From Octopus vulgaris (lineage: Eukaryota), in NCBI GenBank assembly GCA_951406725.2, contig OX597814.1, positions 76,322,001-76,386,000 of the forward strand: a DNA stretch of 64,000 bases, given 5' to 3'. Every line of letters starts with the position of its first letter. Within the stretch, counting starts at the first letter, position 1. The notes under the pieces are model-generated. The model did not search any database. It saw only the letters and a program-made list of their open reading frames with translations, and was not told where the DNA came from. Below are positions 1-64,000 of this stretch, piece after piece. A program made the translations under genes and the position numbers.

Positions 1-1208
1 TGCTTTGGGTTCAGTCCTGCAGTGTGGGACTTTCAGCATGTATTTTCTATAGCTCCAAGTGACCAAAACCTTGTTAGAAGATTAGGTAGCTAGTGTAAAA
101 ATCTTGTAATATATCATGGCAGTGTCCTAGCAGGACCACAGTCTCCAGATGAAACACAATAGAATAATAGAGTATGTGCCCGTGTGTGTGTGTGTGTTAT
201 GTAAGGAATAGATTTTGTTTCAACAGCTGTGCTGAAGTTTTATTTGTTTTACTAAGGATTTTTCCTATTTCCCTATTAGTCATTAAGATTTTGTTTAAAA
301 CAGTCAAGTTCCTACTTCTATTGATGTTTATAGCTTTTACAGTCTTATCTTTTGATGAATTGGATATTGACATGTGTTAGAGCTGTTTTAGAGTGTGCTA
401 TCTACTTTTGCAACAAGAAACCACTGTAACAAATTTACAATGTATAGCTATTACATCACATAAAACAAAACCAGAAAATAATAATAGTTTATTTGTTGAT
501 AAGACACTCCTCTGATATAGAAATTGGAAGTTTATAAATTAAAATACAATACAGCACTTATGAGTCATTTTAACTCTTTGATAGAGCATTCTAATAACAA
601 ATAATGATCACTTTCTAATTACTGAAAAACATTTAGTCAAAATTTCAAATAATCACCACAACTTCAATCTGATGATTGCTGTCTAATATACAAACAGCAC
701 AACGCACATTACCAATGACCCACTTCATCTAGATCTGCTAACATATGTGGTTATTTGACCTGATAAAAATGCCATTGACATTTCCTTAACTCTAAAATAA
801 ATGAAGGCTACGTTGGATGATAATTGTTCTGATTATATAAAAATATGGTCTGGCACTCTTTGGATCATAGATCTGCTTGATCAGACCTGTTTTGAAGCGT
901 GACTACAACTTCATCAAGAAGATAAGATAGGGAAAGTTCAGAAACATCAACGGACTTAGCAAGTTTATTGTTCCAAACAAAATGTGAAGGCTAAATAAAG
1001 AAGAAAAATCTTTAATAACAATAACTTTTCCAGTTCATTCTTATCCTAGCTACAATACTTTCAGAGCAATCCCACTCCCTGCCAATTATATCTCTTAGAT
1101 AAGAAAAGCTACCAATTACTAGTGAGGCATTCAAGCATTTAAGAGAATTTATTTCCATGATATTCGCAGCATGTATTGCTTCAGTGCATCTATTACCTAC
1201 GAAACTTA

Positions 1209-2176
1209 TGTAGCGTATGCTAGAGGGAAATTCCTCTCTCTCTGTTATATATACATAAATATGGACGTAGTAGATAACAGCTAGCCATAGGCCACCCTTT
1301 TGGACCCTGTTGTGTCCACTACTCTGATTGGTTGGTATTGGTGCAACTTGTCTCTTGCTCTAATGCACTCCAATATGCAACCCAACCAATCACAGCCTTC
1401 TGATAAGGTCACATGAGACAGTCTCTTCTAAACCTCCGGTGGGCTGACTTCACCCTATAAAACTCTAGCTTCACATTGAGTCGAGGTCTTTCGGTTCCAA
1501 AGTCTAGCCACTGACCACACAAGACACAGCCAGTTCCAGTGACAAAACAACAGCAGCCATGTGGAGAGTCACCAACTTTGTCCAACAGCATTCGGCAACC
1601 TCCATCTCTGTTGCCACCATTCGTCCCAACGTCAACATCTCTCTACGTACTCACACTGGTTACAATACTGCACTGTTCAAGAATTACTTCACCATGGATC
1701 AATAGTGAATATACAACCTGCAAGAACTCCTGTACCAAGTAACCCAGGCAGCAGCATTACAGCCACAACTTCGTACAACACATACTGCTCCAGCTCTACA
1801 TCATCACCGCAACTTCTTCATACAGCATTTCAACTATCGTGTACATTGACTATGGACTGGTATTTATTATCTTTGTGTCTGAACATTCTTCTAACGTCAT
1901 ATTATAGACTCTTTCAATGCTCTGTACTTATCGCACATGCATACATCCATGTTTGTACACACACACTTTGTTCCCATGACGGCCTGTCTTTTATTATTCA
2001 TATATGATGCACACACATGTTAACATATAAATAAAATCTTCTCTTAAACATTCTACCCGGTTGTGTCTCTCTTTTCCTTCTGGCACATATATGCATTTAT
2101 TCTTTTCATATTTATTGTATCCTCTGTGCAAAGGAGCCATTCTCATCACTTCACTTCGCATGGTCGTTTACGCTTA
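1209..2176 (+). mobile_element. Probable solo LTR (Gypsy-like)
   Basis: Starts TGTAGCGTA and ends TACGCTTA (imperfect terminal inverted repeat). Flanks CTTA/CTTT are a possible 4-bp TSD. Opposed CCAAT boxes (~1325, ~1386), CTATAAAA (~1455), AATAAA (~2029); no credible ORF. Confidence 0.55.
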
Positions 2177-2389
2177 CTTTCTCTATTAGTCTGCCTATGA
2201 TTCTACTACACCTCAAGTGTGTCCATAGCTTTCAATGGGTAAATCATTTGGAGTTCAAACTTCTACATTTTTTTCTGCATATCAAACAAGATGATTTTCT
2301 TGAAGATACCAGGACCTTACTAAAATCTTTGTCTTTGCTAAGTTTATTTTGGGGACTCTCTATGCCTGAAATTTCCTTTTTAATTCCCC

Positions 2390-2770
2390 TATAGATTGAG
2401 CTATGAGAACCTGATCATCAGCAAATAGGAGTTCCTAAAGAGAGCCAGTCTGAAACTTCTATGTGATTGCGTGTAGAATTATGCGGAATGGGAAAAAACT
2501 GATGACTAAACCTAGTCATGACTCCTACAGTCACATCAAATTCACCACTGAAATCATTGTTGACTGTCACTTTACCTATTGCATCTTTGTATCTAGCTTG
2601 TACAGCCTTCATAAGTCATTTGTCTACACCTAGTTTCTTTAGTGCCAGCTAAATTACTGATTGTGGTACCTAGTAGAATGCTTTCTCCAAGTCAACAAAT
2701 GTCAGGAATAGTGGTTTACTCTTAGCCAAGTATTTCTCCTGCTGGTACTTCACAAGGAAGATTTCATCAT
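2390..2770 (-). pseudogene. RTE-clade LINE reverse transcriptase fragment
   Basis: Minus strand reads KYLAKSKP..FVDLEKAF, AVQARYKDAIGKVTV and ELLFADDQVLIA, homologous to the RTE at 43-46 kb. Confidence 0.85.
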
Positions 2771-3809
2771 CTCTCAGCACTATTCTGCTGCTGTAACTAA
2801 ATATAAGCAGAACTGCATACTTCATCTTTTCCCTAATATCACTCCTTCACCCATCTTAGTATCCATCATCATCCAGAACCATTTCACTATTATTCATCTT
2901 TCATTCTTAATACTGTCCTTTCCACCCACATTTTACATTCCTCACTCTCCTGAGCCACCAAATTATCTCTCCTCCACCACCATTCATTTGGTTTATTCTA
3001 TCTCCTTTCCTCCTTTTCCCCCACATTGTCTCTATTTCTCCCTGTTTACTGTATCATTATTATTACTATTATTCTGCTGTTCTTCACCATTCCAGCCCTT
3101 TTCCACACACTGTCATCTCCACTTCCCAGCCTTCTCTAACTCATGTATCATTGCCACAATTCAAACTTTCTCAACCCTACCCAATTTCTACAGTTGTCAC
3201 TTTCTTTTCTTCTTAACATTTTCTCAGCACTTGTTCATAATACTCACCCTCTCAACTACTCCCTGTCTCTCACCATCTTATATACTCTTGCAACCTTTTC
3301 CCACTCATATTTCCTGTTGTTCTGTCCCTGCTTGCTTCCACTCACTTCATAACTTGGTGGTTCACCCTGACACCTCATCACCCCTATTTTTTATTCTCTC
3401 TATCTCTCCACTCTCTCTTCTACAAAGTGAGTAGTGTGTAGCTGCCCTATAGCAAAAAATCTGTTCTGTTTTGACCCCTTCTCTCTCAGCTTTAAACCCT
3501 TATCACATTGCATAAAACCACCCCACCTCTCTACTGCAACCTGCCTCAGTTGAAGGGAATCTTAGGTTTTGCAGGCTGCATGGTGACCTCACTAGTGCTG
3601 TTGCCATGAAAAAGAAGGCATCCAATACATACTGCAAGATGTTAGGAAAGGCAACCACTCATAGAAACTATGCCAAACCATAATGCAGCCTTTGGACCTG
3701 TCAGATCCTGTCAAACTGCCCAACCTATTCCAGCATGAAACACGGACATTATAGGATGATGATGACATGTATGTATGTATGTATGCATGCATGACTGTCT
3801 AGGATGAAA

Positions 3810-3935
3810 CTTCCACATGGTTCTAGATTCAGTTCTACTGTGTGACACCTTGGGCAAGTGTATTTTACAATAGCCTCAGACTGACCAAATCCTTGTGAGT
3901 GGATTTGGTAGAGGGAGACTGAAAGAAGCCCATCA
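3810..3935 (+). mobile_element. CORE-type SINE fragment
   Basis: ACCTTGGGCAAGTG CORE-like motif and GGATTTGGTAGA..ACTGAAAGAAGCCC, matching the SINE at 41326-41715. Confidence 0.75.
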
Positions 3936-3949
3936 TATATATATATTGT

Positions 3950-4215
3950 GAAGGCCCATGGCTTAGTGGTTAGAGTGTTGCACTCATGATTGCAAGGACA
4001 TGGTTTTGATTCCAAGACCGGGTGTTGTGTCCTTGAGCAAAGCACTTCATTTCATATTGCTCTGCGATCATTTTGTCATCTGACATGTGGCACAGGGTTT
4101 ACCTATACAGATGATGTTGAATTGATGGAAGGAGTGAGCTTATGTGAACACAAACATTTGATCACTATAAACAAATCATTTGTGTGGTTGTTCAGGAAGA
4201 AATTGCCGAATCCTC
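3950..4215 (+). mobile_element. tRNA-derived SINE
   Basis: A box TGGCTTAGTGG and B-box-like GGTTTTGATTCC, then TGTGTCCTTGAGCAA. A homologous copy lies on the minus strand at ~22010-22262. Confidence 0.75.
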
Positions 4216-4289
4216 ATACTTTTTCTAATGACTGGAGAGTCCGCTATGTGTGTGTGTTTATGTTTGTCAATCTACCCTCACTCCAGTTT

Positions 4290-5443
4290 ACAGATGATGG
4301 TTGTTCAGAAACTTCTGCAACACCCCCAGTTTCTGGCCTCCCAATTCCCCCAATTGTAATCCCATGGATTACTATGAGCAGGATGCGCTTGAGAAAGATA
4401 CCTACCACTCTGCCTGTAACACCAAGGCTGTGCTGGTGGTCAAGCTCAAGGAGGTGTTTGAAAATCTCCCAAGAGACACAGTGAAGAATGCACATGTCAG
4501 GTTCCGGAGCCTTCTTGCAGCTATGGTGGAAGTGGAGGGTGGCTACTCTGAGTAAACTGTTATCTCCCAGCTACAATCTACTTGCATGGTGCAGAGTCCT
4601 GTTGCCAGACATAGGGTCTTCCAGCAGTTATCCTCTTGACCCAGGGCAGCACTACCTCCTCCAGGCCCTTGATGTAGGCCTCTGTGTTGAGTCTGAGGCT
4701 ATGTGGGAAGATGAATGGAGGAATAACATCACCATCACTAGTGATCATTCAAAACACCATGATGTTGACTGGATATTTGATTTTTTTTCACTCTTGGTAC
4801 ATGTTTTGGGGTGCAGCAAACCAACGGTTGTTCTGTGTGTTCACTATCTGATTTTGGAAGAATTTTTTCTCGTCTGAAAAAAAACCAAAGCATGTTTGGT
4901 TGGAGGGGATGCTTGATTTTGTTCAAGTTTCGTAGCGTGGTCTTCCCTGTTGTCCTTGATGGCTTGGGATAAAAATTGGCTCTTTCTCATTTTGTATGAG
5001 GGATACCTTATGTCTTCATGCACTACCTGCCTGATAAGAGACAGACGCTCCCATGTCCCTGGTGATGGACCTGATTAACTTGGAGGGATCATTGCCAATC
5101 ATGGCCTGGATCTCACCAACAAATTCAGGAGTTTGTTTCTTATCGGAACAATCAGAGTGAGTTTTCTGAGCTGCCGTACCTTCGTAACCACCATTAGATT
5201 CATCCAACTCTTTCTGAATCCTCTGCACTATCCTCAGATTGACATCCAAACACTCTGAAATGTTTGTATTGGGGCTTCCAGTGTGAATGCTAAGCAGTAG
5301 AGCATGTTTCCAAATTTCTGGCAGAGTGACTTGTATCATAGTGCTGTTTTTCTCCCAACTAACTCTACTATGCAGTGTAGTCAACAAAATCAAAAGCAAA
5401 CAATGCACATGCATGAAATTAGTAATATAAAATGGCGGCCCTG
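4290..5443 (-). mobile_element. Tc1/mariner (DD37D/maT-like) transposon remnant with internally inverted 3' part
   Basis: Minus strand 5443-4582: CAGGG end, HTH-like region, FFSDEK, YVWQQDSAPC. Plus strand 4290-4555: the continuation FWPPNSPNCNPMDYY to a stop codon. Confidence 0.8.
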
Positions 5444-5789
5444 TGTGTGTGTGTGTGTATGTGCACGCGTGCGCACATGTGTATTTTGATTCTTCAGCTT
5501 GTACCAGGTTTTGACTTACAATTCACAAAAGATAAAATAAATGTTACATGTTAAGATTATTTGTTATTCATTGAATAATATTTCAGGATTGCATTTCCTG
5601 ATATTTTGAGCAGTTAGTTGTAGGTTGTAAACAATATGGTAAATAACCAGGTGGGTTTGACCTTAAAGAAGTGGGGACAGACAAAGAAAACAGTTCAACT
5701 TAAAGTTTATAGTTGCAATTCTAACATACTCATTTAGCAGAGAAGTATGTATATGATTTGGTCATTGCAGTTGACATTTCGTTTAATAT

Positions 5790-6105
5790 GGCTGTTATTG
5801 CTGTTGCTGCTACTACTACTGTTGCTGCTACTACTACTGTTGCTGCTTTAGCCCTTTTTGTAAGTCTGCTCCACCTCCTCATCATCCTCATCGTCGTCAT
5901 TGTCATCATCACCATCATCATCATGAGTAGCACCACAACCATCACTGCTGCAACAACATCACTGCCATCTTCCCCACCACAACTGCTGTCACCACCACCA
6001 CTGCCACCACCACCACCTCCACCACCTCCACCACCACCACCACCACCACCACCACCACTACCACTGCTATCACCACCACCACTGCTGCCACCACCACCGC
6101 TATCA
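5790..6105. repeat. Compound trinucleotide low-complexity tract (GCT/CAT/CAC)
   Basis: Directly visible; explains the poly-P and poly-V ORFs. Confidence 0.95.
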
Positions 6106-6118
6106 CTATTGTTTTAAG

Positions 6119-6251
6119 GTTTGTTTTATCATATTTGTATGAGTTAGATGGATTTGCACCAAGAATAAAACACCATTCTTCAGAATCCAATGTTATTCTG
6201 CCTGACAGACCTTCAAGTAGATTATGTGTCCTCAATGTTATTTCCAAATAG
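6119..6251 (+). CDS. Possible terminal exon of an unidentified host gene
   Basis: TTGTTTTAAG acceptor followed by an open frame FVLSYLYELDGFAPRIKHHSSESNVILPDRPSSRLCVLNVISK-stop. No family recognised. Confidence 0.25.
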
Positions 6252-6550
6252 ACTATTTGGTTTGCTCCTTTCTTTGAATTCTTCTTTCCTTCTGACATCA
6301 TATGAAAGTCAGAACATCACCAGACAGCTACTATTGTTATCATTGCTGCTACTTTTGCTTGTACTGTTTGCATTGTAGTTTAGAACAGAATGTTTGAAAT
6401 GTCAATGGTTACCATATACAGAGCAATTGGTTCTACTGTCTGTTTCCCATATCCAATATGAAACTTCTCTCCACTGAGTCTATTATGAAAAATATGGACC
6501 TGTTAAGCATTTTGTCTGGCATGCTAACAAATCTGCCAGCCTACTGCCTC

Positions 6551-6900
<350 letters not shown>

Positions 6901-6944
6901 GAGAGATGATGATGGTGATGATGATAAAAATAATAATAGTAATA

Positions 6945-9900
6945 ATAGTTTCTTTTATTTGCCACCATGGTGAAGGATGAGGGGAACAATACAAGGACAG
7001 ACATAAAGTTTGGGGGCTTACTTATAATGGAATGATATACAACAACAAAAATTTTTAACTATACACAGTATACATTAAAAGAAGTGAAGTATACATAATA
7101 TAAGCAATAAGGAAAAAAATTGTGATGGGGTCTTCCTGTATCAGAAGGACCTCTAGGGATAATCAAGAAATCTCACCATCCAAAGATCACCCTGAATATC
7201 ATGGACAAATACTTTTCCCAACTCCTTTCCTCCAACTCATAGGTCTACACTGAAAGTGGTAACATCTACTCTTGCCATTTCCACAACTTGCACCCACTTT
7301 TTCATAAATTCACTTGAGGACAGCACCTCCCTCTCCACCCTTACATTCCTTTTCAAGTGAAACTTGAAAAAGTCAATGAGGGCTTTACCAAAGAGGAATA
7401 TGTCTGTCTTCATTCCTTTCAGCCTTGTCCACCAGACAACCTCTTTTGCTACTGCAACCAGGCAATGGAACACTGCCTTGCCTGCCCAATCAAAGGAGGG
7501 TGGCGGGGTAATCATCACTATGGACTCAGATGACAATTTAATCCATCCTACATATGACAGCACCTGTTTGACTTAACTCCACAAGTCAGCAATTGCTGGA
7601 CACTGAACGAGTGCATGCAGAACCATTTTGTCACTCTGCGCACACCTTGGACAAGCCCATCTGACAGTACATCTGTGCCTGTAGAGTTTATCTCAAACCA
7701 GTAGCATCCCCCCACCCCCAATGGCACTGCCAAACCAAAGACATTTTGAAAGTCCTCTGGAACAGATTAGTCAGTTTATTTTCATCAATGCCCAGAGTCC
7801 CCCCTAGGACGTTGTCACACATTCCTGCCACTAATCCTCTATAAATAGCCAAGGTGGAACATCCACCAATCCTATTGTCTGATTGGTAGAGGACAGTGAG
7901 TGCCTGACAACATTCTAAGTCCCAGGTGCCCAGTCTTGATCTATCCTTCACCCAGGACTGCAGCTCCATCAAAGAAATGAGTTGCAGAAATATGTACCTC
8001 ACAAATGGAGCCCACACATGTTCACCTTCTAAAAATCATTGCAGGTGGTGTAACCTAAGCGCACATCTGCATATCAAAAGCCATGGCATGCCTAAGCCGC
8101 TACTCAGAGGGAGCTGACAGCAGATTGACCACTTGAAGACTTGAAAGGGGCCTTTCCACAAGAACATGAACAAGAGACACTTCAACTTGATCAAACAATA
8201 ACTGGGGCAAGGCACGACAATCAGATGATAAATGATAATGGAAGTGATGTAGGCATTCGCTCCCACTGCCCGACCTTTCAAGAACAGCTTCCTCTCATCC
8301 CATTTCAACTGGCCACCCTGTTTTTCACCTTGTCCCAGTTCTTATCCACATGGAATTCGGGACCAAACCAGACTCCAAGCAGTTTAGCTGGTCTGTCAGT
8401 CCAGTGTTTGACAATGCCGTCTGATGGAATCAACCTGCTTTTCCAGATGCCCAGTCGCAAGCCCACCAACTTCTCAGTGTTGATTTTAGCCCCTGCAAAT
8501 GACTCATATTCTTCTAGAATGGAACTGACTGTCTCCACTTCAGAGGTATCCAACACCATGAAGGTGATGCATGATGCTGCTCTCCTGAGTTCTACATCAC
8601 CATGACGGTGATGTATGGCACTGCAGACACTGCCCTTCCGAGTTCTAGTTTAAAACGGATGTCCCTCAATTATTCCAACTTCCATAGCAGTGGCTCGAGA
8701 GCTAGTGCATACAGAAGAGGTGACAGCAGGCAGCCCTGATGGACTGAACAGGTGATGCTAAATAGTTCTGATAGGTGGCTATTTACTTTGACCACCGAGC
8801 AGGTGCCACTTCTGAAAACAGGTCCGAAACTGGCTGCTTTGAGGACAGCTTCCTGGTAGCGATGATCGACTATATTGAATGCTTTTGATTGATCCAAATT
8901 GATTGATCCCCACTGAAGCCAGCTTTAGTTCATACCCTCTCTATGATGTTTTGCATAAGGTGGAGGTTGTTGTGGATAGATCTGTCTGGGATTACCAACA
9001 ATAATTGCCAACCTTTTCATTTGGCCAAAATCTTAAACTCTGTGTTTAAATTCCCTAGTCTGTCCCCATTGTCGGTGTCCTTCTTCAGTAGTGTCACCAC
9101 AACCCGACTAACAGCACTGGTAATTCTTCCATTCTGTTGCCAGTTGTGGTAAACGTCTGCCAAGAGATTACCAAACAAATCTGGCATAAATATATAGAAT
9201 GCATTGGGTAGACCATCTAAACTTGGTGATTTGTAACTTGTACAATCACTCATTGCCTCTTGTATTTCAGTGGCTGTTATCAGCTTTTCACAGAACCTCA
9301 CATCTGCTGCCAAGTGTCATGGCAGGCCATCTAGGTACAAATTAAAGTCTGCTACTATCATTGACCCATTGCTCCCTCCAAACAGTTGCATGAAGTGTTG
9401 CTGAAAAGCCACACACATTTGCTCAGAACTGTTATAGTTTGCTGATCTGTTAAAGACCAGATCATAGATTTGTTGTCATGTTGCATCTCCACTGTTCAAG
9501 CCCATTGGATGGCTTTAGTTCCCTCATGTTTTAGCACTCAGGCCTTAGCTCTGACAACACAACCTTCGTGTTTCATCTCAAGAGCCATTCTCACCACTAG
9601 CATGTCAGTCATGATACCTTTACTAATTGCTAACTAGTTTGCTAACTAGTTCTCCCTCTAATCTGTTTCTTTCTATTGCTAACTTTTTGCTAAACTCTAT
9701 TGATTCTGCTCTAATTGCCCTCTTCAGGGCTATCCACCACCAGTTGTTAATGATTGTCCCCATCAACTGCCACTTAACTAGTTCACTAATTTGGTCCCTG
9801 TAGTCTTTGGATTCTGGAAAGGATGCATTCAACTTCCAGTAACTGGGTCGCTGTATATGCATCCTATCTAAATTGACTGTGTAGATCACAAATTAGTGGT

Positions 9901-10350
9901 CTGTGTATCTGACCAATTTTAATTGTGGACACCCCATATTATCCTTATCCGCTGACCTAACAAATATTTTATTTAGATATGATCTGGATGACTCATTGTG
10001 ATTGCTTCATGTCCACACTGGCACGTCAGGGAAATCCAATTGACATCTGTCAGAAATCTGGAAGTTTCTGACCAGATTTTTGAGGCTTTCACACCTCTTT
10101 CTTCTATGTACTAAACCCACACAGTCCTTCCACACGTCCAAAATACTATTCCAGTCCCCTACTTGTACTAAAGTGTGAGGTGTTCCCAGGAATGTTTCTA
10201 GACGCCTGAAAAAATCTGGCCTCCAGCCCCTGCCAGAGCATACACAGCAACCAATCTAAAGGTACCACCTTCACTGCCATTCAAATCTAGGACCACCAAC
10301 CTACCATCCGGGTCCAAGAAGATTGCTCTTACTTTGAGACCTAAGGATTT
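6945..10350 (-). mobile_element. Degenerate L1/Tx1-clade LINE (APE endonuclease + RT + Cys-rich C-terminus)
   Basis: Minus strand: DPDGRLVVLDL..LVAVYA and GDWNSILD (APE); YWKLNAS; KSPSLDGLPNAFY, DQSKAF, QGCLLSPLLYAL (RT); CPRC..H..C knuckle. AATAAA and a simple-repeat tail near 6950; many stops and frameshifts. Confidence 0.9.
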
Positions 10351-10984
10351 TCAGAACAACATTGCTACATTGCTGCTTGCTCCCGACAGAACACAGGACA
10401 ATGCAAGCAAAATACTTGTTGAATAAAATTTTGAATGAATGGGTTGCAACCAGTCAAAACACTTGATTAAACACAAATTATGGAGCTCCAACTTAGTACT
10501 TCTTCCCAGTATGGTGGCCATAATAATAATAATAATAATAATAATAGTAGTAGTAGTAGTAGTAGTAATAGTAGTAGTAGTAGTAGTAGTAGTAACAATA
10601 ATAATGATGAGCACTCAGAGAGTGCAAACCTTCACCAAGGCAACACCAATGTCCTCTCAACGATTAGCCAGAGATGATTTTTAAAATATGCAGGGAAACA
10701 TCATAGCCACGTGTTGAGAGGGATTCTTTGGAGTCTGAACCATTCACCTCTGGAAACATGGGTATTTCATTCAACATCCTTAAACAACCCTTATTCAAGG
10801 ACCTTTTGAGCAAAATGAGCTATTCAACCTGAAGAAAATTCCAACTAGGCACCATTCGCAAGGTCATGTTGCACACATGTGCCTCATGTACCTTTATCAG
10901 ACAGGTGGTCATGATAGGTATACTGGGCTTTGCATATTTGTATGCCAGTGTCACTTTGATGGCATGCATTGCTCCCTCACTCAA

Positions 10985-11490
10985 TAATAATAATTTCAAA
11001 TTTTGGCACAAGGTTAGCAATTTTGAGGGAGTGGGTAAATTGATTACATTGACCCCAGTACTCACCTGGTACCTATTTCATCAGCCGCTAAAGGATGAAA
11101 GGCAAAGTTGAATATGATGGAATTTGAACTCAGAATATAATGACATGAAATGCCACTAAGCATTTTCCCCAGTGTGCTAATGATTCTGCCAGCTCACTGC
11201 CTTAATAATAAGATTAATAATAATAATTTGTTTTAGGCACAAGGCCAGCACTTTTGAGGGGAAGGAGTTAGTTAATTCCATGGACCCTAGTGCTTGATTG
11301 GTACTTTATTTATTCAACCCACTCAAAGACTAACATCCACATTGGCTTCAGTACTTGACCAATACTTTATTTTATTGACCCTAAAAGAAGAAAGGCAAAG
11401 TTGACTTCGATGCGATTTGAAATCAGAAACAGAAAAATATTCCAATGCATTTTTTCTGATACTCTAACAATTTTGCCTATTCTTCACCTT
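10985..11490 (-). mobile_element. Two Meta-like SINE copies
   Basis: Each contains AAAGGCAAAGTTGA and GTACT/ACC motifs matching 6686-6900. Confidence 0.75.
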
Positions 11491-11504
11491 AATATTTTTC
11501 ATCC

Positions 11505-11930
11505 CTTTATTTGCCACAAGATCACAGATGATGGGACATTACAAGGATAGTGGTGTTTTACATAGAATCCAATATGGAAAAAATAAACAATCATAAAAAC
11601 CCAAAGAAAAAGATAGGAAAAAATTGAAATGTTCCAAAGAGGGACAGCTACCTAAGATCAAATAAGAAACCTCATAGATCCTGGATTGCCCTTACTACCA
11701 AGGCCAAGTACTCTCTCCCAGTTATGTTCTCTGGCCTACAAGATCATACTAAGAATTGGTCTTTACTATTTTCATGCATCTTTTAACAAATTTACTGGAG
11801 AGTAGTGTACTTCCCTTTACTCTCACATTTCTCTAGAAGTGGGACATGAAGAAGTTAAGGAGAGCTTGCTTGATAAGGAAAGTATTTTTCCTCAACCTTT
11901 TTAATGTTGATCACTATACAACCTCTTCAT
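11505..11930 (-). mobile_element. 3' fragment of the same L1/Tx1-type LINE family
   Basis: TTTATTTGCCAC..ACAAGGA 3' end matches ~6955-7000; downstream sequence parallels 7230-7420. Confidence 0.65.
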
Positions 11931-12324
11931 AGAGAGGGTATAGTCAATAGACTCATCTTCAGTGTATTTGTTTCATTAACTTTAAATAAATTGAAGTTAG
12001 AGTATAAAAGAATGGAAATGAACAGAGTAGTAAGGTGTTTAATTTTGGGTGGTTCTATTATTTCTGTCAGTTCAACTTAACTAAGAAGAAGAAGAGAGAG
12101 AGAGAGTGAAAACAATGATGTATGGTTAAGAAGGTTGTTTCACAATCATGTGGTTTTAAGTTTAGTACCTTTCACATGGCAGTTTCAGCAAATATCATCT
12201 ATCATAGCCTTATTTTGACCAATAACTTACAACTGGAATTTGGTAGAGAGAAACTGTGCAGATGCCTGTTATGTATCTGTGTGTGTGTAAATAAAACAGA
12301 TAAGTACATAAAGAAGTACTGATC

Positions 12325-12810
12325 TCTAACTGTGGAGGGCCTGTGGAAGAAGTAGACCTAAGAAGACATGGGATGAGGTGGTGAAATATGATCTTTAGAT
12401 GTTGAGTCTCACGGGGTGTGATGGAAAGTGACTGAGGCTTTTGGCAATTTGCTGTGCTTGAGAAGGTAAATCAAGCTAAGTGAGATTATAGTCGTGGCCA
12501 GTGCTGGTGATATGTAAAAGGCATCCATGCCTGTGACATGTAGAAGGCAGTCGTGCCAGTGACATGTAAAAGGCACTCGTGCCAATGACATGTTAAAGGC
12601 ACCTGTGCCAGTGACACATAAAAGGCACCTGTGCTGGTGACATCTTAAAGGCACCCAGTACACTTTATGGAGTGGTTGGCACTAGGAAGGACATCCAGCC
12701 ATAGAAACCATGCTAAAATAGAGTGGAGCCTGTTTTGGCTTGGTTTGCAGTTCCAGTCAAACTATTTAACCCATACCAGCATGGAAAACAGGCGCTAAAT
12801 GAAGATAATG
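12325..12810 (+). mobile_element. 5'-truncated RTE LINE (ORF end + tandemly repetitive 3'UTR)
   Basis: RPKKTWDEVVKYDL; about six 22-bp units like GTGCCAGTGACATGTAAAAGGC; CCAGCATGGAAAAC 3' terminus. Confidence 0.85.
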
Positions 12811-13188
12811 ACAAACACTTATTAGGCTTCTGAGTACTAAAAAGTAAAAGAGAAAAGCATAAAGTACTAAGGTATATTTCACAAACTCAACAGGTGTACT
12901 TAGCATATCAAAAGCTGATATGGTAAATAATCAATTTTCTATTCTATAAATAGCTTTAGTGACACTCATTATCATGATCATCATCATCAACATCAACATC
13001 AATATTTTTATTATCAGCATATACTTCCTTTTGTTTCATGTGAGCTATTGGATATACATGTAATCTTGTCAGTAAAATACTTGTTGAAATACATTATGAT
13101 GTCTATATTTGACAATTAAATTTACATATTTCAGCAGGCAAAATAAATTAAAATTGTATAGGTGCATATGTTATATAGAGATCAGATG

Positions 13189-13241
<53 letters not shown>

Positions 13242-14479
13242 CAAACAGGTAGGTAGGCATGAATGAGACAGAGATTGTCAGGAGTGCAAGATGAGGTGAT
13301 CAGTTCATTGTTCAGTTGTTACAACAATTGAATATTTCTATATGATTTCTAATTATAATGTAATTTCTAATGTATAAACAAACAGTTGGATAACACTGTT
13401 TTGAAGATGCAGAGAATGTCATTTGACCCTTAGTTGTTCGTTTGGTCACCATCAAATACTTTGTTTATATGCCATATTTCAAAGCCTGGCAAAGCTCACC
13501 CACCTTCAGACACTATGACTTCAAACCACTATTATACAAGTGAAGTAAATTGGCCCAACCAGTGAGCCATTTCTAAATTGCAGACTTGCTTAGTGAAGAA
13601 CTTACCAACTATCTATGGTGAACATAAAGAATTAATGTACTTGATAAATAAATGAATATAACTCACTTTCATTATGTGATATTTCATATTTTTATTATAT
13701 TATGATGTTCTATGACGATGGTGTTAGGATATTGGATTACTGACCAAATAGCCATAAACTCAAATCTTAATTTACCCTTGTGTTGTGCCTGTAAATAAGG
13801 CATATAACTTTACTAATCAAGCTAAGCTGACTGATAAAAATAAAACTACTTCCATTACTTCACAGTTGGGTAGTTAATAATAGGAAAGATACCCAACTGA
13901 AAAACTAATTGTACCAACAACAAAATCATTCCATCAATACAATCATGCAAAATAAATATTTAAATAAATAAATAAATAGATAAATAAATGTAAATTACCA
14001 AACAGTACTAACTTTACTCAGCTAAAGTAGGAGGGTGCTAGCTTATTGGCTTGAGGGTTTCAAATATTTATCCTATCTCTAAATATCGTGTTGTGTTCCT
14101 GGTAAAGAAAGTTTATATTAGCACAGTGGATTTGGCTAAAATAAGTATTATGAAAATATATGGTTCATCACATTAACTTAGGCACTTCTTAATGAATTCT
14201 TTTGCAGCAACAACACAAATTAATATGGATATAGGGCTGAGATGTGTTGATGTTCAAACACTTCCTGACTTTATTATGAAACAAAAGTGCTACAACCAAA
14301 AGCTGAAACTTAGTTATAAACTAAGTCTGATAGGAACAGTTTGATTGGTCAGAAGTGTTTGCTATTTAGAACTGTCAGCACAAATTACTATCTTCAGCTA
14401 TCTGCACATCTCTAACTGACATGCCAACTATCCAAATGATTTTGGCCTCTTCCTTACATTCGAATCTAGCCATTATTTC

Positions 14480-15600
14480 TTCTTCCATTCAATTACCTGG
14501 TCATTATCTAGTCAAGCAACATACCTCAAACATTTCTACAGCTCATTGACTTCTAAACCTGGGAAACTCTGGTAGTTTAGGTCAACTAAAAGGTTGAAGT
14601 TTCACCATTTCTATACTGACGATACCTTTCATAGCAGTTCTACTTCATCTCAGATCTGTCTCAAACAGCCAAACAGATCATGAAACCACCTTCCTAGGAA
14701 TGTTCCTTCATATCCTTTAACATAACCAAAACCAATAAAACCAAATGTCCGGCTGGTTCACTCACAGCTGTACTATATCAGTACAGACTAAGAATACTTC
14801 TTACAGCATCTGGAGGAAATCATCCACCATCCCCAGCTACATGGTAACTATTAAGAAAGCAAAAGACGCCTTCATACACTGCACGACCTGTAAACTTACT
14901 CACTTTAAAATTGCTATCAGGTATTCTGTATTCTGGTATCTTGCCAAGAAGGTCTTCACTAATTTTGCAGAATTTTTGTACCTGCCACTCATCAACTAAG
15001 ATAGCTCTGTAAATAGCACTCCTATAGAGAAAGCACTACATGCATACCCAACAAAATTATTTCTAGACAACCCTTTCCCATTTCATTTACTGTACAGTCA
15101 CATGCATATACTTGTCTCATATGAAAAATTTGCTTTTCACTCCAAATTAACATGGTGATCATTCTTGATGCTATTCTTTCTATATTGTTCTCCAGAGCTG
15201 GTTTTTAATCATCACACAACTCTTCAGCTTTTCTTTGAAGTGACCTATCTAAAGCTTTGGAAATATACTGTATCTCCCATCCCTAAGAATGGAAAACACT
15301 CTGAATTTACTAACTACCACTCTCTTATTAACTTCTGTGATCTCATGAGTGTTGGAAACTGGGGAAAAAATACCACCTCCTTAATCACCTTTATTCTTTC
15401 AAAAAATTGACCTGAGATTTGCTCTCCTTTGTCCCACACACATATCTTATCCATGAAAAACTGCAATATTATTTGCCTTTACATCAACAAAGCCTTTCAC
15501 CATATTTGGCATAGAAACTTCTGACTTAATTGCTTATCTGTCATCTCTATGTCTTTCTCATCTCGTGAATCAAAAGTTTTTTGTCAATGTGCCTTAGTTG
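14480..15600 (+). pseudogene. Highly decayed non-LTR retrotransposon (CR1/L2/Jockey-like)
   Basis: WKYTVSPIPKNG..TNYH and YINKAFHHIWH resemble RT domains 1-3. Confidence 0.55.
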
Positions 15601-15734
15601 TGTGCACTACTTTCCCCCATCTCTTTCTCTCTCTCTCTCTCTCTCTGGTGAACTCCACAATACTTTACTTACAATAAGCTATGAACCAACATCACGGGCT
15701 TGTTCAATAATTTATTGACTCAATGTACACCAAC

Positions 15735-17105
15735 AACTTGTGTAGCAGCATTATAGTCAACTGCTACAAAAGTAAAGGCAACACTTTAGAAAGAAATGAT
15801 TAGAAAAACATCAAGTAGCTGGACCAGATGATTAGCTTCATGTCTTCTCAAGCACAACAAATTGCCAGAAGTCTCGGCCACTTGTTATCATTTCCATGAG
15901 ACTCAACAACCAAATATCACATGTCACTACCTCATCCCACATCTTCCTGCATCTAGAGAAATCACAGAGAAAGTCATAGCTCAACTAATTTGGAAGAGAG
16001 TTAGTATACATGAGATGCTGTTTGGTTTTGTGCCAGGGAGAAGTAATACTGACGCTATCTTCCTGGTAAGGCAGCTTCAGGGGAAGTATCTGATCAAAAA
16101 TAAACCTCTGTACTTGGCTTTTGTTGACATGGAGAAAGACTTTGACATGGCCACTCCCTTATCTGGTGGTCAATGCAAAAGGTAGGGATAGATGAGTGGT
16201 TGATGAGAGCTGTACAAGCCACGTACAGAGATACTGTCAGTAAGGTGAAAGTTGAAAAGTACAACAATGAATTCAGTGTACAGGCGGGAGTTCACCATGG
16301 ATCAGTTCTCTGCACCCTCTTATTCATCATAGTCCACCAGGCCACAACAGGGGAATTTAAGACTGACTACTTCTGGTAGCTCCTCTATGCTGATGACCTT
16401 GTTCTAATAACTGAATCATTCCCAGAACTAGAGAAGTAATTTCCAGTGTGGAAGCAAGATCTGGAATCAAAAGGCCTGACAGTTAATTTAGCAAAAACCA
16501 AAGTCCTAGTAAGTAGGTAAATAAACAAATCACAAGTCCCTTCGGGAAAATGGCCCTGCTTGATATGCAGAAAAGGTGTAGGTAGAAACTCCATAAGGTA
16601 TACCTGATGCAAGCTATGGGCACATAACATGTCCAGCAGTATCAGAGGAAGGTTAACGGGGAAAGTAATCTTTATGTATGGAAGATGTGCAGGTACAATA
16701 AACACTAGGACCACTAGGAACATACATGATGACAAGTGACAGACTTCTGGCAATTTTTTGTGCTTCAGAAGACATATCAAGCTAAGTGAAATTATGGCCA
16801 GTACTGGTGATACATAAAAGGCATCTATGCCGGTGACATGGAAAAGCACCTGTGTCAGCAAAACATTAAAGGGACCCTGCCAGTGACACGTAAAAGGCAC
16901 TTGTACCAGTGACACATGAAAGATATCCAGTATATTCTGTAAAGCAGTTGGCATTAAGAAGGGCATTCAGCCTTAGAAAGCAAGCCAAAACAGACAACTG
17001 AAGCCTGGTGCAGTTCACCAGCTTACCAGCTTTAGTCAGAATTTCCAACCCATGCCAGCATGGAAAATGAACATTAAATGATGATGGTGATGATGCTGAT
17101 GATGA
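15735..17105 (+). mobile_element. Decayed RTE LINE with internal deletion and an inverted insert
   Basis: FGFVPGRSNTDAIFLVRQLQ, LAFVDMEK, LLYADDLVLI, WPCLICRKGVG; 3'UTR and (GAT)n tail. Confidence 0.9.
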
Positions 17106-17380
17106 TGAACCACATGAGTCATGGCTCATCATCAGGCAAGCTGCACCACTAAAAAACAGTTCAAGACCATTTTTCATTAGGTATGCCATTCAGAAAGTCC
17201 TGCAAGCTGTAGCTTTTCCCATGATTATACTTGACTTTAGTACTTCTTGAACTAAAGAGAATAGAATTGTGATATCCAAAGTCATAAAAAATGGCTGTAA
17301 TGAATATGAAATCAAGGCACGTGAGCTATTAATATGAAACAATACTCTACAGTGTTTTTTTTTACCTCTAATGACTTCAG

Positions 17381-17443
17381 AATTCTTCATCATCTACCTC
17401 AACTAATGATGCAGAAATATTTCATTGTTTTGAAAATGGCATG
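17381..17443 (+). CDS. Candidate 63-nt internal exon of an unidentified host gene
   Basis: T-tract + CTAAT branch-like motif + TTCAG acceptor; donor ATG/GTTAGT. Length divisible by 3; open in two frames (NSSSSTSTNDAEIFHCFENGM or ILHHLPQLMMQKYFIVLKMA). Confidence 0.4.
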
Positions 17444-18230
17444 GTTAGTATGTCCTTTTCACTTTCTTCACAATGGGTCACATGTATTATTTTTGCTAAG
17501 CACATGATAGCATTTTGTTAGTCAACAAAAGACCCATTTTGACAAGCACAACATAACAGAGGATAGAGGCATTCATCAGCTGGTACCAGTATAAGTTTAC
17601 TGCTGTTGCTTGTTTTTTCTAATACATTTAAATTTGTAATACTTTAAATTATTAACAGATGACTTCTCTTATCAATATCAATTGTAATTTACTGATTTTT
17701 TCTTTTATTTTTGTCATAAAGCAGTAGATATTTTATGAAAGGTGGTAGGTTTTTAACAATAAATTCTGTTGAGTTTTAATTATGTTAATCTCATTAATGT
17801 TCCTCAATAAGATAAAAAAATTTTTTTAAATAATTTGTTTGAAGATAATAATCCCATTATATTGATGGTATGCATATCAGATTTCTACCATTAAATACTC
17901 CCTCAAAAAAATAATTTAAAGTCCACTATGGCAACAAAACTTCCTTAGCTGAGAAATTAGGTTAATCTACTGGACAAAAGTTACTGAATTGTCTGACGTA
18001 CAAATCAAATTTCTCTGGCTGAAATTTACAGCCACAAAAAAGATAAGTGAACTTATACATAAAGATGACTTTGAAGGACTAAAAGTTCCATATGCAATGA
18101 AGCAGGATTTGGGAAGATAGTGATGATGTTTTAAGGCTTACACTATATGTTTAAATTATATATAATGTCAATTTGTAAGCTGAAAAATATAGTAAGTTAA
18201 GCCAGTGCATAGAAGAAAATACTTCTTTAA

Positions 18231-20490
18231 CCTTCTGTCTACCAATGGGTCCAATGGAACCATTTCAGTTTTTTCAGTTGCTTTTTCCTACTGTTTATAT
18301 TATTTAATTCTGCTTGTTTCTCATGACTTATTTTTTCTTGACTCTCTTTTATTTGTTGAATGGGATATTTTCCGTATGTTTATAAAAGCTAGAAAATTTC
18401 ACTTTATACATTAATTACCTTAAGGGGTCTATTGGACCCTTGAATTAAATTCAGAAATTACTCTTGTCATTCTAAACAGAATAAAAGCAGTATCAAATAT
18501 TATTTTCCTAGATATTTATCAAATATAAAATAGATAAAATTATATTCAATTCATTTGCTGAAGTTTAGATAAAATAGGAAAAATTATGAAAATATTCCTG
18601 TAAATTTGTTTGGTATTGCGTCACCTCCAGTCTGCTAGGTTATAGGGTGATGCAATATTTGTATGTGATGAAGCAATTCTTACCAATATATTGTATCATC
18701 TTTCAGGAGAGTATAAATATGTGAGAGAGCAATATCTGCTTTTAGACTGCTATCAAGTTTCATATAGTTCAGTTGTGCTTTCCAATATGGTTAGACTTGA
18801 AAACTTGAGTGAAGAGCAAATATTGAAAAGGTTATTGGAATTAGATGAAGAATGAGAAAAAGATAGTAGTGATTCCTTCTATAGCTCTGAAAATGATGGT
18901 GAAAATGATTGTGTGTTGGACAGTTTAAGTTCTGTGTTGTCAGATGATGAAGATATGCAAAAACAATTATCTGCAAGCCACCCAATTATGAATGAACAAT
19001 ATGTTTCTAGAGACAGACAAGAAGTTTGGCATTCTAATCCTCTTACTCAAGCAGCAGTAAGAACTTCATCTTGCAATGTTGTGCACCAAGAATGTGGACC
19101 ATCCCGTTTTGCTAAAAGGTCTTGCAATAGCATTGGAACATGTTTTATTATTTTTATGTGCCATGGACAAATGTTGAAGGTCAGGTTGTTTACAAAGATA
19201 AATGGAAGGAAATTGATCATTCTGAATTAAAGAAATTTATTGGACTGATTATTCTTATAGGTATTTATAAATCTAAACATAAAAATGTCACACAGTTATG
19301 GAGTCAAGAAGATGGCCACCCAATATTCAACAAAATTATGAGCTGGGGAAGATTTCAACAGATTTTACAAGTGTTGTTTTTTGATGATGCTAGTGCAAGA
19401 AGAAAAAAAGAAATGATGATAAATTGGAGCCTATAAAAGAAGTATTTGAAATGTGAAATCAGAATTTGCAAGATGGATATGTTCCAAGTTGATGCGTGAC
19501 AATTGATGAACAATTAGTTTCATTCAGAGGGTGCTGCCCATTCCGGGTATATATTCCTTCAAAACCAGGGAAATATGGAATTAAAATTTGGGCAATATGG
19601 ACAGTGAAATATCTATCTTATGCCTGGAAAATGCAAATCTACACTGGAAAAGTCCCAGTAAAAGGGAGAGAGACAAATCAAAGTTCAAAAGTTATTGACC
19701 TAGTAAAAGAACTTGAAAATACAGGTTACAATATAACTTATAATTTCTTTACAAGTCTAGGATTGGCTTGAAAGCTGCTTAGCAAGAAAACTTGCAACTT
19801 AGTTGGAACAATTAGAAAGAAGAGAGTTGAACTTCCAAGTGCTTTCACAAATGGAAAAGAAAGAAAAATCAAGAGCACAATATTTGGATTTCAAAAGGAT
19901 TCTATGATCCTATCTTATTGTCCCCCGCCCCAAAAAAAATTATGTAGTCACACTTATGAGTACAAAGTATTCTCAGTTTTCAGTTTATTCAAAAAGTGCT
20001 GAAAAGAAACCTGAAGCTCTTACATATTACAACAAAACAAAAGAAGGAGTAGATACCCTAGGTAAGATGGTAAGGATATACACTCGCAAAAGAATGACTC
20101 GAAGATGGCCTATGGTTATATTGTACAACATGATTGATATAAGTACAGTGAAAGCTTTCATTGTCGCCAAACAGCTTCACTTGCAAAGTTTCAAGGATAA
20201 AAAATGACAGTGCTTAATTCAGTTAGGAAAGGAACTTGCTGGAGTTAATGATAAACAAGAACATGACAAACAATCTTCTAGTTCAGCTAACATTTCTCAA
20301 CTAAACAAGAAAAGAAGTCAATCTCTAACTTCATTTGAGATTCCTCAGCCAAAGAAAAAAGGAAGATATTCTTTGTGTGACCCCCAAAAAGATAGGAAAA
20401 CTCGTACTACAGGTAAGAATTGTAATATCCATGTTTGCCAAGAACATTCCAATGTTGTCTGCATTCACTGCCACGAAGAGCTGTAATTCT
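18231..20490 (+). mobile_element. piggyBac transposon (PGBD4-like transposase pseudogene); right end not found
   Basis: TTAA/CC left end; GGGTC-N5-GA(A/C)CC subterminal palindromes at ~18247 and ~18425; TIDEQLVSFRG..YIPSKPGKYGIKIW, NFFTS, YYNKTKEGVD; C-terminal Cys-rich domain (..CNIHVCQEH..CIHC). Stops and frameshifts present. Confidence 0.92.
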
Positions 20491-22009
20491 GTATTTTTGT
20501 AATTTTTAAAACCAAGGGTTATCAGCTAACATTATCAGCTAACATTGAAAGCAATTAGCTAGTTCCATGTACTACCAGTTAATAAATTTTTATATAAAAT
20601 AAAATTAATTTACTCACAATCTTAAAGCTATCCAGGTTATTTATATTAGCATGCAAAATATACCAACAAATATTTTTAGTCTTTTTTTTCTTCCATGGCT
20701 GTCATGGAATACTTATGTGTGTCTTCTAGTTTACACAACTTTTAATAATTAACAGTAGACAATAATATTGATTGGATGTTTTTGAAGCTAGCTGGTGGCT
20801 AAACTCCTTCACTGTTTTGAAAATTAACAACAAAGAATTTAAAATCTTGGGTGATACATATTATAATTTATCAACATATTTGTTAATTAAAATTACCTTC
20901 AATGCTTCACCAATTAATTCAATTTACATGGATGTATAATTATATTTTCCATAGAAGATGCATGATTTGTTTTCTCTTTTATAGAAGATTCTCATAAATA
21001 TGTATAACCAGTTTGTAATTAAACTACAGTATCAGGTTAATGAATGAAGCAGACAGTAAGATTTCCTTAAGAAAACTCAGTATATGTATAATTGTGGTTG
21101 TTGCTGCGTTGCTTGAATAATACTATAGCCTAAACTAATATATCATTCACTGCTTCCCTCAACCTAACACCACCAACACTACTACCTACACCATGACCAT
21201 CATAAATAACAACTTTTTCCCTAACCACCACAATCACTGCCTTCATCATTATCAGTAACAGCAACAATATTACTATCATCATTGTCAACATCATCAGCAC
21301 CATTAATTTAACCATCATTAATTGCAACACTGTCATCACCACCATCACCACCAGCACTAATGACAACTGATTGCATGCACCAACGAGTGACTTTGATGTG
21401 GTTGCTCAAACCGCTAGAAATAGCAGCTATATCTTCTTAAAACACCTCACACCATATTAATAAAGGACACATTAGATAATGTGATCCAAAAAATGGCATG
21501 CTGAAAAGACGGATAGAGTGGTCATGACTAGGAATATATAGGTTGGTAACTGATGTGCTCATACCAAACTATATCTTCCCAAAATGGCTATCAGACTTTG
21601 CACTTGCTCAAGATTCTTTTTAAAATCATTTTATACTAACTTTCTCATCTATTTGGATTACCGCTATACTTTCACCATACGCATATTTTAATATCCTCAT
21701 TGGTTTTAATATGAACATACAACCTCACAAGTACATTTATTATTTTTATATATCTATATTTATATATTTATAAATTTTTATATTATATCTTGTGTTGATG
21801 AATGCACTTGTGTATGCTGTGAAGTATTCTGACGCTTTGAAATACATTGAGTGAATATGAACACTGATCTTTGAAATTTGTTCTCTCTTTCTTGGTTTTA
21901 TATTCCTGAGGCTCTATTAGAGTGCTAATTAGTTGTACTGTATAAGGGAATAATTACTCCATTTATTTCTTCATTATATATAATATATATATATATATGA
22001 TGGCAATAG

Positions 22010-22262
22010 CTGAACAATCTGCACAAATGATTTGTTTATAGCGATCAAATGTTTGTACTGCACATTAGCTCACTTTCTTCATTAAATCGACATTGTTTGA
22101 ACAGGTGCACAGTGTACCATGTGTCAGATGTCAAAGTGATCGCAGAGCAATGGGTGATGAAGTGTTTTGCTCAAAAAGCACAATGCACTACCCGGTCTAG
22201 GAACTGAAATCACAATCATTAGATCATGAGTGTGATACCCTAACCACTATGCCATGTGCCTT
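22010..22262 (-). mobile_element. tRNA-derived SINE
   Basis: Reverse-strand homologue of 3950-4215 (GAAGGCACATGGCATAGTGGTTAGGG..). Confidence 0.75.
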
Positions 22263-22888
22263 CACACACACACACACACACACACACCCACCACCACCAC
22301 CACTTAACAACTGGTGTTTACATTCCAACAACTTAGCAGTTCAGCAAAACAATTTGATAGAATAAGTACTAGGCGTTAAGAAAAGTCCTGGAGTTGATCT
22401 CATTATCATCATCATCATCATCATGATTCTCTATAAACATACAAATGTTCCTGCCAAATGGATTCTTGAACGTTCTGGATTATCAATTATTTAAAGGCAA
22501 GAAAATTCAATTCAAAGCAGTTATCCCACACCTATATGAGCCTTGTTGCTTTTCTTCATATGTTAATCTCTCACCTACTCTTGACAAATCTTATTTACCC
22601 ACAGTGCTACTTCAGGATTTGCACAAGTTGATGGTTTTTTCCCATCTATTAGTCTCACAACTTGCTTATCTTTTTTTTCTATTGAGGTAGTCTAAATTCA
22701 GCTTCTTATATATGTGAACTTAGATAAAGATGAGCATGAAGGGGTGATATAAAGTGGTCTGTCCAGGTGTTGGAAAGGTGAAAAGTTGAGAGGAGCAATG
22801 AACAATGGAGAGAGAGGGTACAAAGTGAGTGGGGTAAAGAAGGATGTAAGAGTAGGGGTAAGGGGCAGATTAGGTAGGGTGCAAATAT

Positions 22889-22921
<33 letters not shown>

Positions 22922-22999
22922 TTATATATATATAATCACAGCTTTTAAATCCCTATCTTTCTGTCAGAGTATATTTTGCATTTTGGTATTGGTGGGCTT

Positions 23000-23320
23000 T
23001 CTGTACCACAACATATTACCAGTCAGTACAGTTCTTTGTCATCTCTGTTAGACACAGCATCTTTAGATCAGACTTCACTGCTTTTTCCAAGTCTTCCTTG
23101 GTCACTCTCTTCCAAAAGTTTCTCTTTCATGGAGTATTTGGCACTATGCAGAAGTCATTGTATTACATGCTTGTACCAGTGCAGCCTTCTCTCTTGCACA
23201 CTGCACCTTATTCCTCTTGTAACCATATTTTCTCTTTGTTCATTTGTACTCTGGACTGCATGCACACTAATATTACACATCCATCTGAGCAAACTGGCTT
23301 CATTTTCTTCTAGCCTTTGT
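23000..23320 (-). pseudogene. RTE LINE C-terminal fragment
   Basis: Minus strand: ENEASLLRWMCNISVH..IRCSVQERRLHWY. Confidence 0.85.
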
Positions 23321-23321
23321 A

Positions 23322-23397
23322 AAGCCAACATCTTTATCTAAAGTCAACACCTTTATCTAAGGCCAACACCTTTATCTAAGACCAGCACCTTTATCTA
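23322..23397. repeat. 19-bp minisatellite x4 (AAGCCAACACCTTTATCTA)
   Basis: Four adjacent near-identical units. Confidence 0.95.
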
Positions 23398-23441
23398 GTC
23401 ATTCATTGCAGTGTAACAGTTTGCAACATCAGTGATATGAC

Positions 23442-26400
23442 CAGTGGTAAATCTACCATAAAACTAATGATGCTTAAGCTTCAGGGCCTCTAATCCTGGA
23501 GGGGCCCCTTTGAAGCAACTTAATTTTTTCATTCTGTCAATTTTTTTGTTTTTGTATTTTGCCTTTCAGATTGTTGTTACCAGTCTTAGTGGACATCATA
23601 CCATACTCCTACGCAGAGTATGGTATGATGTCTAACCACGAGCTGTTCACCTACTGTTTCTGCCAGTGTGGAATAGCATAAAAAATAAAAAGTACAAACG
23701 ACTTGCAGATAGTTTGCTTTCCTTGAATTATTTTGGAAACTCTGGCCCTGCCCCTCCCATTGTCAAATATGTCTACTACTACATTAAAATGGTAGAAATA
23801 AGAATTCTCTTTTTCCCACTATTATTTAATGACCAATGAAAGGGTTTGCCTCCTAATTTTGAACTTGAAATCTGTTTAGTAACAGAACATTATTTCTACT
23901 TAAAAATTGTTTAAATATCACCTTGTATAAAATGAACAATTCTTCATTTATGACTATATATTAAGTTGTGGACCCTTATCTTGATCGATCTGTTTTGCTG
24001 TGGCTAATGAAAGTTTTGGCCCAATTTTTTTTTCACAGAGGTCTTGGCCCCAAGAGGAATAGCAATGTCTTCAAGAAAGTACTTAAGCGGATACCAGAAA
24101 TGCAACTCAAGGAAAAGCAATCTAATGAAATTTCTAAATGTCAATAACTATCAAACTATTTTACAATGTCAGGTAAAAGTTTGTCATCACCCGCAACTGA
24201 AACAAGCCATGCAAGCACCAGTGAAGTCAATGATAGTGCACAAACAATGAATGCTCTGTTTAGAAATAATCAACCTACTGTTGACACTTTTATTGCAGAT
24301 GATGATAAACAAGAAAAGAGAGATGAGAAACAGGAAACAGGAAGCAAATTTAGTGATTTCAAAGAATACAGTGACCTGATAAACTGGCCCATAATAATTG
24401 GTAATGATTTCATACAAAACTATTTAATGTAAGACATCAGTTTTTCTCAAAATAAAAAAAAAAACAGATAATGTATATACTGAATCCAACAAGATTTACA
24501 AACAACAAAAGTGATGTTTCTCAAACAAGTACTATTTTGAAGTACTAAAAAGAGTTGTAGCAGTTATAAAGATTTTAAGTGAAAGAGTTTTAGCATTTAG
24601 AGGTCATGAGGAAAAAAGTGGGGCTCTCCAAACAATGGAAATTTCATGGGGTCCACTGGGCTTACTGCAGAATTTGACCCACTTTACATGAACATTTAGA
24701 GAAATGAAAAAATAAATATTACTTACCTGTTCAAATCTGTGTATGAAGAATTGATAGAAATCATTGGAAAAACGTGAAAGATGAAGAAGTTAACCAGATC
24801 TACAACCTATACATCAAATACTACTCAATTATGGTTGACTCTGCACCCGACATAACACATGTTGACCAGCTGGTAATTATGATTCAATACTGTTGTAATG
24901 GAAAACTCTGTGAGAGATTTTTAGCATTTTTGGCAAGAGAAAAACATTCATCCACATCCTTGTTCAACAAAATAACAATTTCTTGGGGAGCATAAGCTTT
25001 CACTTGAAAATATCCATGGTCAGTCGTACGATAACGCTTCCAACATGAAGGGCAGGCTGCAAGCATGTCTTAAAAACGTTAATAGGTATGCAGATTATGT
25101 ACCATGTGGAAGCCATTGAGTCAACCTTGTTTGGTAAAAGGCAGTGTCCGCTGTACCTGAAGCTGTTGGCTATTTTGGAATCTTGCAGCAGTTGTATGTT
25201 TTCTTTTCTGAATCTCCTTGAAGATGGGGGATTTTGAATCTAGCCTTTTCTCAAAAGAGCTTAAGTGTAACTAGATGGTCTGCTCACTGTGAAGTAGTCC
25301 AGGCAATTAAAAATGGATATAGGGATATTTTATAAACCCTCAAACATATGTTTGAAGACTCAGAAGAGTAGCCTAAATGTAAGCGAGATACAAAGAATTT
25401 ATACCACAAGTTTGGGAAGAAGTTATGGAGTAAGAAACTCCAAACCCCTAGTTCTGATGTGTTTGAAGGTTACCTTCTGCTAGCATCTTTGCTTTCATTT
25501 GTTAAAGAACTATGAGAAAATTCAGCCAACAGGATTGCGCATTATGAATCAGTTGCAAAAGGTTTTTGTGAATATATGACCTCAGATTATTCTGATGTTT
25601 CCAAATGCATTGTTACAAAGAAATTTTTAGATGGAACAAGTGATAGGGTTTCTTTGAAAGGGGCTGAAAAATTTAGGATAGAAGTTTTAAATCAAGTCTA
25701 TGACTGCTTGATAATCCAGTTAAGCAAGAGGATGGACCCATACGAGCAGATTGCAAAAAGGTTCAAGTTTCTCTCAGAACTGATGAACAATTCAGAATTT
25801 GATGAGAACAGTATCAAATTCATAATATTGCACTACGAAAATGATATTGACTGCTAATTATTAAATGAGTGTTATCAGTTCAAAGAGTATTTACACCTTA
25901 GGAAATACCAGAACACAGAAGAAAACACAGCATCTAAAATGCAATGCACAGAAGTTCTTCAGCTTATTTATGAGCAACAATTAATTGAAGTGTCACCTAA
26001 TATTACCACTACACAAAGCTGTACTTGACAATGCCTATCCTCAAAGGAGTTCCTCAAAGCTTTCTTTTGTAAAGAATAAATTTTGGTCTACTACAACTGA
26101 AGAGCACTTAAATTCCTTATGCATATTGTCACTAGAAAATGACATTGCAAGGAAGCTATCATATGACAAAACTGTTGCTACAAAAAACAGAAAAAAGAGT
26201 ATTTTGTAGTTTTCATATGTATCTTAATGATGCATGATGCATGTATATAATGCTTCCCTAATTTTCAACTCCCATAACTCTAGAAATATAAGGCATAGCC
26301 TAGAAAATATTTATAGTGATCTGCCATGGAACAACCACTGACAAATATATTGGTGATTACCCACACCTCATTTCTGGTGGAAAGAGGCTCACTTTCAGAC

Positions 26401-26586
26401 TTATTTTTAAGGACTCCATGTCACAACTTCATCATTTGGGCTATCAGGGTCTCAAGCTGGAGTTCCTTGCAAGGGCACGAAAATTATTTGACCCTTGTTG
26501 GATGTTACCATACTGTTGCTGACTGTAAAGGTGGGGGTGCATAACATTTTAAGCTTCAGGGCCCCAATATTGTAGATCTGCCATTA
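23442..26586 (+). mobile_element. hAT transposon (Tip100/ZMYM1-like transposase pseudogene) with both ends
   Basis: Perfect 8-bp TSD GATATGAC (23434-41 and 26587-94). 15-bp TIRs CAGTGGTAAATCTAC / rc TAATGGCAGATCTAC; AAGCTTCAGGGCC near both ends. YSIMVDSAPDITHVDQL, GQSYDNASNM, TRW, RSSSKL..LNSLCILSLE. Confidence 0.95.
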
Positions 26587-28562
26587 GATATGACAACTGT
26601 GTTTTGCATATTTGTCAGCTATACTGTGCATCAGTGGGTCCTATATTTACACATAAACATACATTAAGGTTATATATGAACTCAAAACCTTTATTTCTAC
26701 TTTGAAGATTTCAGGTGCTGAAGAGAAATAAAAGTTCTGAGTTTAAAGCTCAGTTAGAGATTTGTAAGTATAGAACAAGTGTAGATGATCAGAGATGGAA
26801 CCAATCAAAATGCAGTGTAAAAAAAAAACAAACAAGATTATACTTTTTTATCTCTGATCCCCAATTTCTCATGAAAATTAGAAGTAAGTCTTGATTTAAA
26901 AGATTAATAGTCTGGAAAAAAGTTGAAATGACAATAACATGCCTCCAGAAAATAACCAATTCATCAATATTAGTATTCTTAAACACAAAGATTCCTTGAG
27001 AAAAAGTAAGAAAACTACTGAACCAAAGAGAAGGATATATATAAAAGTTCTCATCAAATTGAACTTCTAAAGCTTGCCTGAACAAACACTGAAAGAAGAT
27101 ACCTTATTTCTGTATTATCACTTGCTTACATATGTTGTTAATAGCTGTGATTAATGATATCAGGGGAATATTTTTCTTTTCTATGTTATTACTTGCTTGT
27201 GCTAAAATGTTATAATAGCTGTGACCACTAAATATTATATCTCTTATACTCTATTCTCCAAAACATTTAGGCATTAGTTATTTTGGGCTTACACATAGAG
27301 TCTGAAAATGTAAAACATGTCAGACAATAACAGAACGTATATTCAAAGTCTTTGTGTACTTACCTCTCATTATATGATGGTATGCTATGGATTGGCATGC
27401 TTATTAGCTTCCTGTATTTTTTGAAAGCATTACTCTGTATATACATAATGGTTTATCATACATACATTTATAATTATGTATGTCTATGTACACATGCATG
27501 TACCTGTATAGGCTTATTATATTTATAGCTTATATAATACATATACATACATTTGCACACACATACTCTCTCTCCCTCTCTCTCACAAGAATGTTTGAAT
27601 ACATACACATCTACTTTGATCTTTGCAAGTATAATAATAAACTGTTAGTCATGCAGAAGCATTTAAGTAGTATTTCAATATGTTAGTGAAAACTAGTCAG
27701 TAGCAGTCTTATTCTTTATTCCATAAATTTCTTGGCTATTTCATTGTCTATACTTACATGTTTCTTTTTTCAGCATTTTTTTTCTTTGCATTTCTCTGAC
27801 ATAAAAGATTTATTCCTTAACTGAAGAACAAAAATTTAGACAACAAAAGAAAATTGGAATTACATGTTGCTCTTTTGGCTCTTTCTTAGAAAACAAGCAA
27901 TGCATTGAAATAATAAAAAGTTTTAGGTTATTTTTGTGGGAACTTTACCATCTTCACTGTATTCATCTAAGCTTAAATGCATTCAACTGAGAAGTTACTG
28001 ATAGTTAAACAAATAAGGTATTTGCTTGTAGGCTAAGGAACTATGGTATCTGTATCCTGTCTCCAGTTAAAATTGAGTTTCTGACCAAATCATTATACTA
28101 AATAGCTACAGTATAGATCAGGGATGTATAGATAAGAAGTACTTCATTAGTTTATAGACCTGAGTTTGAATTCCACCATGGCATATCTTGGATAACTCAA
28201 GTTCTAAACTAAACAAAACCAGGAGACAGCAAGCTATTTTGCAGACAATTCAGATTGGAAATATTTTTATGTTTTGCAGGTCAGAGTGAATAAAATGTCT
28301 GAACTTGACTATATAAGGCTGAAGAAGAAGTTTGATTTTTTGTTTTACTTAATTTTTCAAATATATCATCTGTTGTAATGAAGGAATTGTTACACATTTA
28401 ATGATGTAAAAATCAGTATATGCTATATTTGACATAGCATACTGAAGGTTCAAAGTATTTTCAGATCGGTTGAACAAGAGTGATTTTGGCTTTGGGTAAA
28501 TGTGGTACTTGTTAGTTTATTTGCTTTCTTCAAAGGACTAGTAATCATTTATTCATATACAC

Positions 28563-28878
28563 CAATGGTTCTCAATCACTTTTTACCTGTGGACCTCCTT
28601 AAATACTATTTTACTCTAGTGGATTCCCATAGCCATTCGATATTTAAAAACTAATTTTATAAATATTTTTTTCAAAATTCCTCTTTTGTTATTCACACAT
28701 TCACTTGTATAAGTTGAACAATAAATGTTAGAGAAAGAAACCTTGCTGTTTCTTGTGATAGATACATTTAAATAAAAACTTTTAATAAAACATTAAAATA
28801 GTACTGTGGATCTGAAATTTACTATTTAGCAAACATGGACCCCCAGGGGTCATATGGATTCTGTATGAGAACCAACTC
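28563..28878. mobile_element. Degenerate hAT-Charlie-like MITE
   Basis: Ends CAATGGTTCTCAA ... TGAGAACCAACT; no TSD recognisable. Confidence 0.45.
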
Positions 28879-28879
28879 T

Positions 28880-31800
28880 TGGCCCTTTGATGTCTCTGAT
28901 GCCACAAAGATATCATCATAAAACCAGCCAACAAGGGTGAAGCCATGGTGGTGTGGTGCACAGACCTTTACAAGGCTGAAGCTCTCTGCCAACTTCAAGA
29001 CACTTCCTTTTGCCCACTGCCCCACCCCACCCCATACCTAACAGCCAACAGATCGTACCCTCCACTATCCATGCCCTCATCTTATCCTCCTGTCTCCTTC
29101 CCACTGCCTCCAACCTTATTGTTTGCACTCCCACCCCAACATTCACTTCCTTCCCAAAATCCACCAGCCCAACAACCCTGGCTGCCCCATCATCTCTGCC
29201 TGTAACTGCCCCACTTACTTGATCTCTAAATACGAGGGACGTTCAATAAGTAATGCCTCTGACCCACTTGCAATTGTTAGATCTAACTGAAATTTTGCAT
29301 GTGCAATTATTTATATCTCTATAGATTAAGTGGCAAATTGTAGTTCCTGATTTACAGGTGTTTGAACTGAGTCAAGTGTGAAATGGAGCATGTTGAGTGT
29401 CGAGCAGTGATGCGGTTTTTGTATTTGAAAGGACGTACACCACAGGAGACTTTTGATGAAATGAAAGTAACTTATGGTGATGATGCCCCATCATATGACC
29501 TTGTAATTCAAACATGGTCGGAACTCTGTGGAAACAGCTCCCAGATCTGGTCACCCCCTTCTGCCATTGATGAGGCATCTGTCTGTCAAGTTGAGGCTGC
29601 CATTTTGGAAGATCGATGCATAACTATTCGCCAAATAGCCCATGAGGTCAAGATTAGTACCGGGTCTGTGGAAACTATCATTCATGACCATTTGCATATG
29701 CAAAAGGTGTCTGCCAGATGGATTCCCAGGTTGCTCACACCTTTCCAGAAGCAAGAACGCATCGAGTGCTCGAGGATGAATTTGGAGATGTGCCAAGTAG
29801 ATGAGTCAAAATTTTTCAAAAGACTGATCACACAGGATGAAACCTGGGTCCATCATTATGATTCAGAGACCAAAGCCCAGTCAATGCAGTGGAAGCACTG
29901 TGACTCACCTCCTCCAAAGAAGGTAAGAGTGCAGCTCTCCGCTGGCAAGGTCATGCTCTGGGACCAGGACGGAGTAGTGATGACAGATTTCCTGGCAAAG
30001 GGTACCACAATTACAGGAGCCTATTATGCTTCACTTTTGAGGAAATTAAGAGAAGTTATCAAAATCAAGAGGTGGGGCAAGATCAGCAAAGGCATCCTCC
30101 TCCTGCAGGACAACGCTACGGTCCACAACTCGCGTGTCGCCAGATCAGAAGCACAGGCGTGCTGCTATGAACTCCTCCCCCATCCCCCTACGCTCCTGAC
30201 CTTGCACCCTCTGATTTTCACCTCTTCCCAGCCATGAAGTTGTTTTTGAAAGGAAAGCATTTCACAGATGATGCAGCCTTGATTTCTAAAGTCATGTCGT
30301 GGCTGGAGGGCCAAGCTGGGGTCTTCTACAAAAACGGTCTCCAGCGCTGCATCAAACGATGGGAGAAATGCGTAACTCTGGGTGGTTCCTATGTAGAAAA
30401 AGACTGATAACTGTGCCAAGTTTTGTTGCTCTACTGCTATGGGAAGTGGGTCAGGGGCATTACTTATTGAACGCCCCTCGTAACTTGAGCATGCCCTTGT
30501 CTCCTAGTGGCTTCCATTCCGTCCCACATCTATGACACTAACCATGTTCTCCATCTCTTTGACTCTTTCTCCTTCCCTTCTGGACCTTCTAAACTCCTCT
30601 TCACTCTTAATATCATGAGTCTATATATGGTGATCCCACACAACGAAGGACTTCTTGCTCTCAAACATTTTCTAGACCTTCAACCCAACTCCCAACTTGA
30701 CACTTCCATACTTCTTCATCTGGTTGAACTTGCTCTCTCTCTCAACTGCTTCTCGTTCACAGGGGATTATAACCAACATGTCTCAGGAGTAGCCATGGGA
30801 ACAAGAATGGGCCCCAACTATGTGAACCTGTTTGTTGGCTATGTTGAGGCCCAAATATTCTCACAATTCACTGGTCCCCCCTCCTGAACTAAATGGTCAT
30901 TATACTGATGATTGTATTGGTGCGACCTCACTCTCCCATGAACAACTAGATTCCTTCCTTTCTTTTGTCCAATCTTCCTTCCTGCTCTTGAATTCTCCTG
31001 CACTATTTTCAACACTTCCATCACATTTCTCAACATTTCTATCAACATACACCAGTCTGCTCTCACTACCTCCATCCACTACAAACACACCAACAAACAC
31101 TCCTACCTTAACTTCTCTTCCCACCCTACCCACACCAAGCTCTCCATCCCCCTACTCTTAATTCCTCCATCTGCACAGTGACAACCATGACTTTGAGACT
31201 CAGTCTCAACTCATGGCTCACCACTCCATCTTTTGTGGATATCCCCTCACTACTATCCACACAGCCCTTGCCAGAGCATATTCCATGAGCTGTGCCTCTG
31301 CTTCCTCTCCCCACACCTGCCCTGCCATTGCTGTCTCCTGTTTCCCTTACATGACACCACTCTACCCTGCCCTGCCTCCAATGCACCATTCTCCGAGCCT
31401 TCCGGCAACTCCAGTCCAACTCCTCCACCTCGCACATCTTCTCCAACCTAGCCCTTCCCTCTTTCAAATGAACCCACAACCTGCATGACCTCCTGGTCTA
31501 CAGTTTCTTCCCTAACCCCACCTCCCAACCTAGCTCATTCCCCTGCTCCTGCTCCTGCTACTGCATTTACCCCTACCTCTCCAACACCACCATCCTCACA
31601 GACACCCATCATCGTCCCTATCATATCACTGACTTACCTGCTTCTAGCAACATCATTTATTGCATCTCCTGCTCTTTCTGCCCTTCTCTGTACATCAGTC
31701 GAATGGGACACCGCTTGGCTGACTGGTTTGCAGAGCACTTCCGAGACATCAGACTCAGAAATGACACCCTAGTCTTGTGCCATTTCCGTTTTACTGGTCA

Positions 31801-32270
31801 TTCACTACAACATTTGTCTGCATTCAGATTGTCTTTGCACGGGCCATCCAGACTCCTGCCTTTGCTGGGAACAAAAGTTAATCTTCTCTCTTTGCTCCAC
31901 GTGGGTCCAACTCCCCTCCTCTCCTCTCTTCACTCCTACCCACCTTCTCTCTTCATTGATACCCCCTCCACCCGCCCACCCCATCCCCACTACATCACCC
32001 AACCCAACTCCACACACACTAGCACTGACCACTTCTCACATACACACATGTGCACACCTTCATTTTGGGATCACCAATACTTTATTATTGCCCCTTCTTT
32101 CTACCTCTCCTGTCAAACCTTTTTTTTCCAACCAGTCGCCACGCTTCACTGTTAAATCCACAAGTTTTTCTATTCTCACTCTGTTTATTTTCTCTTATTT
32201 CTTTATCTTGGTGAGCATAGGCTCACAATGTAAAAGATCTTCTCACGTGTTTCAGTATTGGAAGATTACA
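28880..32270 (+). mobile_element. Decayed C-rich Penelope-like element (Neptune-type RT + GIY-YIG), interrupted by a mariner
   Basis: PKIHQPNNPG..PII before the mariner. After it: SLYMVIPHNEGL, GVAMGTRMGPNYVNLF, YTDDCIG and NIIYCISCSFC..YI..GHRLADWFAEH. Confidence 0.9.
29233..30480 (+). mobile_element. Mariner (DD34D) transposon, near full length
   Basis: 37-bp TIRs with 2 mismatches; TA TSD on both sides. ORF 29383-30237 has WIPRLL, ITQDETWVHHYD and LLQDNA; a frameshift near 30185 precedes YAPDLAPSDFHLFP. Confidence 0.97.
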
Positions 32271-33492
32271 ATATATATACATATACATGACTGTCTACCC
32301 ATATATATACATATATAAATACATATAAATACATATAGATACATATATGTAATCATCAGATTTACACTCATTCCAACACATCTTCAAGTTCTATTTCAAA
32401 ATATTATATATCTAATTTTACATCCATTTAAAAATAAGCAATACAATTAAACTTTAAAGATTAAAATTTATGAATTAAAAATTAAGAATAAAAACTATAC
32501 TTTGTAATATTAAGAATTAAAATTTATAAATTATACATTATAAATATGAATTAGTTTATATATCAATCATTTAAAAATCAAGTATATGTCAAATACAGAA
32601 TGTGAGATATAAGATTAAACATAAGATTTAAAATGTCTGTGTTTAAATGTGATATATAACAAGAAAAATTCAAATACGAATCTTCCTTTTTTTGCTGGTA
32701 CTTTACTAGACTTAATATATTGATTTAATCATCTATCATTTTCACCTTACTTTTTATACTTCACTACAGTTATAAAGCAATAGGAACTCTGGAATTAGGA
32801 TAAGTAGGATACCAGCAGTAGAATTCCATAATTTTAAAATAAAATATATATTGAATAAGTATATCATAACTTATTTCCTGTCATTCCGGTGATAGTGTGT
32901 CCTTGGAGTCTTCATTATATTTGATTTTTGCCTACTTTTTAATCCCTCATTTCATGCCACTTTTTCTGGTTACATTTTCAATGTTATTTTTTAATCCCTC
33001 AGTTTCTCCAGTTTATCATCTTCCTCACTAAAGTACATTTCTCTCTAACATTTCTATCTTCTCCTCCACATGTTTGGTCTTTACACATTCCTAATGTAGA
33101 TATAAATTTCTACTTTTAAAAATTTGCTTTATATTATTTATCATGTTTTTTCTATCACTTCATATTGATTTTGTGTGCCACCTGTTTAGAACTAATTAAT
33201 GAAATAAACAAAATTTGTTTCCATAGACAACAACAAAATTATCCATCCACATAAATCATCTGTTCAATCAATCCCATAAAGGAATGATTGTTCTTATGCT
33301 ATCATACCTAATCATTTGTTTACTTCATTAACTACACATGGTGCTGTCCTGCATGGAACATGGGTGTTAAATGATGATGATGATGATGATGTGTGTGTGT
33401 GGATGATGATGTGTGTGTGTATATAATTTTTATGAATATACATATGTATATATGTATAGGTATACATACATATACACAAACACACACACACT

Positions 33493-33523
<31 letters not shown>

Positions 33524-33589
33524 ATAAATAAAATATATGCATACATACATACATATATGTACGTACCTACATCTACATGTATATATACA

Positions 33590-33639
<50 letters not shown>

Positions 33640-33885
33640 AGTACAGGACACCACAAATAGACGTACAACTCAACGAGAAACGAAAACATAAAAACATGGA
33701 AACGGACTTTTTTTAACAACGAAAAAACAGAGCGCAAGACAAACAACACAAGGAACATTCCCCATCATCAGCTGTCCCCGGTTTGACTCCATGCGTGTTT
33801 CGAAGGCAAGGACAGAACACGACCCGTCGAACCGATCCTTCCTGCAAAGGAATTAAATAAAAAACCTTATACATATACACACATA

Positions 33886-35450
33886 CACTGCATTTCAAAT
33901 TATTAATGATGTAGCATTTTTCCTATTTTATTTAAAACTACATGTTGGAATTCAATGAAATTTTCACAGAATGGCAACATTTATATTTGTGCGATGTATA
34001 AAAAATGTGAGATTCTACAAAACAACACAGAAACTACAGCCATTTATCAAATTTATGTAAACTTTCATTGTTTCAAATTATTGTCAAAGTGTTATTAAAA
34101 CTCGTATAAACAAGAAAATACCAATTTAATTGTTTGGTGCACATACTGAAATGAGCACATACAGTCATAAACATGGAAGAAATAGAAAAAGGTAAATAAA
34201 CAACATTAAAAAATGATTGGTGAGCTGGTTAGTAAAGGATAGATGAGCCTTTGTTTGAAATAAGTTGGAAAAGGTGCTGGTCCATGGAACATTCTAATTT
34301 CTTGATCTCCTCTAATGTTCTACCATGAGACACATCCACAATTGCTTGTCACACTTCATCCTTGCTTCTAAATTGGCATCCATTCTTGTAAACTTTTACT
34401 TTAGAATACTCCACAAGTTTTCTGTTGGGTTTAAGTGGGGGGAACAGGCAGGCCACTTCTTCCATGGTCCACAGAAACCTACTGATACTCTGTAGTTTTC
34501 TTTGTTGAGTGTGAGTGTGCATTATCTTGCATGGATATTATGGTTGTCTTGAAAGTGATCCTTTGCTTTTTTAACTAAGGTTCAAGGTGTTCTCTCAGAA
34601 AGGCTGTGTAAGCATACACAGTCATTTTAACACCATCTGGCACTTTCCAAAGACCAACTATAATTCCTCCAATAATACCTGCTCACATCATAATGCCACC
34701 TTCCTCTTGTTGGTGTCTCAAGTACTGACGATGATCTTGTCCATTTACAACCCATCACTTGCTCCAACCATCGGGTCCATCAAGGGTAGCACGAGTTTCA
34801 TCCATAAACAAAATTTTTGAGAAGTCGACCTTACATGTTATCTTCTGCCCATTTCAGATGATTTTGTGTGTATTTTGTATAATAGAGGCATTTTAACTGA
34901 TGTCACTGGTTTACTGACTTTTTCAGAAGATGACATCGGGTAGTTCTGGGCACAGTTGTTTTGCCATTGTGCTTGGAAAGTTCTCCACTTCTAAGACCTG
35001 GATTCTTTACAGCTTTACTCTTAATTTATGACAGAGAACGTTGAGAAACAGCACCCCCAACTGACCCTTGTCAGCTCTCTTGTGTATCATCATAGGAACT
35101 ATGACAAATTTTTTCACAGTTTGGTAATATCTTCCAATTCTTTTAGATATTTCTAATGTTGCTTTACCTTTTGCAAGTTCAGAAGTAATAACAGATTCCT
35201 CTGAAGCAGTTAAGTCACATTTACAATCCATAATTACATGATTATCAGACCACTTGTTAATAATTTGGAACACTGAAGGTTCATGGAAATCATGTAAATG
35301 GCCACGGTTTGTTTATACTTACACAAAATCTCACATTTGGACCATGCACATGTAACTGTTGCCATCATTGTGTTGAAATTTCATTCAATTCCAACAAGTA
35401 GTTTCTTAATAGAAAAAAATGTTACATCATTAATAATTTTAAATACAGTA
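33886..35450 (-). mobile_element. Tc1 (DD34E-like) transposon with long TIRs, decayed
   Basis: TA-flanked ends CACTGCATTTCAAATTATTAATGATGT / rc TACTGTATTTAAAATTATTAATGATGT, with inverted similarity extending about 170 bp. Minus strand: FMDETRATLDGPDGW, MQDNA, WPACSPHLNPTENL. Confidence 0.9.
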
Positions 35451-35500
35451 TATATTCATACATATACACACACATGCACACGCACACACACACACACACA

Positions 35501-35719
35501 GAGTAATCCCTCAACTATTGCAGGTGTTACATTACAAAACCCCCCATGATAGGTGAAAATCTGTGAAGTAGAAACAGTACTATACTGCCTTTTTTTATCA
35601 TTCTTATGATTTGTTTATATTTATTTTATTAGAAATACAGATTAACACCACAGAGGAATCAACATAAGCTTAAATAACAAACCACAATAGGTGAACTGCA
35701 ATATGGCGAGGGATTGCTG
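35501..35719. mobile_element. Tigger/pogo-like MITE
   Basis: Inverted ends (G/C)AGTAATCCCTC / GAGGGATTGCTG; internal ATAGGTGAA repeats; non-coding. Confidence 0.65.
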
Positions 35720-35747
35720 TGTGTGTGTGAGTATATATATATATATA

Positions 35748-36042
35748 TCACGCGATCACATGACCGACCAGTCCATCAGATGTAGTTACACATCACTGGT
35801 CACAACGCGTTCGCATTGTTTTAGCCTTTGAATGATGCCACCCCGCTGGCTAAGCGAGCAGGCCAACAGAAGAAAGAGTGGTAAAAGAGTACAGCAGGGA
35901 TCACCACCCCCTGCCGGAGCCTCGTGGAGCTTTTTTTAGGTGTTTTCGCTCAATAAACACTCACAATGCCCGGTCTGGAATCTAAACCGCGATCCTACGA
36001 CCGCGAGTCCACTGCCCTAACCACTAGGTCATTGTGCCTCCA
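35748..36042 (-). mobile_element. tRNA-derived SINE
   Basis: Minus strand: TGACCTAGTGG A box and GGTTTAGATTCC B box. The 3' half recurs at 62863-63025. Confidence 0.8.
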
Positions 36043-36048
36043 CACACA

Positions 36049-36094
<46 letters not shown>

Positions 36095-36096
36095 TA

Positions 36097-36298
36097 CTAG
36101 CTGGTTTACCCGGTAATTCCTGGGGGTAAAGTTGTTCTATTGAAATGTCTTATTACCCTGATATAAGAAAGCAATTTCATTATAACTGCCGGAAAAGGTG
36201 TATTTTCCGTCATGAAAAAGTACAAAAACTGTCAGCTGGAGGCGGGAGAAATTGCTGGAGGTTGGTGAGAGAGGTTGTTGGAAGTTGGCAAGAGAGGT
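36097..36298 (-). mobile_element. Probable Helitron 3' end fragment
   Basis: Minus strand ends with the hairpin CCCAGG-AATTA-CCGGG, 8 nt, then CTAG followed by T. Confidence 0.55.
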
Positions 36299-36438
36299 CT
36301 CTAAGTTATATGATGTATAAAAACATGTAATATACAAATAAATATCTGTAAATATAAAACCATTCGAATTTCTGAGTACCTCATTTCTTCTAATATAAAA
36401 TACCTGTACATCATCTCCAAACCTTCCAATACATATAT

Positions 36439-37891
36439 TTGGATGTACAAGACATCAGAATAATATCAGATCCACAAACAGAAGATACCAAAAATACAGA
36501 AAACATTGAAAAGAATGGAACAGAATCAGGCCCAAAACAGGCTTATACCAAACACACAGAAGACCTAACACAAATCTGCAAAATATGCAATACCAAAATA
36601 AATAAGACAGAATCACATCTTCAACAGGGGAATACCAGAAGCATGGAAGATCTATTCACAGAAACCTGTAGTAAGTTGAATTCACTTCTTTCAAAAATTG
36701 ATACAATCTTTGCTTTAACAATAAATACGATCCAAACACAAAATTATTCTCTCTAAAAATAATCAAGCAAACACAACTGACAACACAAATCTTTTGGTGG
36801 GACCACCCCAATCACAAAGGAAAACAAATGACGAAGGAACAAAAACTGACACAAACCAAGAAAAACCTTCAAAACCCCAAGACTGGAACAAACTTCTAAA
36901 CCAACATAAACATGCTTATTGGAAAAGCATACGCTGTAAGAACATAGCCAACATATACCAAAACTGGCGGGACATGAAGAACCCAATACTCCCTAGAAAA
37001 TTCCTTATCAAAGAAATAAAGGGTGAAACACTAGAAGAAACAACAATACGTGCAAACCTAACCCATTGCTGACTAGAAACAGAAATTTCCCTTCTACAAA
37101 CATGAAACTCACACCAGGAAGATAAGATTAAAACAATTGATACCGTCATAATGGCCGAAATAACAGAAAGGAACAATAACCAAAACAAAGAAAAACTACA
37201 ACAATTATGGAAAGAGGATATCAAACGAGAGGAGGAAAGATCTGGAATTATGTGGACCAAACAACAGGAGTGGCTTTTAAACTACGAAAAGAACTATGGG
37301 GAAAAATCAATTATGAAGACAAAAAAACTACCAAAACAGATGAAAAGATACAACAAACCAACATCACGAAAATATTGGACTCCAAGCCATCCCAATAAGC
37401 CCTACCAAACACAAACCAAAATCCCACTCCTTACACTGCCGAACCCCCAATAAACAGACACACAAAATATGAAAGACGACCTTCAACCCAAAACCCCACA
37501 AAGACAAGCACACAAGCAGCAAGACGAGCATGATACATACAACCAACAACCTATAACACTTGGAGAGAACAAACAGAATATGATCAACCACCAACACATA
37601 ATACTGGATATCCTAAATGGACACACACACATGGAACAATAAACAAGTGGATAGAAATCAACACACAACCTACAACAAACATCGAGGAAATCCAAACCAT
37701 ACAAACACCAACCCCATGCAACCCCACAAATTTACAAGATGGATAAAAAACAACCCCCACTATCAATACAATACAAACACAAAACAAAACCATCCACCTA
37801 CCCACAAAGAAATCTGAACCCCAGTAATAGAAATTGGCTGAACAAAGATGGGAAGAAAACAACTACCAAAGACAAAACAACACATACAGAC

Positions 37892-37964
<73 letters not shown>

Positions 37965-38095
37965 AAGAAAACCTAAGACCTGAAAATGGAATTTGGAGAT
38001 GCAACAGCACAAACCCATTTTTAGGGAAAGGATACTTTAACCATACTCCAGACCCAATACACCAAAAATTCCAAATGAACACACAAAACACATAG
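36439..38095 (+). pseudogene. PLE A ORF1 (helical domain + N/T/Q/H-rich tail), disrupted; carries a (CTA)n insertion at ~37892-37964
   Basis: WNKLLNQHKHAYWKSI..IANIYQNW..PILPRKFLIKEIKGE aligns by eye with PLE B ORF1. Confidence 0.75.
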
Positions 38096-40325
38096 ACCCC
38101 AAAATAATAAACCTATCTAAAAGAGAACTTAATGAAAATGAAATGAACTTACTACTAAAAGGCCTCAAATTTACACCCACACCCACTCCAAATCTCATAG
38201 AACTAAAAACTGATATAGACAACTTCAGCCACCACCTCCGCCTTATGGAATTCTTTGAAAATAAAGAAACAGAAGATAACTCAATCATAAGAAAAAAATC
38301 CCATTTCACCCTTTACAAGGGAAGTGACAAACACCTTGATGCATACATAGAGACAATATCCAAATTCCCTCTCAACACATACAAATGCAATCAGAATCTC
38401 CACAGAGGAGAAAAACAAGCCCTACAAAAACTAAAAAATGACAAGTTGATCATTATAAAAGAAGCTGACAAAGGTGGAGCAATAGTTATTATGGATACTG
38501 ATTACTACAAAGAAAAGATACTGGAGTTGCTGAACAACCAGACATACTATGAAGAGGAACCAACACCACCGGAGAAAGCAACAATAAAAAAAATTAGAAC
38601 TTTAGTCAATGAATACCAGGACTCCTTTACAGATAAGGAGAAAGACTATGCAACTCAAGAACCAAAGATAGCAACTTTTATGGATTACCTAAAATTCATA
38701 AAAGCTCTGAAATACAGAGAGCCATAAAGGAACAGAGGAACCACCATATAAGAATACAAAGGCCTGGAGATCTCACAATGAGACCAATAGTGGCAGGACC
38801 CCAGGCGCCAACACAACAACTAAGCCACTTCATAAATGTACTTCTCAAACCTTTATGCCCACAGATACCAAGCTACATAAGGGATGACATAGACTTCCTC
38901 ACACACATTCCAAATACAGTCCCGAAAAACACCATACTTGCAAGCTTCGATGTCACAAACCTATACATGAACATACCACACACCCTAGGTCTAGAAGCAA
39001 TAAAACAATCGGTAGAAAAATACAAGGAACTCATAGACGAACGTTTCAAGACAGACTTTATCACCCAAGCCACCCAATTAATACTCAAAGAAAATACATC
39101 CTCATTCAACAAGACATACCGACAGATAAAGGGCATGGCTATGGGTACAAAATTCGCACCTTCATATGCCAACCTGGTGATGGTTTTCCTGGAGAACAAA
39201 CTATACGATGACATATAGGGAAAGTCTTTGAACACAACTTCAGAGAAGACATCAAGAAAAAGAGGAAACGCTACCTCGATGACTGCTTTATCTTTTGGAA
39301 CATATCAGAAGAAGACCTACGAACATTCCACAACATCCTCAACACGCTGCACCTATCTACCAACTTCACAATAGATACCAGCCACAACAAACTTCCCTTC
39401 CTAGACATCAACATCAAAATACACAACTCCATCATCACAACAGACATCCACTGTAAAAAACTGACACACACCAATATTTAAATTTCCACTCCTGCCACCC
39501 ATCCCACATAAAAAGAAACATCCCATATAGTATGGCAAGATGAATATGTAGCATAGTAACTGATTCACAAACATGACTAATAAGACTAGATGAACTTAAA
39601 AACTTCCTACTAGAGCAAAAATACCCCTTTAAACTAATAGCAAATGGAATCACAAGAGCAATGAAACTAGACATCGCACAACTCAGGACACCCAAAACAA
39701 AAAACAAAGAAAACAATATCCCTTTCATAAACACACACAACCCTGGAGTTACCAACATGTTCCAAATCATACATTCAAACCTGCCAATAGTCTTGCAAAA
39801 CCCCAAAATGAAAAACATATTAAACAAATATAGCATAAAAAACAGTAGACAACAAGACAAAAACCTAAAGAAACATCTAACAAGAGTGAAATTCTCATCA
39901 GAAACTAAAACTGAATTCTTTGAAAAGAGTGCGGAGATGGTAGATGTGGGATCTGCAACAACCCCACCTACAAATACATAGAGGGAGACAAAGAAATTAA
40001 ATTTAAAAGTGGGCACATATTTAAAATAAATGCAGATATGAACTGCAAGACGCAGAACGTAATATACTGCATAACCTGCTCCACGTGCAAGGAGGATTAT
40101 ATAGGTGAAACTGGAAATTCTTTGTGCCAATGAGCCAGGATTCACCGACAGCATGTCCGACAGGAAGAACTGCGCAAGATACCACTGAGTAAACACCTAG
40201 ATACATGTGGAGAAGGAAAATTTAAGATCTTTCCCTTCTACAAATGTCCAAAGAATGACACCTCCTTCAGGAGGAATATGGAAAAACATTTCATAACTAA
40301 GTTCTCCCCCAAATTGAATTGCTGA
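38017..40325 (+). pseudogene. PLE A RT + GIY-YIG ORF, disrupted
   Basis: KIINLS, KGLKFTP, EADKGG, RPIVAGP, SFDVTNLY, GMAMGT, RYLDDCF, CGDGRCGIC linker, NVIYCITCSTC..YIGETG, FKIFPF. Confidence 0.93.
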
Positions 40326-40743
40326 AAATATCTCTATAATAAGCTGTACCAGATGAAGGACCAAATTTGTTAAGTAAACTGTATTAAACACACACACAGA
40401 GTTCTATACATATGTTTTGATTTTTGAAAATACAACATTGAACAAAGGATATTCTAATATTTCAATGAAACCATTTCACTTTAATTTGTGGAACCAGTTG
40501 CTCCTGTATGATAAAACTTAATATTTATTTAACTGTCAATCAGTGAGATATTAGACAAATCAATTGAAGATCAGACAACAGACTCAGTAGTTGTCAGTTT
40601 GTATTCTGTCATCTGTAACTTCAACACAAGAAAGTCTCTTTTTCAAGTATGGACCTTATGAAATTTTGCTCATCATACATTGAAGGACAAATCTTTCAAG
40701 TTACAATTTAACATAGTTACAATTTAACATAGTGTAGCATTTA

Positions 40744-40815
<72 letters not shown>

Positions 40816-41145
40816 GTATAAATATCAACACAATTATTTCTTCCCTTTTATTTTTCTTCTTCTTCTTCTTCTTCTTCTTCTTCTTCTTCTTCTTCTTCTT
40901 CTTCTTCTTCTCCTTTCTTCCCTTCTCCAAACTCACAGACACCCCCCACACACACACCTCCACAAAACAATAATAAAAAAAATTCTTCTCTAAAACCCCA
41001 AAACCATTTGACTATCCCTCATTAAACACACACACATACACACTCTCTCACAATGGAAATATAATTTATGGTCTACCTTCTTATGTCCCTCCCCACCACT
41101 ACACACTCAATAACACTATAAAATGGTCAAAACTCTTTACACAGG

Positions 41146-41207
41146 AACTTAGTTCGATTTGAAAACCCCACTAGAATGGGAGAAAACGCTAATACATGAT
41201 CTAAGTT
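41146..41207 (+). ncRNA. Minimal type I hammerhead ribozyme (U3:A8 variant) in PLE A pLTR
   Basis: Stem I AACTTAG/CTAAGTT with a bulged inner part; core TTGAAAA (41159-65); stem II CCCA/TGGG; GAAA (41182-85); near-palindromic A-ACGC-T; predicted cut after A41191. Confidence 0.7.
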
Positions 41208-41291
41208 ATATGATGTATAAAAACATGTAATATTCAAATAAATATCTGTAAATATAAAACCATCCAAATTTCTGAGTACCTCATTTCTTCT

Positions 41292-41325
<34 letters not shown>

Positions 41326-41328
<3 letters not shown>

Positions 41329-41715
41329 GTAGGCATGACTGTGTGGTAAGAAGCTTGCTTCCAAACCACATGGTTCTGGGTTCAGTTTCACTGCATGGCA
41401 CCTTGGTCAAGTGTCTTCCATTATAGCCTTGAACTGACCAAAGCTTTGTAAGTGGATTTGGTAGAAGGAAACTGAAAGAAGCCCATTGTATCTATCTGTG
41501 TGTGTCTTTGTGTCTGTGTTTGTCTCAACTTCATCACTTGACAACTGGTGTTGGTGTGGTTATGTCCCTGTAACTTAGAGGTTCAGTGTAGGAGACTGAT
41601 AGAATAAGTACTAGGCTTTAAAAAAATAAGTCCAGGGGTTGATTTGTTCATCTAAAATGCTTCAAGGTAGTGCTCTAGCATGGCAACAGTCAAATGACTG
41701 AAACAAGTAAACGAG
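41326..41715 (+). mobile_element. Full-length tRNA/CORE-type SINE
   Basis: TGACTGTGTGG A-box-like, GGGTTCAGTTTC B-box-like and ACCTTGGTCAAGTG. Related copies at 1-170, 12120-12270, 46990-47360(-), 49625-49750 and 58545-58870(-). Confidence 0.8.
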
Positions 41716-43000
41716 ATAGTTTTTGTATGTGGCAGATGCTCAGGAGCATTGACCTCCAAAGATCTGCAGAAAACAACTTCCGTCACTTTCCAAGGGAAAA
41801 AATTAGAAGTAGTTGATAGCTTCCATTATCTAGGTGACCAAGTCAGTAGTGGGGATGGGTGCGCTGAGAGTGTAACTGCTAGAATAAGAATAGCCTGGGC
41901 AAAGTTTAGGGAGCTCTTACCTCTTCTGGTGACTAAAGACCTCTCGCTCAGAGTAAAGGGCAGACTGTATGATGCATGTGTACGAACTGCCATGCTACAT
42001 GGCAGTGAAACATGGGCCGTGACTGCTGAGGACATGCGTTAGCTCATGAGGAATGAAGCCAGTATGCTCCGATGGATGTGTAATGTCAGTGTACTTACTC
42101 GACAGAGCGTTAGTTCCCTAAGAGAAATGTTGTACCTAAGAAGCATCAGTTGTTGCGTGCAAGAGAGACGATTGCGCTGGTATGGTCATGTGGCGAGAAT
42201 GGATGAAGATAGGTGTGTGAGAAAGTGCCAATCCCTAGCAGTTGAGGGAACCCGTGGAAGAGGTAGACCCAGGAAAACCTGGGACGAGGTGTTGAAGCAC
42301 GACCTTCGAACGTTAGGTCTCACCATGGAAATGACTAGAGACCGAGACCTATGGAAGTATGCTGTGCATGAGAAGACCCGGCAAGACTAGTGAAGCCATA
42401 ACCCATGGCCCCTACCTGGGACGTAGTCAGTCCACCTGTGCATACCTTCCTGCTTGTGATACTTATGAAGACCTGTTGAGGCAAGTGAAAGTCAAATCGA
42501 ATCAAATCAAAATAGATGAACATCAATGGAATTTGTATCCTTGTGGTACCAGTGCCGGTGGCACATAAGAAAACCATCCGAACGGGACCGTAGCCAGTAC
42601 CGCATTGACTGGCCTCCGTGCTGTGGGCATGTAACAAACACCATCCGATCGTAGCCGTTCGCCAGCCTCGTCTGGCACATAAGAAAACACCGAAAACACC
42701 ATCCGAGCGTGGCCGTCTGCCAGCCTCGTCTGGCACCTGTGTGTCGGTGGCACATAAAAAACACCATCCGAGCGTGGCCGTCTGCCAGCCTCGTCTGTCA
42801 CCTGTGTCGGTGGCACATTAAATCACCCACTACACTCTCGGAGTGGTTGGCATTAGGAAGGGCATCCAGCTGTAGAAACACTGCCAGATCTGACTGGCCT
42901 GGTGCAGCCTTCGGGCTTGCCAGACCCCAGTTGAACTGTCCAACCCATGCTAGCATGGAAAGCGGACATTAAACGATGATGATGATAATGATGATGATGA

Positions 43001-43002
<2 letters not shown>
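41716..43002 (+). mobile_element. 5'-truncated RTE LINE
   Basis: LEVVDSFHYLG, MLHGSETWA, RRLRWYGHVARM, GRGRPRKTW; repetitive 3'UTR; (GAT)n tail followed by (AT)n. Confidence 0.95.
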
Positions 43003-43039
<37 letters not shown>

Positions 43040-43044
<5 letters not shown>

Positions 43045-46000
43045 CTGCGATGCAAATGACCTAGTTCTGCGATGCAAATAACCTAGTTCTGCGATGCAAA
43101 TGACCTTATGATTTGCAATACCAACTTCAGGAAACCCACCTCTCACCTAGTCACCTACCGTTCTGGCAGACACACTAGCCAGATCGACTACGTCCTCACC
43201 AGAAAGAGGGAAAGAGGGCTACTTATAAATGCCAAAACCTTTCCAGGCAAGGAATGTACTCCTCAACATAGATTAGTAGTTAGCAACTTCTGGATCAGGG
43301 CCAAATGGCTGCCCAGAAGAAGACCAGCTCAGAGGAGAAGGGTCTGGAAACTTAAAGATCCTGTAAATGGACAGAGATTTAGAGAAGTCCTACTCGAAGC
43401 TTTCAACGAAATAGAAGGGGATATGGCATCACATAATGTGGAAACCAACTGGAGGTTACTACAGGACAATCTGCTGAGTGCCACTGACCAGATCTGTGGA
43501 TGGAGCAAAGTCCCATCTCGTCCCAGGGTAACGTGGTGGTGGAACAATGTTGTAGACAGGGCTATTAGAGACAAGAGACAGGCTTGGAAGGACTGGAGGA
43601 ATGGCGGTAGTAGTGAATTGCATCAGACTGCGAAAAGAGAAGCTAGGAGACAGGTATATTTAGCCAGAGGGGCAGCAGATATGAAAAAAATTTGCCAATG
43701 TTCTGCGCCGTGAGGACCAAAGACTGGAGTTGTTTCATGTTACAAGACAGTGTGTGAGAGAGAATCGTGATGTAGTAGGAGAGAAAAATGTGTTCACATG
43801 GATGATGGTTCACTTGCGCTAAATGAGGATGCAAAGAGAGAGGTTTGGAGATGCCACTATGAAAGGTTGCTCAACAAAGAGAATGAATGGGGTAAAGAGA
43901 GTCTGCTGAATGTCGACCCAATAGAGGGACCAGCTATCTGAGTTGACAGTTCCATGGTAGTTAAGGCAATTAGAAGCATGAAGACAGGGAAAGCCCCAGG
44001 CCCATCAGGAATTACTGCTGAGATGCTCAAAATATCTGGCAGTGTCGGCTATAGCCTAGTCACCCGTATAGTTAACCAGGTGATACACGAAGGAGTCATA
44101 CCCAATGACTGGTGTAGTAGCATAATAGTCAACTGCTACAAAGGTAAAGGTGACGCCCTAGATACAAATAATTACAGAGGTATCAAGCTGTTGGATCAGG
44201 TAATGAAGGTTACGGAAAGGGTCATAGCCCAACTGATTAGAGAGAGAGTCAACCTGGATGAGATGCAGTTTGGTTTTGTGCCAGGGAAAAGCACTACCGA
44301 TGCCAAATTTCTGGTGAGACAGCTGCAGGAGAAATACCTAGCCACAGATAAAACTCTGTACCTGGCTTTCGTTGACTTGGAGAAAGCCTTTGACAGGGTC
44401 CCCTGTTCCCTTATCTGGTGGTCAATGAGGAAACTAGGGATAGATGAATGGTTAGTGAGAGCTGTGCGTGCCATGTACAGGGACGCTGTTAGTAAGGTGA
44501 GGGTTGGCAACGAGTACAGTGAAGAATTCCGGTTGGGGTCCACCAAAGCTCAATCCTCAGCCCCCTCCTATTTATCATAGTCCTCCAGGCAATAACGGAG
44601 GAATTCAAGACAGGATGCCCCTGGGAGCTCCTATATGCTGATGACCTTGCTCTAATTGCTGAATCACTATCAGAACTCGAGGAGAAGTTTCAGGTTTGGA
44701 AGCAAGGATTAGAATCGAAGGGCCTCAGAGTCAATCTAGCTAAAACTAAAGTCCTAATGAGTAGGAAGGTAGACAAATCTCATACGCCTTCAGGCAGATG
44801 GCCCTGCTCGATCTGTAGAAAAGGCGTAGGTAGGAACTCTTTAAGATGCAACAAGTGTAAGCTATGGACACATAAGAGGTGCAGCAATGTCAAAGGAAGG
44901 CTAACTAGGAATATAGTTTTTGTATGTGCCAGATGCTCTGGTGCAATAAACACTGAAAATGCGCAGAGACCATCTTCCAGGGAGAAAAACTTGAAATAGT
45001 TGATAGTTTCCGTTACCTAGGTGATCAAGTCAGTAGTGGGGGGGGGTGCCGAAAGTGTAACTGCTAGAGTAAGAATAGCCTGGGCAAAGTTCAGAGAGCT
45101 CTTACCTCTGCTGGTGACAAAAGGCCTCTCACTCAGAGTAAAAGGCAGACTGTATGACGCATGTGTATGAACAGCCATGCTACATGGCAGTGAAACATGG
45201 GCCGTGACTGCTGAGGATATGCGTAAGCTCACAAGAAATGAAGCCAGTATGCTCCAATGGATGTGTAATGTCAGTGTTCATACCCGACAGAGTGTAAGTG
45301 CCTTGAGAGAAAAGTTGGACCTAAGAAGCATCAGTTGTGGTGTGCAAGAGAGATGTCTATGCTGGTACGGACATGTGGTAAGAATTGATGAAGATAGTTG
45401 TGTGAAAAAGTCCCACACCCTAGCGGTTGAGGAAACCTGTGGAAGAGGTAGACCCAGGAAAACCTGGGACGAGGTGGTGAAACATGACTTTCGCTCTTTA
45501 GGTCTCACTGAGGAAATGACCAGAGACTGAGACCTTTGGAAGTATGCTGTGCATGTGAAGACCCGGCAGGACAAGTGAGGCCATAACCCGTGGCACCTAC
45601 CTGGGACGTAGTCAGTCCACCTGTGCATACCTTCCTTCTTGGGACACATAACTCTACTTGTGAAGACCTGTTGAGGCAAGTGAAAATCAAAATCAAAATC
45701 AAAGAATCAAATCAAATCGAAATTGATCCACATCAATGGAATTTGTTGTTTGTGGTACCCGTGCCAATGGCACATAAGAGAACCGTCCGAACGTGGCCGT
45801 AGCCAGCACTGCATCGACTGGCCTCCATGCTGGTGGCACGTAACAAACACCATCCGATCGTGGCCGTGCCAGCCCTGCCTGGCCTCCGTGCTGGTGGCAC
45901 GTAAAAAACACCATCCGAGCGTGGCCATTCGCCAGCCTCGTCTGGCACCTGTGTCGGTGGCACATAAAAAGCACCCACTACACTCACGGAGTGGTTGGCG

Positions 46001-46144
46001 TTAGGAAGGGCATCCAGCTGTAGAAACACCGCCAGATCTGACTGGCCTGGTACAGCCTTCAGGCTTGCCAGACCCCAGTTGAACCGTCCAACCCATGCTA
46101 GCATGGAAGCGGACGTTAACCGATGATGATGATGATGATGATGA

Positions 46145-46147
<3 letters not shown>
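43040..46147 (+). mobile_element. RTE LINE (APE C-terminus, RT, PHD-like finger, 3'UTR), 5'-truncated and frameshifted
   Basis: SQIDYVL..QHRLV, KAPGPSG, NYRGIKL, FVDLEKAFD, LLYADDL, CSIC..CNKC..WTHKRC..CARC; (GAT)n tail; flanked by (AT)n. Confidence 0.97.
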
Positions 46148-46182
<35 letters not shown>

Positions 46183-46223
46183 TCATCATCATCATCATCA
46201 TCGGTTAACGTCCGCTTTCCATG

Positions 46224-46288
<65 letters not shown>

Positions 46289-47474
46289 TTCGTTATACAC
46301 ACACACCTCGATATTAGAGAAATAGACGATTATTTATATATGTTATAATTTAGAACAAACAGTTAAAGGTTGTCATTGTAGTACTCAGAGTCTCGAATGT
46401 TGGAGCAAAGAGCTACAATACATTCTTGTCGGCTATTAATGGTAACAGACGCTATGAGAAAAAAAAAAAAAGTAACTCTAATAGATGGCAAAAGAAGTAA
46501 GAAAATAATCTATGCAACCATATTCGCACAATACATGGACATAAACCTCTTACGTTCACAACATCTACATAAACACACACAAACATGTATACGTACATGT
46601 ACACACACACACACACAAACATATATGCATGTACTCATACATACACACATATCCACACACATGCATGCATGTATATGTGTATGTATGTATGCAACCTCAT
46701 CCTTATATACACATAGTTGCTTTCATGCATACATGTAACATAATACATACATATTTAGATACTTATATGTATAAACATATATATATACAGACATACATTT
46801 GCACTCCTGCATACACACACACACACTTACACACACATATAATTTCTGTTGATTCACCAAGGCTCATAATATCCTCAACACTGAGTTTTACATTTCCAGT
46901 CAATCAGCTGGTAATTTGAATGATTGGAAACCATTCTCTTGAATGTACTGTTGTTTGAATTTAATTCAAAATATTGTCTTTTTTTGTTTTATCTTTCACT
47001 CGTTTTAGTCATTTGACTGTAGCCATGTTAGGGCACCACCCAGAAGACTTTGGGTCGCACAAATCAACCCCAGTTCTTATGTTTTATAAAAGCCTGATAC
47101 TTATTCTATCTGTATCTTTCACTAAACTTATAGTTATGGGGAAGTAAACACCCCAACACTGGTTGTCATGTGGTAGGGGTGGGGGGTTTACAAACAAACA
47201 CACTATGGGCTTCTTTCAGTTTCCATCAACCAAATGCACTCACAAGACTTTGATCAGCCTGGGAACTGTTGTAAAAGACACTTCCCCTCGGTGCCATGCA
47301 ATGGAACGGAACCTGGATCATGTTGTTGGGAAGCAAATTTATTACCACACAGCCACACCTCCAACTAGAAAACATATGTGATGTGTGACTTGGGGAAGTG
47401 CCTTCTACTACAGACCTGGGTCAACCAAAGCCTTGCAAATGGACGTTGTAGACAGAACCTAAACAAAGCTAGTC

Positions 47475-47593
47475 AAATATGTGTGTGTGTGTGTGTGTGT
47501 GTTTGTGTGTGCATGCATTGTGCACTAGTGTGTTTGTGTATTTCTGCCTACCTTTCTCTCTTTCCTAGACTCCCTTCCTTTCTTTGTATGTGT

Positions 47594-47653
<60 letters not shown>

Positions 47654-48034
47654 ATACAAGCCTTTGCTATCTTTCTGTTTATTTCACACTGCCTTTTTCT
47701 GTCTTTCTCTCTTATCTACTTCCCTTCCTTTATGTGTGTGTATGTGTGCATTTTGTGTATGTGTGTGTGTGTGAGACAGAGAGAGGAGGGGGAGAGTTAA
47801 TTATTGAACATCTCGCAAATTATTCTATTAAACTTTATTGTGACAGAAATGCTTTTCGTTATTTGCTTAATTGCTCTAAGAAACATCAGCAAATGTTCCG
47901 AGCTCATCTAAAATTAGTTAATGAAAACATTCCTGTGACGGCTAGTTATTTTTATTTATTTTTTCTGTTTTGTAGTTGCCATTGTTACCATCTTAGCATC
48001 ATTATTGTTGATACCCACCTTAACAACCCTCACC

Positions 48035-48066
<32 letters not shown>

Positions 48067-48341
48067 GATCCTCACTCTTGTTAATATCCTACTCCTTTCC
48101 TCCCTTCCTCCCTACCCACTCCATATTCCTCTTTGCAATTATCATTTTTGTTATACACTTCACTAACACACATGACTGCCACCCTCACATGAATACCACC
48201 CCTAACCCCTACCCACCATCACTATCACGATTTTCATCATCATCATCATCATTACTAACATTCGGTGTCACCACCCCCATGTACCTCTTATTTTACCGCC
48301 ATCAGTCTTCATTAACATTATCACCATTATAACATCATCCC

Positions 48342-48382
<41 letters not shown>

Positions 48383-49262
48383 ACAACAACAACAACAACA
48401 GCATTATCATTATCACTGGCTTTCCATACCTGTTCTTCTTAACTCCCTTCTCTACCCCAATGTCTTCTCATCATCATTAGTTCTGTTGTTCTTATTCACC
48501 TTTTCATCATCATCACATTATTGCTACTCTCTTTTACTTTTCCTTTTCATCCCCTTCCCATTTTCCTTCACCAGCATCATCATCATCATCATCATCATCA
48601 TTATTATTTCATTAAACATGTACATTTCCACACTTTATTTTTGTCTTAAACAGGTCTGACCAGTACTTAAAGGGAAGAGTGGGATAACTTGTATTTTAAC
48701 CTCAGATATGTCCTAATCAAGCAGGCCTACCATCAAAGGCTTTTGAGCTGTAATCATCACATCTTTTACATTCAGTGCTTTGTTCCTGTTTTTTTTTGTT
48801 TTTGTTTTTTTATTATTAATGGTAGATTATGATTTGAGGGAGATTTGGTTGTTATAGAATTTGGAATGGGCATCAGTTTGGTTGTATAGTAACAACAAAT
48901 ATATTATTGTGTGTGTGTGTGTGTTACTGTAGCTGAGGTCTATGGTGGTATGCCAGCTACAGGATGTGAAATGAGAAAGAGAGGTGGGGAGAATGCAAAG
49001 AAACAGAGAAAGAAAGTGTAGGAGAAAGAAAGAAGATTGAGAGAGAAAATGCAACAAGAGAAAAAGACACAGTGAGAGAAAGTAAATTAAAGAAAGAGAG
49101 AGAGGGGGGGAGGCATGCAGTAGGAGACAAAGAGAAAGAAAGGAGGAGATAGAGAGAAAGAGATACAGTGGGAGAGAGAGAGAGAGCTCAAGAAAGAGCA
49201 ATAAAAGGAAAAACGCAATGAGCGGAAATGAGTGAAAGACAGAGAAAGAGAAATAAATATAT

Positions 49263-49310
<48 letters not shown>

Positions 49311-49340
49311 GAAAGGGAAATAAAGGAAAGGGAATGGTGC
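47475..49340. repeat. Low-complexity region: (GT)n, (CAT)n, purine-rich (GA/GAAA)n
   Basis: Directly visible. Confidence 0.9.
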
Positions 49341-49829
49341 AATGAAAAGTGATGAGTGAAAAAGAAACATAGTTTACATGAGCAATAAAATCACAATGCA
49401 GTTTCAACTTCTAAAACCAGTTCTCTTACAAATTCTGTGATGTTGTACAGTGAACTACAGCACTTTACATGAAATATAAAGTTCAAAGATGAGCTTCTTT
49501 TTGCTAGATTCACAATTCCTATATTTTAGTAGAGAGGCAAAAGTGGAAAAATGTATGAAATAGCTATGCACATGCCCCCCCCACACACACACACACGTAT
49601 GTGTGTGTGTGTGTATGTGCATTTCCTTCTCAACCACATGGTTCTGGGTTCAGTCCCATTGTGTGGCACTTTGGGCAAGCGTCATCTATTGCCTTGGGCT
49701 ATAGTAGAAGATGCAGTGGATTTGATGGGTAGAAACTGAAAGAAGCCCATCATATATGTAGCCTTTGTTAAGCTATACATAAAATAACCGCAAATGAGGA
49801 TTTGTTGAAGTCTTGCTTTTTGTGTGTTA

Positions 49830-50210
49830 AACAACTACAATGTGAGAGAGTGAGTGGTCCACTATTAAAACCCAGGTGACTAGTTCAGTAACTAGTCCAC
49901 AGTAAAAGTCCTTGTCCACAGTTCATCTTTTTCAAGTTCATGGGTAATGCCCTACATAGCTCCACTCAGAACTGTTAACTGTCACTAGAACCAATAAGGT
50001 GTTTTTACCACCCACCTGTGCATGTAGTTACTTGCAATTTGGATTGGTTTCAGTCTATTGATGGAAACCATGTACTCTCATCCTCCAATCAATAGTTTAA
50101 ATGACTTGTCTTTTGTATGAATCATTTCATATGGTCATTCATAGGGTAACTGAAGGGTTTCCATCATGTATTGCGATGAACCTTGTGGAGGTCATTTGGT
50201 ACTGAGGACA
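49830..50210 (-). pseudogene. Gypsy integrase C-terminal (GPY/F) remnant
   Basis: Minus strand: PYEMIHTKDKSFKLLIGG.EYMVSINRLKP. Confidence 0.6.
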
Positions 50211-50238
50211 TAGTTGTATAGCTCTCTCTCTCTCTTCA

Positions 50239-50271
<33 letters not shown>

Positions 50272-50295
50272 GGATAAATTTGAAAACATGATTAA

Positions 50296-50415
50296 AAATG
50301 ACTTTTCTTATAATTTTTCCACATTAATAATTAGATGTTTATAAATTAAATACCTAATTATTAAAGTGGAAAAATTATCAGAAAAGCCATTTCTATTCAT
50401 TTTTTCAAATATATA

Positions 50416-50482
<67 letters not shown>

Positions 50483-50549
50483 ATGCGTGTGTGTGTGTGT
50501 GTGAACATACACATGCATATATGAATGTATATATATGCACACACATGCA

Positions 50550-50598
<49 letters not shown>

Positions 50599-51055
50599 TT
50601 GATTCAGTCCAAGTATATGTAACTCATTTAACAGAGAAAATGAAAAAAAGTAACCAACATGAACTATCAAATTATCAATTTTCAGCCCTGCAGCTTGAGT
50701 GTAATGATTTAAAAGTACTGTACTGAGATACCATAAATCTTGATCTATTGACAAGTAGATTATAAATTCTATCTAAAAGCATTTGATCAACCAAATTAAA
50801 GATATTGATTTCTTAGGCACAAGGTCACAAGTTGTGTGCAGTGGGAATAATTTATTAAATCAAACAGCACTTGACTGGTACTTTACTCAAGAAGGAAAAC
50901 AAAGTTGATCCTGGTTGGATTTCAATTCAAAATGGACAGGGTTGAACTGGCAAATTCTTCCAAATAAAATTTTCAGACTTTTATCCAAATTTCCCCAACT
51001 TCTTTTATTCTCTGTTATTTTTTGTAATGCCCTACATAGCTCCACTCAGAATCAA

Positions 51056-51128
<73 letters not shown>

Positions 51129-51207
51129 TGCATGTGTGTGCATATATATACATTCATATATGCATGTGTATGTTCACACACACACACACACGCACGCGCA
51201 CACACAC

Positions 51208-51253
<46 letters not shown>

Positions 51254-51366
51254 TTGAAAAAATGAATAGAAATGGCTTTTCTGATAATTTTTCCACTTTA
51301 ATAATTAGGTATTTAATTTATAAACATCTAATTATTAATGTGGAAAAATTATAAGAAAAGTCATTT
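50296..51366. repeat. Inverted duplication of ~310 bp (50296-50605 vs 51049-51366)
   Basis: Unique AT-rich parts are identical; differences are mainly in microsatellite length. Confidence 0.95.
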
Positions 51367-51453
51367 CAGTTTGTCAACATTTGTCCCTCTTCGGTGTATG
51401 TAAGTATATGTATGTGTATATGTATACACACACACACACACACACGCACACAC

Positions 51454-51938
51454 GAGTAAATGTAATGACCAGCAAGTTAGGCAAGTCAATTTACACAAAA
51501 TAAATTACATCTAATAGAAAATATGTACGTGTATGGATATAAAATAGCCCAATATACAGAATATAAATGATATCAGGAGTTAAATAGGTAGAGTTTTACT
51601 AGTTCAACAGCTGTTTTTGGGGGCTTGGTGGTCCAAAATAATGATAGTTACTTCTATCTTTAAACTCCATCCTATCAACACCTCAAATGTAAAATTCTCC
51701 CCTGAAGACAGAGGCAGTGTTATCCAATAATGGATCCAAGTAACTATCATTATTCCAGACCACCAAGTCCCCAGAAACAACTGTTGGACTAGTAACACTC
51801 TACTCATTTAACTCCTGATATTATTTATATTCTGTAAGTCAGACTATTTTATATCCACACACATTCATTTTTTTATTAAATGTATTTAATATTCGGTGTA
51901 AATCGATTTGCCTAACTTGCTTCTCATTACATTTACTC
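51454..51938 (+). mobile_element. Non-coding hammerhead-bearing element with ~200-bp inverted arms (PLE pLTR / retrozyme-like)
   Basis: Arms 51454-51653 and 51737-51938. CTGAAGA 51702-08; GAAAC-AACT-GTT 51774-85, where the other arm reads the palindrome CAGCTG. Confidence 0.65.
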
Positions 51939-52021
51939 ATCTACTGGCTTAAGTTCAAATCTCTTGAGCACTTCAAAGTGTATTCTATATAGAAAACACC
52001 TATCTCTAACAATAAATGATA

Positions 52022-53812
52022 TATATATAGATAAGAAAGTTGGTTTGTGAAAGCACGTGGTTGAATATATAGAAAATAGTAAAAAGTGAAAAAGCTACAG
52101 AAGGCTTAAAGGTTAAAAAATATATATTTTGAGTCAATATGTCTGAAGAATATTAAAAATTTTTTTCTTACAATGACATAGTTTAGAAGAAAGACCTGTT
52201 TCGCGTTTAGCTTTTCAAATTTCTTACATTATGTTTATGTTGAACAGAGTTTTCGTTATGTTTATGTTTAAAAGAGTTCTAAATAAGGGGAGGTAATGAG
52301 TGATTTCTTCCGGTGTAAGGGAGATAATCGCTTAAAATTTTTTTCCTTTCCCTTGGTGTGAATTTCTCTGTGTCAGTATGTTGGTATGGTTAAGTCTGGG
52401 CTTGTACTTTTCAATGAAGAATGTTTCCTTGTTTAGTCTAATTTGTGTTGATGATCTGATAACACATTGGTAAAATGGAAAGATTAAAAATTGTGGTAGT
52501 AGTTACTTTGCACATTTCTCAATGTGCTCACTAAAAGGTATCATTCTGTATTCTGGGAATGCAATCTGTTGTCGATGCAGTGCGCATCTACATCTGAGTG
52601 ATAGTCCCGTGAATCCCATGTAGTCTTGGTGGCAGCCTGAGCATTTTATGACATAAATTATGTTTTCAGAGGCACAAGTAAAGTTAGATTTGATCTTGAA
52701 TTTCTATCCCTCTTTAAAGAGGAATTCTGATCCTTCTTGCAGGTTTGGACATGTTGCCCAGTTCGATCTACCACATTTTTTTACTTTTGCATCCGTAATT
52801 TCAGAAAACAATTTTGCCTTTGTGAGAATCTTTTTAAGTGATTTAGGTTGTTTGTAGCTTTTAATGATTTGGTGTATGTTTAGAATTTCCTTTAATTTGG
52901 GGTCCTTATGAAGTATTGGTAAATTCTGGGTGATGATGGTGAAGGCTTCTTTGTTTCTGGGGTTGTATGTAGATATGTAAGGTAGTATTTTCGGGGAAGG
53001 TGTGTTGTTGTGTTGAACTTTTCTTAAAGTTTCTATGTTGATTTCTGTTGCACGTCTGATCCCATCCTCTATGAGTTGAGCTGGGTAATGTCTGTCAATT
53101 AGGGTGTTTTTGAGTTCTTGCAGTCTAAAGTTCCTGGTATTTTGTTCTGACACTATTGTGCATATCCTTCTTGCAAGGTTGAAGAGGATGTTTGTTTTAG
53201 TGTGTCTTGGGTGGCATGAATTAAAAAGAAGGTATTATTTGGCGTCTGTGGCTTTGTAAAAAATGTCTGTTTCTATTTTAAGGTTAATTTTTTTAATTAG
53301 TATATCCAAGAACAGGAGCTCCTTTTGGTTGTATTCCATTGTGAATTGTATATTTGGGTTTATGCTGTTCAATAGGTTTTTAAATTTTAGGAGTTTATCT
53401 GTGTTTTCATTCCAGAGTATAAAACAATCGTCTAAGAATCGTTTCCAATTCTCTTTTATGTATTGAGAAAGGGGGTTTCTAAAGATTGATAAAGATTCCT
53501 GGTAAATGATTATTTCCATGTAGCCCATTGTTAGGTTCGCAATGACTGGTGCTGCCCTTGTACCCATAGCAATTCCGGATTTTTGACGGTAAAATGTATT
53601 GTCAAACATGAAGTGGTTATTATGTAGGATGAATTCAATTGATTTAGTAATGAATTCTTTACTGATCCTTTTTGGTATTTCTTCCGGAAATTGGTCCAGC
53701 CAGAACTGTATTGCCTCTAGTCCATAATTATGAGGTATACTGGTATATAAGTTAACTACATCAAATGAAACCAGGATTGTTTCTTCCTTGGCTTTTTTTG
53801 GAAGGTGGTTTA
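52022..53812 (-). mobile_element. Inverted 5'-truncated copy of PLE B
   Basis: Near-identical reverse complement of 56105-57850 plus further pLTR sequence. Confidence 0.97.
52187..52225 (-). ncRNA. Minimal hammerhead ribozyme (U3:A8 variant) in inverted PLE B copy
   Basis: Minus strand: AAGAAA-T-TTGAAAA-GC-TAAAC-GC-GAAA-C-AG-GTC-TTTCTT. Confidence 0.75.
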
Positions 53813-53945
53813 TTGACTCAAATATATATTTTTTAACCTTTAAGCCTTCTGTAGTTTTTTCACTTTTTACTATTTTCTATATATTCAACCACGTGCTTTC
53901 ACAAACCAACTTTCTTATCTATATATTAAACATGTGAGACCGAAA

Positions 53946-55289
53946 ATGCTACAGAAGACCAACACCTCGGATAAAACTACAAATGAGGACATTCTCAAAG
54001 AACTGAAAAGTATTAATACACAGCTCATTACCCTGAACAACAAAATCGAGGAATCAAACCTACTCGCCCGGGAAAGTAAAAGCAGTGAAGATACAACTCG
54101 CTACACTGACCAGGTTAGTAAGGTTTGGAACTGTTATACACAACACTAAATTCAATTTTCATCAACAAATCCGAAAATAAAAAACACACACCAAATGAAA
54201 CACAGTAGGACATCATACGCACCCAAATTAACCCAGTAAAAAGAAAAATTGGAAACATTTGGAATACAAACCTGCACAATAGAAAACTCGCCTTCTGGAA
54301 CATGATAAAAAATTCCAACAAAGCAGATATATACGAGGGATGGATGAACTCAACACCAATTATCCTCCCACGCAAATTCCAGATAAAATTAATTCCTAAC
54401 GAGCCTGACGGACAGAGAACTATTAGGGAAAAGTCAGCTCTGTTCAATTTAAGATCAGAAATAGAGCTTCTAAGACTAAGGGCCTCCACAAATGAGGAAA
54501 AATTTAAAAGCATCGACGAGGAGATGCACAATATAATACAAAAACATACCGAGGGACAACCCCTCGAAAATACATTAGATCATTGGAAGGATACCTGTGA
54601 AAAAAAAGAGAGAAATTCTCTCCTGCGCTGGGAGAAAAACATCGATTTCTTCCAAAAATATAGTTCAACTTTCAAAAATGAATTGGGTACAAATAATCCC
54701 TTCCTTAAGAAAATTACCAAAAATAAAAAAGAAAAACCAAACAACCCCCAACTATCCTCCATACACTAAAAACAGAAATCACCCACAACCAACCTTTGCA
54801 AACCACGCAAGACCTAACAGGGAACTAGCTGACAGACGACGCGTCTATGAAATAAATTACACCAAAAACAGAACACACCAACAACATCCTAATACCAGAC
54901 CCAACCACCATACACCACAAAACGACACTAGAATAAGAAATACACCACACACAAGTCGCTACTACCCCATGAACCAAAATTACTGGTCCCCACTGAACAC
55001 TAGACAAACGCAAAAAAACACTATGTCAAGCAACATCCCACATACAAGCAGTTCGAAACAAAAATATTTCACATACAGAAATTTTACACACACCACAAAC
55101 AAAAACAACCATAGATTCCCCCACACACACAACGATCGGGGGCAACAATACCACCATTCCCCCGACCCAATATCACACAACCTCACAGACAACTCATACA
55201 AACAAAATTACACCCAACATTTTTTAGCCAGGGACCAGAGACACCAGGACACAGGCTGGAACCTAGTAATAAGGAAAAACCGAAGATAA
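53946..55289 (+). pseudogene. PLE B ORF1 (coiled-coil-like + helical domain + low-complexity tail), disrupted
   Basis: ILKELKSINTQLITLNNKIEE heptads; WNTNLHNRKLAFWNMIKN..ADIYEGW..PIILPRKFQIKLIPNE. Confidence 0.78.
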
Positions 55290-57584
55290 TCAATCTTTCA
55301 ACCAAACCTCTTTCTAACATAAAAATTGACATCCTCTCAAAAGGGCTCAAATTTACACCACCTCCACGCAGAGCCAACCTAAATGAAATCAAGGATAATA
55401 TAACAGAATTTTGCAGAAAATTAAGACTAGCAGAAGCATCAACCAGTTTCAATACTGAAGATGAATCACTAGTCAAGAACAAAAGTGAACACATCCCACA
55501 CAGAGGAAGAAATAAAGATCTTGACGAATTCTGTAACCACATTGAGAACTTTCTCTACCATACTATACATAAACAGAAAGTTAACTCAAATTTTAACACT
55601 ACACAATGGAAGGAACTGATAGAACTTCAAAATGATGAGGATATAACCATTAAGGAAGCAGACAAGGGAAATGCAGTTGTAATAATGGATACATCATACT
55701 ATAGAAATCTTGTAATTTCCTTGCTTGATGACGACCTACATTATGAAAAAATTACCAACTACACCCCACAAAAAATAATGAAAACTCTATCTTCACTAAT
55801 TAAAACCCATGAAAAGGAACTAACAACCAAAGAGATTGACTTTCTAACAAACTTTAAATGCAAACCTAGCCTTTTCTATGGTCTGCCAAAAATTCATAAA
55901 AGCCAAATTATAAATGAAACCATTAAAAAATCACCAAAGACATACATACACACACCTAACCCGGGGGACCTAAAACTACGACCCATTGTAGCTGGCCCAA
56001 CCTGTGAAACACACAGACTAAGTCTATTTATGGATTTATGGACATCCTCCTGAAACCCTTCCATAAACATATCGATAGCCATATCAGAGATGACTTAGAT
56101 ATGTTAAACCACCTTCCAAAAAAAGCCAAGGAAGAAACAATCCTGGTTTCATTTGATGTAGTTAACTTATATACCAGTATACCTCATAATTATGGACTAG
56201 AGGCAATACAGTTCTGGCTGGACCAATTTCCGGAAGAAATACCAAAAAGGATCAGTAAAGAATTCATTACTAAATCAATTGAATTCATCCTACATAATAA
56301 CCACTTCATGTTTGACAATACATTTTACCGTCAAAAATCCGGAATTGCTATGGGTACAAGGGCAGCACCAGTCATTGCGAACCTAACAATGGGCTACATG
56401 GAAATAATCATTTACCAGGAATCTTTATCAATCTTTGGAAACCCCTTTCTCAATACATAAAAGAGAATTGGAAACGATTCTTAGACGATTGTTTTATACT
56501 CTGGAATGAAAACACAGATAAACTCCTAAAATTTAAAAACCTATTGAACAGCATAAACCCAAATATACAATTCACAATGGAATACAACCAAAAGGAGCTC
56601 CCGTTCTTGGATATACTAATTAAAAAAATTAACCTTAAAATAGAAACAGACATTTTTTACAAAGCCACAGACGCCAAATAATACCTTCTTTTTAATTCAT
56701 GCCACCCAAGACACACTAAAACAAACATCCTCTTCAACCTTGCAAGAAGGATATGCACAATAGTGTCAGAACAAAATACCAGGAACTTTAGACTGCAAGA
56801 ACTCAAAAACACCCTAATTGACAGACATTACCCAGCTCAACTCATAGAGGATGGGATCAGACGTGCAACAGAAATCAACATAGAAACTTTAAGAAAAGTT
56901 CAACACAACAACACACCTTCCCCGAAAATACTACCTTACATATCTACATACAACCCCAGAAACAAAGAAGCCTTCACCATCATCACCCAGAATTTACCAA
57001 TACTTCATAAGGACCCCAAATTAAAGGAAATTCTAAACATACACCAAATCATTAAAAGCTACAAACAACCTAAATCACTTAAAAAGATTCTCACAAAGGC
57101 AAAATTGTTTTCTGAAATTACGGATGCAAAAGTAAAAAAATGTGGTAGATCGAACTGGGCAACATGTCCAAACCTGCAAGAAGGATCAGAATTCCTCTTT
57201 AAAGAGGGACAGAAATTCAAGATCAAATCTAACTTTACTTGTGCCTCTGAAAACATAATTTATGTCATAAAATGCTCAGGCTGCCACCAAGACTACGTGG
57301 GATTCACGGGACTATCACTCAGATGTAGATGCGCACTGCATCGACAACAGATTGCATTCCCAGAATACAGAATGATACCTTTTAGTGAGCACATTGAGAA
57401 ATGTGCAAAGTAACTACTACCACAATTTTTAATCTTTCCATTTTACCAATGTGCTATCGGATCATCAACACAAATTAGACTAAACAAGGAAACATTCTTC
57501 ATTGAAAAGTACAAGCCCAGACTTAACCATACCAACATACTGACACAGAGAAATTCACACCAAGGGAAAGGAAAAAAATTTTAA
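55220..57584 (+). pseudogene. PLE B RT + GIY-YIG ORF, few disruptions
   Basis: KIINLS, KGLKFTP, EADKGN, FYGLPKIHK, RPIVAGP, SFDVVNLY, GIAMGT, RFLDDCF, NIIYVIKCSGCHQDYVG, FLIFPF. Confidence 0.95.
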
Positions 57585-57693
57585 GCAATTATCTCCCTTA
57601 CACCGGAAGAAATCACTCATTACCTCCCCTTATTTAGAACTCTTTTAAACATAAACATAACGAAAACTCTGTTCAACATAAACATAACGTCGT

Positions 57694-57732
57694 AAGAAAT
57701 TTGAAAAGCTAAACGCGAAACCAGTCTTTCTT
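57694..57732 (+). ncRNA. Minimal type I hammerhead ribozyme (U3:A8 variant) in PLE B pLTR
   Basis: AAGAAA-T-TTGAAAA-GC-TAAAC-GC-GAAA-C-CA-GTC-TTTCTT; GUC triplet, predicted cut after C57726. Confidence 0.75.
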
Positions 57733-57839
57733 CTAAACTATGTCATTGTAAGAAAAAAATTTTTAATATTCTTCAGACATATTGACTCAAATATATATTT
57801 TTTAACCTTTAAGCCTTCTGTAGTTTTTTCACTTTTTAC

Positions 57840-57899
<60 letters not shown>

Positions 57900-57900
<1 letters not shown>

Positions 57901-58140
57901 ATCACCATCATTACTTAACATCTATCTTCCCGGCTGGCAGGAAGATAGGAGTTAGTAATCCAGAGAGCTGCACCAGACTCCATTGTCTGCTTTGGTATGG
58001 TTTCAATAGCTTGATGCCCTTCCTAACGCCAACTGCCTTACAGAGTGTACCAGGTGCTTTTTGTGTTACATCAGCACTAATGTTTTTTAAATAGCACCAG
58101 CACCATTGAGGTCATCAAATAAAATGTGAGACGATGACCT
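57900..58140 (-). mobile_element. RTE LINE 3'UTR fragment
   Basis: Reverse complement of the GTTGGCGTTAGGAAGGGCATC motif, with a (CAT)-type tail. Confidence 0.7.
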
Positions 58141-58321
58141 CTCAGCTGGGAGAGAGAGTGGAACCAAGGGAAGTTGGTTTGTGCTAGATGGGAAGATAGA
58201 GTATAATAGAAGAATATTTACATGATGTGTGTGTGTGTGTGTGTGTGTGTAATTAATAATCTTAGGGTAGCAAAAAAAATTAGAAAAATTCTTTGCTACC
58301 AGTGGTCTAGCGAGAAGCTAG

Positions 58322-58393
<72 letters not shown>

Positions 58394-58663
58394 ATGTATA
58401 TGTGTTTGTGCATATATTATCATCATCATTATCATTTTAATGTCAACATTTCCATGCTTGCATTGGTTGGGCAGAATTTGTTCAGGTAGAAAGTAAGGTA
58501 ATATTTTCCCTAGCCAGACAGGTATTCATAAAATATCAGAAATATGGTACTTATTCTATCATCTCTTTTGTCGAACCGCTAAGTTACAGGGATGTAAACA
58601 CACCAGCAACAGTTGGTCAAGTGGTTGGAGGCAGGGTGACAAACATAGACACAAAGACATACA

Positions 58664-58699
<36 letters not shown>

Positions 58700-59495
58700 T
58701 GCATGTGATGGGATTCTTTCAGTTTCTGTTTACCAAGTACATTCATGAGGCTTTGGTCGGCCCAAGGCAATACTAGAAGACACATGCCCAAGGTGCCATT
58801 CTATAGGACTGAACCCTGAACCAAGTGGTTGGGAAGCAAGCTTTTTACCACACAGCCACACCTATGCCTATATATATATATATATATATATATGTAAATG
58901 CACAACACATGTGTGTTACAAACAATCTGATGTAAGTGTAGTAGAGCTACATTTTTTTTCCATTTTCTTTTTTGTTAAACCTTCACTGTGAAATTCTGAG
59001 CAAATGCAAATACACTTCCTTATTTTCACTCATAGTAAAACAGATTTTCCTGATATATTACATGATTTGTTAGCCACTCATCAAAGCAGTATCTTCTCAG
59101 CCCATGAAGAGAACTTTTTTAGGAAAAATGAAATTTTAAAACAATGTTAAATTTTCTAATTCATGTTGCATTGTGCATAAATATCCATGAATTATTAATC
59201 CCACTACTGACAAATTCACTGTATGCAAACTAGTCTAACCATTATAGCTAACAGCATTAAATAGTTTTATACATTTATATACAATGGCAACCAAAAGATC
59301 AAATTGTTGATCATGAGTATCAGATGGGTAATAATAGTCAGCCTCGAAGAAGTAGTCCTATGATCAAAGGTGTTCTGACATGGCCATTTCATCATTTTTC
59401 TTTTATTCAGATTGTTATCTAAAAAAACAATTTTTAAAGAGAATAAGATATTATTTTAGGGAGATTAAGCTGTTATTCCTTGTGATCATATAGAG

Positions 59496-59891
59496 CAATG
59501 TTTCCCAACCTATTTTACCCTAGGTCCCACTATAACTTTCCAGAAAAATACTTGCCCCACTGGTGGTTGGAAAAAAACCAACTTTATTTTTAATATTTTA
59601 TCACAATTATTTAATACAAAGAGAATCTACTGGTAACTCTTTTATTGAGTACTAAGTATTAACTTCTCATGATAATATACTTTCTTTGAAGAAATATCCA
59701 CACTAGGGCATTAAACTAGCACTATATTGTACCAAACAGTCTTCATGCAGTATACTTCGCTGGAGGTTTGGCTAGGCTGAGTATGTGTAGTATGTTTGTT
59801 GTGAAAAAGGATTTTCACAATTCCTGGTCCAACTAAAAAAAAAAAAATTTGGAGACCATGCCCCACCACAATTTTCCATGGGGAATCACTG
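59496..59891. mobile_element. hAT-Charlie-like MITE
   Basis: Perfect 8-bp TSD ATATAGAG (59488-95 and 59892-99); TIRs CAATGTTTCCC / GGGAATCACTG. Confidence 0.88.
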
Positions 59892-60526
59892 ATATAGAGG
59901 TAGGTATTTTTCAATATATATCAATACTGTTAATTTATTATTGGTGATCTGTCACTCTTTTCTCAGTTTACAAAACTCTAAGTCTCATACAGGAAACAGT
60001 AAAATTTTGAGCTTATATTGAAGTCAATAAGTGTTGTCATGATTGTAATTAAATTGTAAAATGGAGGATGTAAGATGTAAATATACTAGGTTTTTAAAGA
60101 TTGATAATAGAATTTGCTGGATTGCTACCTGTAAAGTAAGATAGCCAGTTAAGATGATGATGCCAAAGTGTAATTGGGTGAAAAAGATGCAAAGCAGATG
60201 ACATATAACTGCACAGTTCTTTTGGCATCAGATCAATGACTCAGATGGCATTAAATCATTTTCTATTAATTTTTTTATTCTAAAATATATTTGAAATGAA
60301 CATGTTGTAGAAAATAAAATTAGCTGGGACATTGAGCTATTTTTATTTTCAAATATTCTTCCCACCTCCCTTGTTGTTTATTTCTGGTTGTTAACTGTGA
60401 CATTTGTTCCAAATATATCTTTAAAACAACTAAAGCTATGGCAGCATATTTTTTGTCAGGCTTATTTTCATAATGAATACATGCACACCTGTCAGGCTTA
60501 TTTTCATAATGAATACATGCACACTA

Positions 60527-60605
60527 CAGGGGTTGGACAAAATAATGGAAACATCTAGCATCATAGCATCATAATTTTGAAATATCTATAAAACCGTCAA
60601 AAGCT
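60527..60605 (+). mobile_element. Lone Tc1-type TIR fragment
   Basis: TA/CAGGGGTTGGACAAAATAATGGAAACA; no partner end found. Confidence 0.5.
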
Positions 60606-61039
60606 GGTATATATAGTTGTTCAACTTGTTAGAAATAGCTACCAAATCTACTTGAAACAGCACTTTACCTTATTTGTTTTAAAAAGAGAGCACATTGAAA
60701 AAGTGATCCTAATTAGAGTGTAATGATGGGTGAAGACAGGAAAGTCATGACTGAAAAGCTTTCTATCACAGGTTTGTTTGATCAGAGCTGGTTTGGGACT
60801 AAACCAAATAAATACACACATATTCACTCAAGTATTCCCATATAATGTTTCCTATTATAGCCTTTGGCCAACCAAAGACTTGTGAGTAGATTTGATTGAT
60901 GGAAACTAAGAAAAGGCTGTCACTTGTGCGTGTAGTGTATAAAACAAGTTAATAGTTATTACATATTTTTAGCTTGTTTTCTATATATCACTGTGTAAAA
61001 ACCAGTTTATCTGGAGCCCATCCATGGATTTACAATACA

Positions 61040-61260
61040 GAATTGTGGTGAACAATAACCTTGGATGAACCATAACTTGTCATAAGTTGCAGTTAACATC
61101 AGCAAAGCATTCAACCATGTCCAGCATGTAAATCTCCTAGCAAGATGGTCCACTTGTGGGCTCTATCCCTCTCTTGCCTTTGGTTTGGTGGCTTCCTGTC
61201 AGATCACATTGACATAATGCATTCTCTTTCACCCACACTCAGTCACAGCTTGTGTACTCT
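61040..61260 (+). pseudogene. LINE RT remnant
   Basis: VAVNISKAFNHVQHVNLLAR..GL..WFGGFLSD. Confidence 0.6.
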
Positions 61261-62208
61261 ATAATTTGGTTTTTTAGCCCTTCCTCTCGACTAAACCAAT
61301 AAAAAAAATTTAAATCACAGATATTTCATTAAAAAATATGAAAATATGCTATTAATTCTCTAAATGCAAAAACTATACAAAATTCAGGAGCATAACTGAA
61401 TTTAGTACATAAATAATTTGAAGCAATGTTCTAATTTATCAAAATTTACAGTTATAATAATACCATATAGAAACAGAAAGCTTTAGATTTAAAAAACAAA
61501 AATAGAACATAAAATTTTGTGATATTCATGTCTTGCTGCATGAGCTCTTTTGAAAATGGTTATAAATGGGATATGAGAAATGGATTGCAGACTTGCCATT
61601 CTTTGACTAACCTAACTGTACTACCTTCACTAGTTTATTAAAAGAGTAAACAATCCATTGACAGTTTGCTGAACTATCAAGATTATCATAAGCAAATTAG
61701 TAACAGTGTCAGGCGCCTCTCTTCTCTATATATCATGTTTTCTCAAACCCATGTGGTATTGACTCTATGTGTCAACCATAACATTATTTGCTCATTAGAA
61801 TGAGAAAACTGGTGCTGTTGCAGATATTAATACTCAGCAACTAAATTAATCACGATACATTATGTAGCTTTGTATGTGTGTATATACCTATGTATGTGTA
61901 TGCTTGTATTTATATATGTGCATGTAGATGTATGTGTATATATGTATACACACACACACACATACACATACATCTATATTTATATATATATGCATGCATA
62001 TATATGCATATGTATGTGTATATGTGTATGTGTGTATATATATATCAAACTAAAGTTATTGAACAAACAAATGCAAGGTCATCCACATAGCATTTCATAA
62101 TTCGAACATTTTCTTTCTTTTGGGCTATCCGAGCAATAGGAAAGCAAACAACATTGTGCTAGCCTGGTACGCGATGATGTCTATCTTTATGTATATATAT
62201 ATTTTTTT

Positions 62209-62285
62209 CCCCCTGACAAAGGAGGTATTATCCGGATGCACCCTAGTGCTTTAAACATAATACACCCCTGAAATGGCCATAGGGA
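62209..62285 (+). ncRNA. Type I hammerhead ribozyme remnant in a non-coding PLE-like element
   Basis: CCC/GGG stem I; CTGACAA (G8 lost, compatible with CpG decay); stem II AGGAGGTATTAT/ATAATACACCCCT; GAAA; palindromic ATGGCCAT stem III; predicted cut after A62281. Confidence 0.7.
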
Positions 62286-62802
62286 TAAGTAAATATGGTT
62301 TCCTTTTTAACTATAAGGCTTCTCTTACCTGAATAATAATTTCATAAGATTTCTAAACGATGAACTTTTATTTTATTTACATGATATATATTATATATTT
62401 TTTATATGCTCCTATATATATATATATATTTTATATATTTTTATATACCTATATATTTTTATATATTACTTTATATTATATTTTTACTTTCTAGGTACTG
62501 TAAGGTTTTTTGTTTTGTTTTTTTAAATGTATTTTTCTGAATCGCTAAAGTATTAACTCTAAACTGTGATGAAAAAAATGCTTGTATGCTTGTACAGATG
62601 AATTATGTTCCATCTTGTGGGATGTTTATATGTATATTCTATGATTAAATGTTCGAATTATGAAATGCTATGCGGATGACCTTGCATTTGTTTGTTCAAT
62701 AACTTTAGTTTGATATTTTTGTCTCTTTTAATAGAGCACTTCTATAGCAGTCCTATTAATCTTTTTGTTCCTGACAAGAAACAATCACTGTATTATTGAT
62801 AT

Positions 62803-62841
<39 letters not shown>

Positions 62842-63252
62842 TCTGTATATTTATATATATATATCACATGATCATGTGACCGACCAAACCATCAGATGTT
62901 GTTACACATCACTGGTCACAATGTGTTCACATTGTTTTAGCCTTCGAATGACGCCACCCCGCTGGCTAAGCAAGCAGGCCAACTGAAGAAAGAGTGAGAG
63001 AAAGAGTGGTGAAGGAGTACAGCAGGTAAAATGCATGGGACATGTTTCTATGCTCTACAGAAACTTCGAGTTTATCAAATTTCCTTGTAACTTTGATATG
63101 GAAAAAAAGTGAGGAACATTCAATGCCAATAAATTGTTATTGTTCCTGATTGTACACTGTCCACATTTTGTTTTCTATACCTGCCACAGACTGCTTGTAG
63201 CTTACAAACTTCCTACACTTAGATTCCTGGATCTTACCCTTTTATATATGTG

Positions 63253-63285
<33 letters not shown>

Positions 63286-63319
63286 CACAGACAAAATCTG
63301 TGGTTAGTGCAAAGTCTCA

Positions 63320-64000
63320 CCACTTGGGTGGTGTGGTGGCGGAAATGGTCATTAGAACAAAGAAACAGGCCAGAAAGGATTGGAAAAATAGGAATAGCAG
63401 AGAACTATATCAGGTAGCTAGAAGGAAAATTAGAAGACAGGTATACTTTGCCAGGGAGAAGCAGAAAAGAAGAAGTCTGCCAATGTTCTGTGGCATGAGA
63501 ACCAGAGCCTTGAGGCATATCAGATTGCAAGACAGTATGTCAGAGAGAATTGTGATATTGTAGAGAGAAGTGTGTTGGCATGGATGATGGCTCACTTGCA
63601 GTTAGTGGTATTGCAAAAAAGGAAGTTTGGAAGTGCCTCTATGAAATATTGTTAAATGTAGAAAATGCATGGGATAAAGAGAGCCTGCCTAGTTTGGACC
63701 CAACAGAAGTACTAACTATCCAAATCAACAGTAGCTTAGTTGATAAAGCAATGAAGGATATGATGACAAGAAAATCCCCCAGCCCATCAGGAATCACTGC
63801 TGAGTTCTTAAAATATCTGGCAGAGTAGGATATGGCCTAGTCACCCATATAGTTAATCATGTTGTCCAATGACTAGTGTAGCAGCATTATAGCCAACAGC
63901 TACAAAAGTAAAGGTGATGCCTTAGAAAGAAATAATTATAAAGTTATCAAATTGCCTGACCAAGTGATGAAAGTTATGGTAAGGGTCACTAGTTCAACTA
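63320..64000 (+). pseudogene. Decayed RTE LINE fragment running off the window
   Basis: KKQARKDWKN..ELYQVARRKIRRQVY, KSPSPSGITAE; matches 43550-44240. Confidence 0.9.

Follow-up and report, generated by a model that had tools for sequence, protein, structure and literature searches.

A conserved heptamer and a -1 frame offset between ORF1 and reverse transcriptase suggest likely programmed ribosomal frameshifting in Neptune-type Penelope-like elements of Octopus vulgaris

In a stretch of 64,000 nucleotides from Octopus vulgaris (GenBank assembly GCA_951406725.2, contig OX597814.1, positions 76,322,001 to 76,386,000 of the forward strand; hereafter the window), the first open reading frame (ORF1) of a Penelope-like element (PLE) overlaps a reverse transcriptase (RT) frame that is displaced from it by one nucleotide. 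This locus raises the question of whether such an offset is the decay of a broken copy or a conserved feature of the element. The element, PLE A (about 36300-41297), was broken: stops and frameshifts disrupted its ORF1, in which a helical core (about 36824-37330) was followed by a low-complexity tail, and the RT-endonuclease (EN) frame also carried several frameshifts and stops. Nevertheless, the ORF1 motif CCA TTT TTA GGG AAA was verified at 38015-38029, and the frame ending in TAG at 38095 was the true ORF1 frame, as L061, a natural copy of family A, mapped there with both the core and the end of its ORF1. The RT sequence IDPKIINLS (Pro at 38098) lay at -1 relative to ORF1, with a single TAA intervening. 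A second broken element, PLE B (about 53900-57850), had the same motif in the same phase, as the sequence-only reading of the window had claimed, but the claimed common distance of 20-25 codons before PKIINLS did not hold for both, since 27 codons separated the heptamer start from PKIINLS in PLE A and 20 in PLE B. The DNA around the two junctions, said to be unalignable, was so in a blastn comparison of the junctions, except for short alignable stretches at conserved RT motifs. The features of both elements are listed in Table 1.

Table 1. Coordinates of features of PLE A and PLE B, as positions in the window
Feature	Position	Strand	Remark
Putative slippery site of PLE A	38017..38024	+	A TTT TTA G in the window; T TTT TTA G in the family
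TAA in RT frame, decayed CAA	38038..38040	+	TAA in 3/30 copies, CAA in 27/30 copies
ORF1 stop of PLE A	38093..38095	+	23 codons past the heptamer Leu; overlaps the Ile codon of HIDPK in the RT frame
ORF1 of PLE A	36394..38095 (start approximate)	+	tblastn with natural copy L061
(CTA)n expansion within ORF1 tail of PLE A	37903..37965	+	only in the window copy; absent from 27 other copies compared
PLE A RT, C-x4-C-x2-C linker and GIY-YIG endonuclease, -1 frame	38017..40325	+	
Partial tandem repeat of the PLE A start (36300-36397)	41200..41297	+	self-blast 96% over 98 nt
Putative slippery site in PLE B (T TTT TTA G; phase as in PLE A)	55220..55227	+	T TTT TTA in 29/30 copies
ORF1 of PLE B, broken in the window	53946..55289	+	450 aa in intact copy L062
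RT-EN frame of PLE B, broken in the window	55220..57584	+	784 codons long in L062, counted from the heptamer

Other copies of both families were compared with those in the window. Among 30 loci of family A (the top-scoring of 40; copy samples here are best matches and are biased toward similar copies), the heptamer read T TTT TTA in 23, A TTT TTA in two and had other single changes in five, while T TTT TTA was almost invariant in family B (Table 1). The intervening TAA, which had been suspected of being decay, was CAA in 27 of the family-A copies and is thus not fixed in the consensus; the A at the first heptamer position, one base off the ideal, was likewise decay of the window copy, being shared by only two copies. 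In the majority sequence of each family, ORF1 and the RT frame were both open and overlapped, with RT at -1. Natural copies showed the same organization: both frames were intact in L062 (family B), and L061 (family A) had an intact junction and 654 intact RT codons. Random decay of the junction was ruled out by these copy counts, and relatives in this genome and beyond retained both the motif and the frame offset, so the offset is a conserved feature, as had been proposed. Judged on its letters and those of its relatives, the window site is a decayed copy of a conserved, putatively slippery heptamer that would join ORF1 to the RT-EN frame at -1. Two single family-B copies (L093 and L044) had an indel uniting the ORF1 and RT frames, giving an open frame of 984 aa in L093; no amplified subfamily with fused ORF1-RT was seen among the family-B copies examined.

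The junction had also been described as independently present in PLE A and PLE B. The identity between the two was about 33-37% in the ORF1 cores and 45% in RT, and their four-fold sites matched at 19/59 = 0.32, the same as the 0.32 expected at saturation. Because these sites are saturated, the retention of the junction in both families indicates selection. The description therefore stands for separate retention by selection and fails for independent origin, the junction having been inherited from a common ancestor. If amino acids alone were conserved, the probability of T-TTT-TTA would be about 0.017 per lineage (65/216 x 91/234 x 78/532, from codon usage). As a measure of chance, an in-phase U6N or UUUAAAC heptamer was found twice across 19,779 nt upstream of the 36 junctions considered below.

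Based on a genome search with two ORF1 homologues, nine families were found in octopus, all with T TTT TTA G in ORF1 phase, 60-81 nt ahead of a PK[IV][IV]NLS motif. A tenth family (F9), which was young, intact and arranged in tandem arrays, read T TTT TTT AC, with no AG, and encoded Phe-Phe in place of Phe-Leu (FL). All ten had a separate ORF1 of 410-470 aa and an RT-GIY-YIG frame at -1 behind an in-phase heptamer, and intact natural two-ORF copies were present in five of them (L062, L112, L100, L107 and L193), some in tandem. RT identity among the seven measurable families was 43-69%, and four-fold sites matched between families at 0.22-0.48, close to saturation (0.32 expected). A sample anchored on the RT motif, and so independent of the junction, gave 1,133 matches, from which 50 loci (the first 30 places and 20 for variety) were taken. 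An in-phase site of T6A or T7A type was present in 34 of these 50 loci and was out of phase through indels in eight; the remaining eight, without a site, comprised three 5'-truncated and five mutated loci. An alignment of all families also revealed about 25 extra RT residues between YGLPKIHK and LRPI, which could serve as a lineage marker. At the 5' end of family F9 (L193:1063-1590), one sequencing-run contig showed clustered A>G differences, possibly ADAR hyper-editing.

Relatives outside the octopus were collected from metagenomes. A scan with the ORF1 alignment gave no matches. When the RT N-terminus was used for scanning, 79 loci were returned; 26 of them, with a long RT frame, entered the tree and the counts, and 53, whose RT frame was short or without the N-terminus, were excluded. 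At 14 of the 26 loci (two being tandem copies), RT was preceded by an ORF of 150 aa or more in the -1 arrangement; the heptamer was canonical and in phase at 13 of these and read G GTA AAC at the other. At four further loci of the same branch the heptamer was present and ORF1 was cut or broken. In the tree of these loci, all the metagenome loci with the -1 arrangement fell in one branch (support 99), whereas it occurred in none of the eight outgroup rows, six of which had a long in-frame N-terminus instead. The branch was divided into the lineage of the window elements, with U UUU UUA/G/U, and a sister branch, mostly with U UUA AAC. Across 36 junctions the heptamer was U UUU UUA in 20, U UUA AAC in 12, U UUU UUG in two, and U UUU UUU and G GUA AAC in one each.

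The sister elements were also EN+, and their RT N-terminus was 25-31% identical. Their ORF1s were unmatched by the ORF1 profile, fell in two groups, read (H/R/V)LN at the heptamer and often stopped 0-1 codon after it. The metagenome contigs concerned (L208-L223, L228, L242 and L262) carried two unrelated ORF1 types of 460-750 aa. A hairpin 6-9 nt past U UUA AAC was kept in seven aligned loci, with two-sided changes in three of six pairs; a slippery heptamer with a hairpin 6-9 nt downstream is the classic anatomy of a -1 signal. In more distant PLEs (L260:1200-1251 and L271), an upstream ORF of about 400 aa overlapped RT at -1, with C CCA AA(A/C) as candidate heptamer.

The ORF1 protein was then considered. 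A profile search returned 981 clusters at E<=0.001 and 549 clusters (50% identity) at E<=1e-10. Fused ORF1-RT proteins were found neither among the best 150 ORF1 matches (longest 609 aa) nor among the best 120 RT matches (longest 803 aa, in a range searched to 1,348). From a homologue set of 151 proteins, the 85 of at least 330 aa were taken as full-length; FL occurred within the last 45 residues in 71 of them, compared to 4 and 4 in two preceding control windows, and no other feature of the ORF1 tail was conserved. FL was preceded in 0/71 homologues (background 0.19, P 4e-7) by a residue without a T-ending codon (Lys, Glu, Gln, Met or Trp), an absence that, as far as protein sequences can tell, is the trace of T-TTT-TT(A/G). 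The ORF1 model showed a confident helical bundle at residues ~81-240 (pLDDT 96-98) and a disordered tail rich in Asn, Gln, Arg and His. The fold search gave generic helical matches only (best Z 8.8, rmsd 6.7 over 123), zero Foldseek matches were obtained against PDB and viral models at E<=0.001, and Pfam gave one stray match among 72 members, with no Gag or other known family. A predicted three-copy ORF1 complex scored 0.02, which is evidence neither for nor against such an assembly. By analogy with Gag and LINE ORF1p, ORF1 is probably an RNA-binding structural protein. Some RT-EN relatives (P0188, P0206, P0214, P0251, P0275, P0282 and P0293) have protein entries assigned to bacterial symbionts of bivalves and probably represent host DNA in those assemblies.

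At the junctions an X XXY YYZ heptamer lay in the phase of the upstream ORF, and the -1 frame was open from the heptamer into RT, mostly without AUG. An RT-frame ATG ahead of the conserved N-terminal motif was found at only six of the 36 junctions, and in family A the first one lay 15 codons beyond the Pro of this motif. Stops were absent from 528 and from 839 linker codons, counts that are partly circular as intact copies and open frames had been selected. These features suggest that the conserved heptamer is very likely a site of programmed -1 ribosomal frameshifting, in the manner of gag-pol, in Neptune-type PLEs. Most ribosomes would then make the ORF1 protein alone (410-470 aa), and a minority would slip by -1 on U UUU UUA, yielding a fused ORF1-RT-EN protein of about 1,200 aa, so that slippage would set a gag-pol-like ratio with ORF1 in excess over the fusion. 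U_UUU_UUA is the shift site of HIV, and U_UUA_AAC is among the most shifty heptamers, according to the available part of PMC5009743. The likeness to HIV-1 gag-pol lies in this site; the octopus elements are neither viruses nor LTR elements, unlike HIV-1 and the alphaviruses, and their ORF1 has no Gag fold.

At -1 sites a 3' stem-loop or pseudoknot commonly, though not universally, lies 5-9 nt downstream; none was predicted for the lineage of the window elements, and one was present in part of the sister branch. Folding z-scores 3' of the heptamer ranged from -0.97 to +1.48 across nine families of the window's lineage, consensus base pairs there numbered zero, and a strong 3' stem was seen in only one of ten families. 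Semliki Forest virus, an alphavirus, offers a likeness in that it frameshifts without a functional 3' structure (PMC5009743, as far as its available text goes).

The position of the ORF1 stop was constrained. It lay exactly 10 codons after the Leu in 23/71 homologues, with unrelated tails (2 under a geometric null), and fewer than nine codons after it in 0/71 (28 under the null). On a quick protein tree the +10 stop changed eight times, and 19 of the 23 fell within a single long-branched clade; the 23 cases therefore cannot be counted as independent. Among the DNA junctions, the stop was at +10 in 11/36 (two in the sister branch), and TGG stood at +10 in eight more. Ribosomes accumulate about 10 codons before stops (PMC12458181, available part). 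Because 10 codons is the spacing of a queued ribosome behind a stop, it may be suggested, rather doubtfully, that a ribosome terminating at the ORF1 stop acts as the frameshift stimulator by stalling the next ribosome on the slippery site. On this model a large retrotransposon branch would use a structure-free, traffic-dependent -1 frameshift. A sequence element at +11 would explain the stop spacing as well. Family A, with its stop at +23, lies outside the queue model and would depend on the heptamer and its context.

The constrained stop, together with the RT-frame ATG that lies at +10/+11 in families F2, F6, F7 and F8 (8-11 codons ahead of the RT motif), could also be read as reinitiation after termination, or leaky scanning, close to the stop of ORF1, with the T run incidental. 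This is very unlikely: the overlapping RT codon was not ATG in any of the 11 junctions with a +10 stop, A.TGA occurred in only one of 36, the first RT-frame ATG lay inside conserved RT in 29/36 and one contig (L230) had no Met at all, and the phased heptamer would be left unexplained.

Extremely unlikely, in turn, is a 3' splice acceptor at TTTTTTAG, with RT made from spliced RNA. The motif does end in YAG, its G, which an acceptor would need and slippage would not, was retained in 18/21 junctions of the window's lineage, and PLEs can contain introns (Fig. 1 legend of PMC8557442, the part available). Against this, an invariant AG with a pyrimidine tract, as at spliceosomal 3' splice sites, was not found: the young intact family F9 has no AG, L199 and L204 read T TTT TTG T, 13/15 sister-branch sites were not T6AG, the residue after FL could not begin with G in 19/71 homologues, and the 25 upstream nucleotides contained only 12-20% T in the ten families. 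Splicing would also leave the fixed ORF1 phase unexplained. In addition, contigs crossed the junction unspliced in 3/4 runs for each of two families, which counts weakly against splicing as the runs are presumed to be RNA and contigs drop rare forms.

Transcriptional slippage on the run of six or seven T, an extra U fusing the frames in part of the RNA, is scarcely credible. The T7 back-copies expected from it occurred in 0/139 junction records of families 0-8 (some loci duplicated), one extra T was seen in 2/50 RT-motif-anchored loci, and U UUA AAC has no long run. Equally hard to credit is that FL is a conserved ORF1 protein motif and the offset a mere compact overlap: FL is indeed all that is conserved in the tail, but TTT TTA was used although TTC and CTN are commoner in codon usage, F9 has Phe-Phe, the unrelated ORF1s of the sister branch have (H/R/V)LN, and RT would be left without a start. 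Programmed -1 frameshifting thus remains the preferred reading of the junction.

As regards classification, the elements had the RT motifs of PLEs (GxKF and DKG, seen in alignments as GLKFTPTP and KEADKG; Pfam RVT_1 6e-8) as well as a GIY-YIG at the C-terminus with an internal Cys pair, which was above the Pfam cut-off in L193 and whose motif was also present in the window copy. Tandem and pseudo-LTR structure and (TA)n neighbours were found; the tandem repeat at the end of PLE A adjoins (TA)n and is pseudo-LTR-like. No hammerhead family was found among 67 Rfam matches (microsatellite noise) at E<=1 in five loci, nor a simple hammerhead core pattern on the sense strand, searches that variants could escape. 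Immediately upstream of the PLE B ORF1, an inverted copy of the PLE B 3' half was seen at 52335-53840 (minus strand); such palindromic arrangements are typical of PLEs. The window holds a third Penelope-like RT as well, decayed and with about 30% identity to those of A and B (28900-32155), and what we take to be a mariner-like transposase (29371-30237).

A frameshift with a pseudoknot after ORF1 is reportedly a feature of Athena. Athena and other EN- PLEs share with the octopus elements a coiled-coil ORF1 ahead of RT; in contrast, they lack an endonuclease and are telomeric, whereas the octopus elements have GIY-YIG and a dispersed distribution, and in the window's lineage they show no pseudoknot. 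An ORF1 separable by a frameshift with a pseudoknot is described in the Fig. 1 legend of PMC8557442, the clade being unnamed in the text available, and Coprina-1_Alen has an ORF1 with a coil plus disorder (PMC13159263, available part). With Neptune-type EN+ PLEs, as described in the accessible part of PMC8557442, the octopus elements share the PLE-type RT, the C-x4-C-x2-C linker with a long spacer, the C-terminal GIY-YIG, (TA)n neighbours, and tandem and inverted copies. The CX2-5CxxC linker with its Neptune-like spacer (CGRPNCKTC and relatives) was compared by eye with rows of Fig. S2 of that paper. By linker and domain order the elements appear to be Neptune-type.

They differ from the Neptune-type elements, described as single-ORF, in that intact copies have two ORFs, a separate ORF1 and an RT-EN frame, with a -1 junction. 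Canonical EN+ PLEs are single-ORF in the parts available of PMC8557442, PMC6431247, PMC6515669, PMC11167929 and PMC13159263. Extra ORFs occur in some Neptune or Chlamys elements, with no frameshift reported in the texts at hand: PMC5408684 presents esterase ORFs of Neptune-like PLEs, and PMC12602865 an ORF1 of 420 nt in a killifish Neptune that does not overlap, neither with mention of a frameshift. No description of the -1 arrangement in EN+ PLEs was found in the open-access literature searched.

These results indicated that the junction is real, conserved and widespread, and is a new form of two known things, Penelope-like elements and -1 frameshifting. Endonuclease-bearing Penelope-like elements are the sister group of telomerase, and their standard single-ORF picture becomes gag-pol-like in one large branch, with an ORF1 family that is large and unannotated. 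Curators would overlook ORF1, take the junction for decay or “repair” it, and those who express such RTs would work with a truncated protein. The two-ORF, -1 arrangement outlasts the replacement of both ORF1 and the heptamer. Hundreds of putative natural -1 sites are thereby offered, many without 3' structure, which are suited to probing the stop-spacing idea.

What the first reader, a model, noticed from the sequence alone, without database searches (positions are those of the whole stretch)
41146..41207. Same U3:A8 hammerhead core in PLE A with completely different stems
Seen: TTGAAAA..GAAA..TA core, with stems unrelated in sequence to PLE B (AACTTAG/CTAAGTT; CCCA/TGGG; AACGCT, one change from the palindrome AGCGCT). 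The element's 5' repeat (36300) begins about 9 nt after the predicted cleavage site, as expected if ribozyme cleavage defines the template 5' end. Inference: U3:A8 is a lineage trait that co-occurs with the two-ORF architecture.
Basis: partly seen in the sequence, partly recalled or inferred. Interest (0 to 1): 0.72.

Follow-up and report, generated by a model that had tools for sequence, protein, structure and literature searches.

The report
Drifting hammerhead core in Penelope retroelement
A jumping gene carries a predicted self-cutting RNA motif with an already published swapped base pair; its sister subfamilies spread with three versions of that pair, and copies mostly begin in front of the motif rather than at its predicted cut, so cutting likely does not set their start.

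Summary
The motif is real: a type I hammerhead (core UUGAAAA 41159-41165, GAAA, palindromic helix III, predicted cut after 41191) in the terminal repeat of a two-ORF, Neptune/Nematis-type Penelope-like element. U3:A8 is the family state (30/30), but it is published (PMC3088659, PMC4209133), and this scan noted it before elsewhere in this genome. The 5'-end claim mostly fails: 36 of 41 copies picked by downstream sequence alone extend past the cut and 3 start at it; 15 start at 41145-41154, the ribozyme's 5' edge, about 30 nt behind a conserved TATAAAA (likely a transcription start). The lineage-trait claim holds only in part: three two-ORF families have U3:A8, but two sister subfamilies of this one carry U3.G8 (24/30) and C3:G8 (30/30), with compensatory helix II changes and a recurrent A13C. 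The direction of change is unresolved (copy ages favour C:G to U:A; protein outgroups weakly favour the reverse). Best reading: a slow, dimer- or protein-dependent ribozyme whose fold is under selection but whose cleavage does not define copy ends. Side finding: three families share an in-frame UUUUUUA at a -1 ORF1/ORF2 overlap.

The parts
41117..41123 (+). TATAAAA, candidate TATA box; inferred promoter element about 30-34 nt before the pile-up of copy starts
   Evidence: Sequence; found 41-42 nt before core position 3 in 23 of 30 alpha, 38-41 nt in 26 of 30 beta and 34-37 nt in 24 of 30 gamma loci. Function inferred.
41145..41154 (+). Pile-up of 5' ends of family copies; 5' edge of helix I; candidate transcription start (TTAGTTC resembles an initiator, consensus recalled)
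   Evidence: 11 of 30, 4 of 11, 9 of 18 places read by eye; binomial tests
41146..41158 (+). Helix I 5' arm: distal AACTTAG (7 bp, alpha-specific pairing), then TCG and AT
   Evidence: the partner CTAAGTT is absent from beta and gamma
41159..41165 (+). Core positions 3-9, UUGAAAA (U3 41159, A8 41164)
   Evidence: U3:A8 in 30 of 30 alpha loci; TTGAAAA in 23 of 41 copies picked by downstream sequence only, none with C3 or G8
41166..41181 (+). Helix II: 4 bp CCCA/UGGG, 6-nt loop, C10.1.A11.1 mismatch
   Evidence: 10.2:11.2 is C-G in alpha (26 of 30), U-A in beta (27 of 30) and gamma (29 of 30)
41182..41191 (+). GAAA (12-15.1), helix III palindrome (family AGCGCU, this copy AACGCU), U16.1, A17; predicted cut after 41191
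   Evidence: self-duplex -8.3 kcal/mol for the family hexamer, -2.1 for this copy
41192..41207 (+). Helix I 3' arm with ACA bulge
41200..41297 (+). 3' end of the element, repeated at 36300-36397; ends in (TA)n
   Evidence: 96% identical repeat; family copies end here or 41 nt further
36300..36438 (+). 5' partial repeat (36300-36397) plus the 41-nt optional tail sequence (36398-36438)
   Evidence: tail in 25 of 41 copies
36394..38060 (+). ORF1, broken in this copy (557 aa stop to stop in sister copies L291, L293); no Pfam match
   Evidence: third codon positions change most between alpha and delta
38017..38023 (+). Remnant of the predicted -1 slippery site (five T here, six in sister copies)
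38041..40325 (+). ORF2 (RT, CxxxxCxxC linker, GIY-YIG), broken in this copy
   Evidence: intact sister L291 matches RVT_1 and GIY-YIG above cut-off; motifs
57694..57732 (+). PLE B hammerhead: same UUGAAAA core (57701-57707), 2-bp helix II, ACCGGU palindrome in the family, extra U before position 3; predicted cut after 57726

Best explanation
This is a predicted type I hammerhead ribozyme in the terminal repeat of a two-ORF Penelope-like retrotransposon, likely slow and dependent on pairing with a second copy, whose fold is likely kept by selection while its cleavage likely does not set where copies begin. Shown: the motif, its family state, three states of the 3:8 pair in sister subfamilies, paired changes in helix II, and where copies start and end. 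Inferred steps: (1) transcription starts at about 41147-41151, behind TATAAAA, so the RNA opens with the ribozyme; (2) reverse transcription starts internally 105 or 146 nt past the cut site (the two 3' ends, as shown in vitro for the anole element); (3) on uncut RNA it runs off at the RNA's 5' end, giving the short copies that begin at the ribozyme's edge; (4) copies that reach further upstream need a template that is continuous across the cut site, either uncut tandem RNA or a cut and re-ligated circle; (5) cleavage, if it happens, needs the AGCGCU palindromes of two motifs to pair and possibly the element's protein; (6) weak dependence on catalysis let the 3:8 pair pass through a U.G wobble, more likely C:G to U.G to U:A (about 65%) than the reverse.
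For: Covariation on 15 chosen representatives: 3:8 paired in 15 of 15 (CG 6, UA 5, UG 4), 10.2:11.2 UA 10 / CG 5, 0 of 500 shuffles reach the score, slid controls 29-43% paired against 85%. Subfamily tallies. In a tree of flanks without the ribozyme, beta lies between gamma and alpha/delta. 36 of 41 A copies, 29 of 30 B and 30 of 30 C extend upstream of the cut. Pile-up at 41145-41154: P 4e-5 (junctions, p=0.15) and 1e-4 to 4e-3 (microhomology nulls p=0.125-0.2). Two fixed 3' ends 41 nt apart. Literature: hammerhead mutants do not affect insertion in vitro, uncut RNA is the main substrate, cleavage needs protein (PMC11167929); PLE minimal hammerheads cut poorly and only as dimers (PMC4209133). 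Order of subfamilies: terminal branches gamma 0.039-0.049, beta 0.032 (one copy), alpha 0.017-0.033, delta 0.004-0.009; four distant C3:G8 relatives share U10.2 with beta and gamma.
Against: No activity and no RNA 5' end was measured. The shuffle control ignores relatedness and the rows were hand-picked. 3 of 41 A copies, 2 of 18 places and 1 of 30 plus 2 of 30 B copies do start exactly at the cut. The pile-up is not general: weak in B (6 of 30 at -42 to -32), absent in C. Some counted copies are not independent (L252/L253 are two arms of one insertion; L232/L233 may be a duplication; L314 is in both). Protein trees with outgroups root the lineage at delta (bootstrap 76; site tallies 15:11, 6:4, 6:6), which would make U3:A8 ancestral. 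Flank divergence ranks beta (0.044) above gamma (0.036). The distant C3:G8 relatives were found with a pattern that demands C3:G8. A13C and loss of G10.1-C11.1 suggest decay, not only drift.
Confidence: 0.6

Rival explanations
1. One reading: the ribozyme cuts the transcript and the cut is the template's 5' end; U3:A8 is an inherited marker of a two-ORF lineage.
For: A few copies start exactly at the cut. Families A, B and C are all two-ORF and U3:A8 in their young subfamilies. Outgroup rooting at delta would make U3:A8 ancestral in A.
Against: Most copies extend past the cut. The cut site is followed by ATA(C/T)AT, which matches the (TA)n target, so junctions there are expected without cleavage. 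ORF1-bearing beta and gamma are not U3:A8.
Confidence: 0.12
2. The motif is a catalytically dead relic kept only as a structure (protein-binding, packaging or promoter-proximal hairpin); core changes are neutral drift under AT-biased mutation.
For: Whole subfamilies spread with U3.G8 (24 of 30), A13C (28 of 30 gamma; also the youngest intact copies L291-L293) and no G10.1-C11.1. In one deep mutational scan only the C3G/G8C swap rescued this region; other single and double changes were low (PMC9901934). Low folding stability.
Against: The 3:8 pair is Watson-Crick at both ends of the series and U4, G5, A6, A9, G12, A14, A15.1, U16.1 and the palindrome stay fixed while N7 varies, which is the pattern of an active-site fold. 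U3:A8 ribozymes are reported active (PMC3088659). Family C keeps a textbook fold around U3:A8.
Confidence: 0.18
3. The pile-up at 41145-41154 is made during reverse transcription or joining, not by a transcription start: the new cDNA folds back on helix I or a splice acceptor lies there, and TA microhomology fixes the junction.
For: Several starts are at inverted junctions (L250, L252, L315); TA at 41150 matches the target; CAG|G at 41142-41145 and TAG at 41150-41152 look like acceptors, and the Drosophila virilis Penelope intron ends at the 5' end of helix I (PMC4209133).
Against: Other TA/AT sites in the same 75 nt get far fewer junctions; no shared upstream exon is seen in the flanks; the AG is missing in gamma and delta while TATAAAA is kept.
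Confidence: 0.1

Closest known systems
U3-A8 minimal hammerheads of Schistosoma mansoni Cercyon PLEs (Cervera & de la Pena 2014, PMC4209133; parts 1-2 of 4 read)
   Same: Type I motif in the PLE terminal repeat, U3-A8 core (about 1,300 hits there), palindromic helix III, predicted dimer.
   Different: Here helix II is 4 bp with a C.A closing mismatch instead of 7-8 bp with G10.1-C11.1; sister subfamilies carry U3.G8, C3:G8 and A13C; the host element has two ORFs.
Natural U3-A8 hammerheads (Perreault et al. 2011, PMC3088659; passages and section 8 read)
   Same: The same compensatory core change, reported as natural and active.
   Different: The section read describes no wobble intermediate and no A13C; figures and supplements not seen.
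Poseidon element PAc of Anolis carolinensis (Frangieh et al. 2024, PMC11167929; parts 1-2 of 4 read)
   Same: Two internal RT start sites that give an optional tail; hammerhead upstream of them; no reads ending at the cut; cleavage not needed for insertion in vitro.
   Different: PAc has a C3:G8 core overlapping a single ORF; here the motif lies before ORF1 of a two-ORF element with a Cys-rich linker.
Neptune/Nematis EN+ PLEs (Craig et al. 2021, PMC8557442; passages read)
   Same: RT, CX2-5CxxC linker, C-terminal GIY-YIG, pseudo-LTR, tail, (TA)n target, hammerhead near the 3' end.
   Different: Canonical EN+ PLEs are described there as single-ORF; here ORF1 overlaps ORF2 in the -1 frame. The Fig. 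1 legend mentions an ORF1 with frameshift for some PLE type; the figure was not visible (recalled as Athena).

Membership tests
Type I hammerhead (PLE type) | Core N3-U4-G5-A6-N7-N8-A9 with a Watson-Crick 3:8 pair | tested here: met
   UUGAAAA; U3:A8 in 30 of 30 alpha loci
Type I hammerhead (PLE type) | G12-A13-A14-A15.1 and U16.1-H17 | tested here: met
   GAAA 41182-41185, UA 41190-41191; 29-30 of 30 per position
Type I hammerhead (PLE type) | Helices I and II flank the core and co-vary | tested here: met
   helix I has only 2 bp next to the core before a bulge
Type I hammerhead (PLE type) | G10.1-C11.1 closing pair (highly conserved, not absolute) | tested here: not met
   C.A in 29 of 30 alpha, C.C in 25 of 30 beta, A-U in 21 of 30 gamma; mismatches here occur in nature
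Type I hammerhead (PLE type) | Palindromic helix III for dimer formation | tested here: met
   Family AGCGCT 23 of 30; broken in the window copy
Type I hammerhead (PLE type) | Match to an Rfam hammerhead model | tested here: not met
   No hammerhead family among 135 matches at E<=5
Type I hammerhead (PLE type) | Site-specific self-cleavage | not testable with these tools
   No assay; only contigs available
EN+ Penelope-like element, Neptune/Nematis type | RT plus C-terminal GIY-YIG endonuclease | tested here: met
   Intact sister copy L291: RVT_1 40.3 bits, GIY-YIG 26.4 bits, both above cut-off; window copy 92% identical over ORF2
EN+ Penelope-like element, Neptune/Nematis type | CX2-5CxxC linker between RT and EN | tested here: met
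EN+ Penelope-like element, Neptune/Nematis type | Pseudo-LTR, optional tail, (TA)n target | tested here: met
EN+ Penelope-like element, Neptune/Nematis type | Single ORF | tested here: not met
   Two overlapping ORFs in intact copies of A and C, same layout in B; so it works like these clades but is not filed as a canonical member
EN+ Penelope-like element, Neptune/Nematis type | Placement with named Neptune or Nematis RTs in a tree | not tested
   No named reference set was fetched; the clade label rests on the linker motif

The most novel reading that the evidence does not exclude
A two-ORF clade of endonuclease-bearing Penelope-like elements makes its RT by -1 frameshifting on a conserved UUUUUUA, opens its transcript with the hammerhead, and has amplified thousands of copies while the ribozyme core walked through a U3.G8 wobble and repeatedly took A13C: a natural dated series showing that PLE hammerheads work as protein-assisted or non-catalytic structures with a relaxed core.
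Probability: 0.3. Interest if true: 0.68.

Novelty: new variant of a known kind. Interest (0 to 1): 0.38.

Why it matters
What hammerheads do in Penelope-like elements is an open question (stated in PMC8557442 and PMC11167929). The U3:A8 core itself adds nothing new. The useful part is a set of closely related, successfully amplified subfamilies with C3:G8, U3.G8, U3:A8 and A13C cores in one genome, which makes the need for catalysis directly testable, and a map of copy ends showing that the cut site is not where copies begin. The shared -1 slippery site would extend frameshift-controlled RT expression to endonuclease-bearing PLEs, if it is not already in a figure or in Repbase entries that I could not see.

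Tried and rejected
Rfam scan: no hammerhead match. Folding energy as evidence: not significant for any of 7 motifs (z -0.97 to +0.85). My first reading of 11 loci as full copies running into ORF1 was wrong; they end at the 41-nt tail. L226 (family C with C3:G8) was first taken as a C3:G8 family; 28 of the 29 other loci show U3:A8 and one gave no motif, so it is a singleton found by a pattern demanding C3:G8 and is not used as evidence. Of 20 canonical-core places fetched, only 3 had a PLE protein match within 10 kb. Rooting with distant proteins (55-60% identity) contradicts the age ladder and is weak. Sequencing runs: no RNA holder listed on record, only contigs, so no statement on expression, starts or cleavage; contig depth steps were not used. 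Cross-species loci: none in metagenome contigs; one 29% match in a bacterial genome bin, not followed. No fused ORF1-ORF2 protein among longer proteins (weak evidence). No convincing stimulatory hairpin shared after the slippery site (pseudoknots not tested). Papers not held: PMC5850863, doi 10.1261/rna.631207, PMC2271363. Searches for prior print; none returned a description of this family, of A13C or of a slippery site in EN+ PLEs, but most subscription papers and Repbase are not covered, and figures and supplements (notably of PMC4209133 and PMC8557442) were not opened and may bear on this.

Full report
Observation. They form a type I hammerhead: helix I 41146-41158 with 41192-41207, core UUGAAAA 41159-41165, helix II 41167-41170 with 41177-41180, GAAA 41182-41185, helix III 41185-41190, predicted cut after A41191. 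A descriptor written after seeing the motif hits once in the window and 0 times in 60 shuffles. Rfam does not detect it and its folding energy is unremarkable (z -0.97), so the case rests on the core and on covariation.

Context. The motif lies in the 3' repeat of a decayed Penelope-like element at 36300-41297. The genome is 2.8 Gb; earlier notes of this scan call it octopus (not checked). A near-intact sister copy matches RVT_1 and GIY-YIG above cut-off and has the CX2-5CxxC linker that marks Neptune and Nematis (PMC8557442). Copies end in (TA)n at 41297 or 41 nt further (tail in 25 of 41), the optional tail known for PLEs (PMC11167929).

Is U3:A8 the family state? Yes. 30 of 30 loci found with a query that includes the motif have U3:A8 and 23 of 30 the AGCGCT palindrome. 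Among 41 copies picked only by downstream sequence, 23 read TTGAAAA, 6 carry a damaged core that still has U3 and A8, 2 align only spuriously and 10 lack or only partly carry the core. U3:A8 is not new: it was reported as natural and active in 2011 (PMC3088659) and in Schistosoma PLEs in 2014 (PMC4209133). Earlier notes of this scan report it in several other repeats of this genome (unchecked).

Does the cut define the 5' end? I picked copies by the 98 nt downstream of the cut (top 40 scored of 1,399 candidates) and mapped where homology begins. Of the first 30: 12 reach 41082 or further upstream, 11 start at 41147-41154, 5 at 41158-41173, 2 after the cut, one of them the window's own copy. 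Of 11 more: 4 start at 41145-41153, 3 at 41162-41182, 3 at 41192, 1 runs past 41079. So 36 of 41 cross the cut, 3 start at it, 15 start at the 5' edge of helix I. A pattern for (TA)n within 75 nt of the downstream anchor gave 658 rows; the 100 listed collapse by eye to 18 places, of which 9 start at 41147-41151 and 2 at 41192 (one place shared). Binomial tails are 4e-5 for and 1e-4 to 4e-3 for under microhomology-type nulls; a few copies are not independent. Family B: 29 of 30 cross the cut, 1 starts at it, 6 start 32-42 nt before it; 2 of 30 ORF1-selected B loci start at it through inverted junctions. Family C: 30 of 30 cross it, none starts within 50 nt. This does not show the ribozyme is inactive: with RT starting downstream of the cut, a re-ligated circle also gives copies that cross the site (model in PMC4209133).

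What makes the pile-up? TATAAAA at 41117 lies 30-34 nt upstream and is kept in alpha, beta and gamma (23, 26 and 24 of 30). I infer a transcription start at the ribozyme's 5' edge and RT run-off on uncut RNA, in line with the in vitro result that uncut RNA is the main substrate. cDNA fold-back or a splice acceptor are the rivals. No RNA data could decide, and B and C do not show the same sharp peak.

Is U3:A8 a trait of a two-ORF lineage? The two-ORF layout is real: L291 and L293 have a 557-aa and a 775-aa frame overlapping in the -1 frame with T TTT TTA in frame; the same heptamer sits at the junction in B and in a third family, C (437 and 785 aa). The ORF1s are 32-40% identical and show third-position bias. 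B and C are U3:A8. But two diverged ORF1-bearing copies of family A led to sister subfamilies: beta with U3.G8 in 24 of 30 and gamma with C3:G8 in 30 of 30 and A13C in 28 of 30 (each set is the top 30 hits to its own query, which included the motif). Pair 10.2:11.2 is U-A in beta and gamma and C-G in alpha; N7 varies; U4, G5, A6, A9, G12, A14, A15.1, U16.1 and the palindrome stay. On 15 hand-picked representatives 85% of cells pair and 9 of 13 pairs show a double change. A tree of flanks without the ribozyme (97 of 103 copies; 3 duplicates and 3 without usable flanks left out) places beta between gamma and alpha/delta. The 3:8 pair therefore changed inside one two-ORF lineage, through a wobble.

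Direction. Terminal branch lengths form a ladder, gamma oldest, then beta (one copy), alpha, delta, and four distant relatives with C3:G8 share U10.2 with beta and gamma, though they were found with a C3:G8 pattern. Protein trees with distant outgroups root at delta instead (bootstrap 76, site tallies close to even), and flank divergence ranks beta above gamma.

Mechanism. Most likely a slow ribozyme that needs two palindromes to pair (-8.3 kcal/mol for the family hexamer, -2.1 for this copy) and perhaps the element's protein. PLE minimal hammerheads behave so in vitro. Selection keeps the fold, but subfamilies with a wobble, A13C or no G10.1-C11.1 still amplified; A13C appears in gamma, in the youngest intact A copies and in an unrelated motif at L327/L274. 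One mutational scan found all core changes except the C3G/G8C swap low in activity in its construct (PMC9901934), so a dead relic remains possible. The window's own copy has lost the palindrome and its ORFs and is probably inert.

Papers seen: PMC4209133 and PMC11167929, parts 1-2 of 4; bioRxiv 10.64898/2026.07.22.740005, part 1 of 5; PMC3088659, passages and section 8; PMC8557442, PMC9901934, PMC3846280, PMC6431247, PMC7229834, PMC5408684, PMC6962438, passages only. No figures or supplements. The initiator consensus, the slippery-site rule X XXY YYZ and the attribution of the frameshifted ORF1 to Athena are recalled, not from a call.

Verdict. What is added is a subfamily series of core states, a start-site pile-up at the ribozyme's edge and a shared slippery site. 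New variant of a known kind; interest 0.38.

Noticed in passing
window 38017-38023; L291:2110-2116; L305:1823-1829; L359 (minus strand, ORF1/ORF2 overlap): In-frame UUUUUUA at a -1 overlap of ORF1 and the RT-EN frame in three PLE families whose ORF1s are only 32-40% identical. Predicted programmed frameshift; no shared stimulatory hairpin found.
   Followed up: partly
L091-L120; L291-L293; L327 and L274: GAAA changed to GCAA (A13C) three times independently: gamma subfamily, youngest intact family-A copies, and a fourth motif (TTGATAA core, short element with its own tail, often next to family C ends).
   Followed up: partly
L181-L210 (e.g. G000:C1:20002278-20004542): Tandem and inverted arrays of a 359-360 bp repeat with a fully canonical hammerhead, no PLE protein match in the 3 loci tested; fits a non-LTR retrozyme. 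Pattern count 130 against 2 for the control.
   Followed up: no
L226 = G000:C13:524775-524806: One near-identical family-C copy has both core positions as C3:G8 while 28 others are U3:A8; chance under ascertainment or conversion from an unseen subfamily.
   Followed up: partly
window 41201-41207: The distal 7 bp of helix I are alpha-specific: beta has the 5' arm but a TATATGA repeat in place of the partner; three substitutions all create complementarity, as a fold-back-templated change would.
   Followed up: no
window 41079-41134: The window copy lacks about 220 nt between two 56-bp direct repeats present in many family copies.
   Followed up: no
window 52065-57853: PLE B is an inverted-plus-direct structure with 99% identical arms; its hammerhead has an extra U before position 3 and only 2 bp in helix II.
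   Followed up: partly
window 36092-36299: About 200 nt between the upstream (TA)n and the element's 5' end match no other fetched locus; origin unknown, so the 5' end at 36300 may be secondary.
   Followed up: partly
proteins P0030, P0035, P0062, P0090, P0118: Close ORF2 homologues are labelled as proteins of bacterial symbionts of bivalves; probably host DNA in those assemblies (inference).
   Followed up: no
window 50240-51421 and 46103-46226: Further inverted-repeat structures built from microsatellite-rich repeats.
   Followed up: no
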